In this document: positions 1 to 45,041 of the stretch, one piece after another
Layout of the letters: each line of letters starts with the position of its first letter
Numbering within the stretch: the first letter of the stretch is position 1
Sequence record: ON237674.1
Source of the DNA: Acinetobacter phage Arbor
Length of the DNA stretch: 45,041 nucleotides
Strand: one strand, 5' to 3'
The notes under the pieces: generated by a model
What the model saw: only the letters and a program-made list of their open reading frames with translations
Databases searched by the model: none
Told to the model about the DNA's origin: nothing
Position numbers and translations under genes: made by a program

Positions 1-24
1 TTCTTGCATTAATTATAAATATAA

Positions 25-39
25 TTTACTATTGAGAAT
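25..39 (+). promoter_or_regulatory. Copy 1 of conserved motif TTTACTATTGAGAAT(ATAAA), 19 nt upstream of the 58..318 start
   Basis: Exact 15-mer shared with 7220..7234, 36008..36022 and 41174..41188. Followed by a strong SD (AAGAGGAG). Confidence 0.5.
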
Positions 40-57
40 ATAAAGAGGAGAGATAAA

Positions 58-318
58 ATGGTTCTAGTTAAAGCTTTATGGTTAGCAATTGTTGATGTGG
101 CTAAGATGTTTAAGTGTTCACCGAAACTGTTTGCTGAGTTAGTTTTGTATGTAACTCATGTGGTTTTGGCTTTGGCTGGTGTTTTATCTTTAATCTTAAG
201 TGTGGTTTTGTTTCCGTTAATTGTGGTGCGTAAATACAAGGTATTGAAAAATGGATCACCAAAAAGAGTTAAGGGTAAATCTAAGGGTATTAAAGTACGC
301 GGTAACAGATTTGCTTAG
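58..318 (+). CDS. small membrane protein (2 predicted TM helices, basic C-terminal tail)
   Basis: Hydrophobic stretches LWLAIVDVA / VLALAGVLSLILSVVLFPLIVV. SD AAGAGGAG 7 nt upstream. Confidence 0.55.
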   Translation: MVLVKALWLAIVDVAKMFKCSPKLFAELVLYVTHVVLALAGVLSLILSVVLFPLIVVRKYKVLKNGSPKRVKGKSKGIKVRGNRFA

Positions 319-378
319 AGGGTCAGTGTTGATTGTATATCACGCTGGTATGGTTGTATTTAATTGGTTAAGGGATAA

Positions 379-729
379 GTGATGGATTTTATAGAAGCTA
401 TTAAAAAAGGTCTTGAAGCTTCAAAAAATTACGATAGAAATCTTGATCAGATCATTGAGGTGATTAACGAAGCAAACAAGGCTATATATGACAAAACTGG
501 GATTGTCGGTGCTTTTGTTGGTGTGACTGGTGATAAAGAATTCACTATGACACCAGCCTGTCGTTCATTGAACATCAATAGGCAGGACGGATTCCCATTA
601 ACACTTGATACAATAAGTGGTCATTATAAGGCTGTTGATAAGGATGATCTGTATGAAGTCATGCATAGCATATTATCCCATCCAAATTTTGGGTTTTATG
701 TTCGCAGGCTTATGGAGAATAACAAATGA
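379..729 (+). CDS. hypothetical protein
   Basis: 116-aa ORF with SD-like GGGATAAG. A decayed partial copy lies at about 6880-6990. Confidence 0.5.
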   Translation: MMDFIEAIKKGLEASKNYDRNLDQIIEVINEANKAIYDKTGIVGAFVGVTGDKEFTMTPACRSLNINRQDGFPLTLDTISGHYKAVDKDDLYEVMHSILSHPNFGFYVRRLMENNK

Positions 730-848
730 TCTATAAATTTCTAAAGCGTCTATTCTGCCGACATGAATGGGAATATGAAGAAAGTAATTTAACTGGCGAG
801 ACTTATAAAGTTTGCCGTAAATGCTGGAAGGAGGTGGATTGTGAGTGA
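726..848 (+). CDS. 40-aa Cys4 zinc-ribbon-like peptide
   Basis: ATGA overlap with the upstream stop. Motif CRHEW...CRKCW. Confidence 0.3.
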   Translation: MIYKFLKRLFCRHEWEYEESNLTGETYKVCRKCWKEVDCE

Positions 849-1026
849 ATTAATTAAGGTTTTGGATGGTGGTGATTTCCGTGATCGTTGGAATGAGCTT
901 TGTATCAAGCTAGAAGATTATGAAAACATCAATTGTGATAATTACGAACAAGAGCTCCATGATTTATTTGAATACCACAGCTTTAAATTTGATGAATCAA
1001 AGCACGAATATTGGGAAATCGAATAA
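841..1026 (+). CDS. hypothetical protein (GTG start)
   Basis: SD AGGAGGTGG immediately upstream of GTG. Confidence 0.4.
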   Translation: MSELIKVLDGGDFRDRWNELCIKLEDYENINCDNYEQELHDLFEYHSFKFDESKHEYWEIE

Positions 1027-1062
1027 TGAGTGAAGTTAAAGCGGAAAGTAAGGAGGGGTGAA

Positions 1063-1263
1063 ATGACAAAAACATCCATAGATCAAGAAATTGACGAAGC
1101 TATAGCCAAAGGTGGAAGCTTTTATAAAATTAGAAGACGTTTTGAAAAAGCTATTTTGGAAAGGGCTTTGATTAAAACAAGAGGCAATCAAACTGAGGCG
1201 GCTAAAATGCTTGGGATTAGTCGCTCGGGGTTGGGTGGTATTTTGAAGAGGGTGGGCAGATGA
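1063..1263 (+). CDS. Fis-family-like HTH DNA-binding protein
   Basis: C-terminal NQTEAAKMLGISRSGL resembles the Fis/NtrC HTH_8 motif. SD AAGGAGGGG before ATG 1063; the ORF-track start at 1030 is probably too early. Confidence 0.5.
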   Translation: MTKTSIDQEIDEAIAKGGSFYKIRRRFEKAILERALIKTRGNQTEAAKMLGISRSGLGGILKRVGR

Positions 1264-1391
1264 AATATAAAATAGGTGAAGCTAATGGAAAAAATTAACA
1301 AGTATCTAATGTATTATGCAGTAATAGTATCATGCACTGGCATCACGGCTATGGTTTTTGTTGTTTTGCAATACTTAGGAAGGGTGTGTAA

Positions 1392-1634
1392 ATGAAATTC
1401 AATTTGGATAGGACGGATTATATTTTATATCCAGAATCAATATACAAGATCGAGGTTAGACTTGCACTATTTGCTGGTGTGTATTGGGCTTGGTGTTTAG
1501 TTTGGTTTGGAATTGCTATTTTTAAAATTGCCATTCTGCATAATTATTCAAGTGGGTTGTGGACTGGTGTTATTAATTTGATGTGTTTATTTCTTGCGAC
1601 ACTGTGGATTGAGGATTTGATAAATGATCATTGA
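1392..1634 (+). CDS. small membrane protein
   Basis: Trp-rich hydrophobic helices (YWAWCLVWFGIAIFKIAIL). Confidence 0.45.
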   Translation: MKFNLDRTDYILYPESIYKIEVRLALFAGVYWAWCLVWFGIAIFKIAILHNYSSGLWTGVINLMCLFLATLWIEDLINDH

Positions 1635-1791
1635 AGAAATCAGGGCTAATGCTCCAGAGGGGGCGACACACTATAACCAAAACGGTGATTATTTTTGTGT
1701 GTTGCATTTTATCTTTCATATGTGGAATCCATGTTCACAGGAATGGTTTGCAACAAGATTATTAGAGCACGACATTCTTAAGCCGCTATGA
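1624..1791 (+). CDS. small protein, paralog family A (IEEIRxNAPEGATHY ... KPL)
   Basis: 55-aa ORF MIIEEIRANAPEGATHY...ILKPL. Shares N- and C-terminal motifs with 2131..2295, 9549..9734, 7448..7594 and 1802..1972. Confidence 0.5.
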   Translation: MIIEEIRANAPEGATHYNQNGDYFCVLHFIFHMWNPCSQEWFATRLLEHDILKPL

Positions 1792-1801
1792 GGATTGCAT
1801 T

Positions 1802-1972
1802 ATGGATATTGAAGAAATTAGGAAGAATAAGCCAACTAAGAAAGCCACGCACTATTGTGTAGATGCAGGAAAGACAATCTACTTAAAGAAGAATAAAAAC
1901 TATGGCTGGGATTATTGGGCGCATAGATGGGTTTATTGCTGTAATTGGTTCAAGGATATTAAACAGATTTAG
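1802..1972 (+). CDS. small protein, paralog family member (divergent)
   Basis: MDIEEIRKNKPTKKATHY... Overlaps the ORF-track 1902 ORF in another frame. Confidence 0.4.
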   Translation: MDIEEIRKNKPTKKATHYCVDAGKTIYLKKNKNYGWDYWAHRWVYCCNWFKDIKQI

Positions 1973-1985
1973 AGAGATTAAAAAG

Positions 1986-2138
1986 ATGACTAAGCAAGAT
2001 GCATATGAGTTGGTTGAATCATTTGGTGGTATTGAGGAGGTTGAGTGGTTAGTTAATAACAATCTTATGTATGTTTTAAATCCAAATCACGATCTAAATA
2101 TTGCTTTAAAAATACTAAAAGGTGATGAAAATGACTAA
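1986..2138 (+). CDS. hypothetical protein
   Basis: In-frame Met (MTKQDAYELV) within the ORF-track 1902..2138 ORF. Avoids overlap with 1802..1972. Confidence 0.35.
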   Translation: MTKQDAYELVESFGGIEEVEWLVNNNLMYVLNPNHDLNIALKILKGDEND

Positions 2139-2295
2139 GCAAGAAGTTGTAGATAATGCTCCAGAGGGCGCAACGCATTATAGAGAGTTTACCGAACAGT
2201 ATTTAATGAATACTCAAGGTAAGTGGTATATATTTAGAGAGGGTTATTGGGAATTAACCAAAAGACCATTTACGCATGAACTCAAACCGCTTTAA
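2131..2295 (+). CDS. small protein, paralog family C
   Basis: MTKQEVVDNAPEGATHY...HELKPL. Followed by a terminator. Confidence 0.5.
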   Translation: MTKQEVVDNAPEGATHYREFTEQYLMNTQGKWYIFREGYWELTKRPFTHELKPL

Positions 2296-2312
2296 CGCGG
2301 TTTTTCTTTTTG
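2284..2312 (+). terminator. rho-independent terminator
   Basis: AAACCGC-TTTAA-CGCGGTTT hairpin followed by a T-run. Confidence 0.6.
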
Positions 2313-2360
2313 TGGTATTATTTTGGGAGGCTAACTTATTTATTTTAGGGCTTTTTAAAT

Positions 2361-2792
2361 ATGGCTGATTTAAATTTAACGCCCAAGCAAGAAAATTTTT
2401 GTCAACTTTATATCGAGCTTGGGAATGCTAGTGAGGCGTACAGACAGTCTTATGATGCAGATTCCATGAATGAAAATACAGTTCATAGGAATGCTAGCGC
2501 CTTGCTTGATAACAACAAGATTACAACAAGGCTTGAGCAGATCCGCAAAGAGCATAAGAAGCGCCATAATATCACTGTAGATACCTTATTGCTTGAGCTT
2601 GAGGAAGCTAGGCAAGCCGCTTTGACTGGTGAGCGAATTCAGTCTGCTGCTGCTGTTGCGGCTACTATGGGAAAAGCTAAATTGCTTGGATTAGATAAGC
2701 AGATTATTGATGTAACCACAAATGGCGAAAGTTTGAATTCAAAACCTACCGTAATCGAATTAGTTGCTCATAATGTCGAAAGTTCAGATTAA
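2361..2792 (+). CDS. terS: terminase small subunit (Terminase_2/P27-like)
   Basis: N-terminal LTPKQENFCQLYIELGNASEAYRQSY matches the terminase small-subunit family. Immediately upstream of the large subunit. Confidence 0.75.
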   Translation: MADLNLTPKQENFCQLYIELGNASEAYRQSYDADSMNENTVHRNASALLDNNKITTRLEQIRKEHKKRHNITVDTLLLELEEARQAALTGERIQSAAAVAATMGKAKLLGLDKQIIDVTTNGESLNSKPTVIELVAHNVESSD

Positions 2793-4074
2793 GCTGCCAC
2801 CTAAACTTGTACCTGTCTTTTCTGCTCAGGATGTGCGATACCGTCAAAGTTGGGGAGGAAGGGGCTCAGGTAAGACGCGCTCGTTTGCAAAGATGACAGC
2901 CGTTAAAGGCTATATGTTTGCCGAAATGGGTGTAAGTGGAACTTTGCTTTGTGGTCGTGAGTTTATGAATACGCTTGCCGATTCTTCTATGGAGGAGATT
3001 AAGCAAGCTATTCGCGAAGAGCCATTTCTAAATAATTATTATGAGATGGGCGAAAACTACATAAGAACCAAGAATAGGCGTGTGACTTACTCATTTTGTG
3101 GTTTGCGTCATAACTTGGATAGCATCAAATCTAAAGCACGTATTTTGCTTAGTTGGGTGGATGAGGCTGAAACGGTTAGTGAAATGGCTTGGCGTAAGTT
3201 ATTGCCAACTGTGCGTGAAGAAATTGTACTGCCCAACGGCAAGATTGTTTATTCTGAGGTATGGGTAACATGGAACCCTGAAAGACGAGATAGCCCAACG
3301 TCAACGCGGTTTAGACATGAAGAAATACTAGATGACGAAGGTGTTCTAATCGGCATTGGTGCTGAGATGAACTATTCTGATAATCCGTGGTTCCCTCATG
3401 TTCTCGACTTGGAGCGCAGACGAGATCAAGCCAATCTTGATGATGTAACTTATCGTTGGATATGGGAAGGCGCTTATCTTGAAATGTCGGAAGCGCAAAT
3501 CTTTAAAGGTAAATACGAAAAGAAAGATTTTACACCAGATCCTCAAAAATGGCATGGTCCCTATATTGGATTGGACTTTGGTTTTGCTCAGGATCCAACG
3601 GCATGTGTCAAAGTCTGGATTCATGATGATTGTTTGTGGATTGAACACGAAGGTGGCAAGGTTGGTCTTGAGCTAGACGATACTGTTGAGTTTTTAGAAA
3701 AGAAAATACCAGATATTAAAAAATATGCCGTTTATGCGGATAGCGCTCGTCCTGAATCTATTAGTCATTTAAAGAAGAAGGGTTTGCGTAGAATTGCGCC
3801 TGTTGAGAAGGGTAAAGGTTCTGTTGAGGATGGTATTGAGTTCATCAAATCTTTTAAGAAAGTCTATATTCATTCACGATGCAAAGAAACTCTAAAAGAG
3901 TTCCGTGATTACTCATACAAAAAAGATAGGCTGACAGATGAGGTATTACCTATTATCATTGACAAAGATAACCACTATGTCGATGCATTACGCTATGCGC
4001 TAGAGAAGGTTATGAAGCGTGGCATGGGTCTTAAAATCAATATGGCTGATATTGAATCGGCTTTCGGAAGGTAA
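2764..4074 (+). CDS. terL: terminase large subunit (PBSX/XtmB-like)
   Basis: Walker A GGRGSGKTRSFA, acidic nuclease motifs. 436 aa. Position between terS and portal. Confidence 0.85.
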   Translation: MLIMSKVQIKLPPKLVPVFSAQDVRYRQSWGGRGSGKTRSFAKMTAVKGYMFAEMGVSGTLLCGREFMNTLADSSMEEIKQAIREEPFLNNYYEMGENYIRTKNRRVTYSFCGLRHNLDSIKSKARILLSWVDEAETVSEMAWRKLLPTVREEIVLPNGKIVYSEVWVTWNPERRDSPTSTRFRHEEILDDEGVLIGIGAEMNYSDNPWFPHVLDLERRRDQANLDDVTYRWIWEGAYLEMSEAQIFKGKYEKKDFTPDPQKWHGPYIGLDFGFAQDPTACVKVWIHDDCLWIEHEGGKVGLELDDTVEFLEKKIPDIKKYAVYADSARPESISHLKKKGLRRIAPVEKGKGSVEDGIEFIKSFKKVYIHSRCKETLKEFRDYSYKKDRLTDEVLPIIIDKDNHYVDALRYALEKVMKRGMGLKINMADIESAFGR

Positions 4075-4076
4075 AT

Positions 4077-5504
4077 ATGTTTGATTGGTTCAGAAAGAAA
4101 GAAGAAGCGCCAAAGCGAAAGCCGAAATGGAACGCTTTGTTAAATGCTATGCAGGCGCATAATGATGGTGTGGCTATTCAGTATAAAGCGCCTTCTCTGC
4201 CTGATGGTGTTGCACCAGAAGGTCATAGTGTAATGGCAATGGATGGGTTTTGTACAGCTTCGCAATATGCGGGATTAGAGCCACAGTTTTATAGCAACTT
4301 CTTGGGCTATCAAGTATTAGCTCAATTGGCGCAGTCTACTGAATATCGCCTAGTTGCCGAAACATTTGCTCAGGAAATGACACGCGAATGGGGTGAGGTT
4401 AAGGGTGATGACCAGAAGCGTGTTGATATTCTTATGGAGGAGTTTAACAGGCTGGATATTCGCAATCTTATCCGTAAGCACATTGAAAACGATTACTACT
4501 ATGGTGGCTCTCAGTTATACATTCAGATCGAAGGTCAAGAGGATAAAACCGACCTACCTCTATTGATTAATGAGAAAGGCATTAAGAAAGGATCATTAAA
4601 AGGCTTTACAGTTATTGAGCCGCTTTGGTCGACTCCTAGCTTGTACAATGCAAATAATCCACTAGAAAGTGATTTCTTTGTTCCTAAGCAGTGGTGGGTT
4701 ATGGGTAAAAATGTACATCATAGCCGATTGCTTACATTAATTATGCGTCCTGTTGGGCAAATGCTTAAGCCAGCTTATAATTTTTATGGAATGTCAATGT
4801 CGCAATTGATGTTGCCTTATGTTCAGCGTCATCAATCTATTGTTGATGCAGTAGCTAAATTAATCACGATGTTTAGCTTGACTGGTATTAAGACCGATAT
4901 GTCGGCAATCTTAGCGGGTGATGAAGGTGGCGCAAATCAGTTAATGATGAGATTAAAAGCATTAGCGCTTGGTCGAGATAACCAAGGTGTTCTTGCTATT
5001 GATAAGGGTCAAGATGGTGAGGAAATCTTCCAGATTAATACGCCATTAACTGGTCTTGATACATTGCTAGATAAATTTACACAGATGCTTGCCTACCCTT
5101 CTAAGATTCCAGTATTAAAGATATTCGGAACTCCAACGGCGGGACTTGGCAATACTTCTGATGGTGAGATACGAGTATTTTACGATTGCGTATCAGCACA
5201 GCAAGAAGCATATATTTTGCCACAGATCAAAGTTATCCTTGACTGTATGCAATTAAGCTTGTTCGGAAATATTGATGAGAGCATTAAGTTTGTCTTTAAT
5301 CCGCTTTATCAATTGGATGACAATGAGCAAGCAGACGTAAACTTGAAGAAAGCGCAAACTGCTCAGATCTACATTCAAGAAGGCGTGATTGATAATGAAG
5401 AAGCACGCCAAGCATTGAATGATGATGAAGATAGTGGGTATCAATTAGAGGGTAATGCGCCTGAGCGTGATCCTTATGTAGACGAGGTAAACAACAATGA
5501 ATAA
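4077..5504 (+). CDS. portal protein
   Basis: 475 aa, directly after terL. Acidic C-terminus. Typical size and position. Confidence 0.7.
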   Translation: MFDWFRKKEEAPKRKPKWNALLNAMQAHNDGVAIQYKAPSLPDGVAPEGHSVMAMDGFCTASQYAGLEPQFYSNFLGYQVLAQLAQSTEYRLVAETFAQEMTREWGEVKGDDQKRVDILMEEFNRLDIRNLIRKHIENDYYYGGSQLYIQIEGQEDKTDLPLLINEKGIKKGSLKGFTVIEPLWSTPSLYNANNPLESDFFVPKQWWVMGKNVHHSRLLTLIMRPVGQMLKPAYNFYGMSMSQLMLPYVQRHQSIVDAVAKLITMFSLTGIKTDMSAILAGDEGGANQLMMRLKALALGRDNQGVLAIDKGQDGEEIFQINTPLTGLDTLLDKFTQMLAYPSKIPVLKIFGTPTAGLGNTSDGEIRVFYDCVSAQQEAYILPQIKVILDCMQLSLFGNIDESIKFVFNPLYQLDDNEQADVNLKKAQTAQIYIQEGVIDNEEARQALNDDEDSGYQLEGNAPERDPYVDEVNNNE

Positions 5505-5820
5505 AATCCAAAGTCAAGCTCCAAAAGGCGCAGATGAATACTTTATTGATTATGATAGTTCTGTTTGGTATCTCAGGGAGGGAAGAACTTATATTTACTC
5601 ACCATATATCGGATGGGAAGAGTTTGACAATGAATATCAAAAGAATGTGACTATTCATCCAGTTTTCAAGGAATTAAATGCAAGTGAATTTGTTGCCTAT
5701 TATGGAGTTGATAAAGCCAAAGAATTGAGGGGAAATACATCTAATGCATTGTTATGCATGAGCCACTACAATCTCCATGTAAATGATATTGATGAAGCAA
5801 TTAAGGCGGCATTAAGTTAA
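5497..5820 (+). CDS. hypothetical protein, distant member of the NAPEGATHY small-protein family
   Basis: N-terminal QAPKGADEYFIDYD resembles the NAPEGATHY family. Confidence 0.4.
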   Translation: MNKIQSQAPKGADEYFIDYDSSVWYLREGRTYIYSPYIGWEEFDNEYQKNVTIHPVFKELNASEFVAYYGVDKAKELRGNTSNALLCMSHYNLHVNDIDEAIKAALS

Positions 5821-5822
5821 AT

Positions 5823-6593
5823 ATGGAAATAACCCTTGAATCAATAGCGCCCAATGCATCCCTGACCAAATGGTACAGGGAGCAAATGCAAGGAATGATG
5901 GATGAAATGCGTTCTGATTTAATTCAGGACGTAGTTAAGCCCATGCGGTCTGAAATTGCTATGGATGGCATTTTAGACTGGATGGGGCATGTTATTGATG
6001 GGTTAGTGAGTCGGTGGCAAGATCGCTTAGATAAGCTATCTACTCAAGTGGCGCAAGAGGTAGTAGGCAAGGCTAAAACCAACTACGATAAGCGATTGTT
6101 GGGCATTCTTCGCAAGCGTGGCTTTACTGTAAACTTCCGACCAACGAAATATATGGAAGATCAAGCGCAAATTGCTTTAGGTGAAAACGTTGCTCTAATC
6201 AAGTCTATTGGTAATGAGTATTTAGATAAAGTTCGCTCTGCGGTTTGGCGTAGTGTTAAGAACGGCTATGATGTTGAATCACTAATCAAGCAACTCAAAG
6301 AGATTGACGGCGTAACAGATCGCAGGGCAAAGAATATTGCAAAGGATCAGACTGCTAAGTTGAATCAGGCTTTTGAGAATGCTAGGGCTGAGGAATTGGG
6401 CATAACGGAAGCTTACTGGCTTCACAGTCATGCAGGAAAGACTTTTCGTCAAAGCCACGTAAAGGCAAATGGAACTAGATTTAACATCAAGGAAGGCTTA
6501 TTTCTTGATGGCAAGTGGACAAACACTGGCATCGAAATCAATTGTCGCTGTAGGAAAAAGCTAATTATCGAAATTCCAGAAAGTATGGCATAA
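5823..6593 (+). CDS. head morphogenesis protein (Mu F / SPP1 gp7-like)
   Basis: 256 aa immediately after the portal. Position and size as for Mu gpF-type proteins. Confidence 0.5.
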   Translation: MEITLESIAPNASLTKWYREQMQGMMDEMRSDLIQDVVKPMRSEIAMDGILDWMGHVIDGLVSRWQDRLDKLSTQVAQEVVGKAKTNYDKRLLGILRKRGFTVNFRPTKYMEDQAQIALGENVALIKSIGNEYLDKVRSAVWRSVKNGYDVESLIKQLKEIDGVTDRRAKNIAKDQTAKLNQAFENARAEELGITEAYWLHSHAGKTFRQSHVKANGTRFNIKEGLFLDGKWTNTGIEINCRCRKKLIIEIPESMA

Positions 6594-6879
6594 TACAGTT
6601 AATTGGATGTGATAAGCATAAGTGAAAGCGCACATCGACACGGCAATCCGTTTCACTAACTGTAAATTTGTAAAACCAATAACCCATATCAAAACAACTG
6701 ATTTGTATTTTTAGATTGTTTTGGTATTATTTAAATCATGGAGTATGACTACAATATCATGTAGCATTGGTAAAAATTACTGCGCGCCTTGGTTGGTTTG
6801 TAATTTTTGCGGATGTGTGAAGTCGCTTCTGTAATTGATCGAATCTGTGGGCGACACAGTGAATATCATTAGACTAGGA

Positions 6880-6990
6880 GTACCTTCAAAGGGACATAGC
6901 AAAGCAACTATTCGCACGTTGCCGATCAATAGGCAAGACAGATGGCTAAAATGTTCTGTTGTTTTCGGTATTGGCACGAGAAACCGATGA
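6880..6990 (+). pseudogene. decayed remnant related to ORF 379..729
   Basis: 19-mer ATCAATAGGCAaGACaGAT (6929..6947) matches ATCAATAGGCAgGACgGAT at 573..591 (17/19 identical). Translated remnant ...TIRTLPINRQDRW... vs ...ACRSLNINRQDGF... Interrupted by stops. Confidence 0.3.
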
Positions 6991-7219
6991 CCGCCTGAAA
7001 GTAGGCAACTTAGAGAAGTGAATAGCTTAGGTGCTAGAATATTGCAGTTCACATTATAAGATTGAATTAATTACTCAATTGGTTTTTGTGGCGGTGGGAT
7101 TGATCAACCATTGTAAAATACTGTTTTATTGGCGAGTTCGACTCTCCCATGTTCACTTCATCTAAGTTTATTTAGAACCATCCTAACGGGTGGTTTTATT
7201 TTGTCTAAACTATTTTAGA

Positions 7220-7234
7220 TTTACTATTGAGAAT
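7220..7234 (+). promoter_or_regulatory. Copy 2 of motif TTTACTATTGAGAAT
   Basis: Exact 15-mer. Downstream AATAGT forms an inverted repeat with ACTATT. Precedes the 7283 cassette. Confidence 0.5.
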
Positions 7235-7282
7235 TATATTTAATAGTGGTAAGATTTAGTTATTCAGCAGAAGGGGTTTGAA

Positions 7283-7447
7283 ATGATTAAAGCAGAAGTG
7301 GTTTTTGATGGTGAATCTATTTTTGTTAATGGAAGAACAATAAAAATAGATCACTTAGATTGGCTGTATCATGTGTATGAGTTAGAAAATCATGTTGATA
7401 TGTTTCATTCATTAGAACAAGCAATAGAATATTGCATGGAGAATTAA
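7283..7447 (+). CDS. hypothetical small protein (54 aa)
   Basis: SD AAGGGG then ATG. First gene of the moron cassette. Confidence 0.45.
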   Translation: MIKAEVVFDGESIFVNGRTIKIDHLDWLYHVYELENHVDMFHSLEQAIEYCMEN

Positions 7448-7594
7448 ATGAGCAAGGCAAAATTAGAATGGCTTAAAGCGAACATGCCAGAGGGATGTTA
7501 TCATTATGAAGAAAGCAAAGTTTATGTGACTTTTATCTTTCCTGATGAACCACATAAAAACCTAAAGGTAAAAAAACCAGAATGGATGATTTAA
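7448..7594 (+). CDS. small protein, paralog family D (KANMPEGCYHY)
   Basis: MSKAKLEWLKANMPEGCYHYEE... ATG directly after the upstream TAA. Confidence 0.4.
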   Translation: MSKAKLEWLKANMPEGCYHYEESKVYVTFIFPDEPHKNLKVKKPEWMI

Positions 7595-7675
7595 TATGAT
7601 TAAATGTCAATTTTGTGGAAGAGATATTAAAAATCATGCAATTTACTGCCCTTTGATGTATTGGAGTATTTTTAA

Positions 7676-8029
7676 ATGAAACCAGAGCAGTTTATTCGTG
7701 AGCAAGGATTGGATAAGGCGCGAGAGGTTGTTGAAGGCATCCCAAGCAAATATATGGAGTGTTACTACTCAACATTATGCTACTGCACCAAAGCAAAAAA
7801 GTATTCAGATCGTTTTAATCCAAGAATTGAACTTGTGAACATGGCGGATCTCAAACGCTTGGTGGAGTCGATTGATCTGATCAAGTGGCATGGTGGTACT
7901 AAGTTTGCCAAAGACTACCTAGCGCGGAATAAAGCAAAGCATCCAAATGTAAGCGGCTGGGATGAATTGGAGCAGGCAATCAAAGACCACGAATCAATAT
8001 ACGGAGGCGGTGAATCTCATGCCAACTAG
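7676..8029 (+). CDS. hypothetical protein
   Basis: 117-aa ORF with consistent coding bias. Confidence 0.5.
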   Translation: MKPEQFIREQGLDKAREVVEGIPSKYMECYYSTLCYCTKAKKYSDRFNPRIELVNMADLKRLVESIDLIKWHGGTKFAKDYLARNKAKHPNVSGWDELEQAIKDHESIYGGGESHAN

Positions 8030-8441
8030 ATATAACACAGGCGAGTATAGCTACAATCTTGAATATCACTATGGAGATATGTCAGCAAGCATGGAGATGC
8101 TTAGAGCACGTTTAATTGAATTGTTGACTCCTCATCTGTCTGGCCGTTATGTGAAATGGAGAGAAGCATATTTCACATGGTTTACAAAGTGCGGCGGGGA
8201 TTCGGGGTGGATGTTTTGTGTAGGTCCACACGAATTTCATATTGATGGGGCGTTAAGGCGCTATTACTCAGGTTCTATTGATATTACCTACAACCAGAAA
8301 GATCGATATTTCTTGGTGGGTGAGAAAAAGAAAGTCAAATGTAAGGCTTGTAAGGGGTTTGGCTTCATTCGAGATGATGGGTGGGGGCATATAGATAAAT
8401 GTGAAATGTGTGATGCAGAAAAAGGAGCCAGCCATGAGTGA
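8019..8441 (+). CDS. protein with DnaJ-type zinc-finger motif (CxxCxGxG)
   Basis: C-terminal KCKACKGFGF...DKCEMCD. Start chosen at MPTRY (8019), which overlaps the upstream stop. Confidence 0.45.
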   Translation: MPTRYNTGEYSYNLEYHYGDMSASMEMLRARLIELLTPHLSGRYVKWREAYFTWFTKCGGDSGWMFCVGPHEFHIDGALRRYYSGSIDITYNQKDRYFLVGEKKKVKCKACKGFGFIRDDGWGHIDKCEMCDAEKGASHE

Positions 8442-8826
8442 GTTTAAAGAGTTTGAACTAAAGTTTGATGAATGGTGGGAAGAAAACTATATGAATGTTT
8501 CAGCGGACAGGACTGAAGCATTTGATATTTATTCATTGGGATTAAAGCACCAGCAAGCGAAAGTGGAGGAGCTTAAAGCATCTCATCACGGTGAAGTGAT
8601 TGGTCATGAAGTTTACTTTAAAAAGATCAAGCAAGAGCGTGACGAGCTGCAAACATTATACACTCAGCAAGGCATAAATATGTTGAAGATGCAAAAGAGG
8701 GTGGATTTAGCTTTAGAAATAACAAAAGAGCTTAGATCATTAAATAACGAATCATTAGAAACTTATAGTGAATCTATTGAAGAAACGATTTGTGATATAG
8801 GGCAAGCGCTCAAGGGGGAAGGATGA
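8434..8826 (+). CDS. hypothetical coiled-coil protein
   Basis: SD AAAGGAG before ATG 8434. The ORF-track start at 8401 overlaps the upstream gene. Confidence 0.45.
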   Translation: MSEFKEFELKFDEWWEENYMNVSADRTEAFDIYSLGLKHQQAKVEELKASHHGEVIGHEVYFKKIKQERDELQTLYTQQGINMLKMQKRVDLALEITKELRSLNNESLETYSESIEETICDIGQALKGEG

Positions 8827-9185
8827 AAGCAATCAAGATCCCATGTGAGCACGACTTGCTAAGTAAGGACGATGACATATGGGTTAATGCTGTGATGCGC
8901 TGTAAGGGTGGAAGCCCTTACTGTGGCGCAGACGGTTATTGCCATGCAGGCGGCACTTGCTTTGCTGACCAAGAGCTTACAAGAGAGCAAGCAATCTTAG
9001 AAGTAGATCGCCTAGCTCAAGAATTACATAACTCAAAGATTGAAAACGACAAGTTAAGAAATGCAGCTAGTCAGCTTGTCAGCCAACTTGAATTGGCAAA
9101 AGAGCAGAACCTAAAGAACGGAAATGATCAAAGAGTATTTGCTTTGAAGTTCTGCATTCATGAAATCAAGAAAGCGATGGAGTGA
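8823..9185 (+). CDS. Cys-rich / coiled-coil hypothetical protein
   Basis: CKGGSPYCGADGYCHAGGTC cluster, then a coiled-coil segment. Confidence 0.45.
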   Translation: MKAIKIPCEHDLLSKDDDIWVNAVMRCKGGSPYCGADGYCHAGGTCFADQELTREQAILEVDRLAQELHNSKIENDKLRNAASQLVSQLELAKEQNLKNGNDQRVFALKFCIHEIKKAME

Positions 9186-9283
9186 CCAATGACCACACTC
9201 AAAGAATGCAACCATATCTACCAATATTGCTGGATCTATAAAGCTTACTTATGCATACATTGCGACAAGATGAGGATTGAAGA

Positions 9284-9559
9284 ATGATTAAGTCGATAGA
9301 TTTAGCTAGAAAGAAAGGATTTCACCATAAATTTGATTTTGCAATGTCAAGAATATGGTTGACAAGGGATAGTCATGAGAAGGTTGGAAATTATGTATTA
9401 ATCCACTTTATGAATAATAAAAAGATATTCGGTGTTGATTATATAGTTTGCGAAAATCAATACGAACTAAATGAAGCGAAATCAGATATGCTCAATAAAG
9501 GATTTAAAATTGATTGGTGTGTATTTCAAAATGCTTTGGAGTTTGTAAATGAACATTGA
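9284..9559 (+). CDS. hypothetical protein
   Basis: 91-aa ORF with SD GAGGATTGAAGA. Confidence 0.45.
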   Translation: MIKSIDLARKKGFHHKFDFAMSRIWLTRDSHEKVGNYVLIHFMNNKKIFGVDYIVCENQYELNEAKSDMLNKGFKIDWCVFQNALEFVNEH

Positions 9560-9734
9560 CGAGATTAAGAGGAATGCGCCTGATGGGGCGACACATTACA
9601 GAATTATAAAATCCGGTCGAGATGTTGAGTATTATATGACTCCGCCATATGGTATGAATCTAAAATACGATAATGGTGTATGGAGGATAACTGGCGGTTT
9701 CAAATACAATAGATTTATCAAGCCCCTTCGCTGA
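9549..9734 (+). CDS. small protein, paralog family E
   Basis: MNIDEIKRNAPDGATHY...FIKPLR. Followed by a terminator. Confidence 0.5.
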   Translation: MNIDEIKRNAPDGATHYRIIKSGRDVEYYMTPPYGMNLKYDNGVWRITGGFKYNRFIKPLR

Positions 9735-9747
9735 GGGCTTTTTTTAT
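9720..9747 (+). terminator. rho-independent terminator closing the moron cassette
   Basis: AGCCCCTTCGCTGAGGGCT hairpin followed by TTTTTTT. Confidence 0.65.
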
Positions 9748-9793
9748 AACCATTACTTGCTATAATCAAGAAAAGTGATATAGGTGAGTAAAA

Positions 9794-11122
9794 ATGCCTC
9801 TAATTAAAGGTAGTTCACAGGATGTTATTCATAAAAACATTCGTGAGCTAATTGATTCAGGAAAACCGAAAGATCAAGCGATTGCCATAGCTTACAAAGA
9901 AGCTGGAATGGCCAATGATACTGACTTTGATAAGTTGGAAGAATTGTTTGATCAATGGCTTGAAGAAGAAAAGAAAGAGCCAGAACATGCAATGGATAAG
10001 TCGGCTCGTAGCTACGACCGCAATGGCCATCTAATTGTTGACAAAACCATTATCACGAAAGCCGCAGTCAATCCTTATCTTGGCTCGTCAATTCCACGCT
10101 GGAAGGAATTAGGCTTAGATCCAAATAAAGAATACATGCTGTTGCGTGATCCTGAAGAATTGCGTAAATCTTTAGATACATTCAAAGGATTGCAGCTTCT
10201 TAAACGTCATATCCCTGTTGACGCATCTCAACCAGAAAAAGAGTCAACTATTGGCTCTATTGGTACAGACATAACAATGGATGACGAAGGGCGTGTCTGG
10301 TCATCATTGCGCGTATTTGATCAAGAAGGGATTGATTATATCGAAAGCAAGGCGTTGGGAGAATTAAGCGCTGGTTATGCTTATGATGCTGTCATGAAAT
10401 CGGGTACTTTTAATGGTGTGCCTTATGATGGTATTATGACGAATATTCATGGTAATCACGTTGCTATCGTTGAACGTGGTAGGATTGGAAGTGACGCGAT
10501 TATCGCAGATTCAATAGAGGGTCAATTAATGGCTAAAAATGTTGTTTTAAAAAAGGGCAGCCTTGCCAAATTGCGTGAGCAGTTGGGTATGGACTCTGCC
10601 GAAGATTTGAAAAAAGTTATTTTGGCGGTTCATGGTTCGCTTGCTCTTGATGAAGATGACAAGAAAGCCGAGGACGAGGACGACAAAAAAGCTGAAGATG
10701 AGGACGATGTAGAAATCGTTGAAGATTCTGAGGATGATAAACAAACTCAAGCTGACAAAGACAATGAGTCTGAAGCCATGCGTCTAAAAGCACGTGAAAA
10801 GCGTGAAGAAAAAGACCGTGACGAAGATAAGAAACAAGCGATGGATGCGGCAGAAGTTCGCGGCTCTATCATGAACATCTTTAAGGCTGGTCGAGAAGTT
10901 GAACCTTTAGTCGGTGTTATCGCTCTCGATGGCTTTAGTTCAGACCACGAAGTTTATGCCTATGCGCTTAAACAAAAAGGTGTGGATACTACTGGTATTA
11001 ATACTGCTGGTTTAGCCGCTCTTGTTAAGTCGCATAAAACTCCAGCTGTTGCGATGGATTCAGCGCCTAAAGGTAAAGTGGCTGAGAGCACATTAAACTC
11101 AATTAAACGTTTTGTTAAGTAA
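9794..11122 (+). CDS. prohead protease / scaffold fusion (XkdF/DUF2213-like N-terminus, acidic scaffold C-terminus)
   Basis: Position before the decoration and capsid genes. C-terminal highly acidic repeat DEDDKKAEDEDDKKAEDEDD and a charged helix typical of scaffolds. Confidence 0.5.
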   Translation: MPLIKGSSQDVIHKNIRELIDSGKPKDQAIAIAYKEAGMANDTDFDKLEELFDQWLEEEKKEPEHAMDKSARSYDRNGHLIVDKTIITKAAVNPYLGSSIPRWKELGLDPNKEYMLLRDPEELRKSLDTFKGLQLLKRHIPVDASQPEKESTIGSIGTDITMDDEGRVWSSLRVFDQEGIDYIESKALGELSAGYAYDAVMKSGTFNGVPYDGIMTNIHGNHVAIVERGRIGSDAIIADSIEGQLMAKNVVLKKGSLAKLREQLGMDSAEDLKKVILAVHGSLALDEDDKKAEDEDDKKAEDEDDVEIVEDSEDDKQTQADKDNESEAMRLKAREKREEKDRDEDKKQAMDAAEVRGSIMNIFKAGREVEPLVGVIALDGFSSDHEVYAYALKQKGVDTTGINTAGLAALVKSHKTPAVAMDSAPKGKVAESTLNSIKRFVK

Positions 11123-11131
11123 GGAGCTAAC

Positions 11132-11626
11132 ATGAGCTTTCAGAAAACAGTTAATTTAAATCCGCCAATTGGTGTTGTGGGTGCATTTGCCTCTATTGGT
11201 GTTTCGCATACTGCATTGGCTGGTGTTGAGCAATTTATTGCTGGTACTGCTGGTGTAACTATTGCTCGTTTTGCTTGGTGCAATACGATTGACGGTACAG
11301 TGCAAAATGCCAAGCCTGCTGACACAACTAATTGGGTTGTTGGTTTTATTGAGCGCGATACAAACATCGGTGTAATTACTGATTGGCAAGGTCAAGCGAC
11401 AATGGTTGTGCCTAAAGGTATGCCAATTAGCGCTTATGACCGCGGTGACTTTTTCGTTGTGGCAACCACTGTTGCGACTGTAGGTCAGAAGGTATTTGCT
11501 TCTGATACTGACGGAACTATCGCAACTGGTGCGGCTGGCGCAACTGTGGCGGGTCACACTGAAACTAATTTTACTGTTGCTAAATCTGGCGCGGTTGGCA
11601 CTGTTCTTAAGATTACAGCGCAATAA
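11132..11626 (+). CDS. head decoration / minor capsid protein (Gly/Ala/Thr/Val-rich)
   Basis: 164 aa between the protease-scaffold and the MCP, as for lambda D / DUF2190-type proteins. Confidence 0.4.
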   Translation: MSFQKTVNLNPPIGVVGAFASIGVSHTALAGVEQFIAGTAGVTIARFAWCNTIDGTVQNAKPADTTNWVVGFIERDTNIGVITDWQGQATMVVPKGMPISAYDRGDFFVVATTVATVGQKVFASDTDGTIATGAAGATVAGHTETNFTVAKSGAVGTVLKITAQ

Positions 11627-11636
11627 GGAGAGATAA

Positions 11637-12644
11637 ATGACTCAACAATATTCAAGCGCTGACATTCAAGCGATTAACTTGGCATTAGGGACAAATTTCC
11701 CTCTTGATGCTCAAACAATCGCTATGGACTCTTATGTGGCTGGTGCTGCTCAGACTGCACCTAACGCTGGTATTCCAGCAATGCTCACCACATTCTTATC
11801 GCCTAAGTGGATCGAGTTTTTAACCGCTCCAATGAATGCGGCAAAGGCATTTGATGAGAAACAATTTGGTGATCGTGTTACAACGAACATCGCAATCCCT
11901 ACTTTCGAGCTTTACGGTGAAACGTCTAGTTATGGCGATTTTAACGATAACGGCATGTCAAATGACAACGAAAACTACGAATACCGTCAACCGTATGCGT
12001 ATCAAACCAATATTAAAATTGGTGAGATTGCGGAAGAGCGTGCGGCGGCGGCTCGTTTTAGTTTGGTTGAGCGCCAAATTCAAGCGACCACACTTACATT
12101 AAATAAAACGCAAAACGCTATTTATTTATATGGTGTGCAAGGTCTTAAAAACTATGGCTTGTTGAATGATCCTGATTTGTTGCCTGATTCTGTGGGCGCA
12201 AACTGGGCAATTTTAGATTCATTGGGTTTATATAATGAAGTCCTTAAGTTGTTCACTCAACTGGTAACTCAGTCTAATGGTCTTGTTCAGGAAACTGACG
12301 CAATGACTTTGGTATTGTCGCCTAAGATGAATGCACGCTTACTTGCATCTAACCAATATGGCTTGAATGCAATGAAGTACATCAAGGATAACCTACCGAA
12401 CCTTAAGATTGTTCCAATCCCTGAATACTCGACTGATGCTGGTGAGAAAGTTCAATTAGTGCTTGATTCATATATGGGTCAAGAAACGATTCACTTGGGC
12501 TTTGTTGATAAGTTGCGTACTCACAAGGTGGAAGTTAAAACTTCTGGATTCTTGCAAAAACGCTCTCAGTCAACTATCGGTGCGATCATCTACTATCCGA
12601 TGCTTGTTGCTAATATGCTTGCATCTTATGATGAAACACCCTGA
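11637..12644 (+). CDS. major capsid protein (lambda E-like / DUF2184-type)
   Basis: 335 aa. Strong SD AAGGAGAG. Gene order protease-decoration-MCP. Strong terminator downstream. Confidence 0.65.
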   Translation: MTQQYSSADIQAINLALGTNFPLDAQTIAMDSYVAGAAQTAPNAGIPAMLTTFLSPKWIEFLTAPMNAAKAFDEKQFGDRVTTNIAIPTFELYGETSSYGDFNDNGMSNDNENYEYRQPYAYQTNIKIGEIAEERAAAARFSLVERQIQATTLTLNKTQNAIYLYGVQGLKNYGLLNDPDLLPDSVGANWAILDSLGLYNEVLKLFTQLVTQSNGLVQETDAMTLVLSPKMNARLLASNQYGLNAMKYIKDNLPNLKIVPIPEYSTDAGEKVQLVLDSYMGQETIHLGFVDKLRTHKVEVKTSGFLQKRSQSTIGAIIYYPMLVANMLASYDETP

Positions 12645-12660
12645 TTAATACCAAGAAAGT

Positions 12661-12686
12661 GCTACCCTAGCGGTAGCATTTTTTTT
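12661..12686 (+). terminator. rho-independent terminator after the capsid gene
   Basis: GCTACCCTAGCGGTAGC hairpin followed by TTTTTTTT. Confidence 0.7.
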
Positions 12687-12723
12687 GGGTTAAGATAGCA
12701 TTATCAAACAAGAGGCTTAATCA

Positions 12724-13077
12724 ATGGCAACTGTAATTATCGGATGCAAAACCCCTAACGGATTCTGGATGGAGCATGAAGGGGTAAAAGTTAAAATCAA
12801 TGGAACTCAGTCTGAAGACGGATTTATCATGGTTGAGAAAGGTTTAACTGTTGGTATCACTTATGATGTGGATAAATCATTATGGGATGCGTGGCGTACT
12901 AAGTTTGCTAGTCACCCTTTATGTGCTGAGCAATTTGTTTTTGAAGCTAAGTCTGAATCTAGTGCAAAGGCACAAGCAAAAGAGACTAAAAGTGTAAAAA
13001 CTGGTCTTGAGCAAAAAACCCCTGCTGAACTTGAAAAAGTAGCTGGCGCAAAGAAAGACCAAAGTGCCGATGAATAA
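12724..13077 (+). CDS. hypothetical structural protein
   Basis: 117 aa with a Lys/Ala-rich C-terminus. SD AAGAGGC. Confidence 0.45.
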   Translation: MATVIIGCKTPNGFWMEHEGVKVKINGTQSEDGFIMVEKGLTVGITYDVDKSLWDAWRTKFASHPLCAEQFVFEAKSESSAKAQAKETKSVKTGLEQKTPAELEKVAGAKKDQSADE

Positions 13078-13086
13078 GGACTAAAT

Positions 13087-13539
13087 ATGTCTAACGTTTT
13101 CGTTTTCGATCCTGCTGCGTTTAAGCTTTCTTATCCGCAGTTTGCAAAGTTCACTAATGAACAGCTAACAAACTTCTTTGAGGAAGTAGAAAACACTATT
13201 GTTGATAACACTGAGTCATCTTGCTTTAGTTTAAAAGATCGCAAGAAGCGGTTTTATCTTTTAGTGGCTCATAACGCAGAATTGCAAAATAGGATCAATG
13301 ACGGAAACACTGGCTTGGTTGGTCGTATTAGCTCTGCTACAGAAGGTTCTGTATCTATTAGCACTGATTACTCTATGGGTAGCGGTGCTTTAGAGCAATG
13401 GCTTAAACAAACACCTTACGGTGCTAAGTTCTATGCGTTTACTGCGCCATATCGCACGGCATTGTGGGTAGCTGCTACTGCTCCTATGCCAGTTGAACGC
13501 ACTAAATGGCCTTATCCTTTTGGGTGGGGTAATTATTAG
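13087..13539 (+). CDS. putative head-tail connector / head completion protein
   Basis: 150 aa, position after the MCP. Confidence 0.4.
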   Translation: MSNVFVFDPAAFKLSYPQFAKFTNEQLTNFFEEVENTIVDNTESSCFSLKDRKKRFYLLVAHNAELQNRINDGNTGLVGRISSATEGSVSISTDYSMGSGALEQWLKQTPYGAKFYAFTAPYRTALWVAATAPMPVERTKWPYPFGWGNY

Positions 13540-13643
13540 GAGATATTCATGAAAGAAGGTTATGGATTGGGTAAAGACGGCTATGGTCTTGGCTCAGAAG
13601 GCTGGGACTTTTAACCCATATCAAAAATATTGATCTCACATTT

Positions 13644-13670
13644 AAACCCTGTCGATTGACGGGGTTTTTA
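13644..13670. terminator. bidirectional terminator between convergent genes
   Basis: CCCTGTCGATTGACGGGG hairpin, A-run upstream and T-run downstream. Confidence 0.5.
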
Positions 13671-13716
13671 TTATGCAAACTTATTGCGAAGTTAAAGCAA
13701 AACAAAACCGAATGGG

Positions 13717-13941
13717 TTATTTTTGGGTTATCAAGAAGACTTTAGCCAATTGAGTTCCGAGCGGATTTGCGCGCATCGTGTTGTAAATCAGCCCGCATCG
13801 TCCATCAAAGATAAATCTAATTGATTCGCCTTTGTTCTTGATGGCAACAATGTCTGCACCCTTGTCTATTAGCCAATTTTCAAAGTCACGAAGTTGTCGA
13901 GTTTCAAGATTCAATTTCGGACTTTTTTGTTTTTTAGCCAT
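13717..13941 (-). CDS. moron: hypothetical 74-aa protein on the opposite strand
   Basis: Only minus-strand gene in the structural block. Basic N-terminus MAKKQKSPK. Confidence 0.5.
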   Translation of the reverse strand: MAKKQKSPKLNLETRQLRDFENWLIDKGADIVAIKNKGESIRFIFDGRCGLIYNTMRANPLGTQLAKVFLITQK

Positions 13942-14517
13942 GATTTACCCCTAAATCTTATTTAAGTTAACTAATACTATATAGATATATGCTATTGGTG
14001 AGATTCTGAGAGAAAAAGTTAATATTCATCCTAAGACAGTCTTTTTTAAAAAAACTATCTTGAACATTAACTTTATCAAAGTATGCTACTGGAGCCGACC
14101 CTTCGATTAAAGTCCGAAATCATTGTTAAACATATTTCGGTTGCTAGTTACCCTGATTTAACTCAGTCCAAGCTCTGCCTAGCACGCCATTTCTGACTAT
14201 TCCAACAGATTCCTGTTTGCTTGACCCTCACAGTACAGGATTGTTTAAGCTATGCGCTGCCGTTATAGTTGTTCCGACCACATAACCGATTTACTTAGTT
14301 TCACACTGGTTGTAAGTAACAGATAAATTATAGCATCTGATCAAAAATCGTTAAGTGAAAATAATTCATCTTCGATTTCATTTATTGTTAATTCATTCAT
14401 CTATGCAAATTTTGCATAATTAGAATTATTCATCAAATTTAAATAAAGTGAATTTTATTCATGTTTATGCATTGGTAGTGAATGGTGCTAAACTTAGCAA
14501 AAGTGGAGGGCTACTCA

Positions 14518-14954
14518 TGACAATAAAACGCACAGGCTCACTAGACCAAGCATTAAACCGCTTGATTTCTAGTAATGATCAGTATGTAAAGGCTGGTGTA
14601 TTGGAAGGGTCTAAATATCCAGATGGCACTAGCGTTGCTACTGTGGCTTATAAGAACGAATACGGATTTAAGAACATTCCTAGTCGCCCATTTATGAGAA
14701 CCACTGTAAGAGAGCAAAAGGATGCTTGGGTAGAGCTAACCAAAAAAGGTATTAAAGCTGGATACACACTAGAGCATACACTTAATTTGGTTGGGTTGAG
14801 TATGCAGAATGAGATTCAGTATTCTATTATGATATGGAGTGAGCCACCAAACGCACCAGCAACTATTGCAGCCAAAGGATTTGACGCGCCATTAAGGGAT
14901 AGTTTGCTCATGCATGACAGCATTAAATACGAAGTTGTTGAGGGTAAACTATGA
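14518..14954 (+). CDS. tail/neck protein (hypothetical)
   Basis: SD GGAGGG before ATG 14518. The ORF-track start at 14448 is probably too early. Confidence 0.45.
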
Positions 14955-15139
14955 AAGTATCAATAAAAGTAAACTCAGAAAAGCTTTATCAAAAGATTGA
15001 AAAAGCTATTGAGTATTTTAAGGATGCAGAATCAAGACAATTGAACAATGTTGATCTTGGCAAATGTTCAGATGATTACATCAAGGCACTACTTATATTT
15101 GATCAAACACTCTTTACGACAAAGACAATAGAACCATGA
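14951..15139 (+). CDS. hypothetical small protein
   Basis: ATGA-coupled to the upstream gene. Confidence 0.4.
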   Translation: MKVSIKVNSEKLYQKIEKAIEYFKDAESRQLNNVDLGKCSDDYIKALLIFDQTLFTTKTIEP

Positions 15140-15154
15140 AACATGTTGTATAAT

Positions 15155-15181
15155 AGCCTCATCAAACGATGGGGCTTTTTT
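15155..15181 (+). terminator. intra-operon terminator/attenuator abutting the next start codon
   Basis: AGCCTCATCAAACGATGGGGCT hairpin followed by TTTTTT, then ATG at 15182. Confidence 0.45.
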
Positions 15182-15580
15182 ATGTCACTTAAAGTCAGAG
15201 CTATTGCAAACAGTATTACAACGGCAGTAAATGAAAATGTTAATGCGACAATAAAAATATCGACTGGATATACAGTGTCGCCAGATGGAACACAGATTCC
15301 AAGTTATGAAGAGTTTGTAACGAAATTGCAGTTGCAATCTGTACCCTCTTCAGATTTGGAGCATTTTGGTTTTGCTAATCAGCAAAGTTTATATGTTTAT
15401 GCATATGGAAATGAGTTTTTTGAAATCCTAGACAGAAAACAGGGTAAGGGCAATGCGCTTGTCGAAACCATAAAATATGCTGATAATAGTATTTATGTAT
15501 GGCAAGTCATAAAAAATGCTGAACCATGGTTCGATTGGTCAAAAGCATTACTTCAACTTATTGAGAAAAAGCCAGTATGA
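15182..15580 (+). CDS. tail completion/neck protein (hypothetical)
   Basis: In-frame ATG immediately after the terminator T-run (MSLKVRAIANS...). Confidence 0.45.
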   Translation: MSLKVRAIANSITTAVNENVNATIKISTGYTVSPDGTQIPSYEEFVTKLQLQSVPSSDLEHFGFANQQSLYVYAYGNEFFEILDRKQGKGNALVETIKYADNSIYVWQVIKNAEPWFDWSKALLQLIEKKPV

Positions 15581-16071
15581 ACATACTAAGCACACTTTAT
15601 GCAGATATGCGTCAATATCTGTTGAAAACCTTTAATCTGCCTGCAAATGATACAACGGTAATTAGGGGTTACAACAACCTAAATCCAATCCCTAAAAACG
15701 CCATTATCATGACTTTTATGCAAGGTCGTCATTTGGATCAAAAGTCAGTTAATTATGACGGTGGCAAGCAAATCATCTTTAATTCCATGCAAGGCACAAT
15801 GCAGTTAGATTTTTACGGTGATAACTCTATGGATCGGGCGCAAGAGGTTCAAACGCTTTGGAATAGCCATTATACTACTGACACACTAATTAATTGTGTA
15901 CCATTGGGCAATCCACGCATACGTGATTTATCTTTCGTTAATGAGGCTGGAATGTATGAATTGCGCTTTATGATTGAGGCCGACTTGCAATACAATACAA
16001 AGTACGAAAAAACAGTTAATATACTGGAAGACGTTTCTCAAATCGATTTGGAGTCTATCAATGCAGTTTAA
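15577..16071 (+). CDS. hypothetical tail protein
   Basis: ATGA-coupled. 164 aa. Confidence 0.45.
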   Translation: MNILSTLYADMRQYLLKTFNLPANDTTVIRGYNNLNPIPKNAIIMTFMQGRHLDQKSVNYDGGKQIIFNSMQGTMQLDFYGDNSMDRAQEVQTLWNSHYTTDTLINCVPLGNPRIRDLSFVNEAGMYELRFMIEADLQYNTKYEKTVNILEDVSQIDLESINAV

Positions 16072-17524
16072 CTCTATCCCAGCAAGTAATATTGCTGCTG
16101 TCTACCCTGCCGTAATTGGTGGCGGTGGCAACCCACTAGGATTAAATACAACTTTATTTGTAAATGAAGCTGTATATCCAAACTATGAATATTTTTCTAA
16201 TACTCTAGTCGGTCAGCACTATGGTTTAGAAAGTGATGTTTATAAGTTTGCTACCGTTTATTTTAACGGCTTTAATAACGCAACTACTCGACCAAATTCG
16301 CTATTCATTGCAACATACAATTCAGATGAATACCCAGCTACCATTATCGGCGGTGATATTACTGGTACAAGCATTGCTAATCTTAAACTGATTAACGGCA
16401 GTTTAAATATCGTTGTTGACGGTGTATCAAAAAACGTTACTGTCGATTTAAGCACTGCAAACTCGTATAGCGATGCGGCTGCTCTAATCGGCACAGCATT
16501 GACCTTGACTTGTGTTTACCAATCCACAACCAAAGGTTTTGTAATTCAATCTGGTACTACAGGCGAAGGCTCAACTATTAGCTTTGCGACTGGTACTGTG
16601 GCTGATAAGTTGAAATTAACTCAAGATACTGGCGCAATCCTAAACAATCATACAACGCAAGATACGCCTGAAACTGCGGCATTGAGCGCAATTCAGTTTA
16701 GTAGTAACTTTGTGAATTTTACTTATGCAGATGGCGTATTTGATGATGATGCCCTAAAAGCTTTTGCCACTTGGATCACTCAACAAAATAGCCGATTCAA
16801 GCTGTATACGTGGGGCCTTGACCCTGTTGCACTTGGTCAAAGTGGCGCGTCATTTGGTGAGTGGGCAAAAGAAAATACTAGTGGTGTTGTTCCGATTTAC
16901 GGTACTTTTGATAAGGCAGCTTTCTTCTGCGGTGTTTCTGGTTCAATTAACTATCAAGAAGCTAACGGGCGCACAACTACTGCCTTCCGTAGTCAAGATG
17001 GTTTAGTTCCAGACGTAACAAATGAAGCTGATGCAGAAACATTAGTTAAGAATGGTTACTCATTCTATGGCGCTTGGGCAACCGCTAATGACCGCTTCCA
17101 GTTTGCTGGCAATGGCTCTGTAACAGGTCAATATAAATGGATTGATAACTTTGACTTCCAAGTGTTCTTGCGTACTCAGTTGCAGCTTGCGTATATGAAC
17201 ATGTTTCAAGCTCAAAAGACAATCCCATACAATGATCAAGGTATTGCTACAGTTCGAGCATACTCACAAGATCCAATTGATCAAGGTATTAACTTTGGTG
17301 GTATCCGCGCTGGTGTAAACCTGTCTAATGCTCAAAAATTCCAAGTGAACCAAGAAGCTGGTTTTGACGCTGCTAGTCAATTATTCGCACAAGGTTGGGC
17401 GCTGTCTATTACTTTGCCAGACTCGCAAACTCGCGTGGCTCGTGAATCATTTATTATCAAGTTATTCTATACGGACGGCTCCAGCATGCAACGTCTAGAA
17501 ATGACTGCTACTAACGTTCAATAA
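16058..17524 (+). CDS. tail sheath protein
   Basis: About 488 aa, immediately upstream of a 149-aa tube-like gene and the chaperone/tape-measure genes. SD GGAG before ATG 16058. Confidence 0.55.
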   Translation, partial: SMQFNSIPASNIAAVYPAVIGGGGNPLGLNTTLFVNEAVYPNYEYFSNTLVGQHYGLESDVYKFATVYFNGFNNATTRPNSLFIATYNSDEYPATIIGGDITGTSIANLKLINGSLNIVVDGVSKNVTVDLSTANSYSDAAALIGTALTLTCVYQSTTKGFVIQSGTTGEGSTISFATGTVADKLKLTQDTGAILNNHTTQDTPETAALSAIQFSSNFVNFTYADGVFDDDALKAFATWITQQNSRFKLYTWGLDPVALGQSGASFGEWAKENTSGVVPIYGTFDKAAFFCGVSGSINYQEANGRTTTAFRSQDGLVPDVTNEADAETLVKNGYSFYGAWATANDRFQFAGNGSVTGQYKWIDNFDFQVFLRTQLQLAYMNMFQAQKTIPYNDQGIATVRAYSQDPIDQGINFGGIRAGVNLSNAQKFQVNQEAGFDAASQLFAQGWALSITLPDSQTRVARESFIIKLFYTDGSSMQRLEMTATNVQ

Positions 17525-17536
17525 GGAGATTAACTT

Positions 17537-17986
17537 ATGTCAATGGGTCTTAATCCGAACACAATTACATCCGCAAATACGATCATATCAATGCGCTGTG
17601 CTGGAATTTATGATGACTGGATTACGCTTGAAGGGGCGCAAACAGACGCATTCTTGTCATTCGAAGATGTAACGTTTGCACAAACTGAAGTGGGTGTAGA
17701 TGGCAAATTGTCAATGGGCTTTATTCCACACAAAACCAACAGTACAATTTCTCTAGCTGCTAACAGCAAATCTATCATGGTTTTTGAAAACATTTACAAA
17801 AACTTTGTTAAGATGATGGATGTATTGCCGATTGAGCTTCGCGCTTACTATCCTTCTGTTAAGCGCTCTCAAACAATCGAAGGTTGTTTTGTGGGTAAGG
17901 CTGGTGGTACTGGTGTAGCATCTTTATTAGCTGGAAGTACATACCGCATTGAAGGTATTTCAAAAGGCTTAATCGAAGTTAACTAA
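17537..17986 (+). CDS. tail tube protein
   Basis: 149 aa. SD AAGGAGA. Between the sheath and the chaperones. Confidence 0.5.
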   Translation: MSMGLNPNTITSANTIISMRCAGIYDDWITLEGAQTDAFLSFEDVTFAQTEVGVDGKLSMGFIPHKTNSTISLAANSKSIMVFENIYKNFVKMMDVLPIELRAYYPSVKRSQTIEGCFVGKAGGTGVASLLAGSTYRIEGISKGLIEVN

Positions 17987-17991
17987 CCATA

Positions 17992-18018
17992 AGGGGAGAA
18001 ATCCCCTTTCTATTTTTT
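17992..18018 (+). terminator. rho-independent terminator after the tube gene
   Basis: AGGGGAGAAATCCCCT hairpin followed by TTCTATTTTTT. Confidence 0.6.
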
Positions 18019-18031
18019 AGAGGCTAAAATC

Positions 18032-18457
18032 ATGTCTGAAGGCTTAAAGACAAAAACAGTTACTATTGAAGATGGTCGCGATAAAGGCAAGGTATTTAAA
18101 ATTACTGAAATGCCAGCGATTCAAGCTGATGAATGGGCACATCGTCTTTTAGAACAAGCCGCGAATAGTGGTGTTAATTTAAAAGATGTTGATGTATTGA
18201 ATCTTGATACAAAGTCAATGGCTGGAATGATTGAAATTGGCGCGGCAGTGTTTACCGTATTGGGTCGTATTCCGCATGAAATTTCACGCGAACTAAAATT
18301 TGATTTGCTTGATCGCTGTGTGCAAATTGTTCCTAAGTCTGGTGAGCCTCGCATGTGCATGTGGGATCAGGAGATTAAAGACTTTAAGAACTTTACAATT
18401 CTTGCTGCTCACGCTATTGGGATTCATATTGATTTTTTAGAACAAGGCGAAGCTTAA
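18032..18457 (+). CDS. tail assembly chaperone (G-like)
   Basis: Position between the tube and the tape-measure genes. Contains a slippery site near its 3' end. Confidence 0.55.
   Translation: MSEGLKTKTVTIEDGRDKGKVFKITEMPAIQADEWAHRLLEQAANSGVNLKDVDVLNLDTKSMAGMIEIGAAVFTVLGRIPHEISRELKFDLLDRCVQIVPKSGEPRMCMWDQEIKDFKNFTILAAHAIGIHIDFLEQGEA
18433..18439 (+). other. -1 programmed ribosomal frameshift slippery heptamer T_TTT_TTA
   Basis: In the G frame the codons are TTT TTA. The -1 frame is open from 18433 through 18699. Confidence 0.55.
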
Positions 18458-18699
18458 TACTTGATTATTCTTATCGCAAGGACGCGATGAGCAATCAGGA
18501 TCTAAAAGAAGGTGTCTTGGCTAGCCCTCTAAATGTGTCTGAAACTGTGTATAGGGCGTTATTAACTGGAATGTGTAATTATCACCAGTTAAACACTTGT
18601 ATCGGTCTTGAGGGTGCGCTAAACATGATTGAAGCTAAGCAAGTCGCCGACTACAACGAAGCAAAAATCAAATATTTTGCTAGTCAAGAACAGAGGTAA
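18433..18699 (+). CDS. T-extension of the tail assembly chaperone (GT fusion via -1 frameshift; also annotatable as ORF 18487..18699)
   Basis: -1 frame open from the slippery site to stop 18699. Conserved G/GT arrangement upstream of the tape measure. Confidence 0.5.
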   Translation, partial: FFRTRRSLILDYSYRKDAMSNQDLKEGVLASPLNVSETVYRALLTGMCNYHQLNTCIGLEGALNMIEAKQVADYNEAKIKYFASQEQR

Positions 18700-18701
18700 A
18701 A

Positions 18702-20732
18702 ATGGCTGAAAATATTGTTGAGTCGATAATTGTAAAGCTTGGGTTAGACGGCTCACAATATAATCGTGAAGCCGAAAAAGCCAAGTCAAATAATGACAAG
18801 CTAAATAAGTCTGTCAGTGAAACTGATAAAGCTGTTAGCACTGTAACTGGTACGATTACCAGATTCTTTGGTATCTTGGCTGCTGCTACTGGCATTCTTA
18901 GAATGGTTGATCAAGTTCAAAAGCTTAATGACGAGCTTTATCATCTTGAGCGCAATCTAGGAATGTCAGCAAGCACCATTAAGAACTGGCAAGGTGCTGC
19001 TGGTGCAATGGGTGGCTCTGCTCAAGGTATGACTGAATCAATCAAATCCTTGAATATGGGAATGAATGATTTTGTCACAATGGGCGATACTACCCTGTTA
19101 CCATTCATGAATGCTTTGGGTGTCGGCATGGTCGATGCTCAGGGTAAACTAAGAAAAACCGATGATGTGATGTTAGACCTTGCGGATTCATTCTCCAAAA
19201 TGGATCGTGAGCAAGCATTCTCTATTGCCTCAAAAATGGGAATTGACGAGGGCACATTCAATACGCTTGTACAGGGGCGTAAAGAAATGGAGAAGATGAT
19301 TGAATATCAATCTAAGATGTACAGGTCCTCCGAAGAAGAATTAAAAGCATCTCGTCAATTAGCGCAAAACCGTGCATTGCTAGGTCAGCATTGGGAATCA
19401 CTTAAGACAATGATGGCAAATGCTATCATTCCGTTATTTGTGAAGCTTAGTGAAGTTGCGCTAGGAATATTTGAATATCTGCAAGAAAATCAACAAGCCG
19501 TACAAGCGGTATTCAAAGGCATATCTTTTGTAATTGGCGCTATTCTCATCCCAATTCTGGCAAAGGCTACAGTTGCGGCTTTAGCGTTTATCGCCCCATT
19601 TGCTCCATTTATTTTAGTTGTAGGTGCATTAGGTGCGGCATTTGGCTTGCTTTATGACGACTATAAAACTTGGGCAGAAGGTGGCAAATCATTATTTGAT
19701 TGGGGTGCATTCAGAAAGTACATTGATGATTCGACTTTATCTGTTGATAACTTGAAAAATGCTTTCAGCAATCTAGGCAAAGACATGCTGAATAATGCAA
19801 TACCAACGCTTAAAGGCTATGCTGAAATTCTTGATAAATTAGTATCTGGTAATTTTAAAGGTGCAGCCTTACAGGCTTGGGATATGCTTAAAAACTACTA
19901 CTCAAGAGCCGCTGATTTTGTTGATGACTTGACTGGTCAAGAACAAGGGACATTGGCTAATGCTGCTAGCAATCTTATAAATCCGAGTTCTACACCTGCG
20001 ACTAGCAATGCTCGAGTGACTTATAAATCAAAAGCATTCACACCAGAGAAAGCTGCTTCTATTGCGCGTGTGGCTAAAAATATTGGTGTTAATCCTAATG
20101 ATTTGGCTGCTGTTATTTCATTTGAGACTGGTGGAACTTTCAGCCCTAGTAAGAGAAACCCGAATTCTTCTGCAACTGGGTTAATTCAGTTCATGGCGGG
20201 ATCTGGTGGCACTAAAGGGAAATACTATGGTATGACTCGTGACCAATTTGGCTCACTGTCTTTTGATGAACAAATGAAGTATGTTGAGAAGTACTTTTTG
20301 GAGCGTAGTAGTAGATTTAGGGCTAGCAACGAGGCTAAGAATACTACTGGTGATGTGTACGGTGCTGTAACTGGCTACGGATACAAGAAAGGGTCAAGAG
20401 AGTATGAGTTAAATAAAGTATGGGATTCAAACAAGAATGGCATAATCGAAAAAGGTGAAATGGTGCAAAACCCATCATTCAGGGCGCACCAACGACAATA
20501 TTTTGATATGTCAAACTTAGCTGCTGTTCAGCAATCTACTCGTCAAGGCGACTTTATTGACTTAACTAAAGCTAGACAAAACCAAGCAATGGCAAACAAG
20601 GCTAATGAAGTCCAAGTTAATGTAGGCGACATTAATATTCAGACTTCATCTAGTACGGTTACTGGTAATGTCCAAGATGCGATGGGTGCGGTTAAAGATC
20701 AATTCTATCAATTCCGAAATTCATTTAATTAG
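18702..20732 (+). CDS. tail tape measure protein with lytic transglycosylase (SLT-like) domain
   Basis: 676 aa with an internal membrane-like helix. Motif ETGGTFSPSKRNPNSSATGLIQF typical of TMP-embedded lysozyme-like domains. Confidence 0.8.
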   Translation: MAENIVESIIVKLGLDGSQYNREAEKAKSNNDKLNKSVSETDKAVSTVTGTITRFFGILAAATGILRMVDQVQKLNDELYHLERNLGMSASTIKNWQGAAGAMGGSAQGMTESIKSLNMGMNDFVTMGDTTLLPFMNALGVGMVDAQGKLRKTDDVMLDLADSFSKMDREQAFSIASKMGIDEGTFNTLVQGRKEMEKMIEYQSKMYRSSEEELKASRQLAQNRALLGQHWESLKTMMANAIIPLFVKLSEVALGIFEYLQENQQAVQAVFKGISFVIGAILIPILAKATVAALAFIAPFAPFILVVGALGAAFGLLYDDYKTWAEGGKSLFDWGAFRKYIDDSTLSVDNLKNAFSNLGKDMLNNAIPTLKGYAEILDKLVSGNFKGAALQAWDMLKNYYSRAADFVDDLTGQEQGTLANAASNLINPSSTPATSNARVTYKSKAFTPEKAASIARVAKNIGVNPNDLAAVISFETGGTFSPSKRNPNSSATGLIQFMAGSGGTKGKYYGMTRDQFGSLSFDEQMKYVEKYFLERSSRFRASNEAKNTTGDVYGAVTGYGYKKGSREYELNKVWDSNKNGIIEKGEMVQNPSFRAHQRQYFDMSNLAAVQQSTRQGDFIDLTKARQNQAMANKANEVQVNVGDINIQTSSSTVTGNVQDAMGAVKDQFYQFRNSFN

Positions 20733-20739
20733 GTGATAT

Positions 20740-21357
20740 ATGTTAGCTGGAATGCCTTCTGTACCAGACTTTATACCAGTGGAAGCTTTGACAAATGTTG
20801 GGCTTTCATTGGGCGGTGCTGCTTTAATTAATGCAGTTTTTGGGAAAACATGGGGGATTGTTAATCAATTTGGCATCCCTATTGTTTTAGCTGACACTGT
20901 TGTAAGTATGAATTACGATGCTGGGTCTAGCATTTCAAAATATCCAGTAGAGCAAGGTTCATTTGCTTCATATAACAAAGTGAATGCTCCGTCTATGGCA
21001 ACCGTTTCAATGGCAAAGGGAAGTGGAGGGTCACAAGAAAGGGGTGGTTTATTAGCTCAAATTGAAGCTCTACTAAAATCGACTGTAAGCTTTCACATCA
21101 TTACACCTGAGTACGTTTATCTAAACTATCAGATTGTTGGAATTAACCACGCCCGATCTGCTCAAGATGGGGCAACAATGATCACTGTTAATGTTGATCT
21201 TGAAGAGGTGCTGGAGGCAAAAGTGGAATATTCTATTGAAGAAGTAAAAGCACCTAGCGACTCTAAAACTGTAGATGGTGGTGCTAAGCAATCCGTTAGT
21301 ATTCTTGGTGGTGATAATATAGTTGGAAATGTAGTAAGAGGTATTCTTGGATTATGA
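20740..21357 (+). CDS. tail protein (hypothetical; Mu gpN / XkdP-position)
   Basis: Position after the tape-measure gene. Confidence 0.4.
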   Translation: MLAGMPSVPDFIPVEALTNVGLSLGGAALINAVFGKTWGIVNQFGIPIVLADTVVSMNYDAGSSISKYPVEQGSFASYNKVNAPSMATVSMAKGSGGSQERGGLLAQIEALLKSTVSFHIITPEYVYLNYQIVGINHARSAQDGATMITVNVDLEEVLEAKVEYSIEEVKAPSDSKTVDGGAKQSVSILGGDNIVGNVVRGILGL

Positions 21358-21629
21358 TTTATCAAATACCGTTAGCACAAGTCCCGAACCAATTTTTCAC
21401 CACATCGTTAAATGGTGTTACTTGGGCAATCACGCTAGAAACTCGATTAAATAACTTGTATATCAGTTTATCTAATAATAATGACGGTGATGTATTGTTA
21501 AATCGCATATGCCTAAACCGAACCTACTTAGGGCATGGCTTTATCTTTGTTGATATAGACGGGAATAGTGATCCCGAATATACAGGGTTAAGCACTCGTT
21601 ATTTACTTATCTGGACAGACGAAGTATGA
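21354..21629 (+). CDS. small tail protein
   Basis: ATGA-coupled. 91 aa. Confidence 0.4.
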   Translation: MIYQIPLAQVPNQFFTTSLNGVTWAITLETRLNNLYISLSNNNDGDVLLNRICLNRTYLGHGFIFVDIDGNSDPEYTGLSTRYLLIWTDEV

Positions 21630-21712
21630 TTTTATAGTGCCTAGCCTGACGGGGTAAAGATGAAGAAAGCCTATTCATCGTGGCACACCAGTTTTATTAA
21701 TTAGGTTATACT

Positions 21713-21736
21713 AGCCTCCAATACGGAGGCTTTTTA
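21713..21736 (+). terminator. intra-operon terminator abutting the GTG start of the next gene
   Basis: AGCCTCCAATACGGAGGCT hairpin followed by TTTTT, then GTG at 21739. Confidence 0.5.
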
Positions 21737-21738
21737 TT

Positions 21739-22629
21739 GTGAAAAAGAAGGTCATTAAAATAACGCTAACATTGCAAGATGGCGTTCAAACTTTTACGGC
21801 TGAAGGTGACAACCGATTGTCATCTACAGGCTTAGCCATATCTACAAATATCACATATGGCAATGGGGCTATTTCGCCGACTGCTCAAATCACTGTTTAC
21901 GGTCTTCCTCTTGCCACAATGATTAAGCTTATGCGTATTCAATGGAATACCATGCAAGCTATTTTAAATATGGTCAAGATTGAAGTTGGCGAACAAGGAC
22001 AGCCATTAAAAGTTGCTTATGAGGGCAATATCACCTTCGCAACAATCAATATGGATGGTGCGCCAAATGTAGCATTAGTAATCACAAGTCAAATGGCTGT
22101 AGTTGAAAAAATGCGTCCTACTGATCCATTTACCATTCCAAAAGGCAAAGAATTTGATGCAGCAGATATTGTTAAGTTCTTGGCGCAAGACATGCAGTAT
22201 GAGTTTGAAAACTACGGTGTTACTCACATCCTAACAGACACCACACTAAACGGCTCAAATATAGAAAAAATTGAAAAGTTAGCTCAAATGTGCGACTTTG
22301 ATTTGTACATCGAGCAAAGATTAATTGTTATTTGCAAGAAAGGTGGAGATAGGGAAGTTAAAATACCAATCATTACACCTAAGACGGGCTTGATTGGCTA
22401 CCCTGCTCCAGATCAAAGAGGAATAACATTTAGTTGCGCGTATGATCCGCTTGTTAGATTTGGTGGCATTGTGCAAATTAGAGAAAGCATTATAGGTGAT
22501 GTTGTCAATCAAGATTGGCGTGTATATGGTCTTGTTGCTACACTTGAGGCAAATATTCCGCAAGGCAAGTGGCAAATGAATGTAAATGCGACTTGGAGGA
22601 ATTCAAAAGATGCAGCAGTCCAACGCTAG
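21739..22629 (+). CDS. baseplate/tail protein (gpD / XkdQ-position)
   Basis: 296 aa with a GTG start. Order relative to the V/W/J/I-like genes. Confidence 0.4.
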   Translation: MKKKVIKITLTLQDGVQTFTAEGDNRLSSTGLAISTNITYGNGAISPTAQITVYGLPLATMIKLMRIQWNTMQAILNMVKIEVGEQGQPLKVAYEGNITFATINMDGAPNVALVITSQMAVVEKMRPTDPFTIPKGKEFDAADIVKFLAQDMQYEFENYGVTHILTDTTLNGSNIEKIEKLAQMCDFDLYIEQRLIVICKKGGDREVKIPIITPKTGLIGYPAPDQRGITFSCAYDPLVRFGGIVQIRESIIGDVVNQDWRVYGLVATLEANIPQGKWQMNVNATWRNSKDAAVQR

Positions 22630-23257
22630 TGGCTTTAACATCAATAATCTTGGTGGGGCTAAAGAATTTAAGGCTAATATTCTCTCAATTCTTTCTAGTG
22701 AACTAAACACTGGTGAAGTTGTAGAGATAACAGAAGTTTATTCAAATGACAATGGTCCAGTCGGCTTTGTTTCTGTTAAACCTATGCTTTATCGTATTGG
22801 TGCAGACAATAACAACCTAGAATTAGGCGAAATTCATAATGTGCCTTACTACCGAATACAAGGTGGAAAGAATGCGGTTATATGTGACCCGCAGGTTGGT
22901 GATATAGGGTTTTGCGTATTTGCAACTCGTGATACATCATTGTTAAAGCGAACTCGCTCAAGAGTTGGGCCAAACGTAAATCGAGTTTGCGATCAATCAG
23001 ACGCATTTTTAACGATGACGTGGAGCAAAGAAGAAGCCGAACAATATATCTGGTTTAAGGACAATGAAATCCACATCAAAGCAAATTCAAAGATTGTTCT
23101 TGATGCGCCAGAAGTTGTAATACCTAATGGAAAATTAACAGTATCAGGCATAATTGAATCTTTAACTGATATAATCACTAAAGGCATTCGACTATTTACA
23201 CATAGGCATGGCGGGGTTCAATCTGGACCTAGTGATACGGACGTACCAAAGGCTTAA
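22607..23257 (+). CDS. baseplate spike protein (gpV-like OB-fold N-terminus)
   Basis: GEVVEITEVYSNDNGPVGFVSVKP...YYRIQGG resembles the gpV N-terminal domain. Start at MQQSN. Confidence 0.5.
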   Translation, partial: KMQQSNASGFNINNLGGAKEFKANILSILSSELNTGEVVEITEVYSNDNGPVGFVSVKPMLYRIGADNNNLELGEIHNVPYYRIQGGKNAVICDPQVGDIGFCVFATRDTSLLKRTRSRVGPNVNRVCDQSDAFLTMTWSKEEAEQYIWFKDNEIHIKANSKIVLDAPEVVIPNGKLTVSGIIESLTDIITKGIRLFTHRHGGVQSGPSDTDVPKA

Positions 23258-23259
23258 TT

Positions 23260-23406
23260 ATGCAATTACATGAGTTGTTCTGGTTTTTTATTGGTTTTGT
23301 TGCAGCATTTATTGTGATTCATTCAGCGCGAAGTATTGCTTATGCAGTGGCAGCATTTTTCACTTTATTAGTTGTACTAAATATCATGGGGGTAAACATT
23401 ATATGA
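23260..23406 (+). CDS. 48-aa membrane peptide
   Basis: Single hydrophobic helix. ATGA-coupled on both sides. Confidence 0.3.
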   Translation: MQLHELFWFFIGFVAAFIVIHSARSIAYAVAAFFTLLVVLNIMGVNII

Positions 23407-23756
23407 AAACTATGTTTCTAAACACAAAAACTTGGGATTTAGCTTTAGACACACAAGGAAATATTGCTGTAGCTACTGAAGAGTATCAGCAAGCGCAAGA
23501 CATTGCGTGTTCATGCCGTGTTTTTCTTGGTGATGACTATTACAATAAGAATGATGGCATCCCTTATTTAGAGTCAATCATGGGTAAATTTGGCTATCCA
23601 ATTTCTTTATATCAGCGCCACCTACAAGAAAGATCATTACTTGTTTCTGGCGTAGTATCGGTTAATGTAAAATTGGCTTTGGATAAGGATCGTGTAGCGT
23701 CTGGATCTATTGAGTTTACGAATGATAAAAATCTTAGCGGAGTAGTGGGCTTATGA
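23403..23756 (+). CDS. baseplate wedge protein (gpW/gp25 or XkdS-like)
   Basis: 117 aa immediately before a baseplate-J-like gene. Confidence 0.45.
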   Translation: MKTMFLNTKTWDLALDTQGNIAVATEEYQQAQDIACSCRVFLGDDYYNKNDGIPYLESIMGKFGYPISLYQRHLQERSLLVSGVVSVNVKLALDKDRVASGSIEFTNDKNLSGVVGL

Positions 23757-24937
23757 TCCCAAAGATAGAAATAACTGATGTCGGATATTCAGTTCCCGAC
23801 ACTGAAAGCATTAACAATGGCACATGGAGCATGATTGATGACTCTTTCGGGGGTAATGTTTCTCGTGTTCAAGGTTCGCCACAGTATCAATTAAATACTT
23901 CATGGACGGCAGTCATTAAAGATTGCTACGACAAGCTTGTTTATCTAGCTAACCAATATGATCCGCGTTATGCACAAGGTATTTTTCAAGATGCTATTGG
24001 TGAACTTTATTTTTTAACAAGAAAGCTTGCTACTCGTTCACAATGCCCTGTGGTTTTTGAGGGTTTGTCTGGCGCTCCTATTCCAGAAGGATTTGCCGTT
24101 CAAGATTTGTCTGGTCGAACTTGGCGAACCAATGGAACGTACAATATTGGCTCAAACGGAAAAGTGACGATTACAGTAACTTGTGATGAGGCTGGAGCTA
24201 TTGAAGCGCTACCAAACTCTATTGTTGTCATTCCCACATCTATTAATGGTCTTGATCGTGTTTACAATGAAGATAGCGCGGTGATGGGATATGATGAAGA
24301 AAGTCGTGTTGATTTTGAGGTTCGCCGAAAAGAGTCTGTAGCAATTAATTCTAAAATGACTGATTCAGCCACACTTGGCGCAGTTTTGGCGGTTCGTGAT
24401 GTTGTAGATGCTTATGTAATCTCAAATCCAACTGATGCAACTGTAACAGTAGGCTCAACAAATTATCCGTTAATCCGAAATTCTATCTGTGTTTCTGTTG
24501 TTGGTGGTAATGATTATGATGTAGCAAAAGCCGCTTTTATTAAAGCTGGCACTGGCTGCTCATGGAATGGTAACACAAACGTAACAGTAATTGCTGAAGA
24601 CTATCCATCTAATCCTCCTAAATATCCTATTAAAATTTTACGCCCTGCCTTTCTTGATATTTGGGTAAAAGTTATTGTTAAAGATAAAGATGCGATTTCT
24701 TACACTATTAAACAAGAAGTTATTAATCATATTCTGACTAGCGCTGCTTCTGGTGAAAATAAGGTTCGTATTGGAAAAGATTTTATACCAGCTGATTATA
24801 TTTGCGGCATGCCAAAAATTGGATTAAAGGGAATTGTAGCAAGCACAGATAATGCCACATGGGTTAATGAAATCCCTGTTGGCATTGATCAATACCCATC
24901 TTTAAATTCTTTTAGAATTTCTATTGAGGAAAGCTAA
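23753..24937 (+). CDS. baseplate J-like protein
   Basis: 394 aa. ATGA-coupled. Position between the W-like and I-like genes. Confidence 0.55.
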   Translation: MIPKIEITDVGYSVPDTESINNGTWSMIDDSFGGNVSRVQGSPQYQLNTSWTAVIKDCYDKLVYLANQYDPRYAQGIFQDAIGELYFLTRKLATRSQCPVVFEGLSGAPIPEGFAVQDLSGRTWRTNGTYNIGSNGKVTITVTCDEAGAIEALPNSIVVIPTSINGLDRVYNEDSAVMGYDEESRVDFEVRRKESVAINSKMTDSATLGAVLAVRDVVDAYVISNPTDATVTVGSTNYPLIRNSICVSVVGGNDYDVAKAAFIKAGTGCSWNGNTNVTVIAEDYPSNPPKYPIKILRPAFLDIWVKVIVKDKDAISYTIKQEVINHILTSAASGENKVRIGKDFIPADYICGMPKIGLKGIVASTDNATWVNEIPVGIDQYPSLNSFRISIEES

Positions 24938-25563
24938 TGGAGAATATTAAAGAAACGATAATGTCGCAGTACGCACACAGTCCCACAATATTGTCTCTTA
25001 TTGATGGCATTAATGAAGTAATAGATCCTCAATATTTTATTGATGATTTTTATGAAAAAGTTTATCGCTTATCAAGTGCTGAAGGCTTTGGTCTAGATAT
25101 TTGGGCCGATAAAGTTGGCGTGTCACGTTTTGCTAAAACTGCCGATCCAAATGCAAAAACATTTGGATTTCAGCCAGATTACCAGCCATTTAATACCTAT
25201 CCATTTTCTGATGGTGGTGCGTTTGCTTCTTATTGTTTAACCGATGCAGACCTAAGAAAACTAATTATCATTAAAGCTGCTTCAAATATTCTTTATGCAA
25301 GTGCTTGGAATATTAATAAGTTTTTATTAATGGTTTTTGGTGGTCGCAAAGCTTATTACGACATTACAGGACATATGGCCGCTCAATATGTTTTTGAGTT
25401 TGCATTAACCCCTTTTGATCGGCTTATTGTTTATACTCTAAATATGCTCCCAATGCCTTCAGGTGTTGGTATATCATACAAAGAGGTTGATGTGGATAGA
25501 ACATTTGGCTTTAATGGCTCAGAATTAAGCAATTTCAATAATGGAGTTTTCTATAGTGGCTAA
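24937..25563 (+). CDS. tail protein I-like (DUF2313/XkdU-like)
   Basis: 208 aa following baseplate J, preceding the fibers. Confidence 0.5.
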   Translation: MENIKETIMSQYAHSPTILSLIDGINEVIDPQYFIDDFYEKVYRLSSAEGFGLDIWADKVGVSRFAKTADPNAKTFGFQPDYQPFNTYPFSDGGAFASYCLTDADLRKLIIIKAASNILYASAWNINKFLLMVFGGRKAYYDITGHMAAQYVFEFALTPFDRLIVYTLNMLPMPSGVGISYKEVDVDRTFGFNGSELSNFNNGVFYSG

Positions 25564-26413
25564 TCCTATATTTATCCCGATAGCATTTGCTGCTAACGGA
25601 ATTAAAAACATTATTCAAAAAGTTCGTCAAACTGGACAAGATCCAGAGGATTTTACATGGAATGAAGGTGCGCCTTTAATTACCATGACGAAAATCGAAG
25701 ATGGCGGGAAAGCTCCAAAGGGCCAAGATGTAAACGGTGTACTTAATGCTTTGTCTGAGCATGTTATTTACGGTCAAAATGGCGGGCGCTATACGTGGTC
25801 GCAAGATGTGATAAATAACTATGGCGGCTATGCTGCTGGCGCCATTATTCAATCTGATGACTTGACAAAAGAATTTATTAGCCTTATTCCAAACAATACC
25901 GTAAACCCAAATAACGGACTTGCTAATAATGCTTGGTCTGTTTACACAGGTCAAGGAAGTATTCCCATTGCATCAAGCACCACTGCGGGCATATTAAAAG
26001 TATTGAATTTATTAACAAGTAACGATACTGGGTCAGCTCTAAGTGCTGCACAAGGTAAGGTTTTAGGTGATGCGTTTGGCGCACTAAATACCACTATAAA
26101 TGCATTTTTTAATAAATTCGCCTACAACTTAACCGCCAATAATGGAAGCCTTTCCATACCATTTGGAGCAACTGGATTTACACTAATCATCAAATATGGG
26201 TATGCACCCGTAAATGGAGATTCAAACGCAACAGTTAATTTTGCCGAAGCGTTCCCAAATTCATGCTTAAATGCTCAGGCAACTTTGAATAGTGTGACAT
26301 TTGATAGTTATGCTGATGCTGGTTGTGGTGTAACTTGGACTCGATTTGGGTTAACACTAAGAAATGGCACAGCCAATCAGCTAAATATTACATGGTTTGC
26401 AATAGGATACTAA
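25541..26413 (+). CDS. tail fiber protein (short)
   Basis: N-terminus (IAFAANGIKNII..., ...DVNGVLNAL) parallels the N-terminus of the next gene. Gly/Asn/Thr-rich C-terminus. Confidence 0.55.
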   Translation: MEFSIVANPIFIPIAFAANGIKNIIQKVRQTGQDPEDFTWNEGAPLITMTKIEDGGKAPKGQDVNGVLNALSEHVIYGQNGGRYTWSQDVINNYGGYAAGAIIQSDDLTKEFISLIPNNTVNPNNGLANNAWSVYTGQGSIPIASSTTAGILKVLNLLTSNDTGSALSAAQGKVLGDAFGALNTTINAFFNKFAYNLTANNGSLSIPFGATGFTLIIKYGYAPVNGDSNATVNFAEAFPNSCLNAQATLNSVTFDSYADAGCGVTWTRFGLTLRNGTANQLNITWFAIGY

Positions 26414-26414
26414 A

Positions 26415-28829
26415 ATGACTAACCCAACACTCATTACAACCCCATTCGCTGAAAATGGCGATAAAAATATCATCCCTGAATCAGTTGGCGCTAACCCACA
26501 AAATGCAACTATGCAAACTGGATTCCCGCCAATCACCCAACAAAAGATTTCTGAGGGTGGTATTCCTCCTGAGCGTGATGATTTTAATGGAATTTTAAAT
26601 CTATATGGTCAACATCTTGTGCATTTGAACAAGGGCTTGCCTTACGAATTTGATCAAGATTTTGCTAATAAAATTGGTGGCTATCCTTTAAATGCTAGAT
26701 TGATGCTTAATAATGGTGATATTGTTCAATCAAAGATTCCCAATAATATTAATAATCCAAATATCGATATGAGTGGATGGAGTATTATTAAAAACTCCAT
26801 TCCTTTTGTAGACTCTGTCTCCGATCTATCAAGTATTAATAATCCAAAACAGGGAGAAATTGTTGTTGTACGACACTTTGATAAGTCTAGCAATCGTCTA
26901 AATGGTGGCGGTGAATTTTATTATGACTCTTCTAGATCTAGTGAAAATGATGGAGCCTTGTGTTTTAATGGTTGGATTAGAAAGATTCAATTTAACATCT
27001 ATACCCCCTATATGTCTGGATGTTATGGGAATGGGATTGCTGATGACACACTTAATTTTGACAAACTTATGTATGCATTGGAAGTCAATTCATTAAGTGG
27101 AACTGTTGTTTGTGACGGTGTTTTTTATTTTAACAGTCAATGCCCTCGAATTGGAAAAATGATTGATCCGGTTCAGTTTAATGAAAAAAATGCCATTCGC
27201 TTAGTATCAAATGTTGATTTGGTTATTCAACCAAGTTCAGTATTAAAATTTGGTGCATTTTACAGAGGTACTGCCGAACAACCGAAGTGCAACATTCTTA
27301 GTGCCATGTATCGAGAAGATTCAAATGATTGGTATGGAAGAAATAAACATAAAAACATTAATATCTACGGTGGAGGGAAATTAGACTTTTCTGAAACATC
27401 GAGTCCAGATGCTCCGCAGGACGGCTATAGATGGGCTATAAAAGCATCAATTGATAATATGAAAGTTTACGGCTTGACTTTTGAGGGCGGTGATTTTGCA
27501 AATGCCTTTCAATCTTCAAAAACATCAACAAATATTGAAATATTTGGAAATACATTTATCAATTTAATGTCTGATACATCATTATTTCATGATCATTCTA
27601 CTATCTATTGTATTGGTAAGGATATAAAAGTTCATGATAACGATTTTATATTTACAACAGTTAAAGGTAAATTAAACTCTTGCGCTTGTGAATTGCACGG
27701 ATCAAATCAGTGGTTTTACAATAACCGTATAAATGGATATCCAAATATGCTGTTTAGCGCAATTTTGCGAACAGATCAATCTTTAGACACTAACGAAATA
27801 GTTTATGATCAAAAAGCGTACAATAATACTGCAACAATATCAAGATCAGCTCTTGGATTCTGGTCGATACCAAATCAAACTGCAAAATTAAATGATCTTG
27901 AGTTTTATGATAATAATGTAACTTTTATTGAAGCGCCAACTTTACAAGAGTATACAAATTCAGGAGTTAGAGGATTAAGCTACCCATCCGATCTTAGTGC
28001 ATCCATATTTACAGTATGGCCCGAAGGAAATACTGTTCCTAACATTACTTATTCTGCTGAAGTTTTGGATCATATTTTAATAAGATCAAACTCATTTACA
28101 GCAACAAATGGTATCTTGTTAAACCAAATAGTTAGCATGATTAGATTTGTTGGTATGTATGTTAGAGAAAATTTAAAATTCTTAAACAATTCGATTAAAG
28201 TAAATACGATCTTAAATCGAGATGTTGCAACAAGTACACCTAACGATTATTTTGACGGCTGGGTTTTTTCAGGAAATATGTATGATTTTTCATTATTTAA
28301 AAATCAAAGACATGGTTTGTTGATGTATCTTGAGTACATTAAAAATTGTGTTTTTGATATTAATATAAATTCAACATTTCCTACTCTTGATAATACTTAC
28401 AGCTTATTGAACTTTGTATTTCAGGACTCCTCAAAAGTTGTCAACAATACAATCAGGATTAATCCAAATGGCTCTTATAGTGTATTGAATTCATGGCTTG
28501 GTGGCGACTTTAACACATACTCAGACGCCAATATTAGTGGAAAAGGAAATTATATCGAGTCTGTTTCATATGTTTATATTCAAGAAAGCAGGAAAAGTGG
28601 CGGTACTGTTTCAAAAATGGGAGTGCAAAGTGGATCAATCCCTTCTGCTGCAAAACTTGGTATGGTTTTAGAGTATACCGAAACAATGCTTTCTACTGTT
28701 ATTTATTCTCCCTCATATACTACTGATTATTCAGGAACATACAAACTTGTATCGTTAGGAATAACTGACACACCTTTTTTAACCACAGATACATCTGACA
28801 GGTTTGCTTTTATGAAATATTCAACATAA
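26415..28829 (+). CDS. tailspike / putative capsule depolymerase (right-handed beta-helix)
   Basis: 804 aa. N-terminal anchor similar to the preceding fiber (FAENGDKNIIP..., ...DFNGILNLY). Repetitive N/G/I-rich beta-helix-like segments (IFGNTFINL, VHDNDFIF, NNRINGYP). Confidence 0.6.
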   Translation: MTNPTLITTPFAENGDKNIIPESVGANPQNATMQTGFPPITQQKISEGGIPPERDDFNGILNLYGQHLVHLNKGLPYEFDQDFANKIGGYPLNARLMLNNGDIVQSKIPNNINNPNIDMSGWSIIKNSIPFVDSVSDLSSINNPKQGEIVVVRHFDKSSNRLNGGGEFYYDSSRSSENDGALCFNGWIRKIQFNIYTPYMSGCYGNGIADDTLNFDKLMYALEVNSLSGTVVCDGVFYFNSQCPRIGKMIDPVQFNEKNAIRLVSNVDLVIQPSSVLKFGAFYRGTAEQPKCNILSAMYREDSNDWYGRNKHKNINIYGGGKLDFSETSSPDAPQDGYRWAIKASIDNMKVYGLTFEGGDFANAFQSSKTSTNIEIFGNTFINLMSDTSLFHDHSTIYCIGKDIKVHDNDFIFTTVKGKLNSCACELHGSNQWFYNNRINGYPNMLFSAILRTDQSLDTNEIVYDQKAYNNTATISRSALGFWSIPNQTAKLNDLEFYDNNVTFIEAPTLQEYTNSGVRGLSYPSDLSASIFTVWPEGNTVPNITYSAEVLDHILIRSNSFTATNGILLNQIVSMIRFVGMYVRENLKFLNNSIKVNTILNRDVATSTPNDYFDGWVFSGNMYDFSLFKNQRHGLLMYLEYIKNCVFDININSTFPTLDNTYSLLNFVFQDSSKVVNNTIRINPNGSYSVLNSWLGGDFNTYSDANISGKGNYIESVSYVYIQESRKSGGTVSKMGVQSGSIPSAAKLGMVLEYTETMLSTVIYSPSYTTDYSGTYKLVSLGITDTPFLTTDTSDRFAFMKYST

Positions 28830-28887
28830 TAGAATCATTAATGTTTTATTGATAATATAAGTAAAACTTATATAGGGTGAATCTATA

Positions 28888-29223
28888 GTGGATTTTATTA
28901 ACATGATTCTGGAGTGGCTAAAAGCCCATGTAGGCGTTATATTTATGGGGGTGGCTGGTGCAACAGTCACCGCCCTAGTACCTTCTGGTAAGCCGTTAGC
29001 TGAACGAGTTATTAGCTGGGTTGTTGGCGTTATCTTGTGTGCTGCGCTATCAACTCCAACAGCAGGACTATTGACTGGTGGTGGCTATGTCGAAGTTTTT
29101 GGCTTTATTTACGGCATGGGTGGCATTACGTTAGCAAAAATGCTAATTAAAGCTATCGAAAAGCGTAGTAAGGTAGAAATTGAATCTAAAACGGGAGTGA
29201 AGCTTGATGATGACGTTTCTTAA
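28888..29223 (+). CDS. holin (putative)
   Basis: 111 aa with 2-3 TM helices and a charged C-terminus. Immediately after the tail genes and before the lysin. Confidence 0.5.
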   Translation: MDFINMILEWLKAHVGVIFMGVAGATVTALVPSGKPLAERVISWVVGVILCAALSTPTAGLLTGGGYVEVFGFIYGMGGITLAKMLIKAIEKRSKVEIESKTGVKLDDDVS

Positions 29224-29470
29224 TTACTTAAGCTTTTTTTTAATTACTGGAAGTTTAATGTTTGTGGTGTTTCATCCCAAAATTAGCTTTCCAGTGCATG
29301 TCGATGTAATTATGTTTATGCTTGCGATTGGTGTAACGGCAATGTTCATTAATACGCTTCAAGGTAGAGATCTTTACGGACACATGCAAGACGCTGAAAT
29401 ATTGGTTAGGCTTGGTCTAGGATGTTTAACAATTCGTTTTATCCATGAATATTTAAAGGTGAAGAAATGA
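29204..29470 (+). CDS. membrane protein (second holin/antiholin candidate)
   Basis: 88 aa with 2 TM helices. Overlaps the upstream gene. Confidence 0.45.
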   Translation: MMMTFLNYLSFFLITGSLMFVVFHPKISFPVHVDVIMFMLAIGVTAMFINTLQGRDLYGHMQDAEILVRLGLGCLTIRFIHEYLKVKK

Positions 29471-29479
29471 TCTGCAAAA

Positions 29480-29508
29480 GAAAAAACGGCTAATTGGCCG
29501 TTTTTCTT
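29480..29508. terminator. bidirectional terminator
   Basis: AACGGC-TAATTG-GCCGTT hairpin with an A-run upstream and a T-run downstream. Lies between convergent genes. Confidence 0.5.
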
Positions 29509-30017
29509 GATCTAGAAATTCCACGAACAATTTCGCTTACATGGGATTCTGACATATCAAACAAATTACCAATTTCATAATGAGTAAATCTTTTTGAGTG
29601 ATTTAGAATTATCACAGCATCAACCACATCATCACTAAACTTTGTTAAATTACATCTCTCCCCATGCTGCTTATTAAGAAGATTGATTCTAGCGTGGCGA
29701 TTATTGTCTTTATGTGTAGACCACTCTAAATTTTCAACTGCGTTATTAGTTTTGTCTCCATCCTTATGATTTATGACTTGTGCCCATAACGGCTTCTCCT
29801 CAAGAAACATCATGGCCACCAAGGTATGTATACAATATCTTTTCCCGCCAACATTAACATAAGGGTATCCATTTCTTGGTGTTGTTTTTATAAATGCCTC
29901 TGGATACTCTCTTTTTCTCCCATCCTTAAATACTGAGATCTTTTTTGATCTTTTAACCCTGCCCAATGATGATATATAATAACCACTATAGCCTTTAATT
30001 TCTTTCCACTGTTCCAT
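29490..30017 (-). CDS. HNH homing endonuclease (NUMOD4 + HNH_3)
   Basis: WKEIKGYSGYYISSLGRV (NUMOD4) and INHKDGDKTNNAVENLEW...HN (HNH). Start taken at MEQWKEI with SD GAAGG; the ORF-track start at 30101 would overlap the endolysin. Confidence 0.75.
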   Translation of the reverse strand: MEQWKEIKGYSGYYISSLGRVKRSKKISVFKDGRKREYPEAFIKTTPRNGYPYVNVGGKRYCIHTLVAMMFLEEKPLWAQVINHKDGDKTNNAVENLEWSTHKDNNRHARINLLNKQHGERCNLTKFSDDVVDAVIILNHSKRFTHYEIGNLFDMSESHVSEIVRGISRSRKTAN

Positions 30018-30062
30018 AACAGTACCTTCATTAATATCTGTAATTCTAAAGGATAGCACATT

Positions 30063-30575
30063 ATGAATTTTGATCAAGCTTTTAAGGTAACAATAGGTCA
30101 TGAAGGGTCTTTTACACTCAATAAAAACGATGCTGGCAACTGGACAGGCGGCAAGGTTGGAGTTGGTCAGTTAAAGGGTACTAAGTACGGAATTGCCGCA
30201 AATAGCTACCCAAATTTAGATATTAAAAATCTTACTCTTGATCAAGCGAAGGCAATTTATAAGCGCGATTATTGGGATAAGGCAAAATGCGATTTATTAC
30301 CAGAAGGCTTGAAATTCCATGTTTTTGATGTATCGGTAAATAGTGGCGTTAGTCGTGGAATAAAGACACTTCAACAAGCCGCTGGAGTTAAGGATGATGG
30401 CATTATTGGTCCTAACACATTGGCAGCTATAAAAGCGATTGATGAAAAGGAATTGCTATTAAGGTTTTATTCTTTTCGTATTTCTTTTTACACGTCATTA
30501 AGCTCATTTTCTAACTTTGGCAAAGGGTGGATGAATCGTGTTGCGAATAATCTTAAGCTTGGCACTGGCGGTTAA
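30063..30575 (+). CDS. endolysin (GH108 lysozyme N-terminal domain + PG_binding_3 C-terminal domain)
   Basis: HEGSF...NDAGNWTGGKVGVG...KYGI pattern as in GH108, and a C-terminal peptidoglycan-binding-like region. Position in the lysis cassette. Confidence 0.65.
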   Translation: MNFDQAFKVTIGHEGSFTLNKNDAGNWTGGKVGVGQLKGTKYGIAANSYPNLDIKNLTLDQAKAIYKRDYWDKAKCDLLPEGLKFHVFDVSVNSGVSRGIKTLQQAAGVKDDGIIGPNTLAAIKAIDEKELLLRFYSFRISFYTSLSSFSNFGKGWMNRVANNLKLGTGG

Positions 30576-30648
30576 TACGATTGGCTGTACCGCCCACTCA
30601 ATCAAAAATAACATTCACGTTGTTGTTTGCGTTCAATGTGTGAATTAA

Positions 30649-30680
30649 GAAAGCCCCATTACGGGGCTTGTCTTTATTTG
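30649..30680. terminator. bidirectional terminator between the lysis cassette and the leftward early operon
   Basis: AAGCCCCATTACGGGGCTT perfect hairpin with T-rich 3' flanks on both strands. Confidence 0.6.
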
Positions 30681-30973
30681 TTGATTAGTCTAATTGCTGT
30701 AGCGCCAAATTCATCACAAGCCGCATTCCATCCAAGCTTGTGACCTTCTTCAAACCCGCTCTTATAAAAAGCATAGAAACATCGCCATTGCTTATCTATA
30801 TTCTCATCCTCAAACTTATAATGATTCTTTTCACAAGTTTGATAATTCATATTAGATGCATCAATACCTAGAAAACCCAATGACTTTACAAATTTATCAA
30901 GCACTGTAGTTTTCCTCAATTGACTTAACCACACTTGCATAAGCTGGGTCGCTTTCCTTAATGAACACTCCAT
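30674..30973 (-). CDS. hypothetical protein (start uncertain; may begin at an internal Met)
   Basis: 99-aa ORF overlapping the 3' end of the MazG-like gene. Confidence 0.35.
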   Translation of the reverse strand: MECSLRKATQLMQVWLSQLRKTTVLDKFVKSLGFLGIDASNMNYQTCEKNHYKFEDENIDKQWRCFYAFYKSGFEEGHKLGWNAACDEFGATAIRLINK

Positions 30974-31418
30974 TATGCATTAACCCTTTACGGTCTTTAA
31001 TATCGTTGTAGGCAAGCTGTACGCATTCTTCTAGTGTGTAATCGTACTCAAATGCAATGCGTCCCAAGTCTCGTAATGAGTATTTTAATGTTTCACTATT
31101 TAATGATCTGGAGAAGTAATTTAAATTCAATCCAAGATCGATAATTGTATGTTTGCTATCACCTTTAAATTCGTAATTATGATCAATGTTACTTAAAACA
31201 CTTAATCCAGCTTGAGAAGACATAATAGTAAGAACTATAAAGACATCGCCAACATCGTCACGACAATCACGCCCTTTACCCACATTATCTGCAAGCTCTC
31301 CAAATTCGCTAAACAGCTTCATGGCTTGGTCAATTGGCTTTGAACCTTTAATAATATTACGATCTGATGCCCATTGTTCGATTTGTTTAATTAATTGTTC
31401 CATGTTTACTTCCACCAT
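30897..31418 (-). CDS. MazG-like nucleoside triphosphate pyrophosphohydrolase
   Basis: LFSEFGELADNVGKGRD and an EQWASDRN-type all-alpha NTP-PPase signature. 173 aa. Confidence 0.45.
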   Translation of the reverse strand: MVEVNMEQLIKQIEQWASDRNIIKGSKPIDQAMKLFSEFGELADNVGKGRDCRDDVGDVFIVLTIMSSQAGLSVLSNIDHNYEFKGDSKHTIIDLGLNLNYFSRSLNSETLKYSLRDLGRIAFEYDYTLEECVQLAYNDIKDRKGLMHNGVFIKESDPAYASVVKSIEENYSA

Positions 31419-31567
31419 TGCTTCTCACGAATAGGATTAAATTTACGTTGATCATCTTGCTTTCTTTGCACGTATCGTTTCCGCTTATATGCCTCATATA
31501 GATATAAGACAACCACAAAAACAAAACTCAAAACAAAGGATATTAAAATCATTGCTATTGGGTTCAT
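31406..31567 (-). CDS. 53-aa membrane peptide
   Basis: MNPIAMILISFVLSFVFVVVLYLY... ATGA-coupled to the upstream gene. Confidence 0.35.
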   Translation of the reverse strand: MNPIAMILISFVLSFVFVVVLYLYEAYKRKRYVQRKQDDQRKFNPIREKQWWK

Positions 31568-31746
31568 TTTAAACTCCTTAGCAATTCTTTGTCCTGTTTA
31601 ATAGCATCAAGAAGCTTGTCACTTATATGTAAAATCTTCATGCCATCATTTACTTCCAAATTATTGTACATACTTGAAAGATAGTCATGCATTTTTTGAA
31701 TATCTTTTTTCAATTCTAATGCATCAATAAATTCTCTCTTTTTCAT
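31564..31746 (-). CDS. hypothetical small protein
   Basis: 60 aa, coupled. Confidence 0.4.
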   Translation of the reverse strand: MKKREFIDALELKKDIQKMHDYLSSMYNNLEVNDGMKILHISDKLLDAIKQDKELLRSLK

Positions 31747-32036
31747 CTCTTCAACTCCAAATATCGTTGCCCTCTATTACGCATTACCTCTAACGCGCCT
31801 TCACGTTTTAAATTCTTGATAAATTCCACTCCATATTTAAACCATTGCGTCAAAAACAATTCATATCGTTCCTTGCAATAGTCGTTAATTTCATAATAAT
31901 CGGCATCTGCAAAATAAATTTCAGCCACCTTTCCGTTTTTACGCATAACAATATTGCCTTTACGCTCGTTTAAGTTATGCCCGCCTTTCTGCATCCACAC
32001 AACAAACATAAATACTAATGATTCCTTGATTTTCAT
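31743..32036 (-). CDS. hypothetical protein
   Basis: 97 aa, coupled. Confidence 0.4.
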   Translation of the reverse strand: MKIKESLVFMFVVWMQKGGHNLNERKGNIVMRKNGKVAEIYFADADYYEINDYCKERYELFLTQWFKYGVEFIKNLKREGALEVMRNRGQRYLELKR

Positions 32037-32792
32037 TTATCCTCCAAAAACCAAAGTCTTGGCATATTCTCTAGCCATTTCGACTTTTAGTTTAATTAAA
32101 TCAACCTTCTTTTGATCATATTCAACTCTATACGATGAAATTCGATCACTAGGATTCATTTCCAAAACATAGTCGATATGCAAATATTCATCATCATATC
32201 GAGTTAAACACTCTTTAGGTGTTGGCATTAGGATAAAATCAAGATAAGCCTCATTAATTATTTTCGGCTCGTAATCGTGATTCTCTCTTAATAGATTCAT
32301 ATATCCCAATTGTTGCCAATCATAACCAGCATCTAAAGCCTTACTCTCAATATCCTCTTTAAAATACTCCATAGTCCAATATGACCACGGACACTTTGTA
32401 TCACGTATTGCTGTGTTAGTAATAATGTCTGGTTCGCCAGTAATCCAGTCATTAGTAAAGCGAATCGTATTTTTTTCAGCACTAATAAACTTCTGTTGCA
32501 TCAAAAACAAGATTGCGTCATCTTCAACTAAATTCCCTTTTCTTGTCTCTTTACTTCCAGTAAACTTGCTTGGAGCCTTATGTCTTAACTGCCTAACTTT
32601 TTCCTTGACCAATGTTTTAGCAGTAGCCGATAAAGTTATATCCAAAAGATCATCTAAAATCTTTTGTTCTTCATCGGTACGTTTTTTCTTTGCCTTTATT
32701 GATTGAACTTCTTCTGTGAGAAATGCAGAGTCAATAGACTTTGCATTTCCCATTAGTCGATGTAGTTCAGAACATCGAAAGATTAGATTCAT
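32037..32792 (-). CDS. recombination exonuclease (lambda Exo / YqaJ-like, PD-(D/E)xK)
   Basis: GEPDIITNTAIRDTKCPWS parallels the lambda Exo active-site segment ...PDG...ELKCPF. Directly downstream of recT. Confidence 0.55.
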   Translation of the reverse strand: MNLIFRCSELHRLMGNAKSIDSAFLTEEVQSIKAKKKRTDEEQKILDDLLDITLSATAKTLVKEKVRQLRHKAPSKFTGSKETRKGNLVEDDAILFLMQQKFISAEKNTIRFTNDWITGEPDIITNTAIRDTKCPWSYWTMEYFKEDIESKALDAGYDWQQLGYMNLLRENHDYEPKIINEAYLDFILMPTPKECLTRYDDEYLHIDYVLEMNPSDRISSYRVEYDQKKVDLIKLKVEMAREYAKTLVFGG

Positions 32793-33688
32793 AACGCCTC
32801 AACTATTTTCTTTTGTTCTTCGCTTAATGCGTAAATATCTGGATTTAAAGCATGCTCTTTAGTTAAGCTGCCAGCTTCAATAGCCGCTACGAATTGCGGG
32901 AATTGATCCTCAGAAATCAATCGAGCTAATGGCTTTTCGCTTTCTTGATCATTATCAACATATGAAGCTTCGCCATCTTCATTAATCACAGCTTGATCAA
33001 ATTCAATCGCCTGCTGAAGCTCAACCGACATAGGCGCATATTTTGAGATAAGCAACTTAATAACAGTCTTTTGACACATTGCGTCCCAATTCTGATGCCA
33101 TACAGAATAGCTTTGCCCTTTCGACTTTGCAGTCTTATACGTCTGGCTATACTTGCTTGCATGCTGCTCAAGCTCTTCATTGGTCATTGTTAAATGAGCT
33201 TCAAACCCTGTCACAGTCTCAAGATAAGCCAGATACCCAATAACTTCGCCACTAACTTTTTGTGGAATGAATGAAGTTAAACGAGCCTTTACGCTTTCTT
33301 CTGTATCGGTGTCATAAACTGCAATTGAGGCAATCTTTTTAATCTGACCAGAGCGCTGTGCTAACTGCAAGTAACCTTTCCACCCCATCTGAAATTGTGC
33401 TTCTTGATTGCCAGTTTGTCGATTTTTAAACGGAACAATATAAGCAAAACCAAGATTGTTATTTAATGGCAAATTAAGCGCACAAGCCGTATAAACAGCA
33501 CCTATAACCGATTCGGGAGTTGATTGCGCCAATAACCCGTTTGAATTAATAACCTGCATTACAGACGTAATATAGCTATCAGATTTACGCCCTATCATTT
33601 CCTCAATACGCTTCATCACCGATGGGTTGCTAAGCGTTTGTTTAATAGCTAATGCATTTTGTTTTTGCTGCTGAGTTAGATTGCTCAT
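32789..33688 (-). CDS. recT: RecT-family single-strand annealing protein
   Basis: 299 aa. N-terminal ...ACALNLPLNNNLGFAYIVPF... characteristic of RecT. Paired with the exonuclease. Confidence 0.65.
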   Translation of the reverse strand: MSNLTQQQKQNALAIKQTLSNPSVMKRIEEMIGRKSDSYITSVMQVINSNGLLAQSTPESVIGAVYTACALNLPLNNNLGFAYIVPFKNRQTGNQEAQFQMGWKGYLQLAQRSGQIKKIASIAVYDTDTEESVKARLTSFIPQKVSGEVIGYLAYLETVTGFEAHLTMTNEELEQHASKYSQTYKTAKSKGQSYSVWHQNWDAMCQKTVIKLLISKYAPMSVELQQAIEFDQAVINEDGEASYVDNDQESEKPLARLISEDQFPQFVAAIEAGSLTKEHALNPDIYALSEEQKKIVEAL

Positions 33689-33867
33689 TTAGAAATCTCC
33701 AATAATTTAAGTAATGTTTCCTGTCTTTCTTGATGCTGAATATCTCTATATTCATGCATACGCTTTCTGTATTCTTTAGAGTCAATCACATTCATTTGAT
33801 AAGCTGTTTCGATTGACCAGAAGTAAGCGTCTGCACCATGTTCTTTCACATCGTCAAGCCAACTCAT
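33685..33867 (-). CDS. hypothetical small protein
   Basis: 60 aa, coupled. Confidence 0.4.
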   Translation of the reverse strand: MSWLDDVKEHGADAYFWSIETAYQMNVIDSKEYRKRMHEYRDIQHQERQETLLKLLEISK

Positions 33868-34199
33868 TACATTTTCTCCGCAATTTCATTTTCAATAACT
33901 TGAACAATGTTTGATACTTCTTCGCTAGGCAAAACATAGTTTTCTGTTTCACCATCTTCATTGTAAACTTTAACGTCATTTACAGATTCAACCTCAACAT
34001 CATTCCATGATTGGAATCCGTTGCCATCTTTAAAGAATCTACCTTCAAACTCAACTTCTAAAACTAAATCACCAGATTTAATGGCAGCTACGTTATGTTC
34101 CATATCTAATGATTCAACTTCATAAGGACCAGTAATAACTGGTTTACCTGAACATGCAGCTAACGCAACAGAAGCAGCTAAAATCAATGCATTTTTCAT
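33867..34199 (-). CDS. lipoprotein (signal peptide + lipobox)
   Basis: MKNALILAASVALAACSG: signal peptide with lipobox LAAC. Confidence 0.55.
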   Translation of the reverse strand: MKNALILAASVALAACSGKPVITGPYEVESLDMEHNVAAIKSGDLVLEVEFEGRFFKDGNGFQSWNDVEVESVNDVKVYNEDGETENYVLPSEEVSNIVQVIENEIAEKM

Positions 34200-34291
34200 A
34201 ATGTTTACCCATTGTTTATATTCTCAATAGTAAATGAATTGAGTATTAATGTCAAGCGCAAATATTAAAAAAGCTCCCGAAGGAGCTAATT

Positions 34292-34561
34292 TTAATTCAT
34301 TAAGTTTAACAACATTCGCCTTCCAAGATAAGGCGATAATAGCGACTCAAACTCGCCAGATCTTAATTCAAACTCTTCATCATTTATTTTAACTCCATAA
34401 GCAGCACCAACTTTACAAAATTCAATTTCTTGTCCAGTTCTTGGGGATATTGAGATGCTTGAAACACCGCCAACCTTTTGAGTAGTTAGTAAAAACTCAT
34501 CTTGTGAAAAAGAATTATCAATGATTTTTGCCAACTCTAATATATTCATTTCATTCCACAC
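34292..34561 (-). CDS. hypothetical protein
   Basis: 89-aa ORF. Confidence 0.4.
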   Translation of the reverse strand: MWNEMNILELAKIIDNSFSQDEFLLTTQKVGGVSSISISPRTGQEIEFCKVGAAYGVKINDEEFELRSGEFESLLSPYLGRRMLLNLMN

Positions 34562-34615
34562 TCACTACAGTAATTATTTAAAAACAACTTGTACTTACAA
34601 CAAATCTTACAAAAC

Positions 34616-35431
34616 TCAACCACCAATAGAACCCTTCAAGAAGAATAGCGCCGTTAAAATTGCAATAACAATTAAAATAATGATTCGCTCGCGCTTGATC
34701 TTCGATTTAAGGCTATTTACATCCTCTTCAGATTGCTTGTATTGATTAACAAAGTAATCCAATTCAACTTTTGTTCGATCCAAATCAATTTTTGCACCAA
34801 TAAGATTTCCTTCTACCTCGACCAGTGTATTAATATCCTTATCATGAATTTTCTTAGCTTCATCGTTTTGTTTGATTAGTCCACTGATTGCCAAGTCTTT
34901 ACTTTCGATGATCTTTTTGAGATCCGAAATTTCTTTGTCTTTCTCGCCATCTTGGTGTTTTTGAACTGAAAGATCATTTATAGATACTGGAATATTTAAT
35001 TCAGAAGCGCATCGTGCATACTCTTTTTCCTTGCAGCGCTGCTCAAATTCCAAAAGTTCGTCAATTTCTTTAATAACTTTATTCTGAACCTTCTCGCTTT
35101 GCGGCTGGTTAAGCATCTTAGCGATATAGGGGCGAGATTTACCCATCTTTAAAGATAGTTCACTATTATTTAAACCAAGTTCTTTTTTGGCTTGGTGGAT
35201 TTTTTTGATCATATCGTTTTCTGAATATCTTTTCATAAATTCTTCAAAACTAATTTTGCGTCCAGCAGAAAAATCTGAAAACCAAAATGTCTGACCAAAA
35301 CCAACGGTAATATTCTGATCTCCCGTTGAATACGTATCATTTCGAAGCCCATGAAATCTTAATAACTTTTCCGCTTCATTTCTTTGATTTAAATCTTCAC
35401 ACATAATAGCGATATTTTCGATCTTCATCTT
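34616..35431 (-). CDS. repressor-like HTH protein with coiled coil and C-terminal transmembrane anchor (no S24 peptidase domain)
   Basis: HTH IKKIHQAKKELGLNNSELSLKMGKSRPYIAKML, a long charged coiled coil, and a C-terminal RIIILIVIAILTALFFL. SD AGGAG before MKIENIA. Divergent from the 35530 gene. Confidence 0.5.
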   Translation of the reverse strand, partial: KMKIENIAIMCEDLNQRNEAEKLLRFHGLRNDTYSTGDQNITVGFGQTFWFSDFSAGRKISFEEFMKRYSENDMIKKIHQAKKELGLNNSELSLKMGKSRPYIAKMLNQPQSEKVQNKVIKEIDELLEFEQRCKEKEYARCASELNIPVSINDLSVQKHQDGEKDKEISDLKKIIESKDLAISGLIKQNDEAKKIHDKDINTLVEVEGNLIGAKIDLDRTKVELDYFVNQYKQSEEDVNSLKSKIKRERIIILIVIAILTALFFLKGSIGG

Positions 35432-35529
35432 TGTTTCTCCTGTTAAGATAATCACTATAGTAAACTAATATTTATAATTTGCAATAGTTAATTTAATAAA
35501 CTACAATGAAGAAAAATTAGGAGTTTAAA
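35432..35529. promoter_or_regulatory. divergent promoter/operator (putative genetic switch)
   Basis: AT-rich. Palindromic 8-mer ACTATAGT (35454..35461). ATAGTAAACTA is the reverse complement of the motif core TAGTTTACTAT. AATAGTT/AAACTA repeats. Confidence 0.45.
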
Positions 35530-35955
35530 ATGAAAGTATTGAAAGTTTTTGAAGGAACAGCAGAAGTGGTTGATTTTGAATTAACTACTCGAAGCTTCTT
35601 CTATAAAGGAGAAAAGTTAAAGCACGAGCCAAATAGCAAAAAAACAGGTTTGCTAGCAAAGCGCAAAGTCTCAGATGATAATGAGCCAGAATATTTCTAC
35701 AGCCTAAATAGTGACTACGTAAAAGAAAACCACCCTAAGTTATTTACAGGGATGCGTAGTGTTGACTGGCCAAAAATTATTGATGAAGTATTTAAATACA
35801 ACAACATTTCTCAACATCAGCTTGGGAATATGACTGGGATTTCAACTGCATATATTCAGTGGTTGCGTGAAGGCGTTCGCAAAAACCCAAGTTTTGAAAT
35901 GGGAATGGCTATTATAAACCTACACCCAAACAAAAAAGAACTTTTGGAAATTTAA
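35530..35955 (+). CDS. Cro/CII-like regulator with C-terminal HTH
   Basis: C-terminal ISQHQLGNMTGISTAYIQWLREG is an XRE-type HTH. First rightward gene. Confidence 0.45.
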   Translation: MKVLKVFEGTAEVVDFELTTRSFFYKGEKLKHEPNSKKTGLLAKRKVSDDNEPEYFYSLNSDYVKENHPKLFTGMRSVDWPKIIDEVFKYNNISQHQLGNMTGISTAYIQWLREGVRKNPSFEMGMAIINLHPNKKELLEI

Positions 35956-35971
35956 TAACTTATAGCAAATC

Positions 35972-35998
35972 AACCCTCCTAGTGAGGGTTTTATTTTG
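35972..35998 (+). terminator. rho-independent terminator
   Basis: CCCTCCTAGTGAGGG hairpin followed by TTTTATTTT. Confidence 0.6.
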
Positions 35999-36007
35999 CT
36001 TATATAG

Positions 36008-36022
36008 TTTACTATTGAGAAT
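36008..36022 (+). promoter_or_regulatory. Copy 3 of motif TTTACTATTGAGAAT
   Basis: Exact 15-mer, upstream of the 36060 gene. Confidence 0.5.
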
Positions 36023-36059
36023 TAATTAGGTAAGATTGTTTTTATTTGGAGTTAATAAA

Positions 36060-36308
36060 ATGAACCACGTAATTAATGACGGATTTATGAACCCTGACCG
36101 TTTTGGCTATGCGGCAATCCCTTTTAAGATTAGCGATAAAGAGCCTAGAAAGGACATAAGCCCAAATGTAATTGCAAGGTCAAATGCAAGAAGTATGGGC
36201 AAGAGATTTTATGAGCATACTAAGCCTTGCAAATGTGGTTCATTTCTAAGACGTGTTTATAATAATGAGTGTTTTGATTGTTGGAAGGAGAGCAAAAATG
36301 GCTTATGA
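36060..36308 (+). CDS. zinc-ribbon protein (CKCGS...CFDCW)
   Basis: SD TTGGAG before ATG 36060. Two Cys pairs. Confidence 0.45.
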   Translation: MNHVINDGFMNPDRFGYAAIPFKISDKEPRKDISPNVIARSNARSMGKRFYEHTKPCKCGSFLRRVYNNECFDCWKESKNGL

Positions 36309-36483
36309 TTTTAACTGTCCTTATTGTGGATTTGGGCATAACGCAGAAGATGAATTGCATGAAGATGACTGGAACAATATAGGTGAATTTGATTGCACTT
36401 GTCGATGTTGTAAAAAGTCTTTCATAATTGAAGCGCATGCAACCATATACTATGACACTATAAAGAAAAAACAGCCCCAATAG
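36298..36483 (+). CDS. zinc-ribbon protein (CPYCGF...CTCRCC)
   Basis: SD GGAAGGAG before MAYDF. Cys clusters. Confidence 0.45.
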   Translation: MAYDFNCPYCGFGHNAEDELHEDDWNNIGEFDCTCRCCKKSFIIEAHATIYYDTIKKKQPQ

Positions 36484-36500
36484 TCGGGGCTTTTTATTTG
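36473..36500 (+). terminator. rho-independent terminator
   Basis: AGCCCCAATAGTCGGGGCT hairpin followed by TTTTTATTT. Confidence 0.65.
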
Positions 36501-36545
36501 CCCTTTATATAAGTTTTTCTTATTTTGTATATTTGAATTATTTAT

Positions 36546-36574
36546 TAGACATAACTAATAAAACATCACATAAT
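36546..36574 (+). promoter_or_regulatory. sigma70-like promoter P1 (TAGACA-N17-CATAAT)
   Basis: The -35/-10 pair with 17-nt spacer is near-identical to the element at 37758..37786. Both share flanking TTATTTATTAGACA and ATAATGAC...AAAAGGAGA. Confidence 0.5.
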
Positions 36575-36603
36575 GACATCACACAAAGCAAAAGGAGATT
36601 AGA

Positions 36604-36778
36604 ATTGTCTAAGCCAGCAACTTCATTTTTATTTTTGGGTGAGCTGAAACTGCTTGAAAGTACGATTATTGAAAACACCAAGAGAACAAAAGTTCGTGAT
36701 GCTATTCGCCGATATGGTGATCGAAAGTTTAATACAACTCAAGTTGGAAACAATGTAATTGTAACTCGTATTCAGTGA
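36604..36778 (+). CDS. hypothetical small protein (TTG start)
   Basis: SD AAAAGGAGA 7 nt before TTG. The ORF-track ATG at 36533 lies inside the promoter. Confidence 0.35.
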
Positions 36779-36787
36779 GAATTAAAA

Positions 36788-37504
36788 ATGGAAAATCTAC
36801 AAGTACTTAATACCACTTCAAAGCAAATCCCACAAATGTCATCGTTAGAAATTGTGGATTTTATTAATGAATATCGTGCAAAAAATGATGATCAACCAAT
36901 TCAGCTTCGCCACGCAGACTTTATGGCGAAAGTTCAAAAGGTTCTTGGTGAGCTGAGCGAAAATTATCGTTCAGTGTATAAAGATGCAAGTGGTCGATCA
37001 TTGCCATGTTATGTATTTTATAAGCGTGAAGCGTGTCTTATGGCTATGTCTTACAGTTATGAATTGCAGGCATTGGTTTTTGATCGAATGACAGAATTGG
37101 AAAATAAATTATCAAAACCACAATTACCTGACTTCACAAATCCAGTTGAAGCAGCTCGTGCGTGGGCCGATGAAGTTGAAGCAAAACTGATTGCCCAAAA
37201 ACAATTAGAGCTTGCCGCTCCAAAGGTTGAATACTTTGACCGTGTAGCGGATGTGAATAATTACATGAATGCCACTACAGTTGGTCAAAAGGTTGGCATG
37301 AGTGGCACTACACTGAATAAGCATTTAGAGCAATTTGATGTTTACAATCGCGCCATTAAGACAGGTCGAGTATTTCAGCAGTGGTTTATCGACAAGGGCT
37401 TGGGTGTAATGAAAAAGACAGACAATGGATATAACCAATCTCGTTTTACCAACAAAGGTGAGCAGTGGGTTATCCAAAAACTAACAAGCGAGGGGATTAT
37501 TTAA
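36788..37504 (+). CDS. Rha-family / KilAC-type antirepressor-like protein
   Basis: N-terminal MSSLEIVDFINEYRAKN...LRHADFMAKV resembles the Phage_pRha family. About 238 aa. Confidence 0.5.
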   Translation: MENLQVLNTTSKQIPQMSSLEIVDFINEYRAKNDDQPIQLRHADFMAKVQKVLGELSENYRSVYKDASGRSLPCYVFYKREACLMAMSYSYELQALVFDRMTELENKLSKPQLPDFTNPVEAARAWADEVEAKLIAQKQLELAAPKVEYFDRVADVNNYMNATTVGQKVGMSGTTLNKHLEQFDVYNRAIKTGRVFQQWFIDKGLGVMKKTDNGYNQSRFTNKGEQWVIQKLTSEGII

Positions 37505-37672
37505 ATGAAAATTGAATTTGTTTATATATCTATAATCATTGGTCTTGTTCTATTTGGAATTTTTACCACTCATAACAACATAAATGATATTCGACTTGAC
37601 AGGTGTAAGGGTAAAGATGCAGGCACTCCCGTGATGGTTTATGGAAGAGCCTATACTTGTACTGGAAATTGA
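37505..37672 (+). CDS. 55-aa membrane-anchored peptide
   Basis: MKIEFVYISIIIGLVLFGIF... ATG overlaps the upstream TAA. Followed by a terminator. Confidence 0.4.
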   Translation: MKIEFVYISIIIGLVLFGIFTTHNNINDIRLDRCKGKDAGTPVMVYGRAYTCTGN

Positions 37673-37677
37673 AGAAA

Positions 37678-37705
37678 TATACGCCCATCGTGGCGTATTT
37701 TTTTA
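37678..37705 (+). terminator. rho-independent terminator
   Basis: ATACGCCCATCGTGGCGTAT hairpin followed by TTTTTTT. Confidence 0.65.
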
Positions 37706-37757
37706 TCATAAAAACTTTTGGTTATTAATTTACATACTAATCATTAAATTTATTTAT

Positions 37758-37786
37758 TAGACAATATATTATTTATATACAATAAT
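37758..37786 (+). promoter_or_regulatory. sigma70-like promoter P2 (TAGACA-N17-AATAAT)
   Basis: Twin of 36546..36574. Confidence 0.5.
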
Positions 37787-37808
37787 GACGTAACAAAAGG
37801 AGAAACAC

Positions 37809-37991
37809 ATGACAAACTTTCCATTACGCCTAGAACCTGAGTTCAAAAAAGAACTTCAACAGCTTGCCAAAAAAGACAAGCGCAGTCTAACCAAGTTTAT
37901 TGAAAAAATCCTTGAGGATTATGTTGATAACGAAAAAGCTAATGAGCGCTTAAACCAAAAGCTAATCAATGTAAATATTGATGATCTTTGA
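37809..37991 (+). CDS. ribbon-helix-helix (Arc/MetJ/CopG-type) regulator
   Basis: FPLRLEPEFKKELQQLAKKDKRSLTKFIEKIL: a beta-strand followed by two helices. Confidence 0.5.
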   Translation: MTNFPLRLEPEFKKELQQLAKKDKRSLTKFIEKILEDYVDNEKANERLNQKLINVNIDDL

Positions 37992-38002
37992 TTGGTGAAC
38001 CT

Positions 38003-38215
38003 ATGAACGAAATACCAAAAGAAGCCTTATTCTTCATGACTTGGTTTGAAAAAGAATATCCCGAATTTGTCAATCAATTTGGTGAAGTGAAAAACTTTTA
38101 TGATTCCAAATCAGATGAATTCATGATTGAAGAAATTCAAGACGCTTACATTGATCGAAAGAAAGGCAATGAACCTATGCCAATGTATTTCGGTGTTAGT
38201 GGTCAGTTTAGGTGA
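38003..38215 (+). CDS. hypothetical protein
   Basis: ATG at 38003 with GGTGA SD. The ORF-track start at 37988 is TTG. Confidence 0.4.
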   Translation: MNEIPKEALFFMTWFEKEYPEFVNQFGEVKNFYDSKSDEFMIEEIQDAYIDRKKGNEPMPMYFGVSGQFR

Positions 38216-38231
38216 CTATTAACATCTACCA

Positions 38232-38255
38232 ACGAGGGCTTAGCGCCCTTTTTTA
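38232..38255 (+). terminator. rho-independent terminator
   Basis: AGGGCTTAGCGCCCT hairpin followed by TTTTTTATTT. A TTGACA hexamer follows immediately (38256..38261). Confidence 0.6.
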
Positions 38256-38318
38256 TTTGACAAAAGACTTGCTTTGTATAAAATTTTATATAAAATATCA
38301 TGTAAACAGGAGAAAGAA

Positions 38319-38531
38319 ATGAAATTTATATCTATTAGCAGCATTCAAAAATCAAACAAAGTTATCTTAGAAAATGACGTTGTTTGTGTTCTTAAGAACA
38401 ATACTCCAGCTTTTTATACAGTGTCTGTTGAGAGGATGCAACAACTTCTTGCTATGGAAAAATCCTTAAAAGCATCAGTTAAATATCAAATAGACAAGTT
38501 ATCAGAGTCTTTATCTATTGATTCACTATAG
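38319..38531 (+). CDS. hypothetical protein with Phd/YefM-like pattern
   Basis: ISISSIQKSNKVILENDVVCVLKNNTPAFYTVSVERMQQLL resembles the antitoxin fold. SD CAGGAGAAAG before ATG 38319. Confidence 0.3.
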   Translation: MKFISISSIQKSNKVILENDVVCVLKNNTPAFYTVSVERMQQLLAMEKSLKASVKYQIDKLSESLSIDSL

Positions 38532-38541
38532 GGGGTGTTGA

Positions 38542-39285
38542 ATGTTTTATTACAAAAAAAACATTGGCGACTACTACAAAAAAACTGGTCGGCTATCAAT
38601 GCTTGAGCACGGAGCGTACACGCTTTTGATTGATGCGTGTTATGACCGTGAACGCTTCCCTACGCTTGATGAGGCTTTGGACTGGACTTGGGCAAGAACT
38701 GACGCAGAAATAGAGGCAGTTAAGTTTATTTTAAGTAAGTTCTTTACTCTTGATGGTGATATTTACGTTCAGAAACGTATTCAAGATGAACTTGATAAAT
38801 ATCACGCTATGTCTGAACAAAACTCAAGAATAGCCAAAGAGCGTGAGGAAAAACGCAGGAATCGTAAACGAATCGAGCACGAAGCGTGCACGGATGGTGA
38901 ACAAGTCGTAAACGAAGCGCCACCTAACCAAGAACCAAGAACCAAGAACCAAGAACCAAATATACATACACAGGACAAGCCTGTGAAATTTGTGTTCAAG
39001 AAGAAATTGGAAGAATTTGGAGCTGATACTAAGTTGGCTTCAGACTGGCTTGTGGTCAGAAAAGGGAAGAATGCAGCTAACACAGAAACGGCTTTGAATG
39101 GTTTTATGTCTCAAGTCGAAAAGTCTGGTCTTGATGTAAACACTGTTTTAAAGATTTGCGTTGATAACTCTTGGAGTGGTTTTAAACAAAGCTGGTTGGC
39201 AAACATAAACATGAGTGATTACTTGGAACAACCAAAACAAGTAACTGAGCAAAAAACTAATGATTTTGAGTGGGCAGAATTTTAA
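38542..39285 (+). CDS. replication initiation / primosomal protein (DUF1376, YdaU-like N-terminus)
   Basis: MFYYKKNIGDYYKKTGRLSMLEHGAYTLLID pattern of DUF1376. Immediately upstream of dnaB. Confidence 0.5.
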   Translation: MFYYKKNIGDYYKKTGRLSMLEHGAYTLLIDACYDRERFPTLDEALDWTWARTDAEIEAVKFILSKFFTLDGDIYVQKRIQDELDKYHAMSEQNSRIAKEREEKRRNRKRIEHEACTDGEQVVNEAPPNQEPRTKNQEPNIHTQDKPVKFVFKKKLEEFGADTKLASDWLVVRKGKNAANTETALNGFMSQVEKSGLDVNTVLKICVDNSWSGFKQSWLANINMSDYLEQPKQVTEQKTNDFEWAEF

Positions 39286-40586
39286 TGACTACAAATTTAC
39301 ATTCGATACCGTATGAACAATATGTTTTATCTTTCCTGATGGATGATGAAAACTCTTGGGCTAGTCTTGATGTTAAACCATGCTTAGATGATTTTTATTC
39401 TGATCGTCACAAAGAGATTTTTAAGGCAATCGAAAACCAACGCATGCTTGGAAAACCATTTGATCAAATCACAATGCTTGAGGTTTTCAAGGATTTGGGC
39501 AAATTAGATTTAATTGGTGGCGAAGAATATCTTGTTGAGATGTGTTCTGTATTTGCTGCTCCATCAGCTACAGGATTTTACATTGAAAAACTAAAAAAAC
39601 TCGCTGAATGTCGAAAAGTCGAAGAGGTTGGCAAAAAGATTATCGAGTTGGCTCAAAACACTATGCAAGAGGATATGCCTGGAATCGCACAGGAGCTTGC
39701 TAGCGGGCTGGAAAGTGTTTTGGCTACTGACACTAGGATTGATATTGCAAATAGCTCTGCTGAGGCTCTGAGAGTGCTTAGCGAGAAGATTCAGCACAAG
39801 ACAAGCAAAGACGGGTTAGCCTATGGTGTAAATACTGGATTGCATAATTTAGATGCTTTGCTTGGTGACATTGAGCCAAGTCATTTTTGTGTGATTGCTG
39901 CTGCACCGGGTGGCGGTAAAACCACAATGGCTCAGATGATTGCTCTGAATGCAGTAAAGCGCAATGATGTGCCATGCTTGTTTATATCTTGTGAAATGGC
40001 TCACTACGAGCTTACTAGTCGTATTGTGAGTGCTGTCGGGCGAATACCTTTTGATAATATTCAAAGCGGGAGAATGGAATCTGATGATTTTGAGAGATGG
40101 GTTCAAACTACTGCACATGAACTGCAAAAATACAAACTTGATATTGTTGATAAAGCGGGTATTACAATCAATGAAATTCGTGGTGAGATTAAAAAATCAA
40201 TTGCTAAGCATGGGTCAATTGGGTGTGTAATTGTTGATTATATTCAATTGTTGAATGACCCAAATTCTAAAGATCAATTTGAGAGAATTTCAAATGTATC
40301 TACTGGCTTAAAGCGAATAGCAAAAGATTTTAAAGTTCCTGTTATTGGCTTGTCTCAATTAACAAAAGAGGCGCAGGGTAGAAAAATTACTATGTCTGAT
40401 TTGCGTGGATCCGGTCAGATTTCGCAAGATGCCGACAAGATTATTTTGTTATCCCCTGCTTCAAATGAGGTTGGTGTTGTAACTGCTGAAGTTGCAAAGA
40501 ATAGACAAGGTATGAAAGGTGAAGCTAGATTACAAACTAGATTTAATTATTGCCAATTTGCGGCACCAAAAATAGAGGATTTTTAA
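39270..40586 (+). CDS. dnaB: DnaB-family replicative helicase
   Basis: Walker A AAPGGGKTTMAQMIALNA. Motifs ISCEMAHYELTSRI, SQLTKEAQGR. 438 aa. Confidence 0.8.
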   Translation: MGRILMTTNLHSIPYEQYVLSFLMDDENSWASLDVKPCLDDFYSDRHKEIFKAIENQRMLGKPFDQITMLEVFKDLGKLDLIGGEEYLVEMCSVFAAPSATGFYIEKLKKLAECRKVEEVGKKIIELAQNTMQEDMPGIAQELASGLESVLATDTRIDIANSSAEALRVLSEKIQHKTSKDGLAYGVNTGLHNLDALLGDIEPSHFCVIAAAPGGGKTTMAQMIALNAVKRNDVPCLFISCEMAHYELTSRIVSAVGRIPFDNIQSGRMESDDFERWVQTTAHELQKYKLDIVDKAGITINEIRGEIKKSIAKHGSIGCVIVDYIQLLNDPNSKDQFERISNVSTGLKRIAKDFKVPVIGLSQLTKEAQGRKITMSDLRGSGQISQDADKIILLSPASNEVGVVTAEVAKNRQGMKGEARLQTRFNYCQFAAPKIEDF

Positions 40587-40853
40587 ATGAATTTAATTGA
40601 AAATTTGGGTGGTTATAAAGCTGTTAAGGCTAAATCTGAAAGCGATATTCTATACGGAGAAAAGATTTATCTTAAACGTGCGCTTTTAGAATACCGCCGA
40701 CAAAACAATATTTTTGAAATAGGCGACCTTGTTGTATTTAAGGAGGAATATAGCAAGGATAGTGTTATTCATAAGATTGACAGTTTGCGTGCAGGCACTA
40801 AGTGTTTACGTCATGCAACGGATGAAGAGATAGAGAAGGGGTGTAGAGTATGA
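40587..40853 (+). CDS. hypothetical protein
   Basis: 88 aa, coupled. Confidence 0.4.
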   Translation: MNLIENLGGYKAVKAKSESDILYGEKIYLKRALLEYRRQNNIFEIGDLVVFKEEYSKDSVIHKIDSLRAGTKCLRHATDEEIEKGCRV

Positions 40854-41140
40854 AAAATATACTAAAATCTTGGTTTAGAAAATCAGATGATGGGTTTTAT
40901 AAATTCCATAAAATGATGTGCGAATCGTTTGTTGAGCAAACATGTTTTTATGATTCAGAATATAAGACAAGGGTTGTTCTAATAAGTTCGATTTGTTGGG
41001 ATGGTGATTTTATGACTTCGAATTATGAATTTGTTGCGGTTAGTAAGGTTGGCTTGCGTCAGCGTTATTACCCAAACAGAGTTGTCTTAAATATATTTGA
41101 TGCGAGATTTCGGATTAAACCCATAATCGCATGCAAATAG
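40850..41140 (+). CDS. hypothetical protein
   Basis: 96 aa, coupled. Confidence 0.4.
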   Translation: MKNILKSWFRKSDDGFYKFHKMMCESFVEQTCFYDSEYKTRVVLISSICWDGDFMTSNYEFVAVSKVGLRQRYYPNRVVLNIFDARFRIKPIIACK

Positions 41141-41160
41141 TTCAAAAAACAGTTGCAATT

Positions 41161-41188
41161 ATTCTCAATAGTGTTTACTATTGAGAAT
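41161..41188. promoter_or_regulatory. Copy 4 of the motif, here as a perfect inverted repeat ATTCTCAATAGT-gttt-ACTATTGAGAAT
   Basis: 12-bp arms are exact reverse complements. Located 24 nt before the Imm-like gene. Confidence 0.55.
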
Positions 41189-41211
41189 ATAAATTAACAG
41201 AGAGTTTTATT

Positions 41212-41424
41212 ATGGAATTGGTTTTAGTTGTTTCAGTAATTATGTATTTAGCGCCTAGCATTATTGGTTTTATGCGTGGGCATGCAAGTAAATGGGCAAT
41301 CCTTGCAATGAATTTGTTTTTGGGTTGGTCTGTTTTGTTCTGGTTCTGGAGCTTATTCTGGTCATTATCAAATAAGGGTGGCAATCAAACAGTGATCGTA
41401 AATAATCAGATCAACAGCAAATGA
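41212..41424 (+). CDS. superinfection immunity protein (Imm-like, PF14373-type membrane protein)
   Basis: YLAPSIIGFMRGHASKWAILAMNLFLGWSVLFWFWSLFWSL matches the conserved core of T4 Imm-family proteins. Confidence 0.55.
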   Translation: MELVLVVSVIMYLAPSIIGFMRGHASKWAILAMNLFLGWSVLFWFWSLFWSLSNKGGNQTVIVNNQINSK

Positions 41425-41534
41425 GCAAAGAGTTTATGGAATTTGCAAAAGTCATGATTTTGTTTTATCTAATCGTGATTTTTGCAGTAATGGGGTTAAG
41501 TAAGTTAATTCATAATATAGTGTGGGGTGTGTGA
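41421..41534 (+). CDS. 37-aa membrane peptide
   Basis: ATGA-coupled to the Imm-like gene. Single TM helix. Confidence 0.3.
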   Translation: MSKEFMEFAKVMILFYLIVIFAVMGLSKLIHNIVWGV

Positions 41535-42301
41535 TGGAAAATTATAAAATTCGTGTAAATAATGAAGCTAGAGCAGATGAAGCAAAGGAGCTATTTAAAA
41601 AGCTTGGTTATCATCCTGATAATTCTTCATATAAGCCATATGTAGAATGGATTGCAGTTTTTGAAGATGGTAGCGGAAGTTTTTATAGCCGCAATGTGAA
41701 TTTGGATGAGTGCGTAGAAATTACTATAGCTCAACTCCGCGACCTTGTTGTGTTGAAGCGTAATGATGTGAGTGATGCTAATTACATAAGTAAAAGCGTC
41801 CTAGATGGGTTCTACTTTAAAAGCTGTGATGGGATTTTTTACTTTATGTTTGAGGGCAAGTGGGTGAGATCAACAACTAATACAGATGAAGGGCTGGAGC
41901 CTATTACTAAAGGCTCAGATTTGATTAGCGGTGCGGATGCTTTGCGAGCTTTGGCAGATGGCGCAAATCCAGAAGACATTGAAATTAGATTTTCAAACGG
42001 TTATACAACGTCATTTATCTCAACGGATGGCAAGCTTGGTTTTATTGTTAGACACTTAAATGAAAAACTGTTCCGACTTAAACCCAAAACCATCAAGCTT
42101 GAACTTGAGCTACCGAAGCCTTTTGAGCCGAAAGAAGATTGTTACGTCTACATCATTGATGACTATCAAGTTTCTGGGTATAGAAAATATTACTTTGAGG
42201 TTAAACATGATAACCAACTTGGTTCCATTGGTGCATGGCGCACTGAAGCAGAAGTAAAGCAAGTCATAGAGCAACTTAGAAAAATCAAAGGTGCTGTATG
42301 A
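41534..42301 (+). CDS. hypothetical protein (256 aa)
   Basis: ATG at 41534 overlapping the upstream stop. Consistent coding frame. Confidence 0.45.
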   Translation: MENYKIRVNNEARADEAKELFKKLGYHPDNSSYKPYVEWIAVFEDGSGSFYSRNVNLDECVEITIAQLRDLVVLKRNDVSDANYISKSVLDGFYFKSCDGIFYFMFEGKWVRSTTNTDEGLEPITKGSDLISGADALRALADGANPEDIEIRFSNGYTTSFISTDGKLGFIVRHLNEKLFRLKPKTIKLELELPKPFEPKEDCYVYIIDDYQVSGYRKYYFEVKHDNQLGSIGAWRTEAEVKQVIEQLRKIKGAV

Positions 42302-42873
42302 AAAAGCGTAAGAAAAAATACAACGGGAAGCAAGTTGTAAAGCAGAAGGTTCACAAGTTTCAAATGACTTGGGAGGTTAATGAGGCTAAAAATATTATTG
42401 AGCTTCATCACTTGCTTAATGGTGTGGATCCGCAAGAGTCTACTCATACTCCTCTTAAAGTTTGGATGAAGGCGCATAAGGGTGATCTAGCTTTAGCATT
42501 AAAAACGCAGACGATACCAGCAGAGCAAAGTTTTCATATCGTTAGTCGTATTCATGCGGTTAATGAGAAGACAGGCGAAACGGTTGACTGTGAGTTTCAA
42601 TTGGCTACTGATACTGTTATGCATTTGTGGCAGTTCTTGGGTGATGTTGAATCTGATATTTATGTCAATGATGGTGGTTTTAAAAAGAAATGGCTTGGCT
42701 TTAATCATGAGCTTGAAGCTTATTTGAAAGAAGTGGGTAACGGTGAATTTGTGGTTAAGACTAATCATTGTTGCTTAACGTGCTTTTCAACATTCAAAAG
42801 CTTTAGACATGAAATGGAATTTAAATCAATTAAGTTAATGAATCCTGAGTTTGGATTAGGAGTTGAGGGATGA
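42298..42873 (+). CDS. hypothetical protein (191 aa), Lys-rich N-terminus
   Basis: ATGA-coupled. Confidence 0.45.
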   Translation: MKKRKKKYNGKQVVKQKVHKFQMTWEVNEAKNIIELHHLLNGVDPQESTHTPLKVWMKAHKGDLALALKTQTIPAEQSFHIVSRIHAVNEKTGETVDCEFQLATDTVMHLWQFLGDVESDIYVNDGGFKKKWLGFNHELEAYLKEVGNGEFVVKTNHCCLTCFSTFKSFRHEMEFKSIKLMNPEFGLGVEG

Positions 42874-43043
42874 GTTTAAAAAAGTTACGTGACAAGATTA
42901 ATGGGTCTGAGCCTTTGATTGATGGAGAAACGAAAGAAATGCTAATAGAGCAATGGAAAAAGATTCACATTGAGCTAGAAGCTAAGAAATCATTGGATGA
43001 AAGAAACTATATTGAATTTAATAAAGAAGAAGATTTATTGTGA
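42870..43043 (+). CDS. hypothetical small protein (57 aa)
   Basis: ATGA-coupled. Charged helical peptide. Confidence 0.35.
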   Translation: MSLKKLRDKINGSEPLIDGETKEMLIEQWKKIHIELEAKKSLDERNYIEFNKEEDLL

Positions 43044-43134
43044 TATAATCCTTGTGTGTCTAGGCTGATCCCCGAATAGCGTTTAACCTGAACGTGTGGC
43101 ACATATCTACATCAGGTTTCAATGAGGATTGAAT

Positions 43135-43719
43135 ATGAGTAAGCTAGTTTGTGGTTATGGTTTGAATGATAAAACCAGGCCTTCATACATAAATGGTGTG
43201 GAAGTAAAAGAGTATTTGCATTGGGCAAGTATGATTAAAAGATGTGACAAAAAGAATATTTCAAAAAAATTTATGCATTATATTGATTGCGAAGTATCTG
43301 ATAACTTTAAAAATTACTCTTATTTTTATGATTGGTGTCAAGAGCAAATAGGTTTTGAAAATAAAGGATGGCAACTAGATAAAGATTTGCTAATTAAGGG
43401 GAATAAAATTTATTCAGAAGATACTTGTGTATTTATCCCAAAAGAAATAAACCTTCTTTTGACTAAGCGTAAGAACGATAGAGGTGAATTTCCTATAGGT
43501 GTTTTTTTTGAGAAAAAACCACAAAGATTTAGAGCTCAAATATCTATGCATGGGAAAAGATATTTTCTTGGGTACTTTGATAGCGAAATTGAGGCCTTTA
43601 ATGTTTACAAAGAGAAAAAGGAATCTCATATTAAGTGTATCGCTGAAAATTATAAAGAAGTTATTGATATTAGAGCTTACAACGCCTTAATGAGTTATAG
43701 CGTAGAAATTGGAGATTAG
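43135..43719 (+). CDS. AP2-domain DNA-binding protein (homing-endonuclease-associated type)
   Basis: GVFFEKKPQRFRAQISMHGKRYFLGYFDSEIEAFNVY matches the AP2/ERF-like fold pattern. SD GAGGA before ATG 43135. Confidence 0.5.
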   Translation: MSKLVCGYGLNDKTRPSYINGVEVKEYLHWASMIKRCDKKNISKKFMHYIDCEVSDNFKNYSYFYDWCQEQIGFENKGWQLDKDLLIKGNKIYSEDTCVFIPKEINLLLTKRKNDRGEFPIGVFFEKKPQRFRAQISMHGKRYFLGYFDSEIEAFNVYKEKKESHIKCIAENYKEVIDIRAYNALMSYSVEIGD

Positions 43720-43723
43720 AAAA

Positions 43724-43969
43724 ATGACTCTATTAAATTCTGAAAAGAAGCACTCTCATTACTTTAAAGATGTATCTAATTTGCTTGAGCTTGATGTTTA
43801 TCGTGTGTTGAAATTGTTTGATGTTACAGATCCATGCATTCAACATGCAGTTAAGAAATTGCTTTGCGCTGGTGGACGTGGGGTTAAAGATGTGGATAAA
43901 GATGTTCATGAAGCAATTGATTCTTTATTGAGATATGAGGAAATGAGAAAGGAGGATGAAAATGAATAA
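43724..43969 (+). CDS. hypothetical protein
   Basis: SD GGAGA before ATG 43724. Confidence 0.4.
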   Translation: MTLLNSEKKHSHYFKDVSNLLELDVYRVLKLFDVTDPCIQHAVKKLLCAGGRGVKDVDKDVHEAIDSLLRYEEMRKEDENE

Positions 43970-44357
43970 ATTAGAATTGGCGCATAGTTATGCATTGTTG
44001 CATATGACAATTCCACAATACAAAGATGTTGATGATCTTGAGCTAGTTGGGTGGGCTTTTGATTATGCTGAAGCAATGCTTGCAGAAAACGAAAAGCGGA
44101 AAGATAAAAGTCTGCCTGAAGTGTTAGAGGAATGGAAGCTAGACTGGAGTCAAGCGCCAGATGGCGCTAACTGGTGGGCTATGGATGAAAGTGGAAGATC
44201 ATTCTGGTTTGCTTATGAACCCTATATTAGTTCTGAATATCCAGATGAATGGATATTTAATGGTAAAAATCATGGCGGTATAGGTCATGAATACTGGAAG
44301 TCTCCAAATTTCAACTATCAAGGAGATTGGAAAGATTCATTGAGAAAACGCCCATGA
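43956..44357 (+). CDS. hypothetical protein
   Basis: 133 aa, overlapping-coupled. Confidence 0.4.
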   Translation: MKMNKLELAHSYALLHMTIPQYKDVDDLELVGWAFDYAEAMLAENEKRKDKSLPEVLEEWKLDWSQAPDGANWWAMDESGRSFWFAYEPYISSEYPDEWIFNGKNHGGIGHEYWKSPNFNYQGDWKDSLRKRP

Positions 44358-44602
44358 AAAAATTACATTTACATGCAGTTCGCGGGGTTGAGGCATTTGA
44401 ACCTAATCGACCAATCAAACAATTTTTTATAATTGAGGCAAGTGAGGACCGATTAACTTTTGATGATGTTTTAAAATTTAATGAAGATTGGTCTAATGAG
44501 TTTGAATTTGGATTTAGTTATTATATTGGGTATATGAGTATCTCAGAGTTTAGGGAAAAGTATTCAAAAAATGGCCCGTATTATACGAGGATTAAAGATT
44601 GA
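44354..44602 (+). CDS. hypothetical protein
   Basis: ATGA-coupled start at MKKLHL. Confidence 0.4.
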   Translation: MKKLHLHAVRGVEAFEPNRPIKQFFIIEASEDRLTFDDVLKFNEDWSNEFEFGFSYYIGYMSISEFREKYSKNGPYYTRIKD

Positions 44603-44961
44603 AATTGATCCTTGATGTAGAAGTTCCGCTAGTTGCTCCGTCAGTAAATACTTATTGGCGGGCAAATGGAAATAGAAGATTTATCACGCCAAAAGGGATT
44701 AAATTTACAAAGGATTTGGCGCACTGGGTAAAGCCATTGATGAGTGATAAGCGGCTTAGATTGGATATTGTTTTTTGCTATCCAGATAAGCGTAAGCGCG
44801 ATTGCGATAATTCACTTAAATCTGTTGTCGATAGTCTTGTCAAGAATGGTTTATGCCTTGATGATGAACAGTTTGATGAGTTGCACATTAAGCGCGGCCC
44901 AGTCATCAAAGGTGGCTTGATTAAAATAAAAGTTTTTGAGCTAGATGTTGCAATTAACTAG
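44599..44961 (+). CDS. rusA: RusA-family Holliday junction resolvase
   Basis: About 120 aa. Acidic catalytic cluster RDCDNSLKSVVDSL and DDEQF. Typical position at the end of a replication module. Confidence 0.65.
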   Translation: MKLILDVEVPLVAPSVNTYWRANGNRRFITPKGIKFTKDLAHWVKPLMSDKRLRLDIVFCYPDKRKRDCDNSLKSVVDSLVKNGLCLDDEQFDELHIKRGPVIKGGLIKIKVFELDVAIN

Positions 44962-45000
44962 AAATTTGCTATAGTTAGTGAACTTAAGAAACTTTTTATA

Positions 45001-45033
45001 TCCGTATCTAACCCCAAGATGCGGATTTTTTTT
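45001..45033 (+). terminator. rho-independent terminator
   Basis: TCCGTATCT...AGATGCGGA hairpin followed by TTTTTTTT. Confidence 0.55.
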
Positions 45034-45041
45034 GCACAAAA

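What the first reader, a model, noticed from the sequence alone, without database searches (positions are those of the whole stretch)
13540..14517. Island inside the structural module: antisense moron plus about 500 bp of ORF-free, hairpin-rich, higher-GC sequence (candidate structured ncRNA)
A bidirectional terminator (13644..13670) lies between the head-completion and neck genes. It is followed by a single minus-strand 74-aa gene (13717..13941) and then by about 500 bp (13942..14447) with no ORF of 60 aa or more in any frame. In a genome otherwise packed end-to-end with ATGA-coupled genes this is striking. The central portion (about 14040..14330) is noticeably GC-richer than the flanks. It contains clear stem-loops, for example CCGAAAT...ATTTCGG at 14113..14145 and ATTCCTGT...ACAGGATT around 14230..14270. 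The segment 14340..14460 is an AT-rich array of TTCAT/AATTCAT repeats with a TGCAAATTTTGCA palindrome, reading like a regulated promoter for the downstream tail genes. Candidates are an sRNA, a riboregulator, a promoter island, or an RNA-based anti-defense element with its protein partner.
Basis: seen in the sequence. Interest (0 to 1): 0.7.

Follow-up and report, generated by a model that had tools for sequence, protein, structure and literature searches.

The report
Phage-borne large structured RNA gene
The gene-free stretch is a real gene for a roughly 335-base folded RNA on the opposite strand of an Acinetobacter phage, and it belongs to a widespread, almost undescribed RNA class carried by phages and other mobile DNA, whose function is still unknown.

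Summary
The window is an Obolenskvirus (Acinetobacter phage).

A 739-bp accessory island (13684..14422) sits between the head-operon terminator and the tail-operon promoter. Some relatives lack it, and it is flanked by a roughly 14-bp imperfect direct repeat.

It holds one leftward unit:
- phased GATGAAT repeats and a palindrome;
- a conserved extended -10 promoter;
- a roughly 336-nt RNA (14320..13985);
- a 74-aa gene.

The RNA is 95% identical between phages whose adjacent ORF third positions are about 50% identical. Thirteen base pairs show compensatory changes, and 99% of cells are paired.

Its 5' hairpins resemble Rfam RF02932 (Betaproteobacteria-1) below threshold. A model built only from alphaproteobacterial 3' domains finds it at E=4e-4.

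The class lies in prophages and integrative elements. It carries two identical, lineage-specific 9-12-nt single-stranded segments.

The 74-aa protein has the fold of the RNase HIII hybrid-binding N-domain.

Function is untested. I favour a trans-acting RNA or RNP over a gene-specific leader.

The parts
13644..13672 (+). Backbone intrinsic terminator of the head operon. It is not part of the island and is possibly used in reverse by the leftward unit.
   Evidence: The scan finds a 10-pair stem followed by a T-run. An identical sequence is present in the island-less phage QH4.
13670..13683 (.). Left copy of the imperfect direct repeat ATTATGCAAACTTA at the insertion junction.
   Evidence: Alignment of both junctions with the empty site in QH4, which reads ATTATGCATACTTA once.
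13684..14422 (-). Accessory island of 739 bp, containing the promoter region, the RNA gene and the 74-aa gene.
   Evidence: It is absent from QH4 (L007), and the junctions are clean. The noncoding part is present in 46 phage records.
13695..13716 (-). Weak hairpin plus U-run immediately after the stop codon (AACCCAUUCGGUUUUGUUUUG). It is a possible terminator of the leftward unit.
   Evidence: Read directly from the sequence. It is conserved in relatives but falls below the terminator scan's threshold.
13717..13941 (-). 74-aa protein gene with a fold like the RNase HIII N-domain (TBP-like): helix, three strands, helix.
13948..13952 (-). Shine-Dalgarno sequence (AGGGG) of the 74-aa gene.
   Evidence: Read from the sequence, 6 nt upstream of the ATG. 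It is conserved as GGGG or GAGG in relatives.
13985..14320 (-). Conserved structured RNA of about 336 nt. Its 5' end is predicted and its 3' end is unknown. It may continue as the leader of the 74-aa mRNA.
   Evidence: It is 95% identical where ORF third positions are about 50% identical. Thirteen pairs covary. Rfam RF02932 matches 14182..14288 below threshold. The alphaproteobacterial 3'-domain model matches 13985..14114 at E=3.7e-4.
14292..14318 (-). Helix P0, the hairpin at the 5' end of the RNA.
   Evidence: The A-U pair changes to G-C in 5 of 8 sequences (columns 4 and 28).
14248..14287 (-). Helix H1, with the invariant loop UGGUCGG..ACGGCAGCG.
   Evidence: The stem is fully different yet still complementary in 13 lineages.
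14211..14240 (-). Helix H2, with the loop ACUGUGAGGGU.
   Evidence: The stems differ in sequence across the lineages aligned, and complementarity was judged by eye.
14186..14197 (-). Helix H3 (GUCA GAAA UGGC).
   Evidence: It is invariant in the phage set, so there is no covariation evidence for it there.
14114..14184 (-). Central module of helices Pd (14142..14147 with 14179..14184), Pa (14153..14156 with 14163..14166) and Pb (14114..14120 with 14134..14140). It exists in at least three compensated 'alleles'.
   Evidence: Pairs with changes on both sides number 4 in Pd, 3 in Pa and 4 in Pb, and 100% of cells are paired.
14079..14101 (-). Helix Pc. Its loop displays GGCUCC plus twin segment R1 (AGUAGCAUAC; plus-strand copy at 14081..14092).
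14012..14077 (-). Long AU-rich hairpin with a UUAGGA bulge, followed by UUUUUCUCUC.
   Evidence: with 25 pairs that are nearly invariant. Two GenBank records start inside it.
13987..14004 (-). CUCACC plus twin segment R2 (AAUAGCAUAU).
14327..14354 (-). Predicted sigma-70 promoter: TTAACG, 16 nt, TG-n-TATAAT. The extended -10 lies at 14327..14335.
   Evidence: The scan scores it 10 of 12 with a TG. TGnTATAAT is kept in all 9 relatives although the DNA upstream is swapped.
14362..14434 (-). Three phased GATGAATNA repeats (14362, 14393, 14426) and the palindrome TATGCAAATTTTGCATA (14402..14418). These are candidate regulator or iteron sites.
   Evidence: Relatives carry 1-3 TATGCA-N5/6-TGCATA copies instead.
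14409..14422 (.). Right copy of the junction repeat ATTTTGCATAATTA.
14423..14516 (+). Backbone intergenic region upstream of the Neck1/tail-completion gene. It is the probable tail-operon promoter region and is not part of the island.
   Evidence: It is shared with the island-less phages QH4 and XC1. The downstream gene matches phrog_222.

Best explanation
The region is a compact accessory ('moron') cassette inserted between the head-operon terminator and the tail-operon promoter of an Obolenskvirus. It is transcribed leftward from its own extended -10 promoter.

Its main product is a conserved RNA of about 336 nt with a complex fold. In 5'-to-3' order the RNA contains:
- helix P0;
- three hairpins with invariant loops (H1-H3);
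- a three-helix central module (Pd, Pa, Pb);
- a hairpin (Pc) that displays GGCUCC plus a 10-nt segment, R1;
- a long hairpin;
- CUCACC plus a near-identical segment, R2.

The RNA is a divergent member of a widespread RNA class found in prophages and integrative elements of Alpha- and Betaproteobacteria. Only the 5' third of that class has been catalogued, as the orphan Rfam motif RF02932.

I think the RNA most likely acts in trans, as a stable scaffold. On this view it presents its two identical single-stranded 'twin' segments to one common nucleic-acid partner, acting as a guide or a decoy. The co-transcribed 74-aa protein, a stand-alone copy of the fold RNase HIII uses to grip RNA/DNA hybrids, would bind the RNA or the duplex it forms.

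**Shown here:**
- the island and its junctions;
- the conserved promoter motif;
- strong purifying selection on the RNA;
- the covariation-supported structure and the strand assignment;
- homology of both RNA halves to bacterial mobile-element RNAs;
- the twin segments;
- the protein fold.

**Inferred, not shown:**
- that the RNA is transcribed, and where its ends are;
- trans action;
- pairing by the twin segments;
- any contact between the protein and the RNA.

**My probabilities:**
- real functional RNA on the minus strand: about 0.9;
- member of the wider class: about 0.8;
- trans-acting guide, decoy or RNP mechanism: about 0.35.
For: **Island**
- The flanks are 100% identical to AbP2, Abp9 and MRABphi22.
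- QH4 shows the empty site, and the window's two junctions repeat a 14-mer.

**Promoter**
- The scan finds TTAACG-16-TGcTATAAT.
- The TGnTATAAT motif is invariant in 9 relatives. Sequence conservation begins 8-9 nt downstream of it, exactly where helix P0 starts.

**Selection**
- RNA identity is 0.95 against 0.49-0.52 at ORF third positions for phiAC-1, L010 and L011.

**Structure**
- Of 69 pairs, 99.2% of cells are paired and 13 pairs show changes on both sides.
- Sliding controls give 0-2 such pairs, and at most 1 of 500 shuffles reaches the observed value.
- Ten pairs are G-U in the commonest state. These would be A-C mismatches on the plus strand, which assigns the structure to the minus strand.

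**Homology**
- RF02932 aligns over its full length to 14288..14182 at 25.9 bits, E 0.013.
- Ten bona fide RF02932 loci carry the same downstream GGCUCC-R1, hairpin, CACC-R2 arrangement.
- A covariance model built only from 8 alphaproteobacterial 3' domains hits 14114..13985 on the minus strand over its full length at E 3.7e-4. This is the only hit in the window.
- My 5'-domain model hits Bacteroidota, alpha and beta loci.

**Twin segments**
- In 8 of 11 lineages the 12-mer has exactly one other same-sense copy in 8 kb.
- Its sequence differs between lineages.

**Not a gene-specific leader**
- The ORFs downstream of class members are unrelated or absent.
- Distant homologues of the 74-aa protein have no upstream RNA.

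**Protein**
- The model has pLDDT 91.
- The fold also occurs fused to an HNH nuclease in a phage protein.
- The RNase H3 N-domain has the same helix, three-strand, helix topology and binds only RNA/DNA hybrids (PMC4132731).
Against: - No expression data exist. I found no transcriptome study for this genus, so the promoter, the RNA ends and the RNA's stability are all predictions.
- The RF02932 score is half the gathering threshold. The reciprocal 5'-domain search is partly circular, because the loci were retrieved using a loop-motif pattern.
- No partner complementary to the twin segments was found within the RNA, within the loci or in the phage genome.
- Within the phage family the twin segments never vary, so they give no covariation evidence there.
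- The RNA and the protein do not co-occur outside this phage group, which weakens the RNP idea.
- The protein's similarity to the RNase HIII N-domain is structural only. There is no sequence-level hit.
- The phage comparison set is small: 9 sequences falling into roughly 4-5 lineages.
Confidence: 0.5

Rival explanations
1. The RNA is a cis-acting 5' leader, such as an attenuator, a riboswitch-like sensor or an antitermination element. It would control read-through and translation of the 74-aa gene. The long hairpin plus U-run would act as a conditional terminator, with R1 and R2 as alternative pairing partners.
For: - The RNA lies directly upstream of the ORF and is co-oriented with it, and no strong terminator separates them.
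- The long hairpin is followed by UUUUUCUCUC.
- Several class members are followed by small ORFs.
- In the Burkholderia-type members R1 pairs with a neighbouring segment that R2 could also pair with.
Against: - Downstream genes differ completely between class members, and some have no downstream ORF.
- In bacterial members the hairpin is not followed by a U-run.
- No conserved partner for alternative pairing with R1 or R2 was found.
- The RNA is far better conserved than the gene it would regulate.
- No riboswitch family matches.
Confidence: 0.2
2. The island is a replication-related module. The RNA would form an R-loop or a primer next to iteron-like repeats, and the 74-aa hybrid-binding protein would stabilise or protect the RNA/DNA hybrid. 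This would resemble, in outline, ColE1 RNA II with Rom or the T4 R-loop origins.
For: - The protein's fold matches the only small domains known to bind RNA/DNA hybrids specifically.
- Three GATGAATNA repeats are phased at 31-33 bp, with a palindrome, in an AT-rich stretch next to the RNA promoter.
- Tandem iteron-like repeats follow the RNA in L102 (18 bp, at least 8 copies) and in L145.
- Class members sit next to helicase, Toprim primase and DUF7146 genes.
- Homologues of the protein lie among RecT, exonuclease and DUF1376 genes.
Against: - There is no GC-skew switch at 14 kb.
- The island is dispensable, since relatives lack it, so it cannot be the phage's essential origin.
- The repeats are replaced by other motifs in relatives that have the same RNA.
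- The protein is not a Rom-like helical bundle.
- A complex conserved RNA fold is not needed for R-loop priming.
Confidence: 0.12
3. The cassette is an RNA-protein conflict system, either a toxin-antitoxin pair of type III style or an anti-defence RNP. The RNA would neutralise or partner the small protein, or act as a decoy for a host defence nuclease.
For: - The order promoter, RNA, hairpin, small ORF resembles type III TA loci (established knowledge of ToxIN; layout seen).
- The location is moron-like and the cassette is variably present.
Against: - There are no tandem repeats in the RNA.
- PADLOC, Pfam and NCBIfam give no hit for the protein.
- RNA and protein do not co-occur elsewhere.
Confidence: 0.1
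4. The region is merely a regulated promoter island, or spacer DNA, for the downstream tail genes, and the hairpins arise by chance. A variant of this rival is that the region encodes a small protein such as the 37-aa plus-strand ORF.
For: - The backbone segment 14423..14516 is shared with island-less phages and precedes the Neck1 gene.
- The single-sequence fold z-scores are weak.
- The 37-aa ORF is open in 8 of 9 relatives.
Against: - The 336-nt core is under much stronger constraint than the neighbouring coding DNA.
- It has 13 compensated pairs.
- It matches RNA models built from unrelated bacteria.
- The 37-aa ORF changes 14 of 37 residues between phages, with the changes clustered in the helices. 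It is lost in L012 and has no Shine-Dalgarno sequence.
Confidence: 0.04

Closest known systems
Rfam RF02932, the Betaproteobacteria-1 RNA motif (an orphan candidate sRNA found by comparative genomics; function unknown)
   Same: - Three hairpins occur in the same order.
- The loop sequences are the same: UGGUCGG..ACGGCAGCG, ACUGUGRG and GAAA.
- The model aligns over its full length, positions 1-120.
- Bona fide RF02932 loci continue into the same GGCUCC-R1, hairpin, CACC-R2 arrangement as the phage RNA.
   Different: - The score is 25.9 bits against a gathering threshold of 49.4.
- The host is a phage of a gammaproteobacterium, and the sequence is AT-rich.
- The phage RNA has an extra 5' hairpin (P0), a 70-nt three-helix insert, and a much longer hairpin between the twin segments.
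- The Rfam model covers only about one third of the RNA.
Large mobile-element-associated structured RNAs of unknown function (ROOL, GOLLD, HEARO; Weinberg et al. 2017, PMC5737381)
   Same: - It is a long, intricately folded, highly conserved RNA.
- It is found in phages, in prophages and next to integrases and tRNA genes.
- It has no obvious cis target.
   Different: - None of those families matches the sequence or structure.
- At about 336 nt it is smaller.
- It carries the twin-segment feature, which to my knowledge is not described for those RNAs.
Phage P1/P7 c4 and P4 CI immunity RNAs (Rfam C4, RF01695)
   Same: - It is a leader-encoded RNA in phages and satellites.
- It contains short direct repeats whose sequence is specific to each lineage.
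- Some class members lie between alpA/int genes and primase genes.
   Different: - In c4 and CI the repeats are targets of a complementary loop in the same RNA. No such complement exists here.
- There is no Rfam C4 hit.
- This RNA is 4-5 times larger.
IS110/IS1111 bridge or seek RNAs (two programmable loops in one mobile-element RNA)
   Same: - It is a structured RNA encoded by a mobile element.
- It has two short variable 'specificity' segments held on a conserved scaffold.
   Different: - There is no IS110-type recombinase in the island or next to class members. The neighbours are tyrosine or serine recombinases or primases.
- The two segments are identical to each other. They do not match a donor and a target.
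- No similarity in sequence or structure was tested or seen.
RNase HIII N-terminal substrate-binding domain (TBP-like; PDB 4py5; PMC4132731), for the 74-aa protein
   Same: - It is about 70 residues, with a three-stranded antiparallel sheet flanked in sequence by two helices.
   Different: - It stands alone, with no catalytic domain.
- There is no detectable sequence similarity.
- Hybrid binding has not been tested.
- The family is confined to Acinetobacter phages and prophages.

Membership tests
Rfam RF02932 Betaproteobacteria-1 RNA | The covariance-model score reaches the curated gathering threshold of 49.4 bits. | tested here: not met
   The score is 25.9 bits, E 0.013, in a 1.1-kb search. 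The whole-window search at gathering level gave no hit.
Rfam RF02932 Betaproteobacteria-1 RNA | Three hairpins occur in order, with the conserved loop nucleotides GGuCGG..ACggCAGC and CUGuGGG. | tested here: met
   The model aligns over its full length with all three stems paired and the loop motifs matched.
Rfam RF02932 Betaproteobacteria-1 RNA | The flanking architecture is the same as at bona fide members. | tested here: met
   Ten loci scoring 64-108 bits show GGCUCC-R1, a hairpin and CACC-R2 downstream, as in the phage.
Rfam RF02932 Betaproteobacteria-1 RNA | It occurs in Betaproteobacteria. | tested here: not met
   The window is an Acinetobacter (Gammaproteobacteria) phage of the genus Obolenskvirus.
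Wider mobile-element RNA class (defined here: RF02932-like 5' domain plus twin-segment 3' domain) | The 3' domain is recognised by a model built without any phage sequence. | tested here: met
   Model R2, built from 8 alphaproteobacterial sequences, hits window 14114..13985 on the minus strand over positions 1-121 at 21.7 bits, E 3.7e-4. It also hits the same place in 4 related phages.
Wider mobile-element RNA class (defined here) | Two near-identical same-sense segments of 9-12 nt follow the GGCUCC and CUCACC anchors, 48-96 nt apart. | tested here: met
   In the window, R1 reads CCAGTAGCATAC and R2 reads CCAATAGCATAT, 94 nt apart. The same arrangement appears in at least 13 bacterial loci with different sequences.
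Type III toxin-antitoxin (ToxIN, CptIN or TenpIN type) | The RNA antitoxin is made of tandem direct repeats upstream of the toxin gene. | tested here: not met
   Tandem Repeats Finder finds nothing in 13500..14600, even at a minimum score of 30.
Type III toxin-antitoxin (ToxIN, CptIN or TenpIN type) | The toxin belongs to a known endoribonuclease family. | tested here: not met
   Pfam, PADLOC and NCBIfam give no hit.
C4 / P4 CI immunity RNA | A loop in the RNA is complementary to the flanking direct repeats. | tested here: not met
   No consistently placed complement of at least 6 nt was found in 9 lineages. There is no RF01695 hit.
tRNA, tmRNA or other curated RNA families, including riboswitches and ribozymes | ARAGORN or an Rfam model detects it at threshold. 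| tested here: not met
   ARAGORN finds 0 genes. Rfam gives 0 gathering-level hits in 45 kb.
RNase HIII N-domain / TBP-like fold (74-aa protein) | The fold is a helix, a three-stranded antiparallel sheet and a second helix, in about 70 residues. | tested here: met
RNase HIII N-domain / TBP-like fold (74-aa protein) | It binds RNA/DNA hybrids specifically. | not testable with these tools
   This needs EMSA with hybrid, dsRNA and dsDNA substrates and with the island RNA.
HicA toxin (dsRBD-like fold) | It matches the HicA_toxin profile and shows significant fold similarity. | tested here: not met

The most novel reading that the evidence does not exclude
The RNA may be the founding phage example of a new kind of twin-guide RNA in mobile elements. 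In this reading, a rigid scaffold holds two identical, lineage-programmable 10-12-nt single strands. These pair with two copies of one DNA or RNA sequence, for example repeated origin or iteron sites, or the shared core of two recombination sites. The pairing would bring those two sites together or prime synthesis. In this phage, a stand-alone RNA/DNA-hybrid-binding protein would stabilise the resulting hybrids.
Probability: 0.12. Interest if true: 0.9.

Novelty: new variant of a known kind. Interest (0 to 1): 0.7.

Why it matters
Obolenskviruses such as AP22, AB1 and AbP2 infect Acinetobacter baumannii, and many of the related records come from hospital or medical sewage. About two thirds of the matching records in the phage collection carry this cassette (46 of 70), and in every record inspected the RNA itself is unannotated. 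In several records the ORF is mislabelled 'ribonuclease H', and the neighbouring neck gene 'RNA polymerase'.

The RNA is better conserved than the adjacent 74-aa gene. That implies a selected function in infection, in competition between phages or in interaction with the host.

The finding also links an orphan Rfam motif from Betaproteobacteria to a much larger and longer RNA class. That class is spread over phages, prophages and integrative elements of at least two proteobacterial classes, and possibly Bacteroidota.

Finally, it exposes one testable feature of the class. Two identical, lineage-specific single-stranded segments sit on a conserved scaffold, which suggests sequence-programmed recognition. 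Large conserved RNAs of mobile elements have repeatedly turned out to be new biology, such as guide RNAs and RNA cages. A lytic phage that is easy to grow and edit would be a good system for finding out what this class does.

Tried and rejected
- **tRNA or tmRNA.** ARAGORN finds none.
- **Known Rfam family at threshold.** None in the whole window.
- **Tandem-repeat RNA (type III antitoxin).** None found.
- **Single-sequence folding.** z is only -1.6 on the minus strand and -0.7 on the plus strand, so I did not rely on it.
- **RNAalifold's long-range closing helices.** The proposed helices (A4 columns 39-44 with 164-169, and 128-132 with 159-163) never vary. They conflict with helix Pd, which has four compensated pairs, so I replaced them.
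- **Internal complement to the twin segments (P4 or P1 immunity style).** None is consistently placed.
- **Targets of the twin segments in the phage genome.** There is no enrichment beyond the locus itself.
- **Pairing between the -10 region and R2.** ATGCTAT in the -10 region pairs with R2 in this phage, but not in relatives whose -10 reads TGGTATAAT or TGATATAAT. I treat this as coincidence.
- **Small-protein gene on the plus strand (37 aa).** The substitution pattern is non-coding and the ORF is lost in L012.
- **HicA or dsRBD idea for the 74-aa protein.** I raised this by eye, but it is not supported.
- **Long repetitive 'homologues' of the protein.** These are ankyrin repeats that share an LLxxGADV-like motif, so the hits are spurious.
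- **Defence-system membership.** There are no PADLOC hits.
- **Replication origin from GC skew.** There is no switch at 14 kb.
- **RNA in bacterial genomes.** The phage-type sequence gave 0 hits in genome contigs and only one extra phage contig in the metagenomes.
- **Literature.** I found nothing on transcription of this genus or on the Betaproteobacteria-1 motif beyond its discovery paper, whose supplement is not held.
- **AFDB fold search.** The library was unavailable.
Full report
**1. Where we are**

The 981-bp query is 100% identical to Acinetobacter phages MRABphi22, AbP2, Abp9 and others. All 70 matching records are Acinetobacter phages, and those with a taxonomy line belong to the genus Obolenskvirus.

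The flanking genes are as follows:
- a DUF4054 / phrog_302 virion protein (13087..13539);
- a 21-aa glycine-rich ORF (13549..13614);
- the Neck1/tail-completion gene (ATG at 14517, phrog_222).

**2. The observation**

All listed features are present:
- The plus-strand terminator lies at 13644..13667.
- The minus-strand 74-aa ORF lies at 13717..13941.
- No ORF longer than 37 aa occurs in 13942..14447.
- The centre has GC 0.41-0.45, between AT-rich flanks of 0.23-0.32.
- The two named hairpins, the repeats and the palindrome are all there.

The genome mean GC is about 0.33-0.43, so the 'GC island' is mostly a contrast with its own AT-rich flanks.

**3. It is an inserted, dispensable island**

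The Obolenskvirus QH4 lacks both the gene and the ORF-free stretch. Aligning QH4 with the two ends of the window region gives exact junctions:
- QH4 reads ...GGGGTTTTTATTATGCATACTTAGAATTATTCAT...
- The window reads ...ATTATGCAAACTTA|TTGCGAAG... on the left.
- The window reads ...ATTTTGCATAATTA|GAATTATTCAT... on the right.

The island is therefore 13684..14422 (739 bp), and a roughly 14-bp sequence is present imperfectly at both ends.

The terminator, and the region 14423..14516 in front of the neck gene, are backbone sequence. The island thus sits exactly between one operon's terminator and the next operon's upstream region. This is the classical position of a moron.

The noncoding part is found in 46 phage records, against 70 that match the wider query.

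**4. The transcription unit is leftward**

The promoter scan finds TTAACG, 16 nt, TG-c-TATAAT on the minus strand at 14354..14327.

I aligned nine distinct relatives: AP22, phiAC-1, BUCT629, Scipio, Cato and three metagenomic or Logan contigs, with a fourth contig added later. The TGnTATAAT motif is invariant in all of them, while the DNA upstream of it has been exchanged for unrelated modules. Near-perfect conservation starts 8-9 nt downstream of the -10 element. That is exactly where a hairpin (P0) begins, and its A-U pair becomes G-C in five sequences.

BLAST shows the same breakpoint: several phages match only up to window position 14319.

Upstream of the promoter lie three GATGAATNA repeats, which are 3 of the 5 copies in 45 kb. 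They are on the minus strand, phased at 31 and 33 bp. The unique palindrome TATGCAAATTTTGCATA lies among them. Relatives carry one to three TATGCA-N5/6-TGCATA palindromes instead. These look like binding sites for a regulator, but that is inference.

**5. The ORF-free DNA is under stronger constraint than the gene next to it**

Against phiAC-1, L010 and L011:
- The RNA region is 0.95 identical.
- The 74-aa ORF is 0.74-0.76 identical overall.
- The ORF's third codon positions are 0.49-0.52 identical.

The differences that do occur in the RNA region are concentrated in paired positions.

**6. Structure**

I defined a manual structure of 69 pairs in nine helices and scored it on nine sequences.

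- 99.2% of cells are paired.
- 13 pairs have changes on both sides. Sliding the 3' partners by 1-3 columns gives 0-2 such pairs, and at most 1 of 500 column shuffles reaches the observed values.

The supported helices are:

| Helix | Window coordinates | Pairs with changes on both sides |
|---|---|---|
| Pd | 14142..14147 with 14179..14184 | 4 |
| Pa | 14153..14156 with 14163..14166 | 3 |
| Pb | 14114..14120 with 14134..14140 | 4 |
| Pc | 14079..14082 with 14098..14101 | 1 |
| H2 | 14211..14216 with 14235..14240 | 1 |
| P0 | 14292..14318 | 1 |

H1, H3 and the long hairpin hardly vary within the phages.

Ten pairs are G-U in their commonest state. These would be A-C mismatches on the other strand, so the folded molecule is the minus-strand transcript. 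It is not the plus strand and not a DNA cruciform.

The three central helices exist as at least three fully compensated 'alleles': the window type, the AP22/L088 type and the L012 type. These reassort independently of the ORF type. The loops of Pa (GUUAAAU) and Pb (UUUAACAA) are invariant and complementary to each other. That suggests a kissing interaction, which is inference and has no covariation support.

**7. A protein-coding alternative is unlikely**

The only sizeable ORF inside the RNA is 37 aa on the plus strand (14083..14196). Three observations argue against it:
- It changes 14 of 37 residues between the window and AP22, in clusters that coincide with the helices.
- It is lost in L012.
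- It has no Shine-Dalgarno sequence.

**8. Relatives outside the phage group**

At gathering thresholds Rfam finds nothing in the window. In a permissive search the best match is RF02932 (Betaproteobacteria-1). It aligns over its full length to 14288..14182 on the minus strand at 25.9 bits (gathering 49.4), E 0.013. All three hairpins and their loop motifs align.

I used the shared loop motifs as a pattern to fetch bacterial loci. Ten of the 16 betaproteobacterial loci are bona fide RF02932 members, scoring 64-108 bits. Reading on past the 120-nt Rfam model revealed that these RNAs continue. The continuation runs: GGCUCC plus a 9-12-nt segment R1, then a hairpin, then (C/U)CACC plus a near-identical segment R2. 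The phage RNA has the same arrangement:
- GGCUCC-AGUAGCAUAC;
- then a long hairpin;
- then CUCACC-AAUAGCAUAU.

The same architecture occurs in Alphaproteobacteria, including Kordiimonas, Methylocystis, Roseomonas, Neoroseomonas, Acidiphilium and several MAGs. These loci are not annotated by Rfam.

Three tests bear on homology.

*Reciprocal 5'-domain search.* My 5'-domain model built from the phages scores a Bacteroidota locus at 27.6 bits, and also alpha and beta loci. This test is partly circular, because the loci were selected with the loop motif.

*Independent 3'-domain search.* I built a model only from eight alphaproteobacterial 3' domains, which do not contain the retrieval pattern. It hits the window once, at 14114..13985 on the minus strand, over positions 1-121 at 21.7 bits, E 3.7e-4. 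It hits the homologous position in four other phages.

*Cross-lineage covariation.* H1 stems are completely different in sequence yet complementary in the 13 aligned lineages. H2 stems also differ in sequence, and I judged their complementarity by eye.

I conclude that the phage RNA is a divergent member of a class whose 5' third is RF02932. By Rfam's own criterion it is not a member of RF02932 itself.

**9. Context of the class**

Class members lie next to the following genes:
- a helicase and a Toprim primase (L098, L141);
- a DUF7146 protein, downstream of an int-alpA RNA (L121, which was only a weak hit of the 5'-domain model);
- a tyrosine integrase (L102);
- a large serine recombinase and a tRNA gene (L132, L137);
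- AAA_24 and DUF3871 genes (L101).

These are prophages or integrative elements. The ORFs downstream of the RNA are unrelated to each other or missing. Iteron-like tandem repeats follow the RNA in L102 and L145. The RNA, and not any neighbouring gene, is the conserved unit.

**10. The twin segments**

In 8 of 11 lineages the 12-mer 'CC plus R2' has exactly one other same-sense copy within the 8-kb locus, namely R1. It has no antisense copy. The sequence differs from lineage to lineage:
- AAGGGGCAUC;
- AAGGUCAG;
- AAGAGUAU;
- CAGUGACGA;
- CAGGCAAGA;
- CCGAGCA;
- UAGCAUA in the phage.

The two copies change together.

A single 8-of-10 match is unremarkable on its own (see the shuffles). Its recurrence at the same two anchors in many lineages is not. 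This is my estimate and was not formally computed.

In the supported structure R1 lies in the loop of Pc, and R2 follows the long hairpin. Both are therefore probably single-stranded. I found no complementary partner inside the RNAs, in the loci or in the phage genome. Two identical, co-evolving single strands on a conserved scaffold suggest recognition of one partner sequence in two copies. That is the basis of my preferred mechanism, and it is unproven.

**11. The 74-aa protein**

The protein belongs to a family of at least 108 small proteins from Acinetobacter phages and prophages. The family has no Pfam, NCBIfam or PADLOC assignment.

Distant members sit in early, recombination and replication regions of temperate phages, near Cro-like HTH, ANT, RecT, PDDEXK and DUF1376 genes and near the integrase. 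None of them has an upstream RNA.

With a 64-sequence alignment the model reaches pLDDT 91, with a helix, three-strand, helix topology. Structural comparisons gave:
- Next come the N-terminal domains of the RnlA and LsoA toxins, and the KA1 RNA-binding domains of METTL16 and TUT1.
- Among viral models, the fold also occurs fused to an HNH nuclease.

The RNase H3 paper describes the N-domain as about 70 residues, with a three-stranded sheet flanked by two helices. It is related to TBP, and in EMSA it binds RNA/DNA hybrid but not dsDNA or dsRNA (PMC4132731).

This fold similarity probably explains the 'ribonuclease H' label in some GenBank records. There is no catalytic domain, so that label is wrong. 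The protein is most likely a nucleic-acid-binding protein, possibly one that binds hybrids.

**12. Mechanism**

The established part is a promoter-proximal, strongly selected, structured minus-strand RNA of a mobile-element class, followed by a small gene with a nucleic-acid-binding fold.

*Trans-acting RNA or RNP using the twin segments (about 0.35).* I favour this for three reasons:
- The class is not tied to any downstream gene.
- The RNA is better conserved than its neighbour.
- The variable-but-twinned segments look like specificity determinants.

*Cis-acting leader or attenuator (about 0.2).* This is weakened by the lack of a U-run after the hairpin in bacterial members, and by the unrelated or absent downstream ORFs.

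*Origin or primer module (about 0.12).* This is suggested by the hybrid-binding fold, the phased repeats and the neighbouring iterons and primases. The island is dispensable, however, and GC skew is uninformative.

*Toxin-antitoxin or anti-defence RNP (about 0.1).*

*Promoter spacer or small peptide (about 0.04).*

**13. Limits**

- There are no expression data.
- The 3' end of the RNA is unknown. It may simply be the 5' part of the 74-aa mRNA, ending at the weak hairpin at 13695..13716 or at the backbone terminator.
- The phage alignment contains few independent lineages.
- E-values from my models are rough, because calibration was shortened.
- The proposed pairing between the H2 loop (GUGAG) and CUCAC, and the Pa-Pb kissing interaction, rest on invariant or nearly invariant bases.

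Noticed in passing
window 14012..14077 (long hairpin); records MN516421 and PP355976 (L008, L009): Two independent GenBank records of related phages, Bphi-R2919 and vB_AbaM_YNAF, begin at positions matching window 14073 and 14048. Both positions lie inside the same 66-bp hairpin of a 45-kb genome. This could be an assembly break at an inverted repeat, or a hint of a physical discontinuity or coverage anomaly there.
   Followed up: partly
window 13670..13683 and 14409..14422: The island is flanked by an imperfect 14-bp direct repeat, ATTATGCAAACTTA and ATTTTGCATAATTA. The empty site in QH4 has a single copy. The repeat overlaps the TATGCA half-site of the palindromic motif. This raises the question of how the island was inserted: by site-specific recombination, or by homology-driven exchange at a regulator site.
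   Followed up: partly
window 13549..13614 (+): A 21-aa glycine-rich ORF (MKEGYGLGKDGYGLGSEGWDF) follows the DUF4054 gene. Its C-terminus matches phrog_19915, which is annotated 'tape measure'. At this position AP22 has a 91-aa ORF, Scipio and Cato have 48-aa ORFs, and QH4 is 7 codons shorter than the window. The element looks like a repeat-length-variable small protein.
   Followed up: no
window 14114..14184 (-), compared with L002, L012 and L088: The central three-helix module of the RNA occurs in at least three fully compensated sequence variants. These are shuffled relative to the type of the adjacent ORF. AP22 has the window's protein but a different module, and L088 has AP22's module with a divergent protein. 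This suggests recombination or diversifying selection on the module.
   Followed up: partly
L102:2350-2498 and L145:~450-520: Iteron-like tandem repeats follow bacterial members of the RNA class directly. L102 has an 18-bp unit CCCACAAAATGGGGTGGC in at least 8 copies, and L145 has AGAGATTCA and AAAGAACAG repeats.
   Followed up: no
GenBank annotations at window 13717..13941 and 14448..14954: Several records call the 74-aa ORF 'ribonuclease H' and the Neck1/tail-completion gene 'putative RNA polymerase'. They also start the latter at GTG 14448. The SD-preceded ATG at 14517 looks like the better start. Both product names look wrong.
   Followed up: partly
L101, L132 and L137 (Bacteroidota loci): AT-rich Bacteroidota loci next to a serine recombinase and a tRNA gene, or next to AAA_24 and DUF3871 genes, carry the same H1 and H2 loop motifs and a P0-like hairpin. 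L101 scores 27.6 bits with the phage 5'-domain model. I could not find a clear twin-segment 3' domain in them. The class may extend beyond Proteobacteria in a modified form.
   Followed up: partly
window 23989..24000 (minus-strand sense): There is one extra same-sense near-copy of the twin 12-mer elsewhere in the phage genome (CCAATAGCATCT, 1 mismatch). It is probably chance.
   Followed up: no

What the first reader, a model, noticed from the sequence alone, without database searches (positions are those of the whole stretch)
41161..41188. Recurrent 15-nt motif TTTACTATTGAGAAT (4 exact copies, one a perfect 12-bp palindrome) marks accessory gene starts
Exact copies lie at 25..39, 7220..7234, 36008..36022 and 41174..41188. 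Each sits 20-50 nt upstream of a small accessory gene or cassette: a membrane protein, the 3-kb moron cassette, zinc-ribbon proteins, and the Imm-like superinfection immunity gene. At 41161..41188 the motif forms a perfect inverted repeat (ATTCTCAATAGT/ACTATTGAGAAT), the shape expected of a dimeric DNA-binding-protein site. Its half-site ACTAT/ATAGT also occurs as the palindrome ACTATAGT, and as the reverse-complemented core ATAGTAAACTA, inside the divergent switch region 35432..35529. The motif does not fit a canonical -35/-10 geometry. It may therefore be an operator for the phage repressor or another regulator that co-regulates moron genes, or a phage-specific promoter class.
Basis: seen in the sequence. 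Interest (0 to 1): 0.7.

Follow-up and report, generated by a model that had tools for sequence, protein, structure and literature searches.

The report
Shared 15-bp core of phage promoters
An exact 15-base word repeated five times in this Acinetobacter phage genome is the shared core of five promoters that each open a block of early or accessory genes, and its letter-perfect conservation across related phages suggests one phage protein controls them all together.

Summary
TTTACTATTGAGAAT occurs five times, not four (25+, 7220+, 34220-, 36008+, 41174+), far beyond chance. The window is an Obolenskvirus (Acinetobacter phage MRABphi22-like, ~45 kb, regarded as lytic). Across 19 related genomes or contigs, 64 of 68 copies are exact at the same map positions, while flanks, terminators and spacers diverge.

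The claim that the motif does not fit -35/-10 geometry is wrong. At 25, 34220 and 41174 the internal TACTAT lies exactly 17 nt downstream of TTGCAT, TTGACA or TTGCAA. Across relatives the -35, the spacing and the motif are fixed while the spacer varies freely, which is the signature of a sigma-70 promoter. Four of five copies directly follow an intrinsic terminator and open a transcription unit. The palindrome at 41161-41188 is real in this window, but its left arm lies in that free spacer and decays in relatives.

A -10 role alone does not explain 15 invariant bases. At 7220 and 36008 the motif supplies the -35 instead, and in phage fThrA a reversed copy fills another promoter's spacer. Three nearby promoters lack the motif. 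The gp61 promoter shares TTTACTAT but varies downstream.

Best reading: a co-regulated promoter set sharing a factor-binding site. The factor is unproven; the candidate is gp61, an HTH protein with a membrane-anchor tail. Nothing like it appears in the literature searched. Interest is moderate.

The parts
25..39 (+). Motif copy 1 (class I). TACTAT at 27-32 serves as the -10. The predicted transcription start is A40. It drives gp1 (58-318) through gp8.
   Evidence: Exact match. TTGCAT at 4-9 lies exactly 17 nt upstream. By circular continuity the copy follows terminator 45000-45026. It is conserved in all relatives, with one T15C variant.
4..9 (+). -35 hexamer TTGCAT of the promoter at copy 1.
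   Evidence: 17-nt spacing to TACTAT. The hexamer is invariant in 9 haplotypes.
45000..45026 (+). Intrinsic terminator that ends the RusA operon. It lies immediately upstream of copy 1 on the circular map.
   Evidence: Contiguity is shown by WCHABP1, LZ35 and Ab59, where the same junction is internal to the record.
7173..7198 (+). Intrinsic terminator directly upstream of copy 2.
   Evidence: 11-bp stem followed by a T-tract.
7220..7234 (+). Motif copy 2 (class II). TTGAGA at 7227-7232 is read as the -35. It drives gp14 (7283) and the small-gene cassette ahead of the head genes.
   Evidence: Exact match. TTGAGA-17-TGgTAAGAT scores 9/12 with an extended -10. Relatives have TAAGAT or TATGAT and keep the TGn and the TAnnAT positions. 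In phiAC-1 the orthologous site upstream of the same gene is a plain TTGCGT-17-TATAAT promoter with its -10 at a matching distance from the ATG.
7250..7255 (+). -10-like hexamer TAAGAT (preceded by TGg) paired with the motif's TTGAGA.
34220..34234 (-). TACTAT at 34232-34227 serves as the -10. It drives gp59 (33867-34199) and the RecT/exonuclease operon.
   Evidence: Exact match. TTGACA-17-TACTAT scores 10/12. Across 11 haplotypes the -35 varies at 0 of 6 positions, the spacer at 9 of 15 and the motif at 0 of 15.
34250..34255 (-). -35 hexamer TTGACA of the promoter at copy 3.
34272..34287 (-). Intrinsic terminator after gp61/gp60, directly upstream of copy 3.
35972..35990 (+). Intrinsic terminator after gp62, directly upstream of copy 4.
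   Evidence: In L136 and L138 it is replaced by different hairpins at the same distance from the motif.
36008..36022 (+). Motif copy 4 (class II). TTTACT at 36008-36013 is read as the -35, with TAAGAT at 36031-36036 as the -10. It drives gp63/gp64 at the head of the rightward early region.
   Evidence: Exact match. There is no -35 for TACTAT here. A TAnnAT hexamer lies exactly 17 nt after TTTACT in three flank contexts: TAAGAT, TAGGAT in L136, and TGaTAATAT in LZ35-type genomes, where both flanks are unrelated.
41153..41158 (+). -35 hexamer TTGCAA of the promoter at copy 5.
   Evidence: 17-nt spacing to TACTAT. It is kept in relatives; L136 has TTGCAT at 16 nt.
41160..41172 (+). Left arm of the inverted repeat. 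It is a reverse-complement partial motif copy lying in the promoter spacer.
   Evidence: Perfect 13-bp stem in this window. The arm varies among relatives and is absent in L136 and L138.
41174..41188 (+). Motif copy 5 (class I). TACTAT at 41176-41181 serves as the -10. The predicted start is A41189. It drives gp74 (Imm_superinfect, 41212-41424) through RusA.
   Evidence: Exact match. Pfam hit for gp74. Variants T9C and T2C each occur in one relative.
35450..35491 (-). Two motif-like 15-mers in the gp61/gp62 switch region: TTTACTATAGTGATT (the -10 of the gp61 promoter) and TTAACTATTGCAAAT. The second contains the palindromic TTGCAA at 35479-35484, which is the -35 for both divergent promoters.
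   Evidence: In L138 both sites read TTTACTATTGCAAA(T/C).
34616..35431 (-). gp61, the candidate trans-factor. It has a hypervariable N-terminal domain, an invariant XRE-like HTH, a long helix and a C-terminal hydrophobic tail anchor.
   Evidence: Binding to the motif is not shown.
35530..35955 (+). gp62, a protein with a C-terminal Cro/CI-like HTH. It probably acts on the switch region rather than on the motif.
   Evidence: Matches a solved phage immunity repressor, 8bny, at E = 4.6e-5. Its two alleles co-vary with the switch sequence while the motif is invariant.

Best explanation
The five 15-mers are the cores of five host-RNA-polymerase (sigma-70 type) promoters. Each opens a separate transcription unit of this lytic Acinetobacter myovirus, and four of them lie immediately after an intrinsic terminator.

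At three copies (25, 34220-, 41174) the internal TACTAT is the -10 hexamer. A TTGnnn -35 lies exactly 17 nt upstream. Transcription would start at the A just after the motif (T/A/T at -1/+1/+2), giving 19-24 nt leaders.

At the other two copies (7220, 36008) the motif lacks an upstream -35. It instead supplies a -35-like hexamer (TTGAGA or TTTACT) 17 nt upstream of a downstream TAnnAT.

All 15 bases are invariant in different promoter registers, and only a subset of the phage's promoters carries the word. The most likely reason for the exact identity is that the 15-mer is also the binding site of one phage-encoded DNA-binding protein. That protein would overlap the core promoter and switch all five units together, most simply by occluding RNA polymerase for early shut-off or immunity-like repression. 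The best candidate is gp61, whose HTH is as invariant as the motif.

Shown: the repeats, their conservation, the promoter geometry and the terminator-promoter layout. Inferred: start sites, the timing class, the existence of the factor and its identity.
For: Non-random repeat:
- 5 exact copies against at most 2 for any 15-mer in 100 shuffles.

Conservation:
- 64 of 68 instances are exact in 19 genomes or contigs, including AP22, AB1, IME-AB2, LZ35, WCHABP1/12, YMC-13-01-C62, Ab59, fThrA and IME-Ap7.
- Seven different flank contexts share exactly these 15 nt with sharp edges.

Promoter geometry:
- TTG lies at exactly 17 nt in 3 of 5 motif TACTATs. Among the 15 other TACTATs, two have TTG at 16-18 nt; one of those is the gp61 promoter, leaving 1 of 14 as background.
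- fThrA's sixth copy has TTGAGA at 16 nt.
- The -35 and motif are fixed while the spacer varies: 22 of 45 spacer positions against 3 of 45 motif positions, Fisher p = 1e-5.
- Terminators lie directly upstream at four copies.
- A. baumannii uses canonical RpoD motifs and prefers A at +1 with pyrimidines at -1 and +2 (PMC6182133), which matches T|A|T after the discriminator.
- The outlier phage phiAC-1 lacks the motif. It has a plain sigma-70 promoter at the orthologous site and its own five-member promoter family.

More than a -10 element:
- The motif sits in different registers at 7220 and 36008.
- The motif is reverse-complemented inside the -35/spacer of TTGCAT-17-TATAAT in fThrA.
- Promoters at 36546, 37758 and 38257 and the late extended -10 promoters lack it.
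- The gp61 promoter shares TTTACTAT, but its downstream half differs between lineages: AGTGATT, AGGGAAT, TGCAAAT.
- Two motif-like sites lie in the regulator's own switch region, where about 0.01 would be expected by chance.
- The two halves of the motif almost never occur apart.

Candidate factor:
- The gp61 HTH (residues ~75-125) is invariant across 24 alleles that are down to 50% identical overall.
- gp61 is present in every motif-bearing genome and absent from phiAC-1.
- The HTH fold is XRE/lambda-repressor-like, on weak evidence.
Against: - No transcription start site or binding data exist for any member of this phage group.
- The class II geometry rests on AT-rich hexamers that could be chance, so those two copies might also use TACTAT with the terminator T-tract acting as an UP-like element.
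- phiAC-1's promoter family also conserves non-contact spacer bases without gp61. Extended promoter identity can therefore arise without the proposed factor, for example by concerted evolution or selection on promoter kinetics.
- The 15-mer is not dyad-symmetric, and the only palindromic arrangement is not conserved.
- gp61 carries a predicted membrane anchor, which is unusual for a repressor. Its HTH matches are weak (HTH_3 at 18 bits, below Pfam's cut-off; Foldseek E >= 0.16).
- The gp61-motif co-occurrence is a single phylogenetic contrast.
- gp4 (HTH_8) fits the same profile.
Confidence: 0.6

Rival explanations
1. Pure promoter element. The 15-mer is only the RNA-polymerase contact region (-14 to +1: upstream T-tract, -10, discriminator, start site) of a family of strong early promoters. 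No dedicated phage factor is involved. The exact identity reflects selection on promoter kinetics or start-site choice, plus copying between sites.
For: - Class I geometry and the fixed -35 / free spacer / fixed motif pattern.
- Co-orientation with genes at 5 of 5 copies.
- Sigma-70 holoenzyme makes sequence-specific contacts from about -17 to +2 (established knowledge).
- phiAC-1's promoter family also shows extended identity.
- The four single-base variants (T2C, T9C, G12T, T15C) all fall outside TACTAT.
Against: - It does not explain the two copies without a -35 or TGn, nor the reverse-oriented copy in fThrA's G33 promoter spacer.
- The gp61 promoter works with the same TTTACTAT but a freely varying downstream half.
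- TACTAT and TGAGAA are non-consensus yet never drift toward consensus.
- Other promoters in the same region lack the word.
Confidence: 0.25
2. Dual-function switch site. One factor bound to the 15-mer represses the class I promoters, where it covers -10/+1, and activates the class II promoters, where it replaces the -35. This would produce an early-to-middle transition, as phi29 p4 or lambda CI do at paired promoters.
For: - Class I copies have good -35 hexamers and would be constitutively active.
- Class II copies lack a consensus -35 for TACTAT and carry the motif in the -35 region.
- Copy 2 heads toward the head-gene region.
Against: - The motif centre sits about 7 bp apart relative to the downstream -10 at 7220 and 36008. 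That places a bound factor on different helical faces, which is unusual for an activator.
- TTGAGA and TTTACT are adequate -35 hexamers on their own.
- No expression data exist.
Confidence: 0.1
3. Dyad-symmetric repressor operator of a temperate phage. A dimeric repressor binds the palindrome and its half-sites to silence moron genes in a lysogen.
For: - A perfect 13-bp inverted repeat at 41160-41189.
- A CI/Cro-like divergent HTH gene pair.
- Motif-like sites in the switch region.
Against: - The left arm decays or is absent in relatives, and four of five copies have no partner arm.
- The 15-mer has only 3 of 7 self-complementary pairs.
- The annotation shows no integrase, and the genus is reported as lytic (PMC12859838).
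- No prophage or plasmid form was found.
- gp62 alleles change while the motif does not.
Confidence: 0.04
4. RNA-level element or recombination scar. The motif acts in read-through transcripts as a hairpin or processing site, or it is merely microhomology left by module exchange.
For: - The hairpin at 41150-41200 folds at -16.4 kcal/mol, z = -5.9.
- Mosaic joints coincide with the motif at the 36008-type site in LZ35.
- The phage encodes RecT or Erf plus an exonuclease.
Against: - The hairpin is not conserved, and the other copies have no stem.
- Terminators just upstream limit read-through.
- A scar would decay like the adjacent spacers, but it does not.
- There is no Rfam match.
Confidence: 0.02

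Closest known systems
Sigma-70 (RpoD) promoter families of lytic phages with extended shared sequence, for example T4 early promoters (own knowledge)
   Same: Both are multiple host-polymerase promoters within one phage genome that share far more sequence than the -35/-10 hexamers. They head early transcription units, and the -35 and -10 sit at 17 nt. T4's early -35 reads GTTTAC, which resembles TTTACT here.
   Different: Here the shared block is 15 contiguous invariant bases centred on the -10/discriminator, not the -35/UP region. It appears in different registers at different promoters, there are only 5-6 copies, and no start sites have been mapped.
Operators and stoperators of Cluster A mycobacteriophages (L5 gp71 type; PMC9283540)
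   Same: An asymmetric short site (13 bp there, 15 bp here) is repeated across the genome in intergenic positions. Its orientation correlates with the direction of transcription. At least one site overlaps a promoter, and the repeat is exactly conserved within a genome.
   Different: Those phages have more than 20 sites and are temperate. Their repressor is a monomeric two-domain protein that also blocks elongation. Here there are 5-6 sites, all at unit starts just after terminators, so initiation rather than elongation is the plausible target. There is no lysogeny module and no homologue of that repressor was looked for or seen. One copy in fThrA is reversed.
Lambda-type CI/Cro divergent switch with OR/OL operators (own knowledge)
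   Same: A divergent HTH gene pair has overlapping back-to-back promoters. Motif-like sites overlap those promoters, and leftward and rightward early operons flank the switch symmetrically.
   Different: The operators here would be asymmetric single sites rather than tandem dyads. Terminators insulate the regulators from the early operons. There is no integrase and no evidence of lysogeny. gp61 has a membrane tail anchor and no S24 peptidase domain.
phiAC-1 promoter family GTTGCnnT(T/A)AATTTTATA-N7-TAnnAT (found here)
   Same: It belongs to a related phage, has five copies at equivalent kinds of positions (one of them orthologous), lies after terminators, and shows extended identity beyond the polymerase contact hexamers.
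   Different: The sequence is unrelated. Its conserved block covers the -35 plus spacer in a single register, and that phage lacks gp61, gp62 and gp4.

Membership tests
Sigma-70 type bacterial promoter | A -10 hexamer of the form TAnnnT. | tested here: met
   TACTAT lies inside every copy. Class II copies additionally have TAAGAT, TATGAT, TAGGAT or TAATAT downstream.
Sigma-70 type bacterial promoter | A -35 hexamer TTGnnn lying 16-18 nt upstream of the -10. | tested here: met
   Met at 25, 34220 and 41174 (exactly 17 nt) and at fThrA's sixth copy (16 nt). At 7220 and 36008 it is met only if the motif itself supplies the -35 for a downstream -10.
Sigma-70 type bacterial promoter | An evolutionary signature of conserved hexamers and spacing with a free spacer. 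| tested here: met
   22 of 45 spacer positions are variable against 3 of 45 motif positions. The -35 is invariant at the 25-type and 34220-type sites.
Sigma-70 type bacterial promoter | A mapped primary transcript 5' end about 7 nt downstream of the -10. | not testable with these tools
   No transcriptome or 5'-end data for this phage group were found.
Dyad-symmetric repressor operator (lambda/434/P22 type) | An inverted-repeat half-site arrangement that is conserved. | tested here: not met
   The 15-mer has 3 of 7 self-complementary pairs (direct reading of the sequence). The only inverted pair, at 41160-41189, is degenerate or absent in relatives.
Dyad-symmetric repressor operator (lambda/434/P22 type) | The site overlaps core promoter elements. 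| tested here: met
   All copies overlap a -10 or -35 in the best geometry.
Dyad-symmetric repressor operator (lambda/434/P22 type) | A cognate repressor binds the site. | not testable with these tools
   This needs EMSA, footprinting or ChIP. gp61 and gp62 are only candidates.
Stoperator system (Cluster A mycobacteriophage) | An asymmetric site whose orientation correlates with the direction of transcription. | tested here: met
   5 of 5 copies in the window are co-oriented. The exception is the reversed sixth copy in fThrA.
Stoperator system (Cluster A mycobacteriophage) | Many sites (more than 20) scattered in short intergenic gaps within operons, acting on elongation. | tested here: not met
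   There are only 5-6 sites, all at unit starts and four of them directly after terminators.
Stoperator system (Cluster A mycobacteriophage) | A temperate lifestyle with an immunity repressor. | tested here: not met
   No integrase is annotated. The genus is described as lytic. No prophage or plasmid form was found.
Phage-encoded RNA polymerase or sigma-factor promoter class (T7, N4, phiEco32 types) | The phage encodes its own RNA polymerase or sigma factor. | tested here: not met
   No such gene is annotated. The only 'putative RNA polymerase' (14448-14954) has no Pfam domain and is annotated as a head protein in relatives. PMC12859838 states that the phage encodes no RNAP.
T4 MotA-box middle promoters | An activator box at a fixed position (-30) replaces the -35, and MotA and AsiA homologues are present. 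| tested here: not met
   The motif's position relative to the -10 is not fixed. No MotA or AsiA annotation or Pfam hit appeared among the proteins scanned. Not every ORF was scanned.

The most novel reading that the evidence does not exclude
The 15-mer is the operator of gp61, a tail-anchored membrane protein with an invariant XRE-type HTH and a hypervariable N-terminal domain. By binding five promoter cores plus its own switch region, gp61 would tether and silence the early transcription units of a supposedly strictly lytic phage at the cell membrane. That would amount to a membrane-coupled immunity or early shut-off circuit built from single asymmetric sites. It might also act on incoming genomes of related phages, which all carry the same word.
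Probability: 0.15. Interest if true: 0.7.

Novelty: new member of a known kind. Interest (0 to 1): 0.4.

Why it matters
Obolenskviruses are among the phages most often isolated and proposed for therapy against carbapenem-resistant A. baumannii, yet I found no study of their transcription programme. This analysis gives a concrete map:
- five insulated terminator-promoter units sharing one 15-bp word;
- a divergent switch whose two promoters share one palindromic -35;
- a second small promoter family;
- extended -10 late promoters.

It also yields testable predictions for start sites and for a common regulator. If a single factor controls all five promoters, it is a handle for engineering these phages or predicting cross-immunity between them. 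If not, the motif is still a ready-made strong promoter core for Acinetobacter. Conceptually it is an ordinary kind of thing, a phage promoter or operator family, rather than a new mechanism.

Tried and rejected
- Phage-polymerase promoter: rejected because no RNAP or sigma gene is present.
- Alternative geometry with TTGAGA as the -35 at class I copies: rejected because the matching -10-like hexamers overlap the start codons, so transcripts would lack them (reading).
- RNA hairpin or processing site: the stem at 41150-41200 is strong in this window but is not conserved.
- tRNA or known RNA family near copy 2: none found.
- Host or prophage origin: the 20-mer is absent from Acinetobacter in the species-representative genome collection, where only 7 chance hits in unrelated taxa appeared. 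The switch region has no match in plasmids. gp61 homologues occur only on phage-sized contigs.
- IMG/VR scan with the bare 15-mer: mostly single chance hits, so uninformative.
- Co-occurrence test of gp61 with the motif outside the group: impossible, because gp61 is confined to the group.
- SutA-like RNAP-binding domain flagged in one relative's gp76 homologue: not reproduced for the window protein.
- Out-group Aeromonas phage vB_AsaM-56: no analogous repeat.
- Literature: no paper contains the motif, and no Obolenskvirus transcriptome was found.
- Foldseek of the gp61 model: no significant whole-chain match.

Full report
**What the window is.** The right 15 kb is 100% identical to Acinetobacter phage MRABphi22, and 79 of the 83 matching records are Acinetobacter phages. 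The deposited annotation matches the window at its left end and becomes offset, by about 112 nt in total, from the tail genes onward. Relatives are classified in the genus Obolenskvirus, a group of ~45-kb A. baumannii myoviruses with circular maps. The literature describes the genus as lytic, without an integrase and without its own RNA polymerase (PMC12859838). The window's end and start are contiguous on the circular map, because the same junction is internal in WCHABP1, LZ35 and Ab59.

**Checking the observation.**
- It is the most repeated long word in the window.
- No 15-mer exceeds 2 copies in 100 Markov-1 shuffles.
- All five copies point the same way as the gene that follows, which starts 18-48 nt downstream.
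- The inverted repeat at 41161-41188 is real and is in fact 13 bp per arm.
- Two 12/15 matches lie in the 98-nt gp61/gp62 intergenic region, where about 0.01 would be expected.

**Conservation.** Every whole genome examined has the five copies at equivalent positions. fThrA has a sixth.
- The sample comprises 19 genomes or contigs.
- 64 of 68 instances are exact. The four variants are single substitutions: T2C, T9C, G12T and T15C.
- Flanks are not conserved in the same way. At the 36008-type site, LZ35-type phages have unrelated sequence on both sides of the intact motif, and L136 and L138 have different terminators.
- Seven flank contexts share exactly these 15 nt.

**It does fit promoter geometry.** At copies 25, 34220 and 41174, a TTGnnn hexamer (TTGCAT, TTGACA, TTGCAA) lies exactly 17 nt upstream of the motif's TACTAT.
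- Among the other 15 TACTATs in the window, two have TTG at 16-18 nt, and one of those is the gp61 promoter.
- The comparative pattern is decisive. At the 34220-type site the -35, the 17-nt spacing and the motif never change across 11 haplotypes, while 9 of the 15 spacer positions do.
- Pooled over the class I sites, 22 of 45 spacer positions vary against 3 of 45 motif positions (p = 1e-5).
- A. baumannii uses canonical RpoD -10/-35 motifs. It starts mostly at A, with pyrimidines at -1 and +2 (PMC6182133). The shared class I 20-mer TTTACTATTGAGAAT|ATAAA places T/A/T there, giving leaders of 19-24 nt that contain the ribosome-binding sites.
- Four of the five copies directly follow an intrinsic terminator: 45000-45026, 7173-7198, 34287-34272(-) and 35972-35990. 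The motif therefore marks the start of insulated transcription units: gp1-gp8, the gp14-gp21 cassette, the RecT/exonuclease operon, gp63-gp64, and gp74(Imm)-RusA.
- The outlier phage phiAC-1 (host A. soli) lacks the motif. Upstream of the orthologue of gp14 it has a textbook TTGCGT-17-TATAAT promoter, one of five copies of its own promoter family. That independently identifies these positions as promoters.

**The palindrome.** The left arm at 41160-41172 lies in the spacer of the 41174 promoter. It behaves like spacer, with many variants among relatives (attatagatagt, attctcgatagt, attgcggatagt and others), and it is absent in L136 and L138. The argument for a dimeric operator shape therefore fails, as does an RNA-hairpin function (one search shows a strong fold in this window only).

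**Why a -10 role alone is not enough.**
1. Copies 7220 and 36008 have no -35 and no TGn for TACTAT.
   - TTGAGA (7220) and TTTACT (36008) each lie exactly 17 nt upstream of a TAnnAT hexamer. That hexamer keeps its key positions through substitutions (TAAGAT, TATGAT, TAGGAT) and also appears in an unrelated flank (TGaTAATAT in LZ35).
   - At 7220 this downstream -10 sits at the same distance from the ATG as phiAC-1's TATAAT.
2. In fThrA the sixth copy is reverse-complemented inside the -35/spacer of a near-consensus TTGCAT-17-TATAAT promoter for the moron G33.
3. Three other terminator-promoter junctions in the early region (36546, 37758, 38257) and the late extended -10 promoters lack the word.
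4. The gp61 promoter uses the same TTTACTAT, but its downstream half differs between lineages (AGTGATT, AGGGAAT, TGCAAAT). The five motif promoters keep TGAGAAT in those same lineages.
5. The two halves of the motif almost never occur apart.

Together these points favour an additional, sequence-specific reader of the whole 15 bp that is shared by this subset of promoters.

**Who might read it.**
- gp62 (35530-35955) has a C-terminal HTH similar to a solved phage immunity repressor (8bny, E = 4.6e-5). It exists as two alleles with different recognition helices that co-vary with the switch-region sequence, while the motif is unchanged. It probably acts on the switch, not on the motif.
- gp61 (34616-35431) has a hypervariable N-terminal domain, an HTH segment that is invariant in 24 alleles down to 50% overall identity, a very long helix and a C-terminal hydrophobic tail. 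Its HTH is weakly XRE/lambda-repressor-like.
- gp61 homologues occur only in this phage group. They are present in all motif-bearing genomes and absent from phiAC-1, as is gp4, a small Fis-type HTH protein.
- This evidence is circumstantial. Binding is not shown, and a membrane anchor is unusual for a repressor.

**Verdict.** The finding is a real, strongly conserved regulatory word. It is the shared core of five sigma-70-type promoters (confidence about 0.85). It is probably also the site of a common phage factor that co-regulates them (about 0.5), with gp61 the best but weak candidate (about 0.2). The confidence of 0.6 given for the best explanation is for the composite. In kind this is a phage promoter/operator family. 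It appears undescribed for this genus, since no paper in the library contains the sequence, and it is moderately interesting.

Noticed in passing
window 35432-35529: The divergent gp61 and gp62 promoters share one palindromic -35 hexamer, TTGCAA at 35479-35484. Rightward it reads TTGCAA-17-TACAAT and leftward TTGCAA-16-TACTAT. RNA polymerase should therefore be able to occupy only one promoter at a time, which gives a compact built-in switch. The annotated GTG start of gp61 at 35455 is probably wrong. ATG 35431, which has an AGGAG ribosome-binding site, fits better.
   Followed up: partly
window 34616-35431 (-): gp61 has an odd architecture: a hypervariable ~70-aa N-terminal alpha/beta domain, an invariant XRE-like HTH, a ~120-residue helix, and a C-terminal hydrophobic tail anchor (RERIIILIVIAILTALFFLKGSIGG). 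Its 74 homologue clusters all lie on contigs of at most 47.6 kb.
   Followed up: partly
window 6594-7200: A ~600-nt gap without annotated genes lies between the head-morphogenesis gene and terminator 7173-7198. The stretch 6760-7200(+) folds much better than shuffles (z = -4.4) and has no Rfam or tRNA hit, so it may be a structured non-coding RNA. Ab59 and fThrA carry different sequence there.
   Followed up: partly
window 38926-38960: About five tandem copies of the heptamer AACCAAG lie inside the replication-initiator (O-like) gene 38542-39285. This resembles the iteron origin inside lambda's O gene.
   Followed up: no
window 36539-36574 and 37751-37786: A second small promoter family was seen. 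TTATTTATTAGACA...(C/A)ATAATGAC occurs twice (TAGACA-17-CATAAT and TAGACA-17-AATAAT), each just after a terminator. A near-consensus TTGACA-16-TAAAAT lies at 38257-38284, after terminator 38234-38250.
   Followed up: no
window 2296-2360 and 9735-9793: The late packaging and head operons are preceded by a terminator and then an extended -10 sequence without a -35: TGgTATTAT before terS and TGcTATAAT before the protease. This suggests a distinct late promoter class that may need an activator. gp4 (1030-1263, Fis-type HTH_8) is a candidate.
   Followed up: no
L124 (fThrA) 13355-13427: A sixth motif copy (13371-13385, minus strand) overlaps face-to-face with a near-consensus plus-strand promoter, TTGCAT-17-TATAAT, for the moron G33. 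On the minus strand it also forms TTGAGA-16-TACTAT, pointing antisense into the late tail-completion genes.
   Followed up: partly
L126 (phiAC-1) 6581, 8450, 15012, 30042, 40140: The outlier phage phiAC-1 has its own five-member promoter family, GTTGCnnT(T/A)AATTTTATA-N7-TAnnAT, with a conserved spacer. It lacks gp61, gp62 and gp4.
   Followed up: partly
window 58-318, 33867-34199(-), 41212-41424: The first gene after two of the three class I copies encodes an envelope protein: gp59, with a lipoprotein-type signal (MKNALILAASVALAAC), and gp74, a superinfection-immunity family protein. The pattern suggests these promoters quickly establish envelope or exclusion functions.
   Followed up: no
window 11637-12644: The major capsid gene is mosaic within the genus. 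Acinetobacter relatives carry capsid alleles at about 100%, 59% and 42% protein identity. More distant relatives are Aeromonas, Burkholderia (Bcep1), Ralstonia and Xanthomonas myoviruses.
   Followed up: no

What the first reader, a model, noticed from the sequence alone, without database searches (positions are those of the whole stretch)
41161..41534. Palindrome-controlled superinfection exclusion pair: Imm-like membrane protein plus coupled 37-aa TM peptide
The perfect inverted-repeat copy of the genome-wide motif sits immediately upstream of a T4 Imm-family-like membrane protein (core LAPSIIGFMRGH...LFLGWSVLFWFW). That gene is translationally coupled (ATGA) to a second single-TM peptide. 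The module is embedded in the replication operon but carries its own regulatory site. It is a probable lysogenic-conversion exclusion module blocking DNA injection by other phages.
Basis: partly seen in the sequence, partly recalled or inferred. Interest (0 to 1): 0.55.

Follow-up and report, generated by a model that had tools for sequence, protein, structure and literature searches.

The report
Known phage Imm gene behind promoter
This is the already annotated T4-Imm-type "superinfection immunity" gene of a virulent Acinetobacter phage, with a small conserved membrane peptide behind it and an ordinary phage promoter, not a repressor-controlled palindrome, in front.

Summary
The sequence features are real. 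There is a perfect 13-bp inverted repeat (41160-41172 / 41177-41189). A 70-aa gene (41212-41424) matches Pfam PF14373 Imm_superinfect at 48.5 bits against a cut-off of 27.9, and is 30% identical to T4 Imm over its full length. An ATGA-overlapping 37-aa single-helix ORF follows (41421-41534).

The window is an Acinetobacter Obolenskvirus, 100% identical here to phages MRABphi22 and P1068. GenBank already annotates both ORFs, and papers already note the Imm gene.

- **Palindrome:** the right arm is the -10/start-site core TACTATTGAGAAT of a promoter-like motif. It occurs five times in the genome, always in front of a gene block.
- **Left arm:** it lies in the promoter spacer. Its four central bases are the most variable positions among 21 relatives, with no compensatory changes.
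- **Promoter position:** some relatives have another gene between this promoter and imm. More distant Imm-carrying phages have neither the promoter nor the peptide.
- **Lifestyle:** the genus is described as strictly virulent and I found no integrase, so "lysogenic conversion" does not fit.

Most likely the gene is expressed during lytic infection and excludes superinfecting phages as T4 Imm does. This is inferred, not tested. The peptide is a real gene restricted to this genus, with unknown role.

The parts
41153..41158 (+). -35-like hexamer TTGCAA of the promoter in front of imm
   Evidence: It lies 17 nt upstream of TACTAT and is invariant in 21 relatives. The same spacing to TTGCAT and TTGACA is seen at two other motif copies.
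41160..41172 (+). Left arm of the perfect inverted repeat (TATTCTCAATAGT), lying in the promoter spacer
   Evidence: Its central four bases (41164-41167) are the most variable positions among relatives.
41176..41188 (+). Promoter-core motif TACTATTGAGAAT: -10-like TACTAT plus 7 conserved downstream bases. It overlaps the right palindrome arm (41177-41189).
   Evidence: There are five exact copies in the window. It is nearly invariant in relatives, with one T-to-C change in L004.
41200..41204 (+). Shine-Dalgarno-like GAGAG, 7 nt before the imm start codon
   Evidence: Read directly from the sequence. This is an inference.
41212..41424 (+). imm: a 70-aa T4-Imm-family (PF14373) protein with two hydrophobic helices
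   Evidence: The AF2 model has helices 2-21 and 25-55 at pLDDT 69. pN/pS is 0.07. GenBank annotates it 'superinfection immunity protein'.
41421..41534 (+). 37-aa single-helix membrane peptide (phrog_11840). Its start overlaps the imm stop (ATGA) and its stop overlaps the next start (TGATG).
   Evidence: It is annotated gp75 'hypothetical protein' in MRABphi22.
41534..42301 (+). Next gene of the same unit: 255 aa, phrog_7617, function unknown
   Evidence: There is no terminator between it and the peptide.
45000..45026 (+). Terminator-like hairpin followed by a T-run, the probable end of the transcription unit that starts at the imm promoter
   Evidence: In the circular genome it is followed directly by the motif copy at window 27-39.
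27..39 (+). Copy of the promoter-core motif
7222..7234 (+). Copy of the promoter-core motif, just after a hairpin-plus-T-run read by eye from the sequence
34220..34232 (-). Copy of the promoter-core motif, heading the leftward block of genes that includes RecT
36010..36022 (+). Copy of the promoter-core motif, just after the terminator at 35972-35990

Best explanation
The window is a virulent Acinetobacter myophage of the genus Obolenskvirus.

Positions 41153-41188 read as a sigma-70-type promoter: TTGCAA, a 17-nt spacer, then TACTAT followed by TGAGAAT. It is one of five near-identical promoter cores, each heading a block of genes. Here it restarts transcription in the middle of the replication arm and appears to drive a unit of about 3.8 kb, from imm to the RusA gene, ending at the terminator at 45000-45026.

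The first gene encodes a 70-aa homologue of T4 Imm with two membrane helices. By homology, it most likely inserts into the inner membrane of the infected cell during the lytic cycle and blocks genome entry by later-arriving related phages. T4 Imm does this by binding the incoming phage's tape measure protein.

The 37-aa one-helix peptide is made from the same mRNA, probably by termination-reinitiation at ATGA. It is a real gene restricted to this genus, and it may be an accessory membrane partner.

The perfect palindrome arises because the promoter spacer in this lineage carries an inverted copy of the -10/start motif. It is not a conserved operator.

**Shown:** family membership, gene reality, motif recurrence, and variability of the left arm.
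**Inferred:** promoter activity, timing of expression, the exclusion phenotype, the target, and any Imm-peptide interaction.
For: - **Identity of the window:** 100% identical to phages MRABphi22 and P1068 over 4 kb, and all 79 matching records are Acinetobacter phages.
- **Imm homology:** PF14373 at 48.5 bits against 27.9, phrog_1039 at 93 bits, and BLASTP to T4 Imm at E 4e-11 over 66 of 70 aa. T4 Imm itself scores 58 bits on PF14373.
- **Functional residues:** T4 R33 and W50, whose mutation weakens exclusion (bioRxiv 10.64898/2026.03.06.709160), align with window R22 and W39.
- **Architecture:** two hydrophobic helices joined by a short basic turn.
- **Selection:** imm has pN/pS of 0.07.
- **Candidate target:** the phage's own tape measure protein has strongly hydrophobic helices at about residues 265-320.
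- **Promoter reading:** five exact motif copies, all intergenic, 20-61 nt before an ATG. Three of the five have a TTGNNN hexamer at 17 nt, and two sit immediately after hairpin-plus-T-run terminators, one listed by the scan and one read by eye.
- **Conservation:** the core is invariant in relatives while the left arm varies.
- **Peptide:**
- **Lifestyle:** the genus is virulent with no integrase, and none was found among the large ORFs scanned here.
- **Precedent:** Imm homologues also occur in virulent N4-like and T4-like phages.
Against: - No experiment exists on any Acinetobacter Imm homologue in what I could search.
- PF14373 is very large. One sequence query found 3,287 cluster representatives. 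Many are bacterial chromosomal proteins with added C-terminal domains, so the domain does not by itself prove exclusion.
- The tape measure protein shows no sequence similarity to T4 gp29.
- The promoter matches the consensus at only 8 of 12 positions, so the simple scan did not list it.
- Natural isolates with a broken imm exist (L010, L023). The gene is therefore dispensable for growth, as it is in T4.
Confidence: 0.6

Rival explanations
1. The palindrome is an operator bound by a dimeric phage repressor. The two genes form a prophage-expressed lysogenic-conversion module that blocks DNA injection by other phages.
For: - The palindrome is perfect and statistically unusual.
- Two motif copies flank a region with a weak helix-turn-helix ORF and an antirepressor-like gene, resembling a vestigial immunity region.
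- The literature proposes temperate ancestry for this genus.
Against: - No integrase was found, and the genus is reported as strictly virulent.
- All 79 DNA matches in the phage collection are phage records. The scan of one genome per bacterial species found no close chromosomal copy; the best hit was 64% identical on 37-41 kb contigs.
- The other four motif copies are single half-sites.
- The left arm is the least conserved part of the region, and 7 of 21 relatives break two central pairs.
- Some relatives place another gene between the site and imm.
Confidence: 0.07
2. The Imm-domain protein has a membrane role other than exclusion, with or without the peptide. Examples are adjusting membrane state, lysis timing, or anchoring some other process. 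Under this view the 'immunity' label is only inherited from T4.
For: - The family has thousands of diverse members.
- Many members sit in bacterial chromosomes fused to zinc-ribbon or SHOCT-like tails, which look like general two-helix membrane anchors.
- The protein has no match in PADLOC or NCBIfam.
- Isolates with a broken imm still grow.
Against: - Similarity to T4 Imm covers the full length, including the two residues shown to matter in T4.
- The closest homologues are all in tailed phages, several of them virulent, and sit among early genes as in T4.
- Purifying selection is strong.
Confidence: 0.23
3. The inverted repeat acts as an RNA hairpin in transcripts reading through from the upstream helicase operon. 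It would serve as a 3'-end stabiliser, a processing site or a weak attenuator, separating replication-gene mRNA from the imm unit.
For: - The RNA hairpin has a predicted free energy of -16.4 kcal/mol, z = -3.96 against shuffles.
- No canonical terminator lies between gene 40850-41140 and the promoter.
- 14 of the 22 relatives' sequences read can still pair fully if G-U pairs are allowed.
- In L004 a right-arm T-to-C change sits opposite a left-arm G.
Against: - There is no U-tract after the stem.
- No double-sided compensatory change is seen, and observed pairing is no better than the column-shuffle control (93.4% against 93.3%).
- 7 of 21 relatives lose two central pairs.
- There is no Rfam match.
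- The phage's own transcript from this promoter would start inside the right arm and so could not form the hairpin.
Confidence: 0.1

Closest known systems
Bacteriophage T4 Imm (immunity to superinfection; Pfam PF14373, PHROG 1039)
   Same: - A small inner-membrane-type protein with a hydrophobic helical core and a short basic turn (RG).
- 30% identical over the whole length.
- The residues equivalent to T4 R33 and W50 are kept.
- Encoded by a virulent contractile-tailed phage, next to replication genes.
   Different: - 70 aa against 83, lacking 11 N-terminal residues of T4 Imm.
- The host is Acinetobacter.
- No Spackle-like partner was seen.
- It is followed by a coupled 37-aa membrane peptide that T4 lacks.
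- The presumed target, the tape measure protein, has no sequence similarity to T4 gp29.
- The function is untested.
'Superinfection immunity protein' genes already annotated in Obolenskvirus genomes (MRABphi22 gp74, P1068, AbP2, AP22, AB1, WCHABP1 and others)
   Same: Identical or more than 90% identical protein in the same position, with the same promoter and the same 37-aa ORF annotated as hypothetical. Papers mention it as a putative exclusion protein.
   Different: Nothing differs at the gene level. The promoter-motif reading and the variability of the left palindrome arm were not mentioned in the papers I searched.
Prophage-encoded exclusion proteins that block DNA entry (P22 SieA, HK97 gp15)
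   Same: Small inner-membrane proteins proposed to stop genome translocation. HK97 gp15 is also linked to the tape measure protein (as cited; P22 SieA).
   Different: Those are expressed from prophages, and no sequence relationship to them was tested here. This phage has no lysogeny apparatus.

Membership tests
T4 Imm / PF14373 Imm_superinfect | Profile match above the curated threshold | tested here: met
   48.5 bits against a gathering score of 27.9, covering model positions 2-42 of 42. phrog_1039 scores 93 bits.
T4 Imm / PF14373 Imm_superinfect | Direct similarity to the founding, experimentally studied member (T4 Imm) | tested here: met
   BLASTP gives 30% identity and 53% positives over 66 aa, E 4e-11. 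T4 Imm itself matches PF14373 at 58 bits.
T4 Imm / PF14373 Imm_superinfect | Small protein with a hydrophobic helical hairpin and a short basic turn | tested here: met
   Hydropathy peaks fall at residues 3-20 and 29-52, with the turn R22-G23-H24. The AF2 model has helices 2-21 and 25-55, at a modest mean pLDDT of 69.
T4 Imm / PF14373 Imm_superinfect | Residues shown to matter for T4 exclusion (R33, W50) are conserved | tested here: met
   In alignment A2, T4 R33 aligns with window R22, which is invariant in 19 sequences. T4 W50 aligns with window W39. The mutant data come from the preprint read.
T4 Imm / PF14373 Imm_superinfect | Blocks genome entry of a superinfecting phage and binds its tape measure protein | not testable with these tools
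   Only indirect evidence exists: the phage's tape measure protein has hydrophobic helices but no similarity to T4 gp29.
Lysogenic-conversion (prophage-expressed) exclusion module | Carried by a temperate phage (integrase or prophage copies) | tested here: not met
   No integrase turned up among the large ORFs scanned; 11637-12644 gave no Pfam match. The genus is reported as strictly virulent. No close chromosomal copies were found in the scan of 185,579 species genomes.
Repressor-controlled palindromic operator | Both half-sites conserved among relatives, and the dyad repeated at co-regulated sites | tested here: not met
   The left arm's central 4 nt take nine forms in 21 relatives, and 7 of these break two pairs. 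The other four motif copies lack a matching inverted partner.
Sigma-70-type promoter | -35 and -10 hexamers at 16-18 nt spacing, intergenic, upstream of a gene block | tested here: inconclusive
   TTGCAA, 17 nt, TACTAT matches only 8 of 12 consensus positions, so the consensus scan did not list it. Position, recurrence at five gene-block starts and conservation support the reading. No transcript data are available.
Intrinsic terminator | GC-rich stem followed by a U-tract | tested here: not met
   The stem is AT-rich (4 G-C pairs of 13) and is followed by TAAATTAACAG. The terminator scan did not list it.

The most novel reading that the evidence does not exclude
Imm and the 37-aa peptide could form a two-subunit inner-membrane exclusion device specific to Obolenskvirus-type tape measure proteins. 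The five promoters sharing an identical 13-20 nt core could be a regulon set by a phage factor that reads the -10/start region, with the extra inverted copy at the imm promoter giving it distinct timing. One hint of functional linkage is phage Acb75, which has both a nonsense codon in imm and a precise deletion of the peptide gene.
Probability: 0.12. Interest if true: 0.4.

Novelty: already known. Interest (0 to 1): 0.15.

Why it matters
It matters little beyond tidying the annotation. The gene is a recognised, already annotated Imm homologue in a much-sequenced group of therapeutic A. baumannii phages.

There are two practical points. If it really excludes related phages, it could affect how Obolenskviruses behave together in phage cocktails. 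And the recent finding that T4 Imm binds the tape measure protein makes a direct test in Acinetobacter easy to design.

The shared promoter core and the conserved 37-aa peptide are small, undescribed details that could be followed up cheaply.

Tried and rejected
- **Hairpin covariation:** none found. There are 0 double-sided changes, and pairing equals the shuffle control.
- **Rfam:** only two weak snoRNA chance hits below threshold.
- **PADLOC and NCBIfam:** no matches for Imm, the peptide or neighbouring genes.
- **Peptide search in the large protein database:** tblastn against phages with E up to 1 found it only in 74 Acinetobacter phage records.
- **A conserved small membrane ORF after distant Imm homologues:** looked for in metagenome contigs, phiAC-1, a Gamaleyavirus and 23 bacterial or MAG loci. 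None was found.
- **Leftward promoter in the palindrome:** only a weak 9-of-12 match, with no gene downstream on that strand. Rejected.
- **Terminator reading:** rejected because there is no U-tract.
- **Tape measure protein against T4 gp29:** no similarity.
- **Lu & Henning 1989:** not held in the library.
- **Fold search with the Imm model:** not run. A 70-aa helical hairpin at pLDDT 69 would give meaningless matches.

Full report
**What the window is.** The 4 kb around the finding is 100% identical to Acinetobacter phages MRABphi22 and P1068. It is 90-99% identical to dozens of other Acinetobacter myophages, and all 79 matching records are Acinetobacter phages. The relatives whose records I opened are classified in the genus Obolenskvirus. 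In MRABphi22 both ORFs of the finding are already annotated: gp74 'superinfection immunity protein' and gp75 'hypothetical protein'. They sit between the primosomal/DnaB genes and a run of hypothetical genes, an HNH endonuclease and RusA.

**Observation.** All the described features are present.
- A perfect 13-bp inverted repeat lies at 41160-41172 / 41177-41189 with a 4-nt loop. It is the only perfect inverted repeat of that size in the window, and none occurred in 20 shuffles.
- The 70-aa ORF at 41212-41424 contains the quoted peptide.
- The 37-aa ORF at 41421-41534 starts in the ATGA that ends imm. Its own stop overlaps the start of the next gene in TGATG.
- The 13-mer TACTATTGAGAAT occurs exactly five times (27+, 7222+, 34220-, 36010+, 41176+), plus the one-mismatch inverted copy at 41161-41173. 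This is well above chance.

**The Imm protein.**
- It matches Pfam PF14373 Imm_superinfect at 48.5 bits (cut-off 27.9) and PHROG 1039 'immunity to superinfection' at 93 bits.
- I fetched the T4 imm gene. BLASTP gives 30% identity over 66 of the 70 residues, E 4e-11. T4 Imm itself scores 58 bits on PF14373.
- Hydropathy shows two hydrophobic helices, at residues 3-20 and 29-52, around the turn R22-G23-H24. An AlphaFold2 model gives helices 2-21 and 25-55, with a modest mean pLDDT of 69 from only 8 sequences.
- Across 20 relatives pN/pS is 0.07.
- A 2026 preprint reports that T4 Imm binds the tape measure protein gp29 and so blocks genome translocation. It also reports that R33A and W50A weaken exclusion (bioRxiv 10.64898/2026.03.06.709160). 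In my alignment these residues correspond to window R22, invariant in 19 sequences, and W39.
- The window's own tape measure protein (18702-20732) has very hydrophobic helices at about residues 265-320. It shows no sequence similarity to gp29.

Family membership is therefore solid. The exclusion function and its target are inferred by homology.

**A caution on function.** A single-sequence search found 3,287 cluster representatives at E up to 0.001, many of them much longer than 70 aa. The genome scan found relatives in chromosomes of many bacterial phyla, often with zinc-ribbon or SHOCT-like C-terminal extensions. The domain is thus a widespread two-helix membrane unit, and the 'immunity' label rests on T4 alone. 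Against that, the closest relatives of this protein are all in tailed phages. They include virulent N4-like Gamaleyaviruses and T4-like Citrobacter phages.

**The 37-aa ORF.**
- It is PHROG 11840, function unknown.
- It is present with the same ATGA and TGATG overlaps in all complete Obolenskvirus loci examined.
- It shows pN/pS of 0.20. Variable sites by codon position are 7, 4 and 14, and the other two frames are full of stops. It is a real gene.
- tblastn with E up to 1 finds it only in 74 Acinetobacter phage records.
- More distant Imm-carrying phages and contigs have unrelated, non-membrane neighbours or none. This applies to phiAC-1 (63% Imm identity), a 42-kb metagenome phage, a Gamaleyavirus and 23 bacterial or MAG loci.
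- The pairing is therefore specific to this genus.
- One isolate, Acb75, has both a TAA at imm codon 51 and a precise 113-nt deletion of the peptide gene. Another has a frameshift in imm. These are anecdotes, and they show the genes are dispensable for growth.

**The palindrome and the motif.** Oriented with transcription, the five motif copies read as follows.
- TTGCAT-17-TACTATTGAGAATATAAA at position 27.
- TTGACA-17-TACTATTGAGAATATAAA at position 34232, minus strand.
- TTGCAA-17-TACTATTGAGAATATAAA at position 41176.
- Two copies with weak -35 regions sit immediately after a hairpin-plus-T-run. For 36010 the scan lists this as a terminator at 35972-35990. For 7222 I read it by eye from the sequence.

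Each copy is intergenic and lies 20-61 nt upstream of an ATG that opens a block of genes. The leftward copy heads the RecT block. I read the motif as the -10 hexamer plus start region of a promoter class. This is an inference. The hexamers match consensus at only 8 of 12 positions, so the simple scan did not list them, and there are no transcript data.

Under this reading the right arm of the palindrome is simply this promoter core, and the left arm occupies the spacer.

**Conservation of the palindrome.** I compared 21 distinct relatives, chosen for diversity.
- The -35, the -10 and the downstream core are invariant or nearly so.
- The four central bases of the left arm take nine different forms: CTCA, CTCG, CTTG, CTCT, GCGG, ATGG, GTGG, ACGG and ATAG.
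- Pair counting gives no double-sided compensatory change. Pairing is 93.4% against 93.3% in column shuffles, and 7 of 21 sequences lose two central pairs.
- The palindrome is perfect in 5 of these 21 distinct sequences, besides the nine records identical to the window over the 121-nt query.
- In Brutus, Scipio, XC1 and one IMG/VR phage, a 53-aa acidic ORF lies between the promoter and imm. In YMC-13-01-C62 and one IMG/VR phage, a 61-aa Cys-rich ORF does.
- In phiAC-1, imm overlaps the preceding gene and there is no motif copy within 1.5 kb on either side.

So the promoter is not dedicated to imm, and the dyad is not a conserved operator. As RNA the hairpin is stable, at -16.4 kcal/mol and z = -3.96. 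But it lacks a U-tract and would only exist in read-through transcripts. A role there stays possible but unsupported. Rfam has nothing.

**Extent of the unit.** No terminator follows the peptide. The next terminator-like site on the plus strand with a proper T-run is at 45000-45026. In the circular genome it directly precedes the motif copy at the window start. The 'module' is therefore the head of a longer unit, not a self-contained two-gene cassette.

**Lifestyle.** Obolenskviruses are described as strictly virulent, without integrase or excisionase, though possibly descended from temperate phages (PMC10888812). In the window, every ORF of 290 aa or more that gave a match is a terminase, portal, DUF2213, baseplate, tail fibre, tape measure, RecT or DnaB protein; one, 11637-12644, gave no Pfam match. 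No close chromosomal copy of imm turned up in one genome per species of 185,579 species. 'Lysogenic conversion' is not supported. T4 itself shows that Imm works in a lytic cycle.

**Verdict.** The gene is already annotated and discussed in the literature. The palindrome-control and lysogenic-conversion parts of the interpretation fail. This is an ordinary, known feature. The minor loose ends are the identical promoter cores, the 4-nt variable patch in the spacer, and the untested peptide.

Noticed in passing
window 27-39(+), 7222-7234(+), 34220-34232(-), 36010-36022(+), 41176-41188(+): Five promoter-like sites share an identical 13-mer, TACTATTGAGAAT, extended to the 20-mer TTTACTATTGAGAATATAAA in three of them. 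It covers the -10 hexamer and 7 bases downstream. Why the bases downstream of the -10 are identical is unexplained; a phage regulator or a start-site requirement is possible.
   Followed up: partly
L058:6470-6489(-) and L073:7029-7048(+) (IMG/VR contigs of 89 kb and 53 kb): The same 20-mer occurs once, in an intergenic setting with identical flanks, in two larger viral contigs that were not among the Imm-encoding relatives. The motif may therefore not be confined to Obolenskvirus.
   Followed up: partly
window 41164-41167: Four consecutive spacer bases take nine different tetranucleotides among 21 relatives, while the surrounding 60 nt are 94% identical. This is a sharply localised variable patch.
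   Followed up: partly
L017:594-755, L021:593-754, L024:583-744, L002:2326-2487; L007:2312-2497, L028:611-796: Some Obolenskviruses carry an extra small gene between the promoter and imm: either a 53-aa acidic, His-containing ORF or a 61-aa Cys-rich ORF. For the 53-aa insert, the ribosome-site and start sequence TTATTATGGAATT is repeated at both junctions, which suggests this slot is a recombination hot spot.
   Followed up: partly
L023 (phage VB_AB_Acb75) 591-810; L010:2501-2600: Acb75 has a TAA stop at imm codon 51 and a precise 113-nt deletion that removes the 37-aa ORF and fuses its ATG to the next gene. Another phage contig, L010, has a frameshift early in imm.
   Followed up: partly
window 34232-36010: Two oppositely oriented motif copies flank a region holding a leftward 279-aa ORF with a weak helix-turn-helix match, a divergent promoter pair at 35440-35510, and a rightward 141-aa ORF. 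An Ant-like gene lies further right, and RecT lies in the leftward block. The layout recalls a vestigial lambdoid immunity region.
   Followed up: partly
window 18702-20732: The tape measure protein has two very hydrophobic helices at about residues 265-320. Its C-terminal part matches 'lytic tail protein / baseplate hub' PHROGs and has a transglycosylase-like sequence.
   Followed up: no
L033, L034, L038, L041, L042, L045, L048, L053: Bacterial chromosomal PF14373 proteins often carry C-terminal zinc-ribbon-like (CPxC...CRFCG) or SHOCT-like tails. Helicobacter cholecystus has two tandem paralogues.
   Followed up: no
P0001: A 99% identical protein is named 'superinfection immunity protein [Escherichia coli]' by NCBI and sits on a 1.2-kb contig. 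This is probably Acinetobacter-phage sequence in an E. coli assembly.
   Followed up: no
L031 (contig CAZPYI010000001.1, 41.6 kb): A 41.6-kb contig binned as 'uncultured Streptococcus' encodes an Imm 64% identical to the window's. Its downstream gene resembles that of Acinetobacter phage phiAC-1, so it is probably a mis-binned Acinetobacter phage genome.
   Followed up: no
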